The position numbers and the translations under genes were made by a program. The notes under the pieces were generated by a model. The model was not told where the DNA came from and made no database searches. It saw nothing but the letters and a program-made list of their open reading frames with translations. A stretch of DNA of 45,371 nucleotides, from contig CAZSTA010000005.1 in assembly GCA_964609495.1 (NCBI GenBank), forward strand, positions 1 through 45,371, in the 5' to 3' direction. The DNA is from an uncultured bacterium (lineage in GTDB: Bacteria > CAZSTA01). Positions 1 through 45,371 of this stretch are shown in pieces (position 1 is the first letter of the stretch; each line of letters opens with the position of its first letter).

Positions 1-2
1 AG

Positions 3-866
3 AAGCCAAAAGGTTGGTTAGCACCTTCTATTCAGCACAAATTAGATTCACATCTTAGGATAATAGAGAAGGTTAAGGAGATATTACCTGTTACCAAAAT
101 TGTTATAGAGGTAGCCTCATTTGACACTCAGAAGATGCAGGATCCGGAAATTAAGGGGATTGAGTACCAGCAGGGGGAATTACAGGGCTATGAGGTTAAG
201 GAATACTTATTAGAGAAGTGGGGTAGGAAGTGTGCTTATTGTGGAAGGTTTAATATTCCACTTGAGGTAGATCATATAATTCCGAAGAGCCGAGGTGGGA
301 CAGATAGAATAAGTAATCTAACAATAGCTTGTAAAGAGTGTAATAGGAAGAAAGGGAACAGAACAGCAGCAGAATTCGAGTATCCAGGGATACAGGAAGA
401 GGCAAAAAAGTCATTAAAAGCAGTAGCATTTATGAATGTGGTAAGGTGGAGATTAGTTAATAAATTAAAAGAGATGGGTAATGATGTCTCTCATACTTAT
501 GGGTATATCACGAAGCAGAGACGGATAGAATTGGGACTGGAGAAGTCACACCATAATGATGCGTTTGTGATAGCTGGAGGTAAGGGACAAGAAAGATGTG
601 AAGTCTTTATGGTTAAGCAGAATAGAAGAAATAATAGAGGTTTACAGTTGAATAGAAAAGGATATAAGCCAAGCATTAGAAGGAAGAGGTACCAATATCA
701 GCCAAAAGATTTAGTGAAATTGGAGGGGAAAGTTTACGTTGTGGAGGGGATGTTTAATTATGGGAAGTGGGTGCGGATGATAGATAAGGCAGGTAATACG
801 CTGGATGTGGCTATATCAAAGATAAGTTTATTAAAATATCAGAAGGGATTAGCTTTTGGATATTAA
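3..866 (+). CDS. iscB: IscB RNA-guided endonuclease (IS200/IS605 OMEGA), 5' end outside window
   Basis: Frame is open from base 3 ([30 protein letters not shown]). Contains YQQGEL, CAYC, HNH ([16 protein letters not shown]) and RuvC-III SHHNDA motifs. Confidence 0.93.
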
Positions 867-872
867 GTCTAT

Positions 873-913
873 AGGCGTTTCATCCCCTACCACATTGTTT
901 TCACGCCGGTTTT
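873..913. mobile_element. Degenerate IS200/IS605 end downstream of iscB, followed by ATAA
   Basis: GGCGTTTCATCCCC..GTTTTCACGCCGGTTTT|ATAA has the same layout as the intact end at 30135-30181, but the inner hairpin is collapsed. Confidence 0.6.
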
Positions 914-962
914 ATAAAGTAAGATAGGAAATTATCTTCTCTAAATCTGGAGGTGAAGTGAA

Positions 963-1550
963 ATTAAGAGAATAGCTGATATTCTAACTTTATCAAGGTT
1001 ACTCATCAGCATTTTAATTGTGCGTTGGGGTCAGATGTTGGGTAAAAGCGGTTTAGAGATTGTTATTGCGGCACTTCTGATCGGCTGGACCACTGATGTC
1101 CTAGATGGTCCAATAGCTCGAAAAGATCCTAACTGGCGGAAAAATTTAATCGGAGATAGCGACTTTTTGATAGACGTCGCTCTAGTAGTATCAATACTCT
1201 GCTATTTAACTTTTAGCGGTTTTGTCTCCTCAAGGCTGGCCCTAATTTATTTCCTCGTAGCTAGCCTATTCGTATTTCGCTACCGCTCTCAAGCTGTTAC
1301 GATGGCGTTTATGGCTCCGGTTGATGCTTTTATAATATATGTGGCTTGGCGAGATTCTAATTTGTGGGGGTGGGCGATCATACTTTGGATTATTGTTATA
1401 TTGCTTTTTGATTGGCATCGCTTCACCCAAGTAGTTGATAATTTTATCCAAGGGATGGGAGAGATACTATCCAGAGGCAGAAATGATAATACTTTGTTGA
1501 ATACAATTAATAGCTGGCTATCCCTTCCCGGAGGTATCGATTATAGGTAA
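963..1550 (+). CDS. CDP-alcohol phosphatidyltransferase family membrane protein
   Basis: TDVLDGPIAR..G..D..D motif. The conserved-looking N-terminus IADILTLSR lies in frame upstream of the track start (1020), so a start at ATT 963, 7 nt after GGAGGTG, is proposed. Confidence 0.8.
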   Translation: MKRIADILTLSRLLISILIVRWGQMLGKSGLEIVIAALLIGWTTDVLDGPIARKDPNWRKNLIGDSDFLIDVALVVSILCYLTFSGFVSSRLALIYFLVASLFVFRYRSQAVTMAFMAPVDAFIIYVAWRDSNLWGWAIILWIIVILLFDWHRFTQVVDNFIQGMGEILSRGRNDNTLLNTINSWLSLPGGIDYR

Positions 1551-1568
1551 ATCAAGAAATTTCAGGTA

Positions 1569-1597
1569 TTGACTTTTGCGATTACTTATGCTATACT
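1569..1597 (+). promoter_or_regulatory. sigma70-type promoter of the cobalamin uptake operon
   Basis: TTGACT-17 nt-TATACT with an extended -10 TG. Confidence 0.75.
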
Positions 1598-1646
1598 TTA
1601 AACAAAGGTAATTTCTTCATATCGTTCTTTCTAAAGTTAATAGCCA

Positions 1647-1806
1647 GTATCTAGGTTCCATTAAGGATTAAAAGGGAAATCGGTGCGAAGCCGATACGGT
1701 CCCGCCACTGTAATCGGGGAGCGAACTCGCGGGCATACCACTGGGATAACTATCCTGGGAAGGTGCGAGGAAGCGATGATCCGAGAGTCAGGAGACCTGC
1801 CAGATG
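1647..1806 (+). ncRNA. Cobalamin riboswitch
   Basis: AAAAGGGAAATCGGTG..CCCGCCACTGTAA..CCACTGGG..GGGAAGG..AGTCAGGAGACCTGCC (B12 box), upstream of Btu-type genes. Confidence 0.96.
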
Positions 1807-1883
1807 CGAAAGTCAAACTGCCTTCGGTTGAAAGGGGGTGAGACAAAAGCGCGATATTTATATCGTGTTCCCACTAAAATGTT

Positions 1884-1926
1884 ACCCCTAGCTTTTCTTA
1901 TTGAAGAAGGCTAGGGGTTTTTGTTT
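1884..1926 (+). terminator. Riboswitch-controlled intrinsic terminator
   Basis: ACCCCTAGCTTTTCTT/AAGAAGGCTAGGGGT stem followed by a T-run. GGGGGTGA near 1834 could pair with the 5' arm as an antiterminator. Confidence 0.85.
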
Positions 1927-1957
1927 CGATGAAAAGAAATAAAATAGGAGGTCGAAG

Positions 1958-2872
1958 ATGTCGATTAAAAAATTAGCATTAGCGTTGGTCATTTCCTTAT
2001 TAGTCTTATCGATAGGGATGCCTATTGGAGATTGTTCAAGTGGCAACTTCCCTATTACCTTAACTGATGATATGGGCAATGAGGTGACGGTAGAAAAAGA
2101 GCCCCAAAGAATAATCTCCATTTCTCCTAGCAATACCGAGATCCTTTTTGCCATCGGGGCGGGGGATAAAGTTGTAGGAGTAACCGATTATTGCGATTAT
2201 CCAGAGGAGGCAAAGGAAAAGGAAAAGATCGGAGGCTTCTCTGATCCCAGTATAGAGATGATTGTAGCTCTTAACCCAGATCTTATCTTGATAACCAGTG
2301 GAGTCCAAGAATCTATAACGAATGAGTTGGAGAAATTAGATTTAACTGTGCTGGTCATCGAGCCCAAAACCTTAGAAGCGATGCTGAAATCCGTTATGTT
2401 AATGGGGAAAGCCATTGGTCAGGTTGAGGAAGCGGAAGAGCTAGTCTCCAACCTCCAGGAGAGGATCGATAAAGTCGTATCTAAGACCGAGGTTATACCA
2501 GAAGCTGATAAACCTAAAGTCTTCTTTGAAGTGTGGAACGATCCCTTGATGACCGCTGGGCCAGGATCTTTCCTAGATGATATGATTCGACTAGCAGGAG
2601 GGATAAATATCGCGGCTGATACGGATAAGGAGTATCCTATGTTTAGCTTGGAAGCCTTGGTGGCTAGAGACCCCGAGGTCATAATCGGTGGGCATATAAC
2701 CATCCCAGACCTCAGAGCAGTTGAGAAAAGAGAGGGATGGACGGATATAAAGGCTGTTAAAGAGGGTCGAATTTACGCTGGAGATATTAACATCTTTGTC
2801 CGACCTGGTCCAAGATTGGTCGATGGTTTAGAGGCAATGGCTAAATTTATCCATCCCGAGTTATTTGAATAG
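1958..2872 (+). CDS. btuF: Cobalamin ABC transporter substrate-binding protein (BtuF-like)
   Basis: Signal peptide; PQRIISISPSNTEILFAIG and RPGPR motifs; directly downstream of the riboswitch. Confidence 0.88.
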   Translation: MSIKKLALALVISLLVLSIGMPIGDCSSGNFPITLTDDMGNEVTVEKEPQRIISISPSNTEILFAIGAGDKVVGVTDYCDYPEEAKEKEKIGGFSDPSIEMIVALNPDLILITSGVQESITNELEKLDLTVLVIEPKTLEAMLKSVMLMGKAIGQVEEAEELVSNLQERIDKVVSKTEVIPEADKPKVFFEVWNDPLMTAGPGSFLDDMIRLAGGINIAADTDKEYPMFSLEALVARDPEVIIGGHITIPDLRAVEKREGWTDIKAVKEGRIYAGDINIFVRPGPRLVDGLEAMAKFIHPELFE

Positions 2873-2947
2873 GAGCTGAGGAAGATCGATCTATCTAAAG
2901 CCCAGAGAAGAAAAATTGAAAACAAGATCGGAATAAAGAGCAACCTC

Positions 2948-3973
2948 TTGCGCAAGAGGATTCTCATAGCTCTATCCTTTATAGCAATTATAGTTTTTGT
3001 CTTTGCTATAGGCACTGGAGCTGTATCTATACCTATGAGAGACGTCCTCAGAGTCTTGTCGGGTAAGATTCCTCTTATAAATAAATTCATCGACTCCACC
3101 ACAACCAAATCGACCCAAACCATAATCCTGAAGATCAGGTTACCGAGAGTCATCCTGGGGATGCTAGTGGGAGCATCCCTCTCCACCGCGGGAGCGGTTC
3201 TACAAGGGTTATTCAAAAATCCGATGGCGGATCCCTACATTGTGGGAGTCTCCGCTGGAGCTGGCTTAGGGGCAGTCATCGCGATGGTTCTTAGGATCGA
3301 TATCTGGTTCTGGGGATTAAGCTCAGTTCCGATCCTTGCTTTTTTAACTGGACTCGGCACTACCCTTTTAGTCTATTCGATAGCTCAAAGAAGTGGTTAT
3401 CTGCCTATGGAGACCTTCCTTTTAGCTGGGATAGCGATTGGCTCTGTCGCTTCCGCTATGACCTCCTTTATGATTATGTGGAGCAAGAACGAGATTCTAC
3501 ATGGAGTCATCTATTGGCTGATGGGAGGGTTATCAACGAGCAGTTGGGATAAAGTCAGGATGATCTTGCCCTACACTTGTGTGGGGATCTTGATCGTTCT
3601 CAGCTTCTCCCGTGATCTTAATATTATGACTTTAGGAGAGGAATCGGCTCAACATCTGGGAATCGACATAGAGGTCGTGAAGAAGATTCTTCTGGCGACA
3701 ACTTCTCTCCTAACCGCAGCCGCTGTTTCGGTAAGTGGATTGATCGGTTTCATAGGGCTTATTATCCCTCATATAATGAGGATAATTATTGGCCCCGATC
3801 ATCGTTTTCTCCTCCCAGCCTCGATCATAACTGGAGGCCTCTTCTTAGCTCTAGCCGACGTCGGAGCCAGAACTATCCTGGCTCCCATAGAGATCCCCGT
3901 AGGAATCATAACCGCCTGCCTAGGAGGTCCCTTCTTCGCTTATCTGCTAAGGGGGAAACGGAAGATGTTCTAA
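2948..3973 (+). CDS. btuC: FecCD/BtuC family ABC permease (start uncertain)
   Basis: IRLPR, LFKNPMADP, GEESAQHLG and GLIGFIGLIIPH motifs. Confidence 0.88.
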   Translation: MRKRILIALSFIAIIVFVFAIGTGAVSIPMRDVLRVLSGKIPLINKFIDSTTTKSTQTIILKIRLPRVILGMLVGASLSTAGAVLQGLFKNPMADPYIVGVSAGAGLGAVIAMVLRIDIWFWGLSSVPILAFLTGLGTTLLVYSIAQRSGYLPMETFLLAGIAIGSVASAMTSFMIMWSKNEILHGVIYWLMGGLSTSSWDKVRMILPYTCVGILIVLSFSRDLNIMTLGEESAQHLGIDIEVVKKILLATTSLLTAAAVSVSGLIGFIGLIIPHIMRIIIGPDHRFLLPASIITGGLFLALADVGARTILAPIEIPVGIITACLGGPFFAYLLRGKRKMF

Positions 3974-4043
3974 ATCTATTTTTACTTTAAAAGTAGTTGG
4001 GAAATAAAAGCTGGTTTGAATAACAAATTAAGGAGGGTAAAAG

Positions 4044-6080
4044 ATGTCGAAGTTAAAGAGATTTTCCGGAGAGTTATTGTTGGTACTAACACTCATCTTT
4101 GCTTTTCAAATAGGAGTTCTAGCTCAAGAAGCCTACGAGCTAAAACTTAAAGAGGTAGTTATAACTGCTGCTAAACTGGAACAATATTTGAAGGACGTTC
4201 CCGTCGCCACTGAGGTGATAACCAGGGAGGAGATCGAGGAAAGTGGTGCTAAGACCTTAAGAGAGATTGTGGAGGATAAAGTAGGGCTTATCGTTAGAGG
4301 TTATGGAGGATTGGGTTCACAATCCTCGGTGAGTATAAGAGGATCAAGTTCTCCCCAGGTATTGGTGATGATCGACGGAAGACCTATAAATTCTATCACC
4401 GCGGGTTCAGCAAATTCGAGCGATATACCATTAGATATGGTGGAAAGGATCGAGATCATTAGATCTCCCTCCTCAAGCCTCTACGGAGCAAATGCTCTCG
4501 GAGGAGTAATCAATATCATTACCAAGTCTCCCCCCCAGAAGAGGACAATTGAAGCTAAGTTGGAATATGGCTCCTACAACACTCAGAATTACATTGCGAG
4601 CTATGGAGCCAGTAGCAAAGTGGGATTGGGATATATCCTTTCCTTCACCCATCAAGCCTCCGATGGCTTTCGGGATAACAGCGACTATGGGATGAATAAC
4701 CTCTCCCTTAAGCTAGATTATAAGATCATGCCTTCAGCCTCAGTTACCATCTCCGCAGGCTATAAGGATACCGATCTGGGAGTGCCAGGGCCAAGACCTC
4801 CTACGGGAACGACCCCCAAGTATGGCAATGAGGAGGTAACATCCCTCTACGATCGTCAGAACACCAGCGGGTGGTTTAGACAACTAGCCTTCGATTGGGA
4901 TATGAGCGATTACTCCACCTTGAAGGCTAAAACCCACTTAAATAGCGATACTCTGGAATACAAAACTGTCTATGACGACTGGATGACAGGGGCGAAGTTG
5001 GAGGAAAAGAACAAATATGTAACTGACACTATGGCAGTTGATCTCCAATATGAATATAAGGAGATCGCCTCTCACCGCCTAGCCGCGGGATTGGAGTGGC
5101 AACAGGACAAGGCTGATATGAATCAGGAGGTCAAGAACATCGAAACAGGCGAGGTCACTCCTACAAGCTGGAATCCAGAGGCGAGTAAGTATGGATTATG
5201 GGTTGAGGATATATGGTCCATAGATCCCGAGTTGGATATCACTCCGGGGCTTCGCTTTGATAACCACTCGGAGTATGGATCCCAACTTAGCCCTCGACTG
5301 GGAATGCTATATAACCTGAGCGAGAAGGAAAGGTTTAGAGCCTCGATAGGAACTGCTTATAGAGCCCCCACCTTCAACGATCTTTACTGGCCAACTGGCG
5401 GCAATAAGGATCTGAAGCCAGAGAAAGGGTGGTCGCTCGAGATGGGTCTTGAGGATACCTCAACTGCATCTCAGCTAAAACGAGGCACCTTATTCTATCG
5501 AAATGTAACTGATCTCATCGCTTGGGTGCCAAATGCAGAAGGAACGTGGCAGCCAACAAATGTGAATTCCTATAATGTCCTAGGATTTGAATTAGAGTTG
5601 GAAACTGAGATCAATGAGAAGGTGTCAGCTGGGGTAAATTATACCTTCCTCCATGCTAAGCAGACTAATTCAGAGGTGGTATATTCCGACTGGATGACGG
5701 GTGAGGAAAGGAGAGAGAAGGTAACCAGAGATGCTGCTTTCGTTCCTAAGAACAAATTAGGATTTGACTTAACCTGGAAACTATCACCTTGCTTGAGAAC
5801 GGTCTTTACTGGAGTAGTGGTTGGGGAGAGAGTGAATTACTATGCTAATTACTCTAATGCACCTATTGTAACGATGAAGACTAAGAAATTGCCCAGCTAC
5901 TTCCTTATGAACGCTAAGGTAAGCGGAACTTTTGCGGACAATTACGAAGCATTTCTTAAGCTCGATAATATCTTCGATGCTGATTATCAGGAGCAATTTG
6001 GCATATCCTATGACGATCGGGGTTATCCGATGCCTGGGCTGACCTTGAGCTTGGGGGTCAAGGCGAATGTGAATATCTAG
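4044..6080 (+). CDS. TonB-dependent outer-membrane receptor, BtuB-like
   Basis: Signal peptide, EVVITA TonB-box region, plug motif ERIEIIR..SSLYG..ALGGVINII, C-terminal NIFD..Y..PG; lies in the B12 operon. Confidence 0.9.
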   Translation: MSKLKRFSGELLLVLTLIFAFQIGVLAQEAYELKLKEVVITAAKLEQYLKDVPVATEVITREEIEESGAKTLREIVEDKVGLIVRGYGGLGSQSSVSIRGSSSPQVLVMIDGRPINSITAGSANSSDIPLDMVERIEIIRSPSSSLYGANALGGVINIITKSPPQKRTIEAKLEYGSYNTQNYIASYGASSKVGLGYILSFTHQASDGFRDNSDYGMNNLSLKLDYKIMPSASVTISAGYKDTDLGVPGPRPPTGTTPKYGNEEVTSLYDRQNTSGWFRQLAFDWDMSDYSTLKAKTHLNSDTLEYKTVYDDWMTGAKLEEKNKYVTDTMAVDLQYEYKEIASHRLAAGLEWQQDKADMNQEVKNIETGEVTPTSWNPEASKYGLWVEDIWSIDPELDITPGLRFDNHSEYGSQLSPRLGMLYNLSEKERFRASIGTAYRAPTFNDLYWPTGGNKDLKPEKGWSLEMGLEDTSTASQLKRGTLFYRNVTDLIAWVPNAEGTWQPTNVNSYNVLGFELELETEINEKVSAGVNYTFLHAKQTNSEVVYSDWMTGEERREKVTRDAAFVPKNKLGFDLTWKLSPCLRTVFTGVVVGERVNYYANYSNAPIVTMKTKKLPSYFLMNAKVSGTFADNYEAFLKLDNIFDADYQEQFGISYDDRGYPMPGLTLSLGVKANVNI

Positions 6081-6157
6081 GGTTATCAATTTGACCAACA
6101 TTAGAGGGCAGTTTAAGTTTTGACTGCTCCTACCATTACCTTTAGAGATGAGCTAAA

Positions 6158-8572
6158 ATGTTGAAAGATAAATCTCTCAGATCAGGACTTTTAATATCCC
6201 TGTTCTTTCATATTATCCTATTCCTTTATCTCTCCAAAGTTATGCTCTCCAAAGATATAGATATATCTGAGGAGGCGAAGATGATCAGGGTGGAGATCGT
6301 GGAGCTAATTCGGCCTAAAGAGGAAGAGGTTTCACTGATAGCTCGGGCAAAGCCCGAGGCGAAAATATCGGAGAGTTATCGAGAGCTTCCTCAACAAGAG
6401 AGAAGTGTAGAGGAATTACATAAGAAGACGGGCGAGTTAGAATATGAGAGGGTAGATATCGAGTTCAAAAGTAGCTCCATAAAAGTAGAGAAGGCTATCA
6501 GACTTAGGGAGATTGCTAAACCGTTTAAAGAAGATTTTAGTCCTAAGCCTCAACGTATTGAGTTTGAAGCTCATCTGCAAGATGAATCAGCTAAGAGTAC
6601 CGATCGAGAGAGTGCAGAGAGGGAATACTATCTCACACTCTCAGTAGCTCAGCCTCCTGAACGCGATTCCTTGCCGAGTGAGGTGGTCAAATCCGAGCAT
6701 CTTTTTTCTCCTCCTCTCTCTAGGGAAGATCTCTCTGAGGAGAGGGAGAGCAAAGATCACACTTCTAAGGAAACGGATAGCGAGAAGACAGTGGGCGAGA
6801 AACTCTCCAAGAGGGATATTCAAGAAGAAGTTGAGGATCGTCCCTTTAAGGAATTGCCAACTGAGAAGACCTTAAAACCTGAGCCCGATCTCCCTTCTCA
6901 ACTAGTAGAAAGTAGCCTCGAGGAAGAAGAAATAGAAAGGACCGATACGCTCTCCCAAAAGGTGATCTATGAAGAGGAGATAGAAAGTAAGCTCCCAAGG
7001 GAGATCTATATAGAAGGGGAAGATAAGGATATCTCTACTATCTTTCCTCATCAATCGGACATAGGAGTGGAAAAACCGACTATCTCCTCTCTTCTCGTTG
7101 CCCCCTCAGTTCAGAGCTTCTCTGGAGAGGTGGCTTCCGAAGGAGGAACGATAGTTGAAGAGGCGGCTTCTAAAAAGATATTCACTAGTGAATTAAAAGT
7201 CGATAAGAGAGAGAAAGTAGTTTCGCAAGTCCAGGAGGAGAAGGCTTCTGATAAAACAAACTTGCCCCAGAAAACGATGGATGAATTAAAGCCCGATCTC
7301 CCTCTCAATCCTCCTGTTCCCTCAACTGATAGCCTTCCCAGGGAGGAGACGCTAAGTAATGCAGTATCTCAGAAGAGTATAATCAGAGATGAAGAGATAG
7401 AAAAAGAAAAGATAAAAGAGAGCGGAAGTAGCGAAGCATTAGATTCAGATATTTCCTTTGTCAGCACCTCTTCCCCCTGGGGTGCTAATGTGAAGATGTT
7501 GACTGATAAGGAAAGGATAAATAAAGTTATAGTGGGTAGAAAAGGAAAGAGAAAAGCTGGAAAGAAAATCTCATCTTCTCAAGAAGAGCTTAAGCCGATT
7601 AATCCTCTCGATCCCTACCCTTCGATAGATAATATCTCTGGAGATGAGGATATAAAAAACACTGATCTTACTTTAAAGGGGGTTGTTAGAGGTAAGGAAG
7701 TAAAAGATGATTTCTCAGATATAATATTTAAATCTTATCCTGGAGAGGAGAGATCATCGGAAGAGGTAAATAAAGGTAAAGATAAGGATACGCCTCCTTT
7801 AGATAGAACGGCTATCTCCGATTCGAAAAAGGAAGGTTCTATGGTAGATCTAGATAGTAAGGTCATTGCCACCACCACAGACCAGCTTAAGGAAACCCCA
7901 TATATCCCTGCTGGAGATAAGGACTTTTATATCGAAGATGAGGATGTATCTGTAAAAGAGACAGATCTCTCTAAGATAGAGGAGGAGAAACACTCATCAC
8001 AACTCAAGAGCGCTCCTGCGCCCATTCAGGGGGAGAAAATCATCGCAGAAACCGAGGAAGAGCTGAGGAAAGTTTCTCCTAGCTTAGTGGAAGATAAAGA
8101 AAGCCTACCCGATGTCGCTTTGCCCAAAAAAGATATAATACCTCCTCCAGTTCAAGATATCACTCCTAATTCTGTAACCTCTTCTAAAGAGGATCTATCT
8201 GATAAGGAGCTGTTTGAAGGGAGTGAGGAGAGAGTCGAACCCTCCTCGACTTCTCAAATTGATGAAAGCAAAGGGGAAGGGGAGATATTAAATGGATATA
8301 TAGAGGTCATAAGTGCTAAGATAGAGGAGATAAAAGTATATCCGGAGAGAGCAAGGGAAAAAAATATAGAAGGGAAAGTTACCTTGAGATTTCTAATAAA
8401 TAGGGCAGGAGAGGTTAGGGATATAGAAGTAATAGTATCTTCTGGGCACAAAGTTCTGGATGTAGCGGCAATATTAGCTATTAGAAGGGCTTCTCCCTTC
8501 CCCCCCTTTCCTGCTGGAATGACAAGGGAGAAGGCTTGGGTTGAGTTACCGATCATCTATAGATTAAAGTAA
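6158..8572 (+). CDS. TonB family energy transducer with a very long acidic linker
   Basis: N-terminal TM with S..H (ISLFFH) and C-terminal TonB_C domain (YPERAREKNIEGKV..F.I...G.V....V..SSG..LD.AA). Confidence 0.85.
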   Translation: MLKDKSLRSGLLISLFFHIILFLYLSKVMLSKDIDISEEAKMIRVEIVELIRPKEEEVSLIARAKPEAKISESYRELPQQERSVEELHKKTGELEYERVDIEFKSSSIKVEKAIRLREIAKPFKEDFSPKPQRIEFEAHLQDESAKSTDRESAEREYYLTLSVAQPPERDSLPSEVVKSEHLFSPPLSREDLSEERESKDHTSKETDSEKTVGEKLSKRDIQEEVEDRPFKELPTEKTLKPEPDLPSQLVESSLEEEEIERTDTLSQKVIYEEEIESKLPREIYIEGEDKDISTIFPHQSDIGVEKPTISSLLVAPSVQSFSGEVASEGGTIVEEAASKKIFTSELKVDKREKVVSQVQEEKASDKTNLPQKTMDELKPDLPLNPPVPSTDSLPREETLSNAVSQKSIIRDEEIEKEKIKESGSSEALDSDISFVSTSSPWGANVKMLTDKERINKVIVGRKGKRKAGKKISSSQEELKPINPLDPYPSIDNISGDEDIKNTDLTLKGVVRGKEVKDDFSDIIFKSYPGEERSSEEVNKGKDKDTPPLDRTAISDSKKEGSMVDLDSKVIATTTDQLKETPYIPAGDKDFYIEDEDVSVKETDLSKIEEEKHSSQLKSAPAPIQGEKIIAETEEELRKVSPSLVEDKESLPDVALPKKDIIPPPVQDITPNSVTSSKEDLSDKELFEGSEERVEPSSTSQIDESKGEGEILNGYIEVISAKIEEIKVYPERAREKNIEGKVTLRFLINRAGEVRDIEVIVSSGHKVLDVAAILAIRRASPFPPFPAGMTREKAWVELPIIYRLK

Positions 8573-9332
8573 ATTTATCTCGGTCACTCTCTTTCTCGAT
8601 CGTCAGCAGAAGAGAGCTTACCGGTGATAAAGGGGACATCGGGGGCGGTAGCACTAAGATCCTCACCGGATCGCTTATCCCGATCGCCCCCTTATCGTCC
8701 TCCACCGTCAATATTATCTCATAAATTCTCTCCTCGGTATATATGTGACTATTCATCACCCCATAGGAACGAGTCCCATCTCCAAAATCCCAGGCGTAAC
8801 TTATAACCGATCCATCTTTATCCTTTCCGATTCCCTCGCAATGTATTCCTAAAGGAGCATTTCCTTCAGTGGGGCTGATCTTAGCGATAGCTTCGGGAGG
8901 AATATTTCCCTCCGTGGTGAATATCCACTCATAAGCGGAAAGCTCGATCTTATCCTCGCTCTCAGCCAATCCTTCTTCTCCGATAGATACCCTGTAACTC
9001 CTTCCCGAATCTAAGCGATCATCAGGTATGAATATAAACGATTCTCCCGATACCTTCCATTGGAACTTCCCCTCGATCTCCTCTTTCCTAGGTTCCTCTC
9101 TAAGGGAAGCAGGAATCATCTTGAAATCCTTCTCAACTGAAGATCTATTCATAGGAGTATTAAATTCGACCAGGATTGGAGCCTTAATGGATACTCCCAC
9201 TACTCCCGCTGAAGGCTCGGTTTTTATAATTTGGGGAATAAGGCTCTCTTCCTTTGTCGTTTTCTTACCTCCCCCACAACTAGCGATCAAAGTTGATAAC
9301 AAGAGAATCGAGATAATGATATATTTTCTCAT
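8553..9332 (-). CDS. Lipoprotein with Ig-like (Big_5-like) and PKD domains
   Basis: Lipobox LIASC; TEPS..V....PILVEFN.PM; PKD motif YAWDFGDG..H.Y....Y...LTV.D. Confidence 0.75.
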   Translation of the reverse strand: MRKYIIISILLLSTLIASCGGGKKTTKEESLIPQIIKTEPSAGVVGVSIKAPILVEFNTPMNRSSVEKDFKMIPASLREEPRKEEIEGKFQWKVSGESFIFIPDDRLDSGRSYRVSIGEEGLAESEDKIELSAYEWIFTTEGNIPPEAIAKISPTEGNAPLGIHCEGIGKDKDGSVISYAWDFGDGTRSYGVMNSHIYTEERIYEIILTVEDDKGAIGISDPVRILVLPPPMSPLSPVSSLLLTIEKESDRDKFTLIYR

Positions 9333-9349
9333 AATTTCACTCCCTCCCC

Positions 9350-11269
9350 CTACTTCTCCATCCTGCTTAATCCTCCCCAGGTTCCAAACCAGATGTATCT
9401 TCTATCAGGGGCTATAGCAAAGACATTGTTATCCGCCAATCCATCCTCTTCAGAATAATACCGCCATTCTTCGCCATCGTAAAAATCCACTCCTCCCTCG
9501 AGCATCCCGAACCAAACTATACCCTCATCGATAGCTATCGCGTTGGGATTAACTTCATCAGCAGTCAGTCCATCTCTTTCAGAAAAAGTAGCCCAATCAA
9601 CACCATCATAAAGCGTTACCCCTCCTCCATAGGTACCCAGCCAGATCTCGGAGCCGTCTGCCGCTATAGCGGTAACCCAATCGTGGCTCAAATCACCATC
9701 AGCTTGAGTATAAGAGGTCCAATTTCGCCCATCGAACTTACTCGCTCCTCCTAACGTTCCCACCCATAGATTAGCCCCCTCCAAAGCTAGCGAATATACT
9801 TCATTGTTCACTAATCCATCCGATACATAATATCCTCTCCAGCTAACTCCATCATATTTCGCCACGCCGAAGCTAATTCCAACCCAAAGGATATCGCCAT
9901 CCACAAGCAGGGAATTTACATAACCTCTTATAAGGCCATCCTCTTCAGTGTAGGTTTTCCACTGATATCCATCGAACTTGCTCAAACCTCCATTTGTCGC
10001 CACCCAAATATTTCTTCCATCGTTTACTATCTTGTTGACCTCGTTGCTAGGTAAAGCGTTAGAGGTGTCATAGACGACCCATCTCCGCCCATCGAAGTGG
10101 CTGACTCCATCCTCAAAAGTCCCTACCCACACCTCATCACCCTTCAGGGCGATGGTGGTTATTCTATTATCGACTATCTCATTATCGGCAATATAGTTTA
10201 CCCAGCTTCTTCCATCATATTTAGATATACCCCGTCTAGTGCCAAACCAAATATCATCTCCCTCGATCTCGATGGAGGTCACATAATCATTTGCTAATCC
10301 ATCATACCTATCGAAGCTTTCCCAAATCCTTCCATCGAAGCGAGTGGCTCCATCCCCATAGGTCCCTAACCAGACCTCATCACCCTTAAAAGCTATACAA
10401 GTGATGTGATTATCCGCAAGACCATCCGCCCTAGTATAGATTCTCCAGCGCTTACCATCATAGAGGCTGAGTCCGGTCACGGTAGCGATCCAAACTTCGT
10501 CTCCTCTTATAGCTATATCCTCGACGAAATCTCCTGCTAATCCATCTTCCTCTGAGAAGCTGTGCCAAGTCAAGCCATCATAATAGCTCGCTCCCTTCCC
10601 AAAAGTTCCGACCCAGATCTTATTTCCCACCACAGCTAAAGCCTCTATCCGGTCATCGACTAATCCGTCTTCGGTAGTATAATTCGTCCAATTCTCCCCA
10701 TCGAATTTGAATAAGCCAGCGCCGAAGGTCCCGATCCACAAGTTCTCTCCATCCGAGGTTACAACATTTACTTTATTCGCCTCCACCTCATCAGGCAAAA
10801 CATAAGTGGTGAAAACTTCCCCGTTGAATCTGGTGACTCCCCCAGAGAAAGTTCCGAACCAGAGTTCTCCTTTCACCTGACATATATCACGAACATCATT
10901 ATCCCCTAATCCATTCTGTCGAGTGAATATCTCCCAACTGCCACCAGCTTTATTCAGTCTCTTTACGCCACCGGTAGTCGCCGCCCATAGATAAGGGCCA
11001 TCGCTTAACAGCCCTTGAATCTTATTAGTGCAAGTGAAGTTAATCCATCGCTCGTTATAGCTCTTATCCACAACCCTTTCATCCGCTATCCTCCATTCTA
11101 TACTTGAAATCTCACCCTCTTCCTCACTGATACTCAGATGAGAATAGCGTTTAGCTAAGATATATGATATTAGAAGAAGAGCGGCGATGAAAAGCGGGAT
11201 AAAGATTATATTATTTTCTCTAATTAAGGTAACTATTCTTCTGTATAACCCCATCTGCTTCGATCCCAT
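9350..11269 (-). CDS. Membrane-anchored beta-propeller repeat protein (two-component regulator propeller-like)
   Basis: One N-terminal TM followed by about 14 repeats of W..Y...DGL..N.V..I......W.GT..G.S.FDG. Confidence 0.8.
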   Translation of the reverse strand: MGSKQMGLYRRIVTLIRENNIIFIPLFIAALLLISYILAKRYSHLSISEEEGEISSIEWRIADERVVDKSYNERWINFTCTNKIQGLLSDGPYLWAATTGGVKRLNKAGGSWEIFTRQNGLGDNDVRDICQVKGELWFGTFSGGVTRFNGEVFTTYVLPDEVEANKVNVVTSDGENLWIGTFGAGLFKFDGENWTNYTTEDGLVDDRIEALAVVGNKIWVGTFGKGASYYDGLTWHSFSEEDGLAGDFVEDIAIRGDEVWIATVTGLSLYDGKRWRIYTRADGLADNHITCIAFKGDEVWLGTYGDGATRFDGRIWESFDRYDGLANDYVTSIEIEGDDIWFGTRRGISKYDGRSWVNYIADNEIVDNRITTIALKGDEVWVGTFEDGVSHFDGRRWVVYDTSNALPSNEVNKIVNDGRNIWVATNGGLSKFDGYQWKTYTEEDGLIRGYVNSLLVDGDILWVGISFGVAKYDGVSWRGYYVSDGLVNNEVYSLALEGANLWVGTLGGASKFDGRNWTSYTQADGDLSHDWVTAIAADGSEIWLGTYGGGVTLYDGVDWATFSERDGLTADEVNPNAIAIDEGIVWFGMLEGGVDFYDGEEWRYYSEEDGLADNNVFAIAPDRRYIWFGTWGGLSRMEK

Positions 11270-11290
11270 CTTACCATTTATTCATACTTA

Positions 11291-11319
11291 ATTATATCAC
11301 AGCTCTATCTTATTCGCAA
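11291..11319 (-). promoter_or_regulatory. sigma70-type promoter for the propeller/lipoprotein genes
   Basis: Minus strand TTGCGA-17 nt-TATAAT with an extended -10 TG. Confidence 0.6.
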
Positions 11320-11342
11320 GCCTAAAGATACTACGGTCTTGC

Positions 11343-11371
11343 TTGACAAAAGTTCTGATTCACGATATAAT
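11343..11371 (+). promoter_or_regulatory. Consensus sigma70 promoter
   Basis: TTGACA-17 nt-TATAAT. Confidence 0.8.
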
Positions 11372-11434
11372 AATACTACAACTAAGCAGATTTTATTAGA
11401 AGTATTACCATCTTAGAAAGGAGCTGATTAGAAA

Positions 11435-12409
11435 GTGAAAACAAGTCGCTTAAATATAAAGATCCTGCTGATTTCCTTTATTGTGTTTTGCTCGGTTAGT
11501 CTCGTTTTTCAACCTCAGATAGCGAGAGGACAAGAGGACAAATCGGAGCAGGAATTCCACCTGATCGATGGAAGTGTCATAACAGGCGATATATTCAGCT
11601 ATATCGACAGGGATTTTCGGGTTAAAACTAGGCATGGGATGCTCACTATTCCCGAAGAGGAAGTATTATATATAGTGTTCAAGAAGCCTTTCATTGGGAA
11701 TTTCGATGAGCCTGCTGTAATCCTAGCAAATGGAGAGAGGATTCCTGGTATGCTTATCCGCTATTCGCCATTACGAGAAGAGTTCATAATAAGGTTAAAG
11801 TATGGAACTATGAAGATCAGCGATAAGAGGGATCTATCCGCAATCGTCCTAGCCCCTTCCACCGCGGTAGCTATGGAATCGATGAATCTAAGGGAGGCGC
11901 TTCCTCTATTGGACAAGATGCAGAAGATAGTAGTTAATCCCTCCTCGACCTTCGATATAGATGTTTGGATCGATAAGGGAGAGGGCAAGGTTTATAACCC
12001 TGGGGATAAGCTGGCGATCTTCTTCAGGTCCGATCGAGATTGCTACCTAACCCTATTCGATTTCGTTCCCGGAGATGAGGTAAAGGTTATCTTCCCTAAT
12101 AAATATCACCCTAATAATTTCATTGAAGGAGGGAGGGTATATAAGATCCCCGAACCCTATTACGGTTTCGAGTTCATTGTAGAGGAGCCACTCGGACTTG
12201 ATATAATCAAAGCCATAGCTACAATATCTCCTATTCGCCTAACTGAGGAGGATATCTACGCTATGGATAGCTTCCAAGAGACTGGCTTTGCGATATTAGA
12301 GACGGAGGCAGAGGATTTCACTAGTGAGTTAGTGATTCTCCTAGAATCTATTCCTACGACGAATTGGGCGGAGGCAACTACCTTCTTCTATATTAGCTCT
12401 AGCGAATAA
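11435..12409 (+). CDS. Secreted protein with a DUF4384-like C-terminal domain
   Basis: Signal peptide; VWIDK..YNPGDKL.I.F.SDRDCYL......G.V..IFPN pattern; repeated N-terminal L..G..I.G motifs. Confidence 0.7.
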   Translation: MKTSRLNIKILLISFIVFCSVSLVFQPQIARGQEDKSEQEFHLIDGSVITGDIFSYIDRDFRVKTRHGMLTIPEEEVLYIVFKKPFIGNFDEPAVILANGERIPGMLIRYSPLREEFIIRLKYGTMKISDKRDLSAIVLAPSTAVAMESMNLREALPLLDKMQKIVVNPSSTFDIDVWIDKGEGKVYNPGDKLAIFFRSDRDCYLTLFDFVPGDEVKVIFPNKYHPNNFIEGGRVYKIPEPYYGFEFIVEEPLGLDIIKAIATISPIRLTEEDIYAMDSFQETGFAILETEAEDFTSELVILLESIPTTNWAEATTFFYISSSE

Positions 12410-12572
12410 GTAAAACTTATTATTTGTGAGCTAGCCCTTCGTCTATCTACTTCCGATCGGACTTTGTCAGATAAAGTTAACTTATGTCTAAGCATATGAA
12501 CATCACACGCTTATCCACTGGCTACTAAAAAGTCAAGACATAATCAAAGAAAACTAAAAGGAGGTGAAATCC

Positions 12573-12624
12573 GTGCGATTCCTCTGCCGACTAAAGCTCG
12601 ACAGTCCCCTTGCACGATTCCTCT
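12573..12624. mobile_element. Orphan IS200/IS605-type end abutting the antitoxin ATG
   Basis: GTGCGATTCCT-hairpin(CTGCCGA..TCGACAG)-TCCCCTTGCAC..|ATGG; same layout as the other IS ends in the window. Confidence 0.55.
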
Positions 12625-12930
12625 ATGGGAAAAATAATTAAATTTGAGATACCTGAGAAAGTATACTCTAAACTGGAGAGTTTTCTTCGAGAGAATCGGA
12701 ATTATCAGCGCGACAACTTCATAGCTGAAGCTATCGAGGAAGCTATAAATAGGAAAAGCAAAAAGACCTTCCAATTCGGGAGGATATCCGGATTAGATCT
12801 CCAATTAGACGAGTTCCTAGGAGATCAGGGGGAAACTATCTCTGTAAAACAGGCTCAAGAAATACTTGCCAAATATATCCCTTATGTGGAAAAACTAAGT
12901 GATACAGTTATAGAGATGAGGGAAGAGTAG
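12625..12930 (+). CDS. Putative antitoxin (RHH-like N-terminus)
   Basis: Short ORF 3 nt upstream of a PIN gene; IKFEIPEKVY..L...FIAEAIEE and LSDTVIEMREE ending. Confidence 0.65.
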   Translation: MGKIIKFEIPEKVYSKLESFLRENRNYQRDNFIAEAIEEAINRKSKKTFQFGRISGLDLQLDEFLGDQGETISVKQAQEILAKYIPYVEKLSDTVIEMREE

Positions 12931-12933
12931 AGA

Positions 12934-13440
12934 ATGAATTATTTCTACTTAGATGCTAGTGCTCATGTTAAGAGATATCATCCCGAGGATGGTTCAGATA
13001 TAGTTAACCTTTTATTTGAGCAATCACTTCTGTCTAGCTTATCGGCTAATAAACAAGAGCGTTTAATAAGCTCAAGATTAGGGATCTTAGAAATAATGGC
13101 AACTTTAAATAGAAAGAAGAACGATAAGTTGATCCCAGAGGACAAGTTCAGAGCAATAGTTGAAGTTTTCTGGAAAGAAATGGAGAGTTTTCTTCTTTAT
13201 CCTCTCGATGATAAAATTATCGCTGATTCCCTATATCTGATCTTCAAGTATAATCTCAATGCTTCCGATGCTCTATATCTCTTTATAGTTTTGAAACTCA
13301 GGACATTTTTAGAGCAGTCAGGGGATGATATAGTCTTAGTTACTGCTGACAAACGTCTATTTAGAGCAGGTCTAAGTGAGGGATTGCAAACGGTAAATCC
13401 GGAGGCTATAACTTCCTCTATAGTCAGAAGCCTGTTATAA
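12934..13440 (+). CDS. PIN-domain VapC-type toxin
   Basis: YLDASAHVKRY..E.GS, L.ASDAL, VTADKRL motifs. Confidence 0.88.
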   Translation: MNYFYLDASAHVKRYHPEDGSDIVNLLFEQSLLSSLSANKQERLISSRLGILEIMATLNRKKNDKLIPEDKFRAIVEVFWKEMESFLLYPLDDKIIADSLYLIFKYNLNASDALYLFIVLKLRTFLEQSGDDIVLVTADKRLFRAGLSEGLQTVNPEAITSSIVRSLL

Positions 13441-13598
13441 CTTTACTAGGAACTAAGTAAGCATCTAAAAGTTCGGGCTAGCAGATTTTTAAGTAGTTTT
13501 TCGCTAGGGAGTTCGAGATATAATTATCCCTCTCCCACCAGGGAAGAGGGATTCTCGATGGGACTGCTTCTTTTATTCCCCTTATGTAAAAGTTTCGC

Positions 13599-14786
13599 TT
13601 AAAGGGGTCTGAAGGAATCAAGAGCTTCTATTTCCCTTTCAAATTCTAAGACGATAACTGTATCGAGATGGTCAGGAGGACTGCTTGGTAAGTTCGTAAA
13701 GACAATCCTTTCCCCTTCTATTTTGAAGTTCGCCTCTTGACCACTTTTCAAGAAATAGGCTTTATTCACCTTCATCTTACAAGGAGCAAGAGCAAATTCG
13801 CTTTTCCAGTAGAAAACATGGATATAAAGCTTGTTCCCCTTTAAGGTGGTCGTTCCGTGAGGGAAACCTACTACAGTTCGAGTTGTTCCGTAGATGCTCT
13901 CGCCATTCTCCTCCAGCCACTTTCCGACTTCCTCTAAGATCTTTACCGATTCTTCGGGAATCGTCCCGTCAGGCTTGGGACCAACATTTAGTAGGTAATT
14001 TCCCCCTCCAGCAGCACATTTCGCGAGATCCCATATCACCCTTTGCGGACTCTTCCAGTTATGATCTCCCTCACAATATCCCCAGTGGTCGTTTAAGGTC
14101 ATACAGGTTTCCCAGTCCCTTTCGGGAGCGTTTGGATTGGGAAATGCCCCGGGAACATATTGCTCAGGGGTCTCATAATCCTCTGGGAGCAGGCTTCTGT
14201 TGTTTATGATTATCTCTGGCTGAAGTCTTCTCACCATCTCATTGAGTCTTTCAGACTCCCAGTCCTCAGCGGTGTATGGCCATCCTCCATCATAGAACAA
14301 AACATCGATCTTACCATAGTTTGTCATAATTTCTTCCACCTGAGCATGGATATAATCAATAAGCTCCTTCCATCCATCTTTCTTTGGTCCCAGGAAATAA
14401 GCATCGTATCTCCAGTCAAGTAAAGAGAAGTAAAATCCAACCCTCATATTATACTTTCCGCAGGCATCTACATACTTTCTGATAAGGTCTCTTCCGCAGG
14501 CGGTCTTGGGAGCAGTAAAATCACTTACCTTACTGTCGAACAAGGAAAATCCATCATGGTGCCTCGTTGTCAAGACCATATACTTCATTCCTGCTCTCTT
14601 CGCCAGCTTTACCCATTCCTCTGGATCATAGTTCGCTGGATTAAATTCATCGGCGAATTTTCTATATTCATCCTTAGGGATTCTCTCCTGATACATCACC
14701 CATTCTCCTCGGGCAGGGATGCTATAAACTCCCCAATGGATGAACATTCCGAATCTTGCCTCTCTCCACCAATCAAGTCTATTCAT
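13599..14786 (-). CDS. Alpha-L-fucosidase family (GH29), no signal peptide
   Basis: WW..ARFGMFIHWG, TRHHDGF, LFYDG, WETCMT and LLNVGP motifs. Confidence 0.93.
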   Translation of the reverse strand: MNRLDWWREARFGMFIHWGVYSIPARGEWVMYQERIPKDEYRKFADEFNPANYDPEEWVKLAKRAGMKYMVLTTRHHDGFSLFDSKVSDFTAPKTACGRDLIRKYVDACGKYNMRVGFYFSLLDWRYDAYFLGPKKDGWKELIDYIHAQVEEIMTNYGKIDVLFYDGGWPYTAEDWESERLNEMVRRLQPEIIINNRSLLPEDYETPEQYVPGAFPNPNAPERDWETCMTLNDHWGYCEGDHNWKSPQRVIWDLAKCAAGGGNYLLNVGPKPDGTIPEESVKILEEVGKWLEENGESIYGTTRTVVGFPHGTTTLKGNKLYIHVFYWKSEFALAPCKMKVNKAYFLKSGQEANFKIEGERIVFTNLPSSPPDHLDTVIVLEFEREIEALDSFRPL

Positions 14787-14881
14787 ATCTTCCTCCTTTC
14801 GAATTTGTCGATAATGTCAAACTATTTTCAAGTATTTTCCTAAGATTGACCTGTCAAATCCTATCCAAGCAATTTTAACCC

Positions 14882-15742
14882 TTAACCCTTTATCGATCCT
14901 AAAGTGAGTCCCTCTATAAACTGCTTCTGCATACTTAAAAATACTAATATGACGGGTATCACCGAGACTACCGCTCCCGCCATTATCTGCCCATATTCTA
15001 TCTTCCACTGACCAAAGAGAGTAGCTAATCCTACAGGTAGAGTAAACATCTCGTTAGTTCTCATAAAAATGAGAGGTGATAGGAAGTTATTCCATGAAGC
15101 TAGATAGAGGAATATCGCTAGAGCACCTAGGGCTGGTCTGATGGTAGGCAATATTATCCTATAATATATCTGAAAATCTGAGCAACCATCGATCCGAGCG
15201 GCATCTATTAGATCGGTGGGGATGGTTTGAATGTATTGCCTCATCAAAAAGATCCCAAAGGCATTGGCTGAGCCAGGGATAATTAATGCCCAATATTTAT
15301 TAATCCAGCCGATACGAGCAAAGACCCTAAAAAGAGGGATTATAGTCACGTGATAAGGAATCATTAAGGAGGCTAATAGCACCCAGAACAGCGGACCTTT
15401 TAAGGGAAAATTGTATTTAGCAAAGCCAAAGCCAGCTAAGGAACAGAAGAAAAGCCCCAGAAGAGTATAAGATATTCCCACTAAGAAACTATTAAATAAC
15501 CACCTAAAGAATAGGGTCTCCTTAGCCAAGTCAATGAAGTTCTCAAAGGTTAGCCTAGTGGGAAACAGGGTCGGTCGCTCGAAGATCTCAGACATACTTT
15601 TGAGGGAGGAGGTAAAGGTCCAATAGAAGGGCGTAGCTGCGATGATCAGAATTACTATTAAGAGCATATAGGTCAGAATCTCACCTAGTAGAGTAATTCC
15701 CGGACTATATTCCTTTATCCTTACCGATTTAGCTTTAGCCAT
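14882..15742 (-). CDS. Carbohydrate ABC transporter permease (MalG-like)
   Basis: DAARIDG EAA loop; WNNFL.PL. Confidence 0.93.
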   Translation of the reverse strand: MAKAKSVRIKEYSPGITLLGEILTYMLLIVILIIAATPFYWTFTSSLKSMSEIFERPTLFPTRLTFENFIDLAKETLFFRWLFNSFLVGISYTLLGLFFCSLAGFGFAKYNFPLKGPLFWVLLASLMIPYHVTIIPLFRVFARIGWINKYWALIIPGSANAFGIFLMRQYIQTIPTDLIDAARIDGCSDFQIYYRIILPTIRPALGALAIFLYLASWNNFLSPLIFMRTNEMFTLPVGLATLFGQWKIEYGQIMAGAVVSVIPVILVFLSMQKQFIEGLTLGSIKG

Positions 15743-15769
15743 AAATATCTTCCCCTCCTCGCTTCGAAA

Positions 15770-16669
15770 CTACTCGACCCCTGTTCTTCTCCAGAAGAAT
15801 TTCATCTGGAGAGCCGAGACGATAAAGATAACTAAGACTAAACTATAGGCGATCGCCGAGGCGTATCCCAGCCGATATTTCTGAAAGCCGGTCTCAAACA
15901 GGTAGAGGACGATGGTCAGAGTTCGATCCATAGGTCCTCCCTTATTAGTCAGGATATAGGGCTCCTCGAAGAGCTGATAAGAGCCGATAATGGACATCAT
16001 CACGCAGAAGAAGATGATCGGGCGTAACAGAGGCAAAGTTACATATCTGACTCGCTGAAGCATCCCCGCCCCATCGATCTTCGCCGCCTCATATAGCTCC
16101 AGGGGAATATTCTGTAAGCCAGCTAATAGAATAACGATGTTGTACCCCGTCCAGCGCCAAGTAGCCAGAACGATGATCGAGGGCAGGGCTAAATCAGGAT
16201 CGTTCAGCCAATCGTGGGAAGTAAGACCTATTCTCTTCAAAAGCAGGTTCAAGAGACCGATATCTACACTTAGGATCATCGAAAAGGAGAGAGCTGCAAC
16301 TACCAGGGACATAACTACCGGTAAGAAATACATCGAGCGGAAGAAGTTGCGAAAACGAACACCAGGCGAGTTTAAGATCAAAGCTAAGATTATAGCGATG
16401 CTCATCATCAAAGGGATCTGCACCGCGGCGAAGACGCTGGTATTTCTGAGCGCTGTCCAGAATCTAGTGTCCTGAAGTAAATTTGCATAGTTAGTAAAAC
16501 CGATAAAATTAGGGGGACGCACTCCCCTTAGCTCCGTTAAGCTCAAATAGAAAGAGTAGAAGATAGGGATGACCATAAAGGCGAGAAACATTATATAGAA
16601 GGGAGAAATGAAGAGATAGGGAGCTTTATTTCGCTTTATCTCCTTTAGTACCTTCTTTAAGTTAGCCAT
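15770..16669 (-). CDS. Carbohydrate ABC transporter permease (MalF-like)
   Basis: LYEAAKIDGA; FIGFTNY. Confidence 0.93.
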   Translation of the reverse strand: MANLKKVLKEIKRNKAPYLFISPFYIMFLAFMVIPIFYSFYLSLTELRGVRPPNFIGFTNYANLLQDTRFWTALRNTSVFAAVQIPLMMSIAIILALILNSPGVRFRNFFRSMYFLPVVMSLVVAALSFSMILSVDIGLLNLLLKRIGLTSHDWLNDPDLALPSIIVLATWRWTGYNIVILLAGLQNIPLELYEAAKIDGAGMLQRVRYVTLPLLRPIIFFCVMMSIIGSYQLFEEPYILTNKGGPMDRTLTIVLYLFETGFQKYRLGYASAIAYSLVLVIFIVSALQMKFFWRRTGVE

Positions 16670-16687
16670 TTGATCGCTCCTTCATAT

Positions 16688-16744
16688 GACAAGCACGATG
16701 CGGGTCTAAGCTCAAACAATACCTATTCCGCACCGTGCTTCGTC
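16688..16744. other. Intercistronic stem-loop after the binding-protein gene
   Basis: GACAAGCACGATGCGG..CCGCACCGTGCTTCGTC inverted repeat, likely stabilising the upstream mRNA. Confidence 0.5.
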
Positions 16745-16753
16745 AATCAAGGA

Positions 16754-18016
16754 CTATCTTTCCATACCTTTTCTAGTCTCCTCAGCAGCCGCTTTCATTG
16801 CCTCCTCAACCGTAGCTTTCTTATTTAAGATCTTCGATAGAGCGGTGTTCACAGCGGTCTCAGCGATAGTCCAGTTCTCGGTATAATACCAAGTGGGAAT
16901 ATACGGGACTGAATCCACGAATATCCTGCCGATCGCCTGTCCTCCGTAGTAGGGATCTGGCTCATCAAAGAGCGGGTCTTCTAAAGCGGTCAACAGAGCA
17001 GGGAAGATATTTACAGCTTTATAGACTATCAATTGCCCCTCTTTGGTGCAGAGCATAAACTCCACAAAATCTTTGGCTTCTTGTGGATATTTTGTCTGCT
17101 CAGGAATTACCAAACTGGAGCCTCCCCAGTTAGTTCCCGCTGGCTCATCCGTGGCTGAGGGCCAAGGAGTTATCCGCCATTTCCCTGCCAGATCAGGAGC
17201 TTGCTCCTTGAGCTGTCCGGAGAACCAAATAGCGATGGGAATGGTTACCATTCTCCCCTCTTTAAAGGCATTGAACCAAGCCGGCTCCCAAGCATTTTGG
17301 AAGAAAGCTATATCGTGCTTTAGAGCCAGATCGGCATACCACTGCATTACCTCGATGGAGAGAGGGTTATCGATCAGGACGTTTCCATCCTTATCGAAGA
17401 TGTTACCACCTCTCGATTGTAGGAACATCGTATAGCCCTTGATATCGTTCAAGGGAATGTTGAGCATATATCGATCCTTTTTACCATCTCCGTCCAGGTC
17501 TAAAGATAGCTTCTTCCCCATCTCTACGAATTCGTCCCAGGTTTCGGGAGGAGTAGCTCCATATTCCCCGAAGATATCGCTTCGATAGTAGATAGCGCAA
17601 GGACCTATGTCCCAGGGCATAGCATAGAGCTTGCTATCCAGAACGCCAACGTCATACGCGTAAGTGGCGAATTCATCTTTATACTTCTCTCCGACATCGG
17701 CCAGATCTAAAAGACCGCCACCTGCGACGAACATTGCGACTCTGGTCTGCTCTACGGAGCAGACATCAGGTGCTCCTATCCCCGATACTAACGAAGTCAA
17801 AAGCTTATCGTGCGTATCACCATAGGACATCTCCACATACTCAAATTCAACATTGGGGTGGGTCTTTTGAAATTCCTCGGCAACTGCTTTGTAAGCATCT
17901 TTAATGATATTCCATCCCCACATGGTGAGCTTGGCCTTATCAGCGCTATAAACATTAGAGCTTATTAACAGAGCTACTAACAACCCAATTATGAATAGAT
18001 TTACTTTTCCTCTCAT
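16754..18016 (-). CDS. Carbohydrate ABC transporter substrate-binding protein
   Basis: Signal peptide; GAPDV, YAMPWD, PETWDE and WGGS motifs. ATG 18016 is preferred over TTG 18025 on SD spacing. Confidence 0.92.
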   Translation of the reverse strand: MRGKVNLFIIGLLVALLISSNVYSADKAKLTMWGWNIIKDAYKAVAEEFQKTHPNVEFEYVEMSYGDTHDKLLTSLVSGIGAPDVCSVEQTRVAMFVAGGGLLDLADVGEKYKDEFATYAYDVGVLDSKLYAMPWDIGPCAIYYRSDIFGEYGATPPETWDEFVEMGKKLSLDLDGDGKKDRYMLNIPLNDIKGYTMFLQSRGGNIFDKDGNVLIDNPLSIEVMQWYADLALKHDIAFFQNAWEPAWFNAFKEGRMVTIPIAIWFSGQLKEQAPDLAGKWRITPWPSATDEPAGTNWGGSSLVIPEQTKYPQEAKDFVEFMLCTKEGQLIVYKAVNIFPALLTALEDPLFDEPDPYYGGQAIGRIFVDSVPYIPTWYYTENWTIAETAVNTALSKILNKKATVEEAMKAAAEETRKGMER

Positions 18017-18082
18017 TTTTCTCAAAACCTCCTTATATGAGATAATACAAACTCACCTTTCCATTTGATGAGCTCTCTTTTT

Positions 18083-18111
18083 ATTATACTACCTTAACTA
18101 TATTTTGTCAA
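18083..18111 (-). promoter_or_regulatory. Consensus sigma70 promoter for the ABC/GH29 operon
   Basis: Minus strand TTGACA-17 nt-TATAAT. Confidence 0.8.
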
Positions 18112-18198
18112 GATAAATTAATCAATTCCCCAACTCGATTTTGAGAGCGATCAGAAACAAGTCTTATATCTGCTACTTTATCAGCCTCCAAAAAGTAG

Positions 18199-18227
18199 TT
18201 GACAGATGAGTATTTTTAGAGTATGAT
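18199..18227 (+). promoter_or_regulatory. sigma70 promoter for the oxidoreductase operon
   Basis: TTGACA-17 nt-TATGAT. Confidence 0.75.
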
Positions 18228-18278
18228 ATTATTTGGATTTACAGAGGCAATAGATGAAGAATTATAGAAGGAGATGAA

Positions 18279-19379
18279 ATGATGAAAGAAAAAATAGGGG
18301 TTGGTATAATCGGCGCAGGAGGAATTTCCAGCTCTCATACCATAGGATATAAAGAGAGCGATGATTTGGCGAGGATAACCGCCATCGCTGATACAAATTT
18401 GGAGAATGCGGAGAAACTTATTAAAAGACATAAACTTGAGGACGTCAAGGTATTTGAGGATTATAGGGAACTCCTTGATTATAAGGGGGTCGATGCAGTG
18501 AGCATCTGCACCCCGCATTATCTCCACTCTCCGATAGCGATTGAGGCCGCGGAGAGGGGCAAGCATATCCTCTGCGAGAAATCCATGGCAACCAGCTTAG
18601 CTGACGCTCGAAAGATGTATAAATACGCGAAGAAAGCCAAAGTAGTAGCTATGATCAACTTCACCTATCAATATATACCCGCGGTGCAGATGATCCACAA
18701 GTTGATCTCAGGCGGTTATTTAGGAGAGATATATCGCCTTAGAGCAGAATATATCTGGGGCTTCCTATTCGCAAGAATGACCAAGACCGATGGCTGGCTT
18801 ATAGATAGAAAGAGATCTGGCAGTGGGATAGCGGAATCCTTAGGTTCTCATATCATCCATCTAGGAAGATATCTAGTTGGAGATATAAAACGTTTATCTG
18901 GACAATCCAAGCAACTCATCCCCGCGGGAGATGTGGATGATAGCACTATGTTTATAGCGGAGTTCGAGAATGGGGCGGTAGGAAGCTTTGAAGCGAGTGC
19001 AGTGGCTACCGGAAGGATGAATTATCAGCGAGTCGAAATAAATGCGAGTTTGGGTGGAGTGATATACGAATTCGATAAACCAAGCGAGCTACAAATATCA
19101 ACCGCGGAGGGCGAGCTAGCTAAGATGTTGGGCGGATTCAACACCATCAGAGTTCCTGGTCCTTTCTGTCCAGATCAGAGTTCAGGACATCGCTATGCCA
19201 CTAACCAAATGGTACGGGTCTTCTTAGAGGGAATAGCTGATGGCAAGCTTGCATCTCCTGATTTCTACGATGGATTGAAATCTCAAGAGATTATAGAGGC
19301 GGCTTTGCTATCATCCAAAGAGGGAAGATGGATTGATATAGAGGAATTGGAGGAAAAGGAGAAAGTCATCAAAGTATGA
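18279..19379 (+). CDS. Gfo/Idh/MocA family oxidoreductase
   Basis: VGIIGAGGI, DAVSICTP..LH, GKHILCEK motifs. Confidence 0.92.
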   Translation: MMKEKIGVGIIGAGGISSSHTIGYKESDDLARITAIADTNLENAEKLIKRHKLEDVKVFEDYRELLDYKGVDAVSICTPHYLHSPIAIEAAERGKHILCEKSMATSLADARKMYKYAKKAKVVAMINFTYQYIPAVQMIHKLISGGYLGEIYRLRAEYIWGFLFARMTKTDGWLIDRKRSGSGIAESLGSHIIHLGRYLVGDIKRLSGQSKQLIPAGDVDDSTMFIAEFENGAVGSFEASAVATGRMNYQRVEINASLGGVIYEFDKPSELQISTAEGELAKMLGGFNTIRVPGPFCPDQSSGHRYATNQMVRVFLEGIADGKLASPDFYDGLKSQEIIEAALLSSKEGRWIDIEELEEKEKVIKV

Positions 19380-19413
19380 TCTCGAACGAAGAATAATAAA
19401 CGGAGGATTATAA

Positions 19414-20787
19414 TTGTCTATCTATAAAGCTTGTGATATAAGAGGTATATACGGCGAGGAATTAGATGAGGAGATCGGACTGAAGATAGGTCGAGCTATA
19501 GGAACCAAAGCTGGAGGGGGCGACATTGCGTTAGGAGGAGATGTGCGCCCTAGCACTATAAGCTTGAAATATGCTATTAAAGAAGGATTGATACGATCGG
19601 GATGTAAAGTATCGGATTTGGGGATAGTCCCCACCCCTATAGTCTATTGGGCGAAGGAGAGATTGAAGACCAGAGGTTGCGTGATAGTAACCGCCTCCCA
19701 TAATCCAACCCCTTTCAATGGAGTCAAATTTATGATAGGGGAGCTTCCCGTTCTCCCCCAAGATATAACCGAGGTCGCCGATCTGGTGGAAAGTAGCAGG
19801 TTTATAGAGGGAAGCGGCTCTTGGGAGGAGATAGATCTTAGAGAGGATTATATAGCCGATATAAAGACCCTGCTCTCCTTTACCTCCACCCCGGAGTTCA
19901 AATTAGTGATTGAGGCGAATAACGGTTGCTTGAGCGAGATAGCCCCTAGAGTCACCTCCGAACTCGGCTTCACCACTCTAAAGCTCCATTGCTCACCAGA
20001 GGAGGGCTTTCCCCAAGATGAGCCTAATCCTTCTGCTAGCGGCAATCTCGATCTCCTAGCTCAAAAGGTTATAAATAACAAGGCACAGTTGGGGATAGGG
20101 TTCGATGGGGATGGCGATCGAGTGGCGTTTGTGGATGAGAAGGGAAGAGTCGTTCAAGGAGATAAGAGCATCGTTATCCTATCCAGGGAGATGCTGAGGA
20201 GAAGAGGAGGAGGTAAAATAGTCTATGATCTGAAAAGCTCAAGCATAGTGCCGGAGATGATTCAAAAGCATAATGGGATTCCTCTCAGGGAGAGATCGGG
20301 ACACTCCTTTATCAAGAGAAGAGTTATCACCGAGAAAGCGATATTCGGAGGAGAGATCACCGGACATTTCTTCTATGAGCAACTGAAAGGTCGAGATGAT
20401 GGCTTATACTCAGCCCTGTTTTTAATCAAGATACTTTTGGATAGCAAGCGTAGACTCTCAGAGATAGTCGATGAGATTCCCACAAACTTTATAACTCCTG
20501 ATCTGAGGATATCTTATGAAGGCGATCGCTATGCAGTGCTGGAGAAGATCGAAGCGAACCTCTCCTCCTATCCTATGGATACCACCGATGGAGTCCGGGT
20601 TGATTTCCCTCAAGGTTGGGGATTGATCAGGATCTCCGTCACCGAACCCAAACTGACCCTCCGCTTTGAGGCTAGGAGGGAAGAGGAGTTGACGAATATA
20701 ATGGAGGAATTTCTAGCGGCTGTTCCTGAGATCAAGGATAAGGTTTCTGCTAAATATGAGGAGGTAAAAGATGGAAAAGAGCGATAA
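19414..20787 (+). CDS. Phosphomannomutase/phosphoglucomutase
   Basis: DIRG, TASHNP, FDGDGDR and GEITGH motifs. Confidence 0.93.
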   Translation: MSIYKACDIRGIYGEELDEEIGLKIGRAIGTKAGGGDIALGGDVRPSTISLKYAIKEGLIRSGCKVSDLGIVPTPIVYWAKERLKTRGCVIVTASHNPTPFNGVKFMIGELPVLPQDITEVADLVESSRFIEGSGSWEEIDLREDYIADIKTLLSFTSTPEFKLVIEANNGCLSEIAPRVTSELGFTTLKLHCSPEEGFPQDEPNPSASGNLDLLAQKVINNKAQLGIGFDGDGDRVAFVDEKGRVVQGDKSIVILSREMLRRRGGGKIVYDLKSSSIVPEMIQKHNGIPLRERSGHSFIKRRVITEKAIFGGEITGHFFYEQLKGRDDGLYSALFLIKILLDSKRRLSEIVDEIPTNFITPDLRISYEGDRYAVLEKIEANLSSYPMDTTDGVRVDFPQGWGLIRISVTEPKLTLRFEARREEELTNIMEEFLAAVPEIKDKVSAKYEEVKDGKER

Positions 20788-21442
20788 GGTCAAGGAGGAA
20801 ATAGTCTATTACGCGCAAAGGCTTATCAAGGATGGTTTAGTTACCGGTCCTGGGGGAAATATAAGCGCTCGCTATGAGAATATAATGTTCATATCCCCCA
20901 GCGGCTTCTCCTTTGATGATGCCAAGCCAGAGGATTACGTAGGAGTCGATATAGATAGCGGTCAGATAGTTGAAGGAACGAACAGACCCTCCTCCGAGGT
21001 TCTGATGCACTTAGGCTGTTATCGAAAGAGAGCCGATATTCAGGCGATAGTCCACATCCATCCTCCCTTAGCAACAGGGATCATCAGCGCTGGGATGAAT
21101 CTTAAGCCTATGTATCCAGATTTTTACATATATCTAGGGAGTAATATCCCTCATATTGATTACGTGACGGTTACCACTCCTCGCTTAGCTAAAGCGGTGG
21201 AGAAGGTCATCGGCTCTGCCAATGTAGTTTTAATGAGAAATCATGGAGCATTGACCGTGGGTTCAAATTTGCCACAAGCCTACTATAGAGCGCAGATCAT
21301 AGAGGAAGGGGCAAAGGTTCTATTAGCAGCTCTGACGGTTGGGAAGCCTCGCTATCTAACGGAAGATGAGATGAGGGAACTGGACAATCTGAGCTCGGAA
21401 AAGTATAGGAGAGAATTGCTAGAGTCGATGAAGCATCTCTAA
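20771..21442 (+). CDS. Class II aldolase (L-fuculose-1-phosphate aldolase-like)
   Basis: GGNISAR, SPSG, PSSE..MH, HIH and NHG motifs. Confidence 0.9.
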   Translation: MEKSDKVKEEIVYYAQRLIKDGLVTGPGGNISARYENIMFISPSGFSFDDAKPEDYVGVDIDSGQIVEGTNRPSSEVLMHLGCYRKRADIQAIVHIHPPLATGIISAGMNLKPMYPDFYIYLGSNIPHIDYVTVTTPRLAKAVEKVIGSANVVLMRNHGALTVGSNLPQAYYRAQIIEEGAKVLLAALTVGKPRYLTEDEMRELDNLSSEKYRRELLESMKHL

Positions 21443-21511
21443 CAAAGCAAAATCGCCAAAACAAAAGACCATCGATCTTTTAGTTTGACGACAGACTCTA
21501 GAATCTCAAGT

Positions 21512-21560
21512 AAAGGTAACTTTTGCTTCATAAGAAATCTAAGGTTAAAAAGTTACCTTT
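21512..21560 (+). repeat. Repeat A copy 1 (hairpin MITE-like)
   Basis: AAAGGTAACTTTT..AAAAGTTACCTTT. Confidence 0.85.
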
Positions 21561-21593
21561 AAACCGAAACTTAAATCTCAGCTCGAAGTTCTC

Positions 21594-21616
21594 AGGCGGT
21601 CAGCTACTGACCGCCT
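21594..21616. terminator. Perfect hairpin between convergent aldolase and rpsI, possible terminator
   Basis: AGGCGGTCAG-CTA-CTGACCGCCT; no clear U-tract. Confidence 0.45.
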
Positions 21617-21643
21617 ATAATATATAAAAACCCTAATCCAATA

Positions 21644-22045
21644 TTATCTCTTAGAGAATTGAGGCTTTTTACGAGCTTTTTTGAGGCCATATTTACGACG
21701 CTCTTTCATTCTGGGATCTCTAGTGAGGAAACCACCCTGACGAAGCGTCTTTCTTAATTCTGGATCGGCAGAAAGAAGAGCGCGAGATATCCCATGCCGA
21801 ACCGCTCCAGCTTGCCCGGAGAGACCCCCTCCTCCCACTCTAGCGTATATATCAAAGCTATCCAGACTATTCGTGGCTACCAAAGGTTGAAGGATCTGAA
21901 TTTCCAAAGCTTTACTGTGAAAGTAATCCGCTAAAGGTTTATCATTTACCGTGATCTTGCCCTCTCCAGCCGCTATCCAGACCTTTGCTACAGCATCTTT
22001 CCTTCTCCCTGTGCCGTAATACCTATCTCTAGCTAACGGAAGCAT
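21644..22045 (-). CDS. rpsI: 30S ribosomal protein S9
   Basis: GTGRRK, GGG.SGQAGA, PQFSKR. Confidence 0.98.
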
Positions 22046-22060
22046 CTTTTCCCCCCTTTC

Positions 22061-22492
22061 CTAAAATTCCAATTTCTTGGGTTGCTGAGCCTTATGAGGA
22101 TGTTCAGGCCCAGCATATACCTTTAGTTTCTTGAGCATTGCTCTTCCTAAGCTATTGTGAGGCAACATACCTCGAACTGCTTTAACTATAACCCCGACAG
22201 GATCATCCTCCATGAATCTCCGATAGGTCTTTTCCTTCAATCCGCCTATATATCCGGAATGCCTACGATATAGCTTTCGATCCAATTTCTTTCCGGTGAG
22301 GTTCACCTTTTCCGCATTAACTACGATGACGAAATCACCTGTATCTAAATGAGGAGTATAAATCGCCTTATGCTTCCCTCTTAAAATACTAGCCACTCGG
22401 GAGGCTAGTCTGCCTAAGTTTTGGCCTTCCGCATCAACTAAGTGCCAAGTCCTCTCCACTTGATCAGGCTTAGCCATATAAGTCTTCTGCAT
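22061..22492 (-). CDS. rplM: 50S ribosomal protein L13
   Basis: [23 protein letters not shown]. Confidence 0.98.
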
Positions 22493-22514
22493 ATTCGCTC
22501 CTTCCTCTCCAATA

Positions 22515-23249
22515 TCAATATCTCACTTCTATCAAATAGAGTCCTCTAGCTGGTATCGTCCTTCCCGCTCTCCTTCTATCTTCAGCAGACAGGATATCCT
22601 TCATCTCGTTTGGGGCTAACTTCCCTCTCCCTATATCTAACAGAGTCCCCACGATGGTCCGAACCATATGCGGTAGGAATCCATTGGCTTCGATCTCCAG
22701 GGAGACTATATCACCCTCTCGATTAAGAACAATATCCTGAACAGTGCGTATAAAATTTTCCCGTTCGTAAATAGAGGCGCAAAATGATCTGAAATTATGC
22801 GTGCCGAGCAGACAGCGACTCGCTTCCCTCATAGCATCCAGTTCCATCTTACCTCTCGAGAGGTATGAATAATTCCTTTCGAAGACGGAGGGATAATCCC
22901 TATTGAGTATCCTATAGCGATATCTCCTGCTCAAAGCGGAGGAACGAGCGTTAAAGGAGAGAGGAACTTCCTCCACCTCTTTCACCCTTATATCCTCGGG
23001 AAGAACGCTATTTATCGCGGCTCGCCAACCATCAAGGGGAATGTGGCTATCTGTAAGAAAATTTACCACCTGTCCAAGGGCATGAACCCCAGCATCAGTT
23101 CTTCCCGCGACGATCGTCTTAACTTCCTCTTTAACAAGCCGAGATAAGCTATCCTCTAAAACTCCCTGAACAGTTGCCAACCCTGGTTGGACTTGCCAAC
23201 CGTGATAATTAGTTCCTTCATATTCGAGGACGAATTTCATATTACGCAA
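22515..23249 (-). CDS. truA: tRNA pseudouridine(38-40) synthase
   Basis: [20 protein letters not shown]. Confidence 0.97.
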
Positions 23250-23277
23250 CTGAAATCTTTTAGACTCCCTATATCCC

Positions 23278-24084
23278 TCATCGCCAAAAAGAAATAAATA
23301 TCGCAGTCGCTATAATAACTGCTGTCCATATCCCTGCTACATGATCTTCCTTGCTGAAGTTAAGTTGCTTCATCCTCGTCCTGCCCTCACCACCTCGATA
23401 GCATCTTGACTCCATCGCGGTCGCTAATTCGTTAGCTCTCTGAAAACTGCTTATGAAGAGAGGAACTAGGATGGGAATGAGGCTCTTAGCTCGCTTGAAG
23501 ATATTACCACTCTCGAAATCCGCGCCCCTGGCCATCTGCGCCTTCATAATCTTATCAGTTTCCTCAAGTAAGGTGGGAATGAATCGCAAAGCGATAGTCA
23601 TCATCATTGCTAGCTCGTGAGCAGGAAATCCAAATCTCTTGAGCGGATTCATCAACCTCTCGATAGCATCGGTAAGGGATAAGGGTGAAGTAGTCAGAGT
23701 CAGTAGAGAAGTAGCTACCACTAACAAAAGAAGGCGAGATGTTATCAAGGCAGACTGTCTTATCCCTTTATCGGTTATCTTCAGAGGGCCTAGTCTGGCT
23801 AACACCTCTCCCTCACTCCAGAAGAGGTTTAAGATCAGAGTGAAAAGAATTATGAAGATTATCGGCTTCAGCCCTCTAAGGATAAATCTAGGGGACAGGT
23901 GAGCTATCGTGGCTATCAGGATAAGATAGGCGCAAAGAGGTATATATCCATATAGATTACTTATGACAAAGAGCGAGATCATAAAGACTATACCGACTAT
24001 TATCTTCGTTCTAGGATCTAAGCGATGAATTAGCGATTGTCCTGGTATATATTGACCTATGGTTATATTCTTAAAATTTAACAT
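23278..24084 (-). CDS. ecfT: ECF transporter transmembrane component
   Basis: LDPRTK, ALRFIP, AQMARG, AMESRCY. Confidence 0.95.
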   Translation of the reverse strand: MLNFKNITIGQYIPGQSLIHRLDPRTKIIVGIVFMISLFVISNLYGYIPLCAYLILIATIAHLSPRFILRGLKPIIFIILFTLILNLFWSEGEVLARLGPLKITDKGIRQSALITSRLLLLVVATSLLTLTTSPLSLTDAIERLMNPLKRFGFPAHELAMMMTIALRFIPTLLEETDKIMKAQMARGADFESGNIFKRAKSLIPILVPLFISSFQRANELATAMESRCYRGGEGRTRMKQLNFSKEDHVAGIWTAVIIATAIFISFWR

Positions 24085-24109
24085 AAGCCAGCAGGGAGTA
24101 AGTCAAGCT

Positions 24110-24997
24110 CTATTTTAAACATAGAGGGGCTGAGGGAAGACTTTCTTTCCTGCCCTCAAGTATTCTCAGTATCTCTCCCCTAGCCTCCTCGACAGAGAGA
24201 ATATCATCCCTAACATCTATCCCCCTCTCCTTCAACCTTCTCATCAACTCAACTATGGGAGGGAGTTCAAGCCCGATCTCAGTTAGCTTATCTTCCTGAG
24301 CAAATATCCCTTTAGGATCTCCCTCTAATATTATCTGTCCTTCATCGAGAACTATTATCCTCTCCACCCTTCTAGCGATCTCTTCCATATCGTGAGAGAT
24401 GAGGATTATAGTCATCCCTACCTCGGAGTGAAAGCGATCGATCTGATCTAATATCTCATCTTTTCCCCTAGGATCTAAGCCAGCGGTTGGCTCATCTAAT
24501 ATTAGAGTTCTAGGTTTCATCGCTAGAACTCCCGCGAGGGCAACTCTTCTCTTCTCCCCTCCTGATAGCTCGAAGGGAGAGCGATCCTTGAAAGCGGAAT
24601 AATTAAGATCGACCAATTCCATAACCTCTCCAATAAGCTCTTCTAATCTATCCTCATCTATCCCTAAGTTATGGGGCCCAAAGGCTATATCTTTATAGAC
24701 AGTCTCTTCAAACAACTGATGCTCTGGATATTGAAAGACTAAGCCCACTTTCCTCCTTATATTCTTTAACTCGGATTTATTTGCCTTTGTATCTATACCG
24801 TCTATATAGACTTTCCCCTTAGTGGGGAATAGGAGCGCGTTGAAGTGCTGGACTAAGGTAGATTTCCCAGAACCAGTCCTTCCCACTAATCCGATGAACT
24901 CCCCATCATCTATCTCAAGATTGATATCCTCTAAAGCTCGGGCCTCTAAAGGTGTTCCAGGCATATATGTATATGTTAAATGCTCAACTCTAATCAA
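24110..24997 (-). CDS. ecfA2: ECF transporter ATPase A2
   Basis: GRTGSGKS, FQYPEHQLF, SPFELSGG. Confidence 0.93.
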   Translation of the reverse strand: MIRVEHLTYTYMPGTPLEARALEDINLEIDDGEFIGLVGRTGSGKSTLVQHFNALLFPTKGKVYIDGIDTKANKSELKNIRRKVGLVFQYPEHQLFEETVYKDIAFGPHNLGIDEDRLEELIGEVMELVDLNYSAFKDRSPFELSGGEKRRVALAGVLAMKPRTLILDEPTAGLDPRGKDEILDQIDRFHSEVGMTIILISHDMEEIARRVERIIVLDEGQIILEGDPKGIFAQEDKLTEIGLELPPIVELMRRLKERGIDVRDDILSVEEARGEILRILEGRKESLPSAPLCLK

Positions 24998-25010
24998 AAT
25001 GTTCCCCCGC

Positions 25011-25904
25011 TCATACCTTTCCCCGGGGAAAAGGATGAAATTCTATATCGCTTGACTCCCCCGATAATATTGATAGCATCTCCTCTACAGTAACGATATC
25101 CAAGGGAATATCTACCCCACTTCTCCTCAACTCGTATGCTAACTCGGTCATCTGAGGAACATTGAGGCGTAGTTCCCTCATCCTTTCAACTTGAGAGAAG
25201 ATATAGCGAGGGGTTCCCTCCATCTCGATTCTACCATCGGACATAACTATAACTCGGCGAGCCTCTATCGCTTCCTTCATAGAGTGGGTGATATAAACTA
25301 TAGTGATCCCCTCTCGGTTCAATTTCTTGACGGTTTGGAGGACTTCCCTTTTCCCCTCTGGATCCAACATCGTGGTAGGCTCATCCAAGACGATACATTC
25401 GGGTCTCATCGCGATAACTCCTGCGATCGCAACCCTCTGCTTCTGTCCCCCAGAAAGGAGGTGAGCCACATTCCATCTGAAAGGAAGCATATCCACATTG
25501 GTCAAAGCAGAATCTACCCGCTCTCTTATCTCCTCGGGAGGTATCCCCAGATTCTCACAGCCGAAAGCGATATCCTCCTCAACTACTGCGGCGACGAGCT
25601 GATTATCGGGGTTTTGAAAGATCATACCTACCTTCTGACGTATCTCCCAGAGATGTTCCTTATCCTTCGTGTTCATCCCCTTTATCCAAACGTCGCCGGA
25701 GGTGGGCAGAAGAAGTCCGTTGAGATGTTTAGCTAGAGTAGATTTACCGCATCCGTTATGCCCAATTATAGCTACAAATTCGCCATCAGCTACGCTGAGG
25801 CTTAACCCATCAAGAGCTTGAACCTCATTAGGAGAAGAAGAATCTCCAATACCATCTGACTCCTCTCGATTATAGATATGAACTAAATCCCTTATCTCTA
25901 TCAT
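25011..25904 (-). CDS. ecfA1: ECF transporter ATPase A1
   Basis: GHNGCGKS, FQNPDNQ, LSGGQKQR. Confidence 0.93.
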   Translation of the reverse strand: MIEIRDLVHIYNREESDGIGDSSSPNEVQALDGLSLSVADGEFVAIIGHNGCGKSTLAKHLNGLLLPTSGDVWIKGMNTKDKEHLWEIRQKVGMIFQNPDNQLVAAVVEEDIAFGCENLGIPPEEIRERVDSALTNVDMLPFRWNVAHLLSGGQKQRVAIAGVIAMRPECIVLDEPTTMLDPEGKREVLQTVKKLNREGITIVYITHSMKEAIEARRVIVMSDGRIEMEGTPRYIFSQVERMRELRLNVPQMTELAYELRRSGVDIPLDIVTVEEMLSILSGESSDIEFHPFPRGKV

Positions 25905-25993
25905 ATAGGGGGAGGAATCCTCCCCTAAAAGGTAACTTTTTGCTTCAAATAGAACTCACGGTTAAAAAAGTTACCTTTTCTACCCCTCCTATT
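25905..25993 (+). repeat. Repeat B interrupted by repeat A copy 2 (25927-25979)
   Basis: ATAGGGGGAGGAATCCTCCCCT[A]CTACCCCTCCTAT; compare the uninterrupted B at 40059-40095. Confidence 0.85.
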
Positions 25994-25994
25994 T

Positions 25995-26654
25995 CTATTT
26001 ATGTTTGTAGGAGATATAAACTCGAAATCCACCGCTTTTGACGATCGTCTCAACGTTTCCAAATACCTCCTCCATCCTCTTCATCAACCTCTCGCCACCC
26101 TTATTGTGGCGAGCGACTATTTGGAATATAGGGAGGAACTTTTCCTGCTCGCTCTTCTCTCTATAGGGGGAGGGATCCTCCCTACTCCTCCTATATTTTA
26201 AATTAGCAAAAGAGGCTGTTATTATATCATTACATATCTTCATCCCCGCCGCTAAGGGAGGATTAGAGACTATATTATCGAAGTATTCCCCCTCCCAAGG
26301 TTCAAATAGATCTCCCCGGCGGATATCGATCTCTACTCTGTTACGAAGCCCATTTCTCTTGGCGTAGAATATAGCCCTTTCATTGATATCACTCATAAAG
26401 ACCTGCATCGAGGGTTTCAATATCTTCGCAGTTATCCCCAACACTCCACATCCACAGCCAAGATCGAGAAATCTTTCTCCACTTAGGATCATATTTTCCG
26501 CTAATAGTCTGGTCCCTCGATCTATATCTCGACCGCGAAATCCAAATACTCCGCTGACCACTTCTAAATCGATCTTACGCTCGCGGATGATCAAGTTAAG
26601 CAATTTGCTCTTCTCTTGGCTAGTTGGTCTAGCAGTATAATAATGTTCCATCAC
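25995..26654 (-). CDS. Class I SAM methyltransferase (RsmC/YbxB-like) with a repeat-derived in-frame insertion
   Basis: EHYYT..P, SGVF..IDRGTRLL, LDLGCG.G and SNPP motifs. Confidence 0.85.
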   Translation of the reverse strand: MMEHYYTARPTSQEKSKLLNLIIRERKIDLEVVSGVFGFRGRDIDRGTRLLAENMILSGERFLDLGCGCGVLGITAKILKPSMQVFMSDINERAIFYAKRNGLRNRVEIDIRRGDLFEPWEGEYFDNIVSNPPLAAGMKICNDIITASFANLKYRRSREDPSPYREKSEQEKFLPIFQIVARHNKGGERLMKRMEEVFGNVETIVKSGGFRVYISYKHK

Positions 26655-26676
26655 TCTTCCCTATCAGGATATATAT

Positions 26677-26906
26677 CCCCCCTCACCCTTAAAAGGTAAC
26701 TTTTGCTTCAAATAGGACTCAAGGTTAAAAAGTTACCTTTTATCCCTCTCCCACGAGGGGAGAGGGAACACTTAGATAAGCTCGATCTCTTTAGTTCCCC
26801 CTCCCTTGACGGGAGGGGGTTAGGGGGAGGGTGATAATTAACAAGATTCCTTGATAGTCTTATTAATTCAGCAAAAACCAAGATGGGAGGGGTTAGGGAA
26901 GGGTGA
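26677..26906. repeat. Cluster of CCCTCACCCT-x-CCCTCTCCC..GGGAGAGGG palindromic repeats, the first interrupted by repeat A copy 3 (26691-26741)
   Basis: One forward and two inverted copies between rplQ and the methyltransferase; a related hairpin lies at about 13527-13551. Confidence 0.75.
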
Positions 26907-26931
26907 TTTAAGAGAAGTTCCCCCCGACCGA

Positions 26932-27288
26932 TCATCCCTCCAGTATCTCCAAGCGAGCCATCTCAGCCGCATCGCCTCTCCTATAGCCAAGCTTTGTGAT
27001 TCGAGTATATCCTCCCTGCCTATCGGAAAAGCGAGGGGCTATCTCATCGAATAGTTGCTTAACTATATCCTTATCAGGGATAAATCTCAAAACTCGACGA
27101 CGAGAGTGTAGATCGCCCTTCTTAGCAAAAGTTATCATCTTCTCAGCCCATCTTCTAGCCTCAGAGGCCTTGGGTCGAGTGGTGGTTACAGCCTTATATT
27201 TGAACAAAGCTCTGACCAAGCTCTTAAGGAGAGCTTTTCTTTGGCCAGGATTCCTCCCAAACTTTTTGTCTGCCTTTCTGTGTCTCAT
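26932..27288 (-). CDS. rplQ: 50S ribosomal protein L17
   Basis: MRHRK, GGYTRI.K..RRGD.A. Confidence 0.98.
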   Translation of the reverse strand: MRHRKADKKFGRNPGQRKALLKSLVRALFKYKAVTTTRPKASEARRWAEKMITFAKKGDLHSRRRVLRFIPDKDIVKQLFDEIAPRFSDRQGGYTRITKLGYRRGDAAEMARLEILEG

Positions 27289-27311
27289 TTATCCCTCTCC
27301 CAATATATAAA

Positions 27312-28274
27312 TTAATCGTTTTTCTCTGTCAAGGAAAGCTCCAATTCCTTGACCTTAGCTTCCACCTCTGCCAAGGACTTCTTCCCAAAGTTTTTTATCT
27401 TCAATAGATCCTCTGGGGTTTGCTTTATTAATCCCCCTACAGTCCCAATTTTATTCTTCTTCAGACATCTATAGCTTCTGATCGAAAGATCTAACTCTTC
27501 GATCGTAGTGGCAAGTAGCTGCTGTCTTTCCTTTTCCTCCTCCAATCCCTCCTCTTCTTCCTCCGCCGCGACTACCTCTTCCTTCACTTCTCTCTCTTGG
27601 ATACTTGAGAAGATTTTGAGATGTTGCTGTAGTATATTAGCTGCCTCACTGACTGCCTCACTGGGAGAGATACTTCCACCCGTCCAGACCTCCAAGATCA
27701 ATTTATCGTAATTAGTAATTTGTCCCACCCTGGTGTTCTCAATAGTGAAGTTCACCTTCTTCACTGGGGAGAAGATAGCATCGATCGGGATCGTTCCAAG
27801 GGGTTGATCGGGCTTCTTATTGCTTTCAGCCTGAACATATCCCCTCCCCTTTTCTATCGTCAATTCCATACCGAACTCTGCTCCATCGGTTAGGGTAGCG
27901 ATATGAAGTTCAGGATTGAGAAGCTCTACACTACTGGGAAACATAATATCAGCAGCCACTACCTCCCCTTCATCCTTGACCTCCAAGCGGGCTTTTTGAG
28001 ACTCTTCAACATAGGATTTCAGAAGCAACTCCTTAATGTTTAGGATCATCTCAGTAGTATCCTCCACTATCCCTGGTATTGTAGAGAACTCATGGAGAAC
28101 GTTGTCGATTTTAATTGAAGTTACGGCTGTTCCCCTCAGCGAGGACAGTAACACCCTCCTCAGTGAATTGCCCAAAGTAACCCCATATCCTCTCTCCAGA
28201 GGTTCAGCGATGAATTTTCCGTAATTGTCGGTGAGTTCGACCGTCCTTATATTAGGCATCTGCATATCTATCAT
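27312..28274 (-). CDS. rpoA: RNA polymerase alpha subunit
   Basis: EPLERGYG.TLGNSLRRVLLSS, NFGKKS. Confidence 0.99.
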   Translation of the reverse strand: MIDMQMPNIRTVELTDNYGKFIAEPLERGYGVTLGNSLRRVLLSSLRGTAVTSIKIDNVLHEFSTIPGIVEDTTEMILNIKELLLKSYVEESQKARLEVKDEGEVVAADIMFPSSVELLNPELHIATLTDGAEFGMELTIEKGRGYVQAESNKKPDQPLGTIPIDAIFSPVKKVNFTIENTRVGQITNYDKLILEVWTGGSISPSEAVSEAANILQQHLKIFSSIQEREVKEEVVAAEEEEEGLEEEKERQQLLATTIEELDLSIRSYRCLKKNKIGTVGGLIKQTPEDLLKIKNFGKKSLAEVEAKVKELELSLTEKND

Positions 28275-28388
28275 TCAGAATTCGACCTCCTGAAGTAGAT
28301 ATCTAAGGATAAGAAATTTTCCCTCCTACCTTCTAGATCTTCTACTTCTCAGACTTCAGTTCCTTAAAAAGAGGTGCTAAATTAAGAA

Positions 28389-29018
28389 TTAGCGAGAATA
28401 GTACTCCACAATCAATTGCTCTTGAATGGGTACTACTATATCCTCTCTGGTTGGCAGTTTCGTAACTCTGCCTGCTAGCTCCTCAGGATCAACCTCCAGC
28501 CAGGAAGGGACTATCCCTTGGAGAGAAGCAGCATTTTCTTTTATAGCTGTTATTCTCTTGCTCTTCTGTCTCACAACAATTAGATCCCCTACGTTCACTT
28601 GATAAGAGGGTATATTAACCTTACGTCCATTAACCTCGATATGACCATGTCGAACCAATTGTCTAGCCCCCCTGCGAGAGGATGCAAATCCCATTCTGAA
28701 TACCACATTATCCAGCCTTCGCTCCAGCATAGATAATAAAATCTCACCGGTCACTCCCTTTTGTCGTTCAGCTTTCTCAAAGTAACCGCGGAATTGAGCC
28801 TCCAATATTCCATACATTCGCCGAACTTTCTGCTTTTCCTTAAGACGAATACTATAGTCGGAAGGCTGTCTTCTCCTTCTTCCTCTTCTTCCATATCGCT
28901 TCACGGCGGCTTGGCGCTCTATAACGCACTTGCTACTATTACATCTGCTCCCTTTTAAAAAGAGCTTTTCTCCATAACTACGGCATAATTTACACACCGC
29001 TCCTGTATATCTTGCCAT
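28389..29018 (-). CDS. rpsD: 30S ribosomal protein S4
   Basis: MARYTG..CKLCR, LE.RLDNVV, IVEYYSR. Confidence 0.99.
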
Positions 29019-29177
29019 CTATCAGGTCTGGTCCAACTGAGCGAATCCCTCCCTAGGGGGAGGAATTATCCCCTCTATCTCTCCTACATTTTAAGCCCCA
29101 TATTTGAGAGAGGGCAGTATCTCCGAGGGATAACACCTCAGTTTGCCAGTCTTTCACCTCCCATTCTTTTGAAATAA

Positions 29178-29570
29178 CTATACCCTTCTCCGCTTAGGAG
29201 GACGGCACCCATTATGGGGTATAGGAGTAACATCCTTGATTACGTTGATCTCCAATCCAGCGGCTTGCAGGGATCTGATAGCGGTATCCCTACCAGCTCC
29301 TGGACCCTTAACATGAACATCCACCCGTTTTAAGCCCAAGGACATCGCTTTCCTCGCGGCCTCCTCTGCGGCTAATTGAGCTGCAAAAGGGGTCCCTTTT
29401 CTCGAACCCTTGAATCCTACCATACCAGCGCTAGCCCAAGATATAACATTCCCCTGAAAATCGGTTATGGTAACTATAGTATTATTAAAGGTGGATTTTA
29501 TATGAGCCACCCCTGCGCTTACGCTAACTTTCTCCTTCCTAGCTCTTTGACGTCTCCCTGGTCTAGGCAA
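29178..29570 (-). CDS. rpsK: 30S ribosomal protein S11
   Basis: [19 protein letters not shown]. Confidence 0.99.
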
Positions 29571-29596
29571 TTTCTGAATCCTCCTTTCCTTATCTT

Positions 29597-29971
29597 CTAC
29601 TTCTTCTTTCTTCTCACGCCAACGGTCTTCGCGGGACCCTTACTAGTCCTGGCATTAGTATGAGTGCGCTGTCCCCTAACCGGAAGCCCTCGGCGATGTC
29701 TTAAACCTCGATATGAGCCAATATCCATAAGTCTCTTGATATTGTTGGTGACTTCTCTCCTCAGATCTCCTTCCACTCGATAGTTATTATTGATCTCCTC
29801 TCTTATCTTCGTTATCTCCTGCTCAGTGAGATCCTTTACTCGAGTATCAGGATTGACTTCTGCGGCTTTTAAAATATTCTTAGAGCTACTTAAACCTATC
29901 CCATAAATATAGCTTAGAGCTATCTCCACTCTCTTATCCCTAGGCAAGTCCACCCCTGATATTCTAGCCAT
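29597..29971 (-). CDS. rpsM: 30S ribosomal protein S13
   Basis: [17 protein letters not shown]. Confidence 0.99.
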
Positions 29972-29987
29972 CTAAAAACCTCCTTTT

Positions 29988-30034
29988 AAGGAAACTTTTG
30001 CTTCGAACAAAACTCAAGATAAAAAAGTTTCCTT
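29988..30034 (+). repeat. Repeat A copy 4 (GGAAAC/GTTTCC variant)
   Basis: AAGGAAACTTTTGC..AACTCAAGAT..AAGTTTCCTT. Confidence 0.8.
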
Positions 30035-30134
30035 ATTCAATACAAATTTGCGATCCCCTCTAGGGAATCCCCCCAGGCGTTAATTCAGCCCCGTCCAAGC
30101 CTATTCAACCCCTATTGCCGAGTTGTGTTGCCCC

Positions 30135-30181
30135 CAATTTCATCCCCGAGGCAAGCCTCGGGGTTTTCTTGGCACAATTTT
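30135..30181. mobile_element. Orphan IS200/IS605 end between rpmJ and rpsM
   Basis: CAATTTCATCCCCGAGGCAAGCCTCGGGGTTTTCTTGGCACAATTTT|ATAA with a perfect subterminal hairpin. Confidence 0.75.
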
Positions 30182-30242
30182 ATAACAGGAATTTTACCTG
30201 GTAAAGTGAGATCCTGCGAGGCTCAAACTTATTCAAATTCCC

Positions 30243-30356
30243 TCATCCCTGTCTCTGCTTATGCCGAGGATTACTACATATAATGCGGACTTTCCCTTTC
30301 CGCTTTATCACCTTACATCTTTCACAGATCGGCTTTACTGATGATCTAACCTTCAT
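30243..30356 (-). CDS. rpmJ: 50S ribosomal protein L36 (absent from the ORF track)
   Basis: Translated by hand: [37 protein letters not shown]. Confidence 0.98.
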
Positions 30357-31251
30357 CAAAATTCACCTCAGTTTCTCTACCACTCTTTCTTAAGATATCG
30401 TAATTTCTCCTTTTTCCTATCTTTTCATCATATATACTTATATAATCGGTTAAAATATATCCTTCCTTGAAATAATGCTTGAAGAGAAATCCCACTCTTT
30501 CATTCCATTCCTTAGCTACCTCTATATCTCTATCTCTGATTCCTCTAATATAATCTGGAATTTGGACGATAATAAATTTATTCTCTTTAGATATATCTAT
30601 ATCCTTTATCCTCTCGATCCCATCTCTATATTCAACTTCGTTAACTAGGGAAGCCTCATAAGTTGCAAGTAGAGATTCGAGGGCGAGCTCCTCTCTTCGC
30701 CCTTCAATAGCTCTCTTCACTCGCTCACTCTTTATATGCCACTCCACCATAAATCTCATAGATTTAGCCCCCTGATAGTCCGCTAAGCCATCTACTGCGC
30801 TATAACCATATAGATTCTCTACGTAGGTCCTCGTCACAGCGCCTAGCTTGCGAATGTATAAGTTGCTATTCCTTCCCTCTAAAGGATCAAAGGTCCAACG
30901 TAGCTCATTTATTCCAAGTTGGAGAGCGGATTCTCTCTGGGAAAGAGCAAGCCTAAAGCCGATGGAACGATCTCGATATTCTCTATCTACCACTAGGATC
31001 TGCACATAGCGAAATTTCTTCTCCTCCTCCCAGGCGGGAAGAACTAAGATAAAGCCAACTATTCTCCCCTCACAGAATGCTAAGGAAACCGATCCCCCTG
31101 TTTTCTCAGCAGTAATGTAGAGTTGAGCTGGATAACAAGCCCGGTAGTCACTATAACCCTGCGCTCTCCTATGCAATTCTACGCACTCGTAGGCTTCCTC
31201 GGGATCTTCGAGGTGGCTGATTAGGATCTCCTCGGAACCTGCTTCCTTCAT
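30346..31251 (-). CDS. GNAT family acyltransferase (COG3375-like)
   Basis: V..EYR..SIG..L acyl-CoA motif; WTFDPL..RN..L...KLGA....Y..N.YG. Confidence 0.8.
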
Positions 31252-31333
31252 TTTAAAACATAGTCCTCCAGCTTTCTCGGTTCGTTAGATGATTACCCTT
31301 CCATTTCTTTTCGCTGGCATTTACCTCTTCCCC

Positions 31334-31555
31334 TCAACGGCGATATACTATTCTGCCTCGCGTTAGATCATAGGGCGAAAGCTCAACAACTACCCTATCA
31401 CCAGGTAAGATCCTGATATAATGTATTCGCATCTTCCCCGAGATATGAGCTAGAACAGTCTGCCCATCCTTCAATTCTACCCTGAACATCATGTTGGGGA
31501 GGGACTCCGTCACAGTTCCTTCTACCTCGATGATGTCTTTCTTAGTTTTAGCCAC
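31334..31555 (-). CDS. infA: Translation initiation factor IF-1
   Basis: [18 protein letters not shown]. Confidence 0.99.
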
Positions 31556-31617
31556 TATCTCACCTCCAATTTCTATATTTTCCCCTAATTGATATAGGAG
31601 GGAAGGATTCCCCCCTC

Positions 31618-32391
31618 TTATTCACCACCTATTATAGTTAAAATATCGGGTCCATCCCTGGAAATAGCCACCGTATTTTCGAAGTGAGCGGATAGGCTGC
31701 CGTCACTAGTAACAACCGTCCAACCATCATTTACCTTCCTAACCGCATATCTGCCGACGTTGACCATAGGCTCGATCGCCAGAACCATTCCCACCTTTAA
31801 GCGAGGACCTCTACCAGGTGGGCCGTAGTTGGGGATCTGAGGATCCTCATGCATATTACTGCCAATGCCATGTCCCACAAAGTCGCGCACCACAGAGAAC
31901 CCGTTATCCTCCACGTAAGATTGAACAGCATGGGATATATCTGACAATCTATTCCCTGCTCTAGCCTTATCTATGCCCCTAAACAGAGCCTCTTCCGTAA
32001 TCCGTAATAATTTTCTAGCCTCCTCTCCCACCTCTCCCACGGGAAAGGTTCTAGCGGCATCCCCACAATAACCTTTATAGATCGTTCCGATATCTACGCT
32101 GACTATATCTCCCTCCCGAATCCTTCTCTCCTCCGAAGGAATACCATGAACTACTTCTTCATTTATAGATATACACGTATTCCCGGGGAAGGGAATAGTT
32201 CCCGGTAGCTGATAATTCTTGAAAGAAGCCTTTGCTCCCTGGCTCTCGATGACCTCCAGAGCGATTCTATCTAATTCAAGCGTGGTCACTCCTGGTTTCA
32301 AATTTTCCTTTATCTCCTGGAGAGCCAAGGCTACGATCCGTCCACTGCGGCGCATATACTCTATCTCTCGTTGGGATTTGATAACTATCAT
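31618..32391 (-). CDS. map: Methionine aminopeptidase type I
   Basis: N.EVVHGIP, GHGIG..MHEDP, SAHFE. Confidence 0.98.
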
Positions 32392-32428
32392 AATATACCT
32401 TCAAGGAATTTAGGATTCTTAACCGAAA

Positions 32429-33067
32429 TTAATTCTCAGCAATAAGGGCAAGGATCGCTTTCTGAACCTCGGGAATGGAGGGTTCTCCATCTACCTTCTT
32501 TAGCTTTCCTCTCCTCTCATAATACTCGATAAGAGGCTTAGTCTGAGCAGTGTAAACCTTTAGTCTTCTCTTGATCGTCTCCTCCTTGTCATCATCTCTT
32601 TGGTAAAGTTCTCCCCCACATTTATCACATACTCCCTCCTCTTTAGGGGGACTATATATAAGATGATAGCTAGCGGAACATCTGCGACATAGCCTTCTTC
32701 CCGATATCCTCTTTATAATCTCCTCATCGGAAACCTCTAGTTCAATAACCATTTCGAGCTCCAATTCGTTCAGAGTATCATCTAAAGCCTCGGCTTGAGC
32801 GATCGTCCGGGGGAAGCCATCCAGTATAAATCCCTTCTGGGAAGGATTCTTTAATCTATCCTTAATGATTCCGATCACGATCTCATCAGGGACTAAAGCT
32901 CCAGATCTCACATATCCTTCAGCCTTCTTGCCCAGCTCTGTCCCTTCCTTTATCGCCGCTCGTAATATATCACCGGTGGATATATGAGGGATATCATACT
33001 TGACAGAGAGCATATCCGCTTGAGTCCCCTTGCCGGAACCAGGCGGTCCTAATATGATCAATCTCAC
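32429..33067 (-). CDS. adk: Adenylate kinase
   Basis: GPPGSGKGTQ, LDGFPR, Zn lid. Start moved to GTG 33067 after AAGGAGG. Confidence 0.97.
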   Translation of the reverse strand: MRLIILGPPGSGKGTQADMLSVKYDIPHISTGDILRAAIKEGTELGKKAEGYVRSGALVPDEIVIGIIKDRLKNPSQKGFILDGFPRTIAQAEALDDTLNELELEMVIELEVSDEEIIKRISGRRLCRRCSASYHLIYSPPKEEGVCDKCGGELYQRDDDKEETIKRRLKVYTAQTKPLIEYYERRGKLKKVDGEPSIPEVQKAILALIAEN

Positions 33068-33132
33068 TTCAGCATCCTCCTTCGTAATCTTATAACCCTT
33101 CCCCTCAAATATAGGAGGTGGATTCCTCTCCC

Positions 33133-34431
33133 TTACCACTGACGTCCTTTCAAACGTCCCTTCTTCATAAATCCCTCGTAATGGCGCATCAAGAGATGTG
33201 ATTCTATCTGCTTCATTGTATCCATTGCCACCCCTACAATGATTAGCAGAGAAGTTCCCCCAAAATAGAAGGTCGTGATCCCCGTGACCCTGATCATAAT
33301 CTGAGGCAAGATGGCGATCGAAGCTAAGAAGATAGCTCCGGTTAAGGTTATACGGGATAGGGTTCTATCAAGATAATCCGCGGTTGTTTTCCCCGGTCTG
33401 ATGCCGGGAATAAAGCCACCATACTTCTTCATATTATCGGCTACCTGTATCGGGTTGAAGGTAATAGCGGTATAGAAGTAGGTGAAGAAGATGATCAATG
33501 CACAATAGACCAGATTATACCAAACTCCACTTGGACTTAAGGCATTTCCCATCTGTTTGAAAAAACCCCAGCCCTCGGGGGCATACTGAGCTATCGTTCC
33601 CGGAATAGCTAGGAGGGATACCGCGAAGATGACCGGAATAACCCCAGCGTGATTCACTCTGAGAGGTATATAGGTGCTCTGTCCTCCGTAAACCTTTCGT
33701 CCCACCACTCTCTTAGCATAACGCACTGGGATCTGACGCTGACCTTGTTCAATTAGAACTACCGCGCCGATGACAATGACTGCGATAGCAAGGAAAGCTA
33801 AAACTGATACAGGACCGAAGTTAGTTCCATATAACTGAGCAGTTCGCTTTATCTCGAAGGGATAACGAGAGATGATGCTGGTAAAGATGATGAGCGATAT
33901 CCCATTTCCGATCCCAGACTCGGTTATCCTCTCTCCTAACCACATCAGGAAGGCTACTCCAGCCGTTAGGGTCATTACCATAGTGATTGTAAAAACCCAG
34001 CCGGGATTAGCTACCGCTCCCATTCTCTCGACCCATATACTTAGACCAAAGGCTTGCAAGGCGCCAAAGAAGACCGCTCCATATCTGGTATATTGATTAA
34101 TCTTACGACGTCCTTCCTCTCCCTCTTTGGCTAACTTCTCCAACTGAGGAATTACCACTTGGAGCAATTGCATGATAATCGAGGCGTTAATGTAAGGGAT
34201 TATCCCCATAGCGAAAATCGTGAAGTTCTTAAATGCTCCTCCAGCAAAGAGGTCTATAAGGTCGAAGAGCCCCCCTCCTCCTTGCTGGAATAACTGAGAT
34301 AGCTTAGTCGGATCGATCCCTGGAGTGGGAATATGAGCGCCAATACGATAAACGATCAATAGAGCTAAGGTAAAGAGTATTCTCCTCTTTAAATCGGGCA
34401 CCTTGAAGGCATTAGCTAAAGCCTTTAACAA
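33133..34431 (-). CDS. secY: Preprotein translocase SecY
   Basis: GIIPYINASII, GIGNGISL, FIPGIRPG, GGTSLLI. Confidence 0.99.
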   Translation of the reverse strand: MLKALANAFKVPDLKRRILFTLALLIVYRIGAHIPTPGIDPTKLSQLFQQGGGGLFDLIDLFAGGAFKNFTIFAMGIIPYINASIIMQLLQVVIPQLEKLAKEGEEGRRKINQYTRYGAVFFGALQAFGLSIWVERMGAVANPGWVFTITMVMTLTAGVAFLMWLGERITESGIGNGISLIIFTSIISRYPFEIKRTAQLYGTNFGPVSVLAFLAIAVIVIGAVVLIEQGQRQIPVRYAKRVVGRKVYGGQSTYIPLRVNHAGVIPVIFAVSLLAIPGTIAQYAPEGWGFFKQMGNALSPSGVWYNLVYCALIIFFTYFYTAITFNPIQVADNMKKYGGFIPGIRPGKTTADYLDRTLSRITLTGAIFLASIAILPQIMIRVTGITTFYFGGTSLLIIVGVAMDTMKQIESHLLMRHYEGFMKKGRLKGRQW

Positions 34432-34582
34432 ATTATATCACCTCGCGCTCCTAAAGAATTTACAAACTTGGATAATGCGATATAGCTAGCTTGTCGAGGA
34501 CGCAGAAATTGGTTTATCTCACCCTCCCCTCAAGAGAGGAGGAAAATAGAGGGTAACCCCTTCCTACATCAATTTCGGACGA

Positions 34583-35050
34583 TCAAAGTGGCTCGACTTT
34601 GATCAGGGATTCACTTACTTCTTTGAAGCGTCCTCCCGCAGCTTCGATCTTCTCCTTTGCAGCCTTGGAGAAGCGATGGGCTACCACAGTTAGAGCTTTC
34701 TCCAGTTTCCCATTCCCTAAAATCTTAACCCCATTGTTATTCTTAGTGATGAGGCCTCTCTGAAGGAGTAACTTGGGAGTGACAACGGTGTTCTCCGCAA
34801 AGGCGTTTAAGCTGCGAATATTCACTTCAGCATAATTTTTCTTATTAATATTTTTAAAACCTCTTTTGGGTGATCTCATATAAAGAGGTGTCTGTCCGCC
34901 CTCGAAACCTCGGCGAACCTTGGAGTGAGCCTTCTGTCCTTTCATCCCCCGACCTGCCGAGCCACCATGTCCAGAGCCATATCCTCGCCCTAACTTTTTT
35001 TTGCGTTTTCGCGATCCCTTAGGTGGTTTTAGTTCGTCGATTCTAATCAT
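34583..35050 (-). CDS. rplO: 50S ribosomal protein L15
   Basis: [16 protein letters not shown]. Confidence 0.98.
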
Positions 35051-35465
35051 CTTAAATCAGGCACGGAGACCCCGACTGATTTTCTTTTCAATCAGTCGGG
35101 GAGGAAGTGCCTACCCTCCTCCCTACTAAAAGTAGTTGGTGTAACAAATGCCCTTGTGGTAGGGGAGGAAGTTGATCTTACCTCCTCCCCATAACAAGGT
35201 TTGGACACTAATATAAAGTGTCCCTCCACCTCACGGTGGGTTAGAGCCTCTTCGGAGCTGTTAGCAAAGGTTTTTAAGCTTACCACACTGTCCCTACCCC
35301 CAGGACTGTTTAATAGCAAGCCACAGAGCTTGGAACGAGAGGAGTATCCCAAGGTGTGTATGTGATCTCTCTCTGCTAACTTCTGCATCTTTCGGTGCCT
35401 CCTAGTCAACCAGGGCTTGGTCTCCCAAGCCCCTACTGATTTTTTAATCAGTAGGGGTAGTTGAC
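35051..35465. mobile_element. Non-autonomous IS200/IS605 element (omegaRNA only, no iscB or tnpA), 415 bp
   Basis: Both ends present: TCAT|..GAGA-hairpin CCCCGACTGATT..AATCAGTCGGGG, and CAAG-hairpin CCCCTACTGATT..AATCAGTAGGGG-TAGTTGAC|. No target duplication. Confidence 0.9.
35203..35465 (-). ncRNA. omegaRNA / HEARO-like RNA scaffold (3' end approximate)
   Basis: Minus strand GTCAACTACCCC..GGGGCTTG..GTTGACTAG..ACACCTTGGGATACTCCTCTCGTTCCAAGCTCTGTG..TTAAACAGTCCTG..GGACAGTG..CCGAAGAGG..CTAACC matches my recollection of IscB omegaRNA layout. Confidence 0.85.
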
Positions 35466-35704
35466 TTCGCTTCTCCTTCACTAGACGATCTTGAGAGGGA
35501 GGGATCCTCCTCTATATTTAAAGAGGCTCGCTCAACCTCTAACAGATATTCCACTTCCTTGATCATCCCTCTTATAACTGGATTATCATCATGCCATACG
35601 ACCTGATTTATCTTCCTTAATCCTAAGGCCTTAACAGTTCTTCTGTGCTTTGGTATCCTTCCTATTAGGCTCTTCTTCAGAGTTACTTTGAGTTTTTCAG
35701 TCAC
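35444..35704 (-). CDS. rpmD: 50S ribosomal protein L30 with a C-terminal extension running into the element
   Basis: [25 protein letters not shown]; start is GTG 35704 or ATG 35722. Confidence 0.93.
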
Positions 35705-35784
35705 TTCTTCTCTCTCCCTCATTGCAGATCTCTCCATCTTTCTGCTATCCGACGATGTCCCTCCCCCCAAAGTTGGGCTTAACC

Positions 35785-35893
35785 AGAGGAGGAGGAATCC
35801 CCCTAAAAGGTAACTTTCGCAGAAAATCGGGGGGGGAAAATTCTCTCCTCAACCCCCTCTTATACAAATAGGATCAAGGTTAAAAAGTTACCT
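35785..35893 (+). repeat. Repeat B remnant plus repeat A copy 5 (35805-35893) with a B-like unit in its loop
   Basis: AAAAGGTAACTTTCGCAGAAAAT[CGGGGGGGGAAAATTCTCTCCTCAACCCCCTCTTATAC]AAATAGGATCAAGGTTAAAAAGTTACCT. Confidence 0.75.
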
Positions 35894-35896
35894 ACA

Positions 35897-36391
35897 TCAA
35901 GTTATTTCGCCTACTGATTTTCCTCTTACCCGAGCGACCTCCTCAGCCGTTCTAAGGGATCTTAACCCAGCTTCAGTGGCTCTAACTAGGTTTACCTGGT
36001 TAGAACTACCTAATGATTTAGTCAGTATATCCCTTATCCCAGCCATTTCCATAACGGCTCTCACCGGCCCACCGGCGATTACCCCTGTTCCTGAGGAGGC
36101 TGGTTTCAGTAGTACTTTCCCAGCGTGGAATTCCCCGATTACCGAATGGGGAATGGTAGCTCCTACTAGGGGAACGGTGAAGAGGTTCTTTCTACCATCC
36201 TCAACTCCCTTGCGAATAGCATCCGCAACTTCGTTCGCTTTACCGAAGCCGACTCCCACCCTACCGTTTCCATCCCCAACCACCACTAAGGCACTGAAAC
36301 TAAACCTACGACCACCCTTGACGACCTTGGCTACCCGGTTTATATATACTACTTTCTCCTGTAGCTCTATTTCCTCTTCAGCATTATCCAC
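35897..36391 (-). CDS. rpsE: 30S ribosomal protein S5
   Basis: [22 protein letters not shown]. Confidence 0.99.
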
Positions 36392-36408
36392 ACATCTTCC
36401 TCCTTTAT

Positions 36409-36771
36409 CTAAAATTCGAGCCCTTTCTCCCTAGCCGATGAGGCTAAAGCAGCCACCCGACCGTGATATAGATTCCCTCCCCTATCAAAGACAACCTTTT
36501 TTATCCCCTTCTGGATAGCCCGCTCGGCTATTAGCTCTCCCGCCCTCTTGGCGGCGGTGATATTTCCTCCATAGCTTCCCCTCATATCCTTCTCCAAGGT
36601 TGAAGCCGCGGCAATCGTTCGTCCCAGATCGTCATCAATGACTTGAGCGTATATATGCTTGAGGCTTCTAAAGACAGCCAATCTAGGGATCCCCGCAGTT
36701 CCATGAATCTTTCCTCTTATCCTCTTATGTCTTCTTTTACTTCTATCTCTTCTGTTTTCCTTCTTTATCAT
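36409..36771 (-). CDS. rplR: 50S ribosomal protein L18
   Basis: [20 protein letters not shown]. Confidence 0.99.
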
Positions 36772-36842
36772 TTTCCTTCACCCCATCCTCGTGGAAAATA
36801 GAAATTGGACGATTTAGCTGATTAGGAAGCCCATTTCTGTAA

Positions 36843-37379
36843 TTAGGCTCCGGCTTTGCCAACCTTATGCCTGACCCTCTCACCGACGTATCTGATTCCA
36901 CTGCCTTTATAGGGTTCGGGCTTCTTGATGTGCTTTATCTCGGAAGCGATCTCGCCCACTAACTGCTTATCTATCCCTTTAACTCGGAAATGGGTGGGAT
37001 CGGTCACCTCGAAGGCTACCCCCTCGGGAGGCTCGATTTCAACTGGATGTGAAAAGCCAACCTGTAGAACCAATTTCGAACCTTGCATCTGAGCTCTATA
37101 TCCTACTCCTCTGATCTCTAGATCCTTTTGGAAGCCATCGGTAACCCCCTTCACCATATTGGCGATGAGGCTACGAGTCAACCCATGTAAAGAGCGATGA
37201 AGGCGGTTATCGGTGGGGCGTCGAACCGAGATCTCCTTCTCATTGATATCGATGATCATATCCGAATGAAAAGTCCTTTTAATTTGGCCCTTTGGTCCCT
37301 TTACGGATAAAGCCTGCCCCTTTAACTTGACTTCTACTCCAGCAGGGATAGGGATTGGTTTCTTTCCAACCCTGGACAT
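36843..37379 (-). CDS. rplF: 50S ribosomal protein L6
   Basis: MSRVGK.PI, GVGYRA, PEPYKG. Confidence 0.99.
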   Translation of the reverse strand: MSRVGKKPIPIPAGVEVKLKGQALSVKGPKGQIKRTFHSDMIIDINEKEISVRRPTDNRLHRSLHGLTRSLIANMVKGVTDGFQKDLEIRGVGYRAQMQGSKLVLQVGFSHPVEIEPPEGVAFEVTDPTHFRVKGIDKQLVGEIASEIKHIKKPEPYKGSGIRYVGERVRHKVGKAGA

Positions 37380-37621
37380 TGAAAAGCCCTCCTTTATTGG
37401 TAATTAGAACCTGACTTCGATGACTACACGATCCTTAACAATGCCGTTATAATCGTTGTCTTCAAAGCTTACAAAATCGATTTTTAAAAATTTAAATAGT
37501 TTCAAAAAATTTCAAAGTTTCGGTGTCTTAGTGGCTTCAATCCCGCCTCTCCGCTTCGGGAGAGATTTCGCTGACCGCCAAACTTGGGTTAGAAAATAGT
37601 ATCCGATATGATTGATACCAA

Positions 37622-38026
37622 TTACCCTACATAACAGAGAACCTCTCCCCCAACTCCCAAATGACGAGCTTGTTTGTCAGTCATTACTCCGCGAGAGGTC
37701 GAGAGGATCGCTATACCGAGGCCACCTATCACCTCCGGGATATTCTCTTTATTAGCATAGATTCTCAAGCCAGGTTTACTAACTCGCTTTAAGTTGACTA
37801 TCACCCTGTCCCGGTCTGGTCCGTAATATTTAAGATAGACTCTAATTATACCTTGTCGCCCATCTATGATATTCTTAAAGTCCCTTATATAGCCCTCGTC
37901 TCTAAGGATTCTGGCTATCTCTCGCTTCAAATTGGAAGCAGGGACATCTACTCGATCATGCTTCTGCTGATTAGCATTTCTTATCCGCGTTAACATATCA
38001 GCGATCGGATCAGTTACATTGCTCAT
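37622..38026 (-). CDS. rpsH: 30S ribosomal protein S8
   Basis: [21 protein letters not shown]. Confidence 0.99.
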
Positions 38027-38088
38027 AAGCTACCCTGCCCGAATTTCGGTTTACCCGAAATGACAGCAAAAACGGGCTAACACCTCCT

Positions 38089-38274
38089 CTACCAACTCGA
38101 TTTGATGACTCCAGGGATCTCGCCTCGACTGGCCAATTCTCTGAAACAGATTCGGCACATATCGAATTTGCGCATATATCCCCGAGGCCTGCCACATATC
38201 CGACAACGATTATACTTTCGAACCTTGAACTTAGATTCACGCTTGTGCTTCTCTACCAAGGCTTTCTTAGCCAC
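38089..38274 (-). CDS. rpsZ: 30S ribosomal protein S14 (Zn-binding type Z)
   Basis: RCRICGR..CRICFR; 61 aa from GTG 38274. Confidence 0.96.
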
Positions 38275-38289
38275 TATCATTCCTCCCTT

Positions 38290-38368
38290 AAAAGGTAACT
38301 TTTTGCAGTCAATAGAACTCAAGTGTTCTGGTAACTTTTGCAGACAAAAATATATAAGGTTACCTTTT
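38290..38368 (+). repeat. Repeat A copy 6 (long form with internal duplication)
   Basis: Contains TGTTCTGGTAACTTTTGCAGACAAAAATATATAAGG, shared exactly with copy 8. Confidence 0.8.
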
Positions 38369-38907
38369 TATCTTCCAAAGGGCATTCCTAAAAGCTCCAA
38401 AAAGGCCCTTCCTTCCTCATCAGTATTAGCGGTAGTGACGATGGTTATATCCATCCCCCTGATCTTATCGACATCATCGTAATTGATCTCAGGGAAGATC
38501 AATTGCTCCCTGATCCCTATAGAATAATTTCCCCTCCCATCGAAGGAACGAGGGCTAGTCCCTCGGAAATCCCTGATCCGAGGTAAGGAGACGTTTAAGA
38601 GCTTATCCAAGAAGGCGAACATCCTCTCTCCTCGCAGGGTGACCCTACATCCCACCATCATTCCAGCCCTGATCTTGAAGTTGGCTATTGACTTCTTCGC
38701 CCTGGTGATAATAGGTTTCTGTCCACTTATCTGGGTGAGGCTTCTAACTGCTCCGTCCATAGCTTTAGCGTCCCTAGCCGCCTCCCCTACTCCCATATTT
38801 ATAACCACCTTCTCCAGATGAGGCACCTGCCACCTATTCTTGTAGCCGAACCTCTTCCTCATCGCTGGTATTATTTCTTCCTCATATCTCTGCTTCAATC
38901 TATTCAT
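38368..38907 (-). CDS. rplE: 50S ribosomal protein L5
   Basis: [25 protein letters not shown]. Confidence 0.99.
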
Positions 38908-38964
38908 ATATCATACCTCTTAAAGAAAGGGGGTGATCGATTGACATCCTCGATCTTCCCTTAT

Positions 38965-39309
38965 TTATCTGTCAAGTATCTCTCCGCATTTCTTACAGAT
39001 CCGGACCTTATCTCCACTCTCTATAAAGTTTCTCTTAATCCTAGTAGGTTGGTTGCAAGAGGGACAGAAGATCATCACATTTGAGGCCGAGATAGCCGCC
39101 TCGCGCTCCTGAATTCCGCCCTGAGGAAACTTCTGCGATCTTCTGGCATGCTTCTTGACAAGATTTACACCTTGCACCAGTACCTTATTCTCTTGGGGAT
39201 AGGCACGCAATACCTCGCCTCTTTTTCCCTTATTCTCCCCCGTGATAACTATAACGATATCACCTTTTTTAATATGGATCTTATTCCTCTTTATACTCTT
39301 ATTACTCAT
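38965..39309 (-). CDS. rplX: 50S ribosomal protein L24
   Basis: IKKGD.V.VITG..KGK.G, GVNLVKKH. Confidence 0.98.
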   Translation of the reverse strand: MSNKSIKRNKIHIKKGDIVIVITGENKGKRGEVLRAYPQENKVLVQGVNLVKKHARRSQKFPQGGIQEREAAISASNVMIFCPSCNQPTRIKRNFIESGDKVRICKKCGEILDR

Positions 39310-39335
39310 AAATTCAGCTCCTCCCTCATCATTTC

Positions 39336-39704
39336 TTAAACAACCTCTGGGGCTAAGGAGATGATCTTCATAAACTTCTTCTCCCTCAACTCTCTAGCAA
39401 CTGGTCCAAATATTCTAGTTCCTCGCGGATTCTTCAGCCTATCGATTAGCACCGCGGCGTTCTTGTCGAATCGAACGTAAGAGCCATCTGGTCTGCCCAG
39501 TTCCTTCCTAGTTCTTACCACTACCGCCATTACTATATCTCCCTTTTTGATTCCACTGCCAGGAGCAGCCTCTTTTACCGAGGCGACTATTGTATCGCCG
39601 ATTCGAGCATAACGGCGCCTAGTGCCTCCCAGGACTTTTATGCACATAAGCTTCTTAGCCCCCGAATTGTCAGCCACATCCAAATATGTCTGCGCCTGAA
39701 TCAT
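39336..39704 (-). CDS. rplN: 50S ribosomal protein L14
   Basis: [20 protein letters not shown]; start at ATG 39704 after GGGAGG. Confidence 0.98.
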
Positions 39705-39725
39705 TATCTCTAATCCTCCCTTTAT

Positions 39726-39772
39726 AAGGAAACTTTTGCCGGCAATAAAACTCAAGATTAAAAAGTTTCCTT
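39726..39772 (+). repeat. Repeat A copy 7 (GGAAAC/GTTTCC variant)
   Basis: AAGGAAACTTTTGCCGGCAATAAAACTCAAGATTAAAAAGTTTCCTT. Confidence 0.8.
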
Positions 39773-39777
39773 TACAC

Positions 39778-40032
39778 CTATTCCGCTCGTTCGAGAATTT
39801 CAATTACAGCCCATCTCTTCTCCTTGCTCAAAGGTCTGGTCTCCCTTATCCTAACTTTATCTCCTATAAGACAGGAGTTATCCTTATCATGAGCTTTGAA
39901 CTTAACAGTCTTTCTTAGGCTCTTTTTATATAGAGGATGCCTAAATCTCTGCTCTACCGCTACTACTATAGTTTTATCCATTTTATTGCTTACCACTACG
40001 CCTTCTCTAACCTTTCGCTTATTTAGTCCCAT
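39778..40032 (-). CDS. rpsQ: 30S ribosomal protein S17
   Basis: [18 protein letters not shown]; start is ATG 40032 or GTG 40047. Confidence 0.97.
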
Positions 40033-40058
40033 ATATGCCCTGTGCACCTCCCTGCTTA

Positions 40059-40095
40059 TATAGGGGGAGGGCTCCTCCCCTCTACCCCTCCTATA
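40059..40095 (+). repeat. Uninterrupted repeat B, supplying the rpmC stop codon
   Basis: TATAGGGGGAGGGCTCCTCCCCTCTACCCCTCCTATA. Confidence 0.75.
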
Positions 40096-40318
40096 TTATT
40101 TGTGAGTTGGCTTTGTGTTTCGCAAGCCACTTCTCTTGAAGTACGGTCTTGATCCGGGCGATCGTTCTCTTTACCTCTCTTATCCTTCGCACGTCGGTCA
40201 TTTGTCCGCCCACTGACTGGAATCTTAGGTTGAATAGTTCTTGCTTATATCTGCCCAACTCCTCCCCGAGTTCCTGCTCGGTGAGCTCCCTTAGCTCCCT
40301 AGCCTTCCTCCTCGCCAT
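40091..40318 (-). CDS. rpmC: 50S ribosomal protein L29
   Basis: [14 protein letters not shown]. Confidence 0.97.
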
Positions 40319-40734
40319 TAATCACCACCCTCTCTCTTTATAAATCTGGTCTTTATGGGCAGTTTGTGGGAGGCTAACCTCATCGCCTCACGAGCTAATT
40401 CCTCGCTCACTCCACCGAGTTCGAAGAGAACTCTTCCAGGCTTTACTACCGCTACCCAGTACTCGGGGTTTCCTTTTCCCTTGCCCATTCGAGTCTCAGC
40501 GGGCTTGACAGTAACAGGTTTATCAGGGAAGATCTTTATCCAGATCTTGCCCCCCCTCCTTATATGGTGGCTCATAGCGATTCGGGCAGCCTCTATTTGA
40601 CGGGCGGTCATCCAACAGGGCTCCAGAGCTTGCAATCCAAACTCGCCAAAAGCTATCTCGGTTCCTCCTTTAGCCACTCCCTTCATCCTTCCACGATGCA
40701 CTTTACGATGTTTAGGTCTCCTAGGCATCAACAT
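40318..40734 (-). CDS. rplP: 50S ribosomal protein L16
   Basis: RQIEAAR, RMGKGKG, KLPIKT. Confidence 0.99.
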
Positions 40735-40777
40735 ATTTTCTTCTCTCCTTCGCCAATCGAATATCGTTTCTCAGCTT

Positions 40778-40862
40778 AAAGGGAACTTTTTAACCTTATA
40801 TATTTTTGTCTGCAAAAGTTACCAGAACACTTGAAGCTCTATTGCCGGCAAGAGTTCCCTTT
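40778..40862 (-). repeat. Repeat A copy 8 (long form, inverted, GGGAAC/GTTCCC variant)
   Basis: Reverse complement of the copy 6 layout with a compensatory stem change. Confidence 0.8.
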
Positions 40863-41556
40863 ATTTGGTTAGGATAGTCTCCTCTGCTTGATCTTCCTCG
40901 ATCGTTGTCTTCTCTTCAGCCGAACTAGGCTCCTTCAATATCTCACCTTTGAATATCCATACTTTAACTCCGACAACTCCGCTATTAGTGTGGGCCGCCA
41001 CTGAGGCGTAATCGATGTCTGCTCTTAAGGTATGAAGAGGGAGTCTTCCCTCCAGGTACCATTCGGTGTTAGCCATCTCTGCTCCTCCTAGACGACCACT
41101 TACCATTATTTTTATGCCCTCCGTTCCCTCGCGTAGCGCTCTAGTTATGGCTTGCTTCATCGCTCGGCGATAAGAAGCTCGACGTTCAAGTTGGCTAGCG
41201 ACATTCTCCGCTACCAGGGTTGCATCGGTCTCTGGCTTAGGCACTTCCTGAACGTTCACTTGCACTTTCCTGTCGATCATATTTTGTATCTCTTGACGAA
41301 GTTTCTCTACCTCGGAGCCCTTTCTTCCTATAACAATCCCCGGTCTTGCCGAATAGACCGTTATCCTCACTTGGTTAGCAGCCCTCTCTATCAGGGTCTT
41401 CGATATGCCGGCATGATATAACTTTTTCTTAATATAGTTCCTTATCTTTATATCCTCATGGAGGAATTGGGAATATTCCTTCTCGGCATACCACTTCGCA
41501 TCCCAATCTTTCACTATCCCCAGACGCAGGCCTATAGGATTAACCTTTTGTCCCAT
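40861..41556 (-). CDS. rpsC: 30S ribosomal protein S3
   Basis: [20 protein letters not shown]. Confidence 0.99.
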
Positions 41557-41918
41557 TAACTCACCTCCTTTTCTTTAAGAACTATGGTGATGTGACTAGA
41601 TCTCTTTCTTATCCGAGCCGCCCTTCCTCTCGCTGTCGCCCGGTACCATTTCCGGGTAGGGCCTTGATCCACTACAGCTCGGCTTATATATAGATTATCC
41701 ACGTTCATCTCGTGATTATTCTCGGCATTAGCTATTGCTGAGGAAAGCACCTTTTTCACTAAATATGCGGCCTTCTTTGGCGTGAACTCCAATATCGCTA
41801 GAGCCTCATTTACTCCCTTACCGCGTATTATATCTACTACCTCTCTAGCTTTTCTTGGAGAGATGCGCAGATATTTAGCCTTTGCTCTTGACTCCTTTAT
41901 CTCTTCGTTGTTTGCCAT
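41556..41918 (-). CDS. rplV: 50S ribosomal protein L22
   Basis: [21 protein letters not shown]. Confidence 0.98.
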
Positions 41919-41947
41919 CTTTCTTTCCCCTCTCACGTAATCCGATA

Positions 41948-42036
41948 ATAGAGGGGGAGGAATCCTCCCCTAAAAGGTAACTTTTTGCAGGAAATAGAAT
42001 TCACGGTTAAAAAGTTACCTTTTCTACCCCTCCTAT
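41948..42036 (+). repeat. Repeat B interrupted by repeat A copy 9 (41972-42023)
   Basis: Near-identical to the composite at 25905-25993. Confidence 0.85.
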
Positions 42037-42084
42037 TTTAATAGATGACCCTAGTTTTCCCTCTACGTTTCTACCTTTATGTTT

Positions 42085-42369
42085 CTACCTCAATGCTGTT
42101 GAACGCTCCGTATGGTGTCCATGTCCACGGAAGATCCTTGTCGGGGCGAACTCGCCTAACTTATGCCCTACCATATTCTCAGTGATATATATCGGGATAT
42201 GCTGTCTGCCATTATGGACTGCGATAGTATGACCGACCATCTGAGGGAAGATGGTAGAGCGACGTGACCAGGTCTTGATGACTCTCTTATCTCCGGAAGC
42301 GTTCATCTCCTCGATCTTCTTGAGCAACTTGGAATCTACATAAGGTCCCTTCTTCAGAGATCTTGACAT
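42085..42369 (-). CDS. rpsS: 30S ribosomal protein S19
   Basis: [20 protein letters not shown]. Confidence 0.99.
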
Positions 42370-42371
42370 AT

Positions 42372-43196
42372 CTAATTCCTCCTTCTAACGATGAGTTTAT
42401 CCGAAGACTTTCTCTTTCTGGTCTTGTATCCCAGGGTAGGTTTGCCCCAAGGGGTCAGGGGTCCACTTCTCCCGATTGGAGCCTTGCCCTCTCCCCCTCC
42501 ATGGGGATGATCGTGGGGATTCATTGCCGCTCCTCTGACATGAGGTCTCTTTCCCAGCCAGCGATTACGTCCAGCCTTGCCCAGGGAGATGTTACTATGA
42601 TCTATATTTCCCACTTGTCCGATGGTCGCTGAACAGTTTAGATGTATGAGTCGAACCTCTCCCGAGGGTAGTTGGATGTGTCCATAGTCGCCCTCCTTAG
42701 CTACTATGCGGGCGGCAGTTCCTGCGGAGCGAACTAGCTGCCCGCCCTTGCCCCTCTCTAATTCGACATTGTGAATCTCTATCCCCAGCGGGATTCTCCG
42801 GAGGGGAAGGGCATTCCCTGGCCTGATGGGGGCCTCGGGACCTGATATGATGGTGTCCCCTATTTTTATCCCCAGGGGAGCGATGATGTATCTCTTCTCT
42901 CCATCCACATACATCAGCAGAGCGATCCGCGCCGATCGGTTGGGATCGTATTCGATCGAGGCTACCTTGGCCGGGATCCCCGTTTTATCCCGTTTGAAAT
43001 CGATTATTCGATATCTTCTCTTATGTCCACCACCTTGATACCTCGCGGTTGTCCTTCCTCTTGAGTTTCTCCCCCCTGATTTAGTCAGGGGAGCGAGGAG
43101 GCTCTTCTCCGGCTGAGAGGTGGTTATCTCCTCGAAGGTCGATACGGACATAAACCTTCTACCAGGCGAGGTAGGTCTGAATTTCTTGATAGGCAT
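42372..43196 (-). CDS. rplB: 50S ribosomal protein L2
   Basis: [20 protein letters not shown]. Confidence 0.99.
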
Positions 43197-43214
43197 TTTA
43201 TCCTCTCCCTTTGC

Positions 43215-43499
43215 TTATTCTAATTCCTCGATTATTTCTCCCCGGTGGAGGATGACGATCGCCTTCTTCCAGGAGGAGATTCGCCCTTGATAAACCCCTA
43301 GGCGCTTCTTCTTCCCCTTCCTATTGGCGACATTGACTTGGCGCACGCTTACCTTGAATATCTCCTCTATTGCCTCTTTTATTTGGGTTTTGGTAGCTTG
43401 AGGAGCGACTTTAAAGGTGTAGATATTATCTTCCTTTAATCGGGTTGATTTCTCTGATAATATCGGTTTTATTATTATATCTACTGAATCTTCAAGCAC
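43215..43499 (-). CDS. rplW: 50S ribosomal protein L23
   Basis: P.LSEKS, K..IKEAIE..F.V, WKKAIV. Confidence 0.97.
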   Translation of the reverse strand: MLEDSVDIIIKPILSEKSTRLKEDNIYTFKVAPQATKTQIKEAIEEIFKVSVRQVNVANRKGKKKRLGVYQGRISSWKKAIVILHRGEIIEELE

Positions 43500-43512
43500 T
43501 TCTTCTAACCCC

Positions 43513-44151
43513 CTATATTTTGAGTTGATCCGAGAGGCGTTTCATTATCTTCTCTAAGGCCTCTTGGACGATTATAACTTTGGGATGTCGCACTATATCA
43601 TATACAGATAACCCGTCCCACCTGATCACCTTGATTCCCTTGATATTGCGAGCGCACTTTGTGATGTTCTCATCCTTCTCCGAGGTCACTATAAGTGGTT
43701 TATCTCCAGCAGATAGATTCTTGAGGACGTTTACCATCCACTTTGTTTGAGGAATCTCAACTCTCAATTCATCTATGACTATCATCTCTCCCGCATCTAT
43801 TTTAGCGGTCAGGGCTGATCTTAAAGCTAATCGGCGAACCTTCTTGGGTAGGGAGTAGCTGTATTTTCTGGGTTTTGGGCCAAAGGTTACGCCTCCTCCC
43901 GGCCAGAGGGGTGATCTTATCGACCCTTGACGAGCTCGTCCGGTTCCCTTCTGCCTCCAGGGTTTGCGACCTCCACCTCGAACCTCGCTTCTCGTCTTCG
44001 TCGAGGCTGTTCCTTTTCTTCTCCTTGCCATTTGCCAAGTTATGGCGGAATATACCACGTCGGTATTAACCTCTTCAACGAGTAGCGAATCATCGATCTC
44101 AATCTCGCCAACTTCTTTTCCCTCAACATCATATACGATTGTCTTTGCCAT
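43513..44151 (-). CDS. rplD: 50S ribosomal protein L4
   Basis: KPWRQKGTGRARQGS. Confidence 0.99.
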   Translation of the reverse strand: MAKTIVYDVEGKEVGEIEIDDSLLVEEVNTDVVYSAITWQMARRRKGTASTKTRSEVRGGGRKPWRQKGTGRARQGSIRSPLWPGGGVTFGPKPRKYSYSLPKKVRRLALRSALTAKIDAGEMIVIDELRVEIPQTKWMVNVLKNLSAGDKPLIVTSEKDENITKCARNIKGIKVIRWDGLSVYDIVRHPKVIIVQEALEKIMKRLSDQLKI

Positions 44152-44163
44152 CGCAGGTTCTCC

Positions 44164-44781
44164 TTATTTTTTGATGAGTAGTAGTCCTCCGTTAGCTCCT
44201 GGGACCGCTCCTCTGACGAGTAGGAGGTTGTTGGCAGGATCAACCTTTATAACCTCTAATCCTTGCACTGTTACCTTCTTTCCTCCCATTCGTCCTCCCA
44301 TCCGCATCCCCTTGAAGACTCGCGAGGGCGAGGATGAGGCGCCAATGGAGCCAGGTCGGCGGTGTCTCGTTGAACCATGGGAGGCGGGGCCCCCTCGAAA
44401 GTTATGTCTTTTTACCACTCCAGCGAATCCCTTGCCTTTCGATCTTCCAGTTATACAAACTTTATCTCCAATCTGGAAGATATCGACCTTGAGTTCTTGA
44501 CCCAGCCCATAATCGTCTAGGTTGTCAACTCGAATATCCCGCAGATATTTTTGAGGCTTCACCTTGGCTCGAGCAAAGTGGCCTTTCATAGGCTCGTTGG
44601 TGCGCCGAGGCTTCCTTTCCTCAAATCCTATTTGGATCGCTTGAACCTTTCCTCGCTCGTTCCTCCTCTTATCAACAACATAACAGGGCCCAGCCTCTAT
44701 AACAGTTACGGGGACTGGATTACCATCTTCGGCGAATATCTGTGTCATACCAACTTTTTTACCTAAAAGTCCCAGTGCCAT
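44164..44781 (-). CDS. rplC: 50S ribosomal protein L3
   Basis: GKKVGMTQ, KGKGFAG, GAVPG; start at ATG 44781. Confidence 0.98.
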   Translation of the reverse strand: MALGLLGKKVGMTQIFAEDGNPVPVTVIEAGPCYVVDKRRNERGKVQAIQIGFEERKPRRTNEPMKGHFARAKVKPQKYLRDIRVDNLDDYGLGQELKVDIFQIGDKVCITGRSKGKGFAGVVKRHNFRGGPASHGSTRHRRPGSIGASSSPSRVFKGMRMGGRMGGKKVTVQGLEVIKVDPANNLLLVRGAVPGANGGLLLIKK

Positions 44782-44838
44782 AATAAAACACTCTCCTCTT
44801 TCTATTAAGGGATATACCTCTCCCCTCAATCCACTCTT

Positions 44839-44928
44839 AAAAGGTAACTTTTTGCAGGAAATAGAACTCACACGGTTAAAAAGTTACTTTTTTCTGCTTT
44901 CCGAAGGGGGAGGAATCATCCCTTCTAT
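44839..44928 (+). repeat. Repeat A copy 10 (44839-44891) followed by a repeat B copy
   Basis: AAAAGGTAACTTTTTGCAGGAAATAGAACTCACACGGTTAAAAAGTTACTTT, then AGGGGGAGGAATCATCCCTTCTAT. Confidence 0.8.
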
Positions 44929-44948
44929 TATAGGTATGGCTTGCATCC

Positions 44949-45263
44949 TTATAATTTGATCTCGATGTCAACCCCAGCGGGCAGATCTAATTTCACCAGA
45001 GCATCAACAGTTCTAGGTGTAGGATCGAAGATATCCACTAATCTCTTGTGGGAACGGATCTCGAACTGCTCTCTCGAATCCTTGTCAATAAATGGAGACC
45101 TTAGGACGCAATATTTACTGGTCTCTGTGGGTAAGGGTATCGGACCAGATACTCGAGCTCCTGTCCTCCTCGCGGTCTCGACGATTCTGCTGGCTGATTG
45201 ATCTAAAACTCTATGATCGTAAGCTTTAAGACGGATCCTGATCTTTTGTCTAGCCAGATTCAT
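44949..45263 (-). CDS. rpsJ: 30S ribosomal protein S10
   Basis: [23 protein letters not shown]. Confidence 0.99.
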
Positions 45264-45277
45264 CTCTCCCTTCCATT

Positions 45278-45305
45278 TAGAGAGGAGGAATCCTCCCCTC
45301 CTATT
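45278..45305 (+). repeat. Repeat B copy between tuf and rpsJ
   Basis: TAGAGAGGAGGAATCCTCCCCTCCTATT. Confidence 0.7.
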
Positions 45306-45317
45306 TTATTTGTTTTC

Positions 45318-45371
45318 TCACTCGATGATTTCGGCGACAACACCAGCCCCAACCGTGTGTCCTCCCTCTCT
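45318..45371 (-). CDS. tuf: Elongation factor Tu, C-terminal fragment (runs off window)
   Basis: Translated by hand: REGGHTVGAGVVAEIIE*, directly upstream of rpsJ. Confidence 0.93.
   Translation of the reverse strand, partial: REGGHTVGAGVVAEIIE

Follow-up and report, generated by a model that had tools for sequence, protein, structure and literature searches.

ISC transposons, the IscB-encoding branch of the IS200/IS605 superfamily, are characterized by 5′-GTCA termini, insertion at N|ATGA targets and the absence of target duplication (Kapitonov et al. 2016, PMC4810608). The accessible part of this paper describes multicopy elements with subterminal hairpins, which carry iscB and usually have no tnpA of their own, and contains 0 mentions of start codons, ribosomes or intergenic context. 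According to the accessible part of another study (Meers et al., 10.1101/2023.03.14.532601), IscB omegaRNAs require transcription from outside the element, their guide is also derived from outside it, iscB elements tend to point in the same direction as the gene upstream of them, and omegaRNAs acting in trans are often carried by PATEs. PATE-like elements of this kind contain no protein gene, retain both ends and depend on a nuclease from elsewhere, namely TnpB acting in trans. The HEARO RNA family (RF02033) is named for the HNH (IscB) ORF found downstream of it. IStrons, which contain a group I intron, are members of the IS200/IS605 superfamily in transcribed host regions where phenotypic silence would be an advantage. 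Finally, split ribosome-binding sites (RBS), in which the Shine–Dalgarno (SD) sequence and AUG are distant and a hairpin lies between them, are reported for phage T4 genes 38 and 25 in the accessible part of PMC3014915.

Here, we consider a 415-nt element that separates the SD of the ribosomal protein gene rplO from its start codon in an uncultured bacterium of a salt-marsh community. It resembles ISC transposons in its GTCA terminus, subterminal hairpins, insertion at ATGA, multicopy occurrence and the usual lack of its own tnpA, but it carries no iscB. As in PATE-like elements, there is no protein gene, both ends are kept, the nuclease has to come from elsewhere and the guide depends on host read-through transcription; in contrast to them, the RNA is an IscB-type HEARO, lying in sense orientation in an essential ribosomal operon and at a start codon. 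The HEARO match is full-length and high-scoring and the structure of the family is present, but no HNH ORF follows. The element shares with IStrons the superfamily and a transcribed host location, whereas neither a group I intron or ribozyme match nor a spliced junction was seen. The likeness to the T4 genes consists in a distant SD and AUG with an intervening hairpin; here, however, the 54-nt hairpin forms part of a transposon end, the SD-like block comes from the element rather than from the host, and its function is putative.

Published work thus already covers this type of element, its ATGA target and its reliance on host transcription. As far as our literature searches reach, the new observations are the insertion between the rplO SD and AUG, the habit of the family of adjoining start codons in this genome, the covarying structure of the left end and the overlaps of iscB stops with host starts. 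A start-codon association of ISC elements was not found in the literature searched (outside subscription journals and supplements), and the conserved extended hairpin of the left end is a transposon-end feature for which no description was found in the accessible parts of the literature consulted.

The Element and Its Insertion Site

The window, i.e., the whole stretch of 45,371 nt that was analysed, contains on its minus strand, in this order, rpsE (35897–36391), rpmD (L30; 35444–35704, Pfam Ribosomal_L30), the 415-nt insert, rplO (L15; 34583–35050, Pfam Ribosomal_L27A) and secY. The rplO gene, now devoid of its SD, is the single L15 gene matched in its own genome. The element occupies positions 35051–35465 of the minus strand, its boundaries being given by an alignment of four copies and by the empty site described below. 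Its termini, GTCAAC and GATTTAAG, are mutually unrelated, so there are no terminal inverted repeats, and subterminal hairpins are present at both ends. At the right end (RE), a perfect hairpin of 12 bp with a 4-nt loop (35430–35457) is at the same time the first hairpin of an omegaRNA scaffold that fills positions 35240–35465. The original prediction, made from the letters alone, had proposed hairpin ends and an IscB-type omegaRNA here and suggested a covariance-model search; this search gave HEARO (RF02033) at 133.7 bits (E = 1e-27) over model positions 1–211 of 211 on the minus strand, far above the gathering score of 83 bits.

The remainder of the element is made up of smaller parts, all on the minus strand. 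The left end (LE) has an imperfect, 23-nt extended hairpin (35059–35112) composed of an outer stem AGGCAC/GUGCCU, a 5 × 5 pyrimidine internal loop and an inner stem of 12 bp (35070–35101). An SD-like block GGGAGGAGGG (35114–35123), which can pair with the subsequent CUUCCUCCC, lies 2 nt 5′ of this hairpin. An internal hairpin (35162–35190) is similar to the left end found in another subfamily (C6/C77 type). Positions 35206–35230 hold a vestigial RBS and the first codons of iscB with ATG changed to ATA, followed by the junction of the iscB deletion, as recognized by comparison with the full-length copies C31 and C77. The omegaRNA is thus not directly upstream of any iscB (HNH) ORF, only of this vestigial start.

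The absence of a credible ORF, another point of the original prediction, was confirmed. The sole long frame across the element, of 129 aa (35092–35481, minus strand), was considered as a gene and rejected, having no Pfam match and being interrupted by stops in all three sister copies.

A scan of metagenomes with L15 yielded one close relative among the 80 loci kept of 142 matches, a 1224-nt contig (L051) whose L15 is 91% identical at the protein level and which has an empty site. In this contig, AAGGAGAAGCGAA is directly followed by ATGAGT. Its contiguous positions 813 and 814 align in BLAST to window positions 35466 and 35050; exactly 415 nt are absent and nothing is duplicated, so the 415 nt represent an insertion without target duplication. 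The insertion parts the rplO start codon from its SD, an AAGGAG that stands 7 nt before the ATG in the empty site, exactly as had been predicted, and the junction expected in relatives lacking the element was found with one base different in a 23-mer. The 40 genomes of other species that were scored gave no empty site; all of them were related merely at the level of the same domain, with the best L15 identity of 58%. The insertion next to the ATGA of the rplO start is established by this comparison, and it was presumably carried out by a Y1 transposase (TnpA), immediately 5′ of the gene-strand ATGA. In transposase terms, the same position is 3′ of TCAT on the plus strand of the window.

Two further segments of the window are also missing from the relative: about 113 nt between rpsE and rpmD and about 31 nt in the tail of rpmD (35480–35510, minus strand), the latter being a single-copy segment that shifts the rpmD frame. 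In the window, rpmD continues for seven codons (21 nt) into the element, reading K-STTPTD, to a stop at 35444–35446, just as had been noticed from the sequence. The accompanying claim that the empty junction ends rpmD in an ATGA overlap holds in part: the pre-insertion stop in the window would be the TGA of ATGA, but the relative stops at a TAG 4 nt beyond this TGA (ATGAGTAG overlap). The two stops differ because the extra 31 nt in the window shift the frame.

Genomic Copies and Origin of the Element

In the genome assembly (349 contigs, 99.45% complete), 12 HEARO copies exceed the cut-off and two others match weakly. Compensatory changes occur at 27 of 57 predicted omegaRNA pairs among the 12 genomic copies, which means that the structure is kept. 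Four copies without an ORF (C5, C225, C82 and C46) are similar from GTCAAC to GATTTRAG and diverge outside these limits; the full-length C31 has the same ends, and all these copies are at unrelated loci. The change of ATG to ATA at the former iscB start and the deletion junction are common to C5, C225, C82, C46 and C6. With at least five copies having the same ATA and junction, the shortened form must itself have multiplied. As these sequence comparisons show, a full-length element lost iscB by internal deletion, keeping the RE with the complete omegaRNA, the vestigial iscB RBS and the LE, and then spread in the shortened form.

Six RRXRR matches represent iscB in the assembly: two full-length ORFs (413 and 399 aa), each encoding both an RRXRR and an HNH domain, and four truncated by contig ends. 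The omegaRNA of the element is 83% identical to that beside the C77 iscB, the most similar omegaRNA beside an intact iscB, and its score of 133.7 bits compares with 124.8 and 135.8 bits for the omegaRNAs beside the intact genes. The one Pfam Y1_Tnp match belongs to a tnpA that is frameshifted, truncated and cut by another HEARO element; an intact tnpA may lie in an unassembled part of the genome.

Expression and Proposed Guide Function of the OmegaRNA

Evidence from reads was taken from Logan assembled contigs of two DNA runs (X1 and X2) and two RNA runs (X11 and X13), where X1 may be the sample behind the window assembly. RNA-library contigs from two runs of two studies cover positions 35235–35510 (276 nt) and 35257–35506 (250 nt) with 0 differences and comprise the omegaRNA scaffold with 45 and 41 nt of the locus-specific 5′ flank. 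They provide moderate evidence that the omegaRNA of this very copy exists as RNA, the contigs carrying no information on strand, ends or level and DNA being able to occur in RNA libraries. A DNA contig from X1 (35249–35692, 0 differences) spans the junction on the omegaRNA side, and at the rplO side the listed DNA contig extends just 16 nt into the element. The RNA contigs end at 35510 and 35506, while the X1 DNA contig goes on to 35692; this hints weakly at a 5′ end of the RNA near 35506–35510. Neither rplO nor the remainder of rpmD is covered by the RNA contigs, an absence that carries no weight in assembled data.

Within the spc ribosomal operon, the element points in the sense direction, and no minus-strand promoter-like site upstream of the omegaRNA was found in a promoter scan. 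Because the element has no evident promoter, transcription of the spc operon would produce the omegaRNA. The segment directly 5′ of the scaffold (35466–35481, minus strand), which is the end of rpmD and differs between copies, is the presumed guide, with the length of 16 nt being an assumption; the former rplO SD (AAGGAG, 35473–35478) falls inside it. By construction, the 16-mer of the flank followed by ATGA is the empty site. The full-length copies at other loci could supply an IscB that takes up this omegaRNA, and the complex could cut the restored empty site, where a match to the guide is followed by ATGAT, thereby favouring retention of the insertion. We infer this function in trans, together with cutting of the empty site, from the arrangement of the sequences.

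We put at about three in four the probability that the insert belongs to the ISC (IscB-encoding) branch of the IS200/IS605 superfamily as a non-autonomous element lacking an ORF, with the proposed role of its omegaRNA and its retention included.

ATGA Target and Host Start Codons

The ATGA at 35047–35050 (minus strand), consisting of the rplO start codon and one additional base, is the transposon target and presumably the target-adjacent motif (TAM) of IscB. This proposal of the original prediction gains support from nine ISC elements of three subfamilies that are flanked by ATGA in the genome, as well as from the N|ATGA targets described in the accessible part of PMC4810608.

In eight of these nine cases, the element adjoins an ATG that is the first possible in-frame start of a real gene. 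The genes concerned are rplO, rlmN, pyrD, a gene of an EamA transporter, a NUDIX gene, an Asp23-like and an LptC-like gene, and an ORF of 759 aa whose first 400 aa gave no Pfam match. The profile matches of RlmN and EamA start at residues 4 and 7. The ninth element, C225, is intergenic; one more copy with iscB (C275), flanked by ATGG and located inside a gene remnant, was left out of the count. All seven scored genes adjoining elements have lost their SD: pairing with the anti-SD is absent in six and amounts to merely −2.9 kcal/mol in the seventh.

According to a crude gene call, the genome has 40,111 ATGA sites, including 916 at predicted starts and 7,347 in non-coding DNA. A null expectation of 11% gives P of about 1e-6 for seven of eight elements at starts, a rough value, yet the enrichment survives far more generous nulls. 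The gene caller prefers starts with an SD and for this reason called only three of the seven flanking ATGs; each flanking ATG was therefore checked by the reconstructed empty site and by Pfam. The ATGA target, selection against intragenic insertions and the need for sense transcription together explain much of the start-codon pattern, whereas the preference for the position after the SD over that before it is left unexplained by these three factors.

Data on other organisms are scarcer. A survey for IscB found a match in 8 of 300 other genomes. In three IscB loci with a recognizable ATGA flank (boundaries putative), two (L144 and L133) adjoin long ORFs and the third (L134) does not. A search of genome contigs with the end motifs gave one match, in a haloarchaeal coding region without a hairpin, which was taken as chance.

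The stop codons of iscB are also found close to host starts. In the full-length C31, the iscB stop is the TGA of the flanking ATGA and overlaps the start of rlmN, and in L133 of an unrelated genome (G190; boundary putative) the iscB stop likewise overlaps the host start. At greater distances, the iscB stop precedes the host ATG by 4 nt in C76, by 28 nt in two loci of G131 and by 62 nt in C77.

Translation of rplO without Its Shine–Dalgarno Sequence

The former SD of rplO is now 415 nt further from the AUG, and the absence of a recognizable SD, noticed at the outset, was substantiated by calculation: the energy of the SD/anti-SD duplex is +0.6 kcal/mol with the element versus −9.2 kcal/mol in the reconstructed empty site. 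The 22 neighbouring genes of the window have a mean duplex energy of −9.4 kcal/mol (21 of 22 at −6 or better), and the 16S tail of the genome is canonical. Initiation of L15 synthesis must probably do without a conventional SD. The probability of the rplO AUG being unpaired is 0.82, and it is positioned 8–9 nt past the extended LE hairpin; nothing suggests a folding that rejoins the host SD with this AUG, one of the routes originally put forward. Direct initiation at the largely unpaired AUG after the terminal hairpin is the most likely route, possibly with the help of the SD-like block of the element. SD-independent initiation or a split RBS borne by the element are thus the favoured candidates for the synthesis of L15.

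The second of these routes supposes that the extended LE hairpin (35059–35112) folds and brings the block GGGAGGAGGG to an effective distance of 10–13 nt from the host AUG, replacing the displaced SD. In all ten LE ends examined, of five sequence types and three genomes, the 5-bp outer stem is completely paired (5/5) and encloses a pyrimidine internal loop and an inner hairpin, the flank beginning 7–10 nt past the stem; the outer-stem pairs were counted per sequence, internal loops of 4–6 nt per side being allowed. RNAalifold on an automatic alignment of the LE recovered the outer stem in part, owing to misaligned gaps. Predicted pair probabilities of the outer stem are 0.58–1.0 across the ends (0.7–0.9 for 35059–35112). 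In all five A- and B-type ends, a GGAGG-rich block stands before the outer stem at a constant 2–3 nt, and the stem stands 8–10 nt before the AUG; the block, which is 25–50% unpaired in the ensemble, is just past the iscB stop codon in the full-length C77 and hence non-coding.

The principle of a split RBS is documented for phage T4, but there, in the accessible part of PMC3014915, the spacing falls from 22 to 5 nt and from 27 to 11 nt, and the hairpin here has 54 nt. Moreover, the fold of minimum energy pairs the block with the subsequent CUUCCUCC in a rival hairpin, and in the ATAAA-type subfamily the block covaries with the loop sequence (GGGGAUGGAA with UUUCAUCCCC), which suggests that this pairing is the main role of the block and that it may resemble an SD by chance. 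The geometry is absent from C-type ends, and the extended stem is probably retained for recognition of single-stranded DNA by the transposase. On balance of these models, a replacement of the SD by the folded left end is possible but doubtful.

Somewhat less credible still is the view that the insertion is an inert relic, that is, a fixed neutral or mildly harmful passenger, immobile and with an omegaRNA unused by any IscB. The degraded state of the sole tnpA found, the loss of the LE inner hairpin in the full-length A-type C31 and the empty-site contig being present in 0 of 4 runs agree with such a fate. It is opposed by an omegaRNA that scores as well as those beside intact iscB, has its structure preserved via compensatory changes and is present in RNA-library contigs, and by the two intact iscB ORFs of the genome. 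We consider the inert-relic explanation unlikely.

Re-initiation, also among the routes first proposed, would require ribosomes to start at the vestigial iscB RBS (GGAGG, with GUG at 35206–35208), to translate about 38 codons up to the UGA at 35092–35094 and to restart at the rplO AUG; a variant uses a mini-ORF of five codons with GUG at 35062–35064, whose UGA is the TGA of ATGA. Such ribosomes would open the hairpins, no stop interrupts the frame between the vestigial start and the UGA in the LE hairpin, and the iscB stops near host ATGs in full-length relatives make a hand-over of ribosomes plausible for the family. However, every ORF-less copy has ATA in place of the ATG, the GUG is 14 nt from GGAGG, stops end the frame sooner in C46 and C82, the 41 nt from the UGA to the rplO AUG without an SD are a poor distance, and the GUG of the mini-ORF has no free SD, all of which makes re-initiation quite improbable.

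It is highly improbable that removal of the element restores the gene, by IStron-like RNA splicing or by precise DNA excision in a subpopulation: IStrons show that elements of the superfamily can be spliced from RNA (10.1101/2023.11.20.567912, accessible part) and precise scarless excision is known chemistry of Y1 transposases (Meers et al., 10.1101/2023.03.14.532601, accessible part), but a permissive Rfam search of positions 34900–35950 at E up to 1 revealed no intron or ribozyme family (HEARO and three sub-threshold eukaryotic matches, two snoRNAs and one lncRNA, were obtained), an intact tnpA was not found in the assembly, and no contig joining 35466 to 35050 occurred in the two DNA and two RNA runs, which is weak evidence, the contigs being assembled. 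Joints 35081–35446 and 35081–35200 (with sides of 20–36 nt) were considered as traces of excision and rejected, since they fit shortened copies elsewhere, e.g., C65 and C225.

Conclusions

A more general reading, which we put forward tentatively, is that N|ATGA ISC elements use start codons as tolerated docking sites, where the guide is transcribed in sense, ribosomes are handed over from iscB to the host gene and the LE serves as a portable RBS. If this docking were real, the sense position at a start codon would guarantee host transcription of the guide, and it would explain why an ORF-less copy is tolerated between the SD and AUG of rplO.

Summarizing the significance of these data, it may be said that the ATGA target and host transcription of the guide appear to channel surviving OMEGA/IscB insertions to start codons, and the stop/start overlaps of iscB with host genes suggest an involvement of the elements in the translation of these genes as well as in their transcription. 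The copies that consist of RNA-encoding sequence only represent a practical resource, namely a compact omegaRNA family of 226 nt with ATGA as the presumed TAM and natural variants needing a nuclease from elsewhere. The SD has been moved away by hundreds of bases in rplO and in six or more further genes, rlmN and pyrD among them, with all of these genes remaining intact. In a bacterium that relies elsewhere on strong SD sequences, this is a natural experiment on translation, in which initiation that is SD-independent or assisted by structure can be tested directly.

Related Elements in the Same Genome

Two full-length ISC elements were found on other contigs of this genome. The A-type element (G000 C31:4099-5587; loci L015/L141) is preceded by a near-consensus promoter (TTGACT, a 17-nt spacer and TATAAT) and has lost its inner left-end hairpin. 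The TGA within its target ATGA now serves as the stop codon of its iscB ORF, which thereby overlaps the start codon of rlmN. The B-type element (G000 C77:10503; locus L132) is likewise placed in an ATGA stop/start overlap, with the upstream ORF ending at +4.

Much shorter forms are also present, namely two miniature derivatives of 60-80 nt (G000 C65:~5270-5341 and C78:~4930-5000), in which the right-end hairpin is fused to the left-end tail. One of them, with a GTGA flank, separates the SD of a flavoprotein gene from its ATG, and the other precedes a gvpA-like gas-vesicle gene, just ahead of its SD. A weak match to HEARO, the Rfam model of IscB omegaRNA, marks a remnant ahead of a second gvpA-like gene (C78:8165-8276).

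The sole tnpA (Y1) in the assembly is a remnant (G000 C343:1227-1640; locus L001) that keeps the HUH motif and carries a frameshift upstream of it. A HEARO element from a third subfamily cuts it after ...LWSKGYY.

The window itself starts inside another iscB gene, with an open frame of 287 aa (3-866), followed by a degraded left end (about 867-920) with a ...TTTT|ATAAA flank. This element is from another subfamily, whose target motif differs as well, and its position is not at a start codon. Further along, a cobalamin riboswitch aptamer was detected at 1635-1818 on the plus strand (Rfam RF00174, 120.7 bits).

Other Insertions around rpmD

In the tail of rpmD, a single-copy segment of 31 nt (35480-35510), missing from the close relative with an empty rpmD-rplO site (L051), shifts the reading frame and makes L30 longer. 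The 5' ends of both RNA-library contigs (35506 and 35510) fall at its upstream edge.

A small repeat of about 113 nt, also without a counterpart in L051, is inserted between rpsE and rpmD (35787-35899). BLAST gave 18 genome matches, several of them within the ribosomal-protein cluster of the window, where further sites are found at 41950-41995, 26709-26738 and 25907-25939. A related piece is nested inside the element on contig C82, and another is near the pyrD start on C77, where an extension of 24 aa at the N-terminus of the pyrD-like gene holds a copy of this small repeat. The repeat looks like a separate MITE-like family whose hairpin end is of the GGGGAGGATTCCTCCCC type.

Follow-up and report, generated by a model that had tools for sequence, protein, structure and literature searches.

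The window analyzed here, a 45,371-nt stretch from an uncultured bacterium (GTDB lineage CAZSTA01; contig CAZSTA010000005.1 of assembly GCA_964609495.1), contains at positions 35465-35051 a gene-less derivative (PATE) of an IscB-encoding ISC/IS200-IS605 transposon, in which the omegaRNA scaffold and both hairpins are intact and the iscB gene is gone. The element is embedded in an spc-type operon, the genes of which (rpsE, rpmD, rplO, secY, adk, map and infA) are all located on the minus strand, and occupies the gap of about 400 nt between rpmD and rplO that includes no credible ORF. Judged by comparison with the empty site in a related metagenome contig (L062), the insertion is exactly at N|ATGA, between rplO's Shine-Dalgarno sequence and its ATG, which are now parted by 415 nt. 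The features of the locus are as follows (other contigs of the same assembly are denoted by C numbers, and the window itself is C5):

34583..35050, minus strand: rplO (L15), 155 aa; Pfam Ribosomal_L27A; L15 is 91% identical in L062
35047..35050, minus strand: TAM and target site ATGA, made up of the rplO ATG and the first base of codon 2; present in 4/4 aligned copies and in the L062 empty site
35051..35465, minus strand: non-autonomous ISC/IS605-type element (PATE), GTCAAC...TTTAAG, 415 nt; from the MAFFT alignment of C5, C82, C46 and C225 and absence from L062
35059..35123, minus strand: left-end module (fold)
35112-35107 / 35064-35059, minus strand: outer stem AGGCAC/GTGCCT of the left-end module
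35101-35070, minus strand: left-end transposase hairpin CCCCGACTGATT..AATCAGTCGGGG (fold)
35123-35114, minus strand: purine run GGGAGGAGGG of the left-end module
35151..35190, minus strand: inner degenerate left-end-like module GGGGAGGAGG..CTTCCTCCCC TACCACAAGGG (by-eye comparison with the C77/C6-type left end; fold)
35203..35239, minus strand: two omegaRNA 3' hairpins outside the Rfam model (12-copy alignment and fold)
35240..35465, minus strand: omegaRNA scaffold, HEARO match (cmscan and 12-copy alignment)
35457-35430, minus strand: right-end transposase hairpin CCCCTACTGATT..AATCAGTAGGGG, inside the omegaRNA (fold)
35466..35485, minus strand: guide segment, the 20 nt 5' of GTCAAC (sequence; L062 empty site)
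35480..35510, minus strand: 31-nt segment in the rpmD tail, absent from L062, with bounds ambiguous by 1-2 nt (pairwise alignment)
35444..35704, minus strand: rpmD (L30), likely GTG start at 35704; Pfam Ribosomal_L30, E 1.2e-22, residues 3-52 of 84 translated
3..917, plus strand: C-terminal portion (287 codons) of a further IscB, truncated at the contig end, and its left end; Pfam RRXRR and HNH

Anatomy of the gene-less element

A cmscan search of the window yielded a match to RF02033 (HEARO) on the minus strand, at 35465..35240, scoring 133.7 bits (gathering score, 83; E 1e-27 for the window); the covariance model is aligned end to end, with all 211 of its positions 1-211 matched. HEARO is described in the preprint of Meers et al. 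(10.1101/2023.03.14.532601) as the IscB omegaRNA, which abuts the transposon right end and takes its guide from the flanking sequence. Given that both the HEARO match and all the operon genes are on the minus strand, the placement of the scaffold on the operon strand in a preliminary description of this DNA was correct.

In the assembly from which the window comes (349 contigs, 3.78 Mb, completeness 99.45%), full matches to HEARO number 12 and weak ones 2. Each of the 12 full copies starts with GTCAA[CT], and the 40 nt upstream are unrelated among the copies, that is, each copy has its own guide segment. The RNAalifold consensus of the 12 copies includes 63 base pairs, 32 of which show compensatory changes, and the copy at rplO forms every one of the 63; relative to the nearest copies (C77, C3 and C225), 6-7 pairs are changed on both sides and 4-6 on one side, and none is broken.

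The bounds of the element follow from four copies (C5, C82, C46 and C225), in which homology extends from GTCAAC to TTTAAG (TTTGAG in C46) and is followed by ATGA, with unrelated flanks on either side; these limits define the element as 35465..35051. In a DNA self-search, C82 and C46 are 76-79% identical to the window copy between 35465 and about 35047, and C225 shares both ends. The shared internal region suggests that the C5, C82 and C46 orphans are descendants of one gene-less element that itself multiplied. The copies diverge by 12-27%, so the insertions appear to be old or to derive from diverged sources. Among the 13 left ends resolved in the genome, nine are followed by ATGA, three by ATAA and one by ATGG.

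No iscB gene was found within 2.5 kb downstream of the scaffold. The last 3' hairpin, GGACAC..GTGTCC at 35223..35203, is common to the iscB-linked copies though it lies outside the Rfam model, and its foot coincides with the lower bound, 35203, that had been given in the preliminary description. Homology to the iscB-linked C77 copy stops at 35208. The former iscB start codon reads ATA (35214-35212) within this second hairpin. The same ATA is found in five orphans (the window copy, C225, C82, C46 and C6; alignment columns 261-279, corresponding to window 35223-35203), and the iscB-linked copies have ATG at this position, in the loop of the last hairpin. The lack of a nearby iscB together with the altered start codon identifies an orphan omegaRNA rather than a complete IscB locus.

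Both subterminal hairpins fold into perfect stems, and the left-end one is enclosed by the outer stem. The same left-end architecture, with other letters in the stem (GTCGGC/GCCGAC), is present in C77 and C6, and it is also seen in elements of other phyla. We considered covariation of the outer stem as a sign of an RNA device and rejected this interpretation: the same stem recurs across phyla whatever the context, as expected of a transposon-end feature. Upstream of the working left end, the C77/C6-type left-end-like module at 35151-35190 hints at end replacement or a nested history.

The empty site and the guide

In L062, the rpmD-rplO junction lacks the element and reads ...AAGGAGAAGCGAA|ATGAGT... 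(in a longer reading, ...AATATAGAGAAGGAGAAGCGAA|ATGAGTAGAATC...). The 110 nt of rpmD before the insertion point contain only 2 differences between the window and L062, and the comparison shows precise insertion at the 4-bp target without duplication: L062 has ...GAAGGAGAAGCGAA|ATGA..., and the window has the same flanks 415 nt apart. A search with L15 of 40 species genomes, which are domain-level relatives only (best identity 58%), yielded no useful empty site.

The preliminary description had quoted the 20 nt immediately 5' of GTCAAC and had taken them for a guide corresponding to the rplO ribosome-binding region. The quotation is accurate: the segment 35485..35466 reads TCTAGTGAAGGAGAAGCGAA. 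The identification also agrees with the L062 empty site, AAGGAGAAGCGAA|ATGA, where the Shine-Dalgarno sequence of rplO is AAGGAG, followed by 7 nt and then ATG. Because the element inserted at the rplO start codon, the 5' flank that serves as the guide is the ribosome-binding region of rplO. Thus, by sequence comparison, the predicted guide really is the former Shine-Dalgarno region of rplO and, at the same time, the 3' coding end of rpmD. The 3' 14 nt of the guide, which make up the conserved part of the ribosome-binding region, and ATGA are contiguous in L062; in the occupied allele, GTCAAC stands in place of the TAM. Within the 3.78-Mb assembly, the guide 20-mer occurs once, as does its 3' 14-mer, and no second site with at least 14 nt of the guide was found; three 12-nt matches exist, none of which is followed by ATGA.

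The insertion has also altered the end of rpmD, the stop codon of which (TAA, 35446-35444) is now inside the element, so that the ORF crosses the guide and 21 nt of the scaffold. The last six rpmD codons (STTPTD) are the first 18 nt of the omegaRNA scaffold, and the L30 protein of the relative represented by L062 ends in ...NIEKEKRNE. The 31-nt segment that is absent from L062 (about 35510-35480) shifts the rpmD frame and supplies the 5'-terminal 5-7 nt of the guide; it has no other copy in the genome.

Transcription, candidate partners and proposed retention of the element

The downstream genes of the operon require transcription through the element. On the minus strand within 34500-36500, neither a sigma-70-type promoter nor an intrinsic terminator was predicted, except for sites outside the element. 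An internal promoter was also considered and discarded, given that none is predicted on the minus strand between rpmD and the scaffold; a weak TAAATA box near 35520 was noted by eye.

Sequence words from 34400-36000 occur in 24 public runs (20 DNA, 4 RNA), and we compared the contigs of 2 DNA and 2 RNA runs. The DNA-run contigs cover 28 and 30 of the 30 bins into which this region was divided. The coverage in each RNA run is limited to 6 of the 30 bins, encompassing only the scaffold and 41-45 nt upstream, in the form of a 276-nt contig (35235-35510, depth 11.9) in one run and a 250-nt contig (35257-35506, depth 3.1) in the other, neither with a mismatch; no RNA contig over rpmD, rplO or rpsE was found in either run. 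The contigs include the unique guide along with the 41-45 nt upstream and hence come from the rplO locus, from an RNA that starts outside the element. They suggest that a stable RNA consisting of the guide and the scaffold accumulates, although the contigs themselves give no strand, ends or level, and they fit the size of about 250-290 nt predicted in the preliminary description. The 5' end of the 276-nt contig, 35510, falls exactly on the border of the strain-specific 31-nt segment and accordingly may reflect branching in the assembly instead of a terminus of the RNA. Co-transcription of the omegaRNA with the operon, which had been claimed at the outset, is thus a strong inference, based on the absence of a predicted promoter or terminator within the element and on RNA contigs that reach into rpmD, although these lack strand and ends.

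An orphan omegaRNA would have to be used by an IscB encoded elsewhere. The genome contains two full-length iscB genes, in C77 (399 aa) and C31 (413 aa), and fragments at contig ends: the N-terminal 72 codons in C3, the C-terminal 328 codons in each of C76 and C275, and the 287 codons at 3-866 of the window. The C77 protein contains the Pfam RRXRR and HNH domains and is similar to the solved OgeuIscB (E 4e-49), with the DAG, HH and NDA motif positions (RuvC and HNH) aligned. The omegaRNAs linked to C77, C3 and C31 are, respectively, 87%, 88% and 76% identical to the copy at rplO. With its element placed at an ATGA that has pyrK and pyrD on its two sides, the intact C77 IscB is, from the sequence data, a plausible candidate for the trans partner of the orphan, with C31 and C3 as further candidates. 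The listing of genomic iscB and tnpA genes called for in the preliminary description thus produced ATGA-type candidates that it had missed, but on the tnpA side only a truncated gene. As a separate observation, the C77 element lies in the stop-start overlap of pyrK and pyrD, and PyrK gains the same STTPT tail that L30 has at rplO.

The IscB at the start of the window had been noted to lie beside ATAA rather than ATGA and had been doubted as the partner, with good reason. Its left end has lost part of the hairpin and precedes ATAA (914-917), and tblastn alignments with other IscBs stop at residue 191-226 of 287, so that its C-terminal part differs from those of the ATGA types. From these sequence features, it belongs to another, ATAA-flanked subfamily and is probably not the partner of the orphan. 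In C275 (about 1290-1370 and 260-1060, minus strand), an orphan HEARO copy, likewise flanked by ATAA, precedes a tRNA-like sequence and a TnpB-like ORF that is apparently split into two frames.

The sole match to the Y1 transposase (Pfam Y1_Tnp) in the 349 contigs, which are broken at these repeats, is a truncated one, C343:1227-1433, covering profile positions 37-104 of 121. With only this truncated tnpA, excision may not occur in this genome now; the assembly breaks at these repeats, so an intact tnpA could reside in an unassembled one. In C343:1227-1640, the 3' end of the truncated tnpA adjoins a HEARO copy, the guide of which is, in effect, tnpA coding sequence. No contig joining 35466 to 35050, as expected of the excised allele, was found in the two DNA runs, in the contigs of which rare variants are dropped. 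Joints of 35081 to 35446 and of 35081 to 35200 (with sides of 20-36 nt) were considered as possible excision products and dismissed; they link look-alike hairpins and probably come from other copies.

Taken as a whole, the scenario that we consider rather likely is that of a PATE retained at the rplO start codon through a guide RNA that is made by read-through transcription and loaded in trans by an ATGA-type IscB that cuts the empty allele, with the loop probably idle at present. The element, without a predicted promoter of its own and co-directional with the operon, would be transcribed from upstream host sequence, and the structured omegaRNA with its guide would persist longer than the mRNA. 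The orphan omegaRNA could then be loaded in trans by an ATGA-type IscB encoded at another locus (C77, or the C3 or C31 copies), and the complex would cut only the empty allele, where the guide match is followed by ATGA; the occupied allele would be spared because GTCAAC follows the guide match. Should a Y1 transposase ever excise the element, IscB cleavage and repair from the sister copy would restore it. The loop is probably idle now, because the assembly contains no intact transposase gene. A point against this scenario is that the guide and 21 nt of scaffold are traversed by ribosomes completing rpmD, so that folding of the RNA could be impeded.

The locking of the element into the operon that had been proposed in the preliminary description is plausible as an application to this locus of the published donor-joint model, under which scarless excision brings the guide match and the TAM together, so that the joint is cut and the element is restored by repair from the sister copy (10.1101/2023.03.14.532601). 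The position of the guide next to the TAM in L062 fits this model; the idea is not new, however, and it requires a transposase to generate the empty allele; the truncated tnpA and the failure to find an excised allele in the two DNA runs do not support it.

The same facts bear on a reading of the element as an inert relic, a stranded, immobile mini-transposon, the RNA of which is a stable by-product of operon transcription that is not used by any IscB, and which is kept simply because nothing removes it. We regard this reading as a real but lesser possibility. It agrees with the lack of an intact tnpA in an assembly that is 99.45% complete and of an excised allele in either DNA run, with the 12-27% divergence among the copies, and with the damaged left-end hairpins in the sister elements of C31 and window 3-917; moreover, conservation of structure can be inherited from a mobile source lineage rather than kept after insertion. 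Against this reading, the copy at rplO keeps both hairpins and all 63 consensus pairs, the genome still encodes at least two full-length IscBs with catalytic motifs, and in a 349-contig assembly that breaks at repeats, tnpA could lie in an unassembled one.

Many components of the retention scenario, which we continue to favor, have precedents. Publications already cover omegaRNA elements that lack a gene, N|ATGA as the target and the shared orientation with upstream genes, and the peculiarity of the present case lies in the location rather than in the mechanism. Insertion at N|ATGA is documented for ISC elements that have 5'-GTCA ends (Kapitonov, Makarova and Koonin 2016, PMC4810608). The ISC transposons described there, including ISC1-1_MA and ISC2-1_MS, resemble the rplO element in the 5'-GTCA terminus, the subterminal imperfect hairpins, the absence of target duplication and insertion exactly 5' of ATGA, as well as in the existence of ATAA variants in the same genome and of non-autonomous copies presumed to be moved in trans by the Y1 transposase. 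The differences are that the copy at rplO has no iscB and is located inside an spc ribosomal-protein operon; start codons and operon context are not discussed in the part of that paper on which we draw. Meers et al. (10.1101/2023.03.14.532601) describe PATEs that are related to the IscB element ISGst5, a bias of IscB elements toward the orientation of the gene upstream, and TTCAT (ATGAA on the guide strand) as the TAM of GstIscB. ISGst5 and its PATEs in Geobacillus stearothermophilus, as presented in that preprint, share with the rplO element a HEARO omegaRNA bounded by the right end, the TAM, gene-less PATEs with common ends, co-orientation and applicability of the donor-joint model. In contrast to ISGst5, the rplO element has different end sequences, no intact TnpA was found for it, and its guide and target are the translation start region of an essential-type gene. 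With respect to HEARO RF02033 itself, the likeness includes the full-length match above the gathering score and compensatory changes among the 12 genomic copies, whereas the copy at rplO has no adjacent HNH or IscB ORF and carries two extra 3' hairpins outside the model, as was also observed for the model in the same preprint (10.1101/2023.03.14.532601).

The locus represents a clear natural case of an IscB guide RNA without a nuclease gene, fed by a highly expressed core operon, with the translation start region of an essential-type gene as its target. It offers a convenient test case for the trans use of orphan omegaRNAs and for translation after a split between the ribosome-binding site and the ATG, neither point being new in kind.

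Start codons as landing sites

The insertion raises the issue of how rplO is translated. The gene is of the essential type, the 20 nt preceding its ATG contain no match to a Shine-Dalgarno sequence, and the left-end module might fill this role: in the centroid fold, GGGAGGAGGG lies 1 nt 5' of the outer stem, 8 nt separate the 3' end of the stem from the ATG, and the stem is flanked by unpaired sequence on both sides. These features are compatible with an operon element co-opted for an RNA-level role that would serve either the host or the element, for instance with the left-end GGAGG acting as a surrogate rplO ribosome-binding site across the base of the stem, or with a point of RNA processing or stability that uncouples L30 from L15 and secY. 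The purine run occurs at the same place in C82, C46, C31, C77, C6, L170 and L171, and C225, the only sister copy that has lost the left-end module, is the one that is not at a gene start. We nonetheless consider such co-option improbable: the outer stem and its covariation are found in elements of many phyla, some of them not at gene starts, and are explained more simply as a transposon-end DNA feature; in the iscB-carrying copies, the purine run is in or next to the 3' end of iscB; and initiation without a Shine-Dalgarno sequence on an unpaired A/U-rich stretch would account for rplO translation equally well. Translational coupling through a mini-ORF was also examined and rejected; the candidates are a 14-codon frame and, within it, a 5-codon GTG frame, ending on the TGA of ATGA, and both are inside stems.

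Start codons are recurrent targets of these elements. For eight of the nine ATGA-flanked elements in the genome, the target ATG opens an ORF of 155-759 codons. Genome-wide, 17.5% of the 40,111 ATGA sites open at least 100 codons, which gives a binomial P of about 7e-6 for the elements, a value in which insertion preference is mixed with survival. The genes opened by the target ATG (at window 35050 and in contigs C82, C46, C31, C77, C6, C17 and C76) are rplO, a gene for a Nudix-family hydrolase, one for a 759-aa protein, rlmN, pyrD, amaP, lptC and a gene for a DMT-type transporter. When seven of the downstream ORFs were scanned against NCBIfam, six received names (Nudix-family hydrolase, RlmN, PyrD, AmaP, LptC and DMT-type transporter), and the seventh, in C46, showed a DUF11-type repeat only. 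The profile match begins no more than 12 residues from the ATG in five of the six named ORFs, and PyrD has 23 extra residues. Among 32 related IscB loci of other phyla, eight also end on the ATG or GTG of a long ORF, as assessed by eye. Start-codon landing of these elements was not found described in the literature searched.

We advance, tentatively and as a rather speculative proposition, that this ISC family is adapted to start codons inside operons. Landing at ATGA would bring co-orientation with the following gene and borrowed operon transcription for the guide RNA, and the left end may restore initiation of translation at the captured ATG, by way of GGAGG held near the ATG by the stem in the orphan, and by way of an iscB stop codon on, or a few nucleotides from, the host ATG in some iscB copies. 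If true, such adaptation would account for the tolerance, by an essential-type ribosomal gene, of 415 nt wedged in between Shine-Dalgarno sequence and ATG.

At C31:4099-4110, and likewise in L155 and L158, the left end is read through as part of the iscB ORF, which terminates at the TGA within the target ATGA, in overlap with the start of the host gene. As a rule for the family, an iscB stop on the host ATG did not hold: of 40 foreign IscB ORFs, 8 terminate in ATGA, and the ATG opens at least 132 codons in only 3 of these, which is not clearly above chance.

Elsewhere in the window, a cobalamin riboswitch (RF00174, 120.7 bits) at 1635-1818 lies upstream of a pair of genes, for a periplasmic binding protein and a permease, that resembles a B12 or metal ABC importer.
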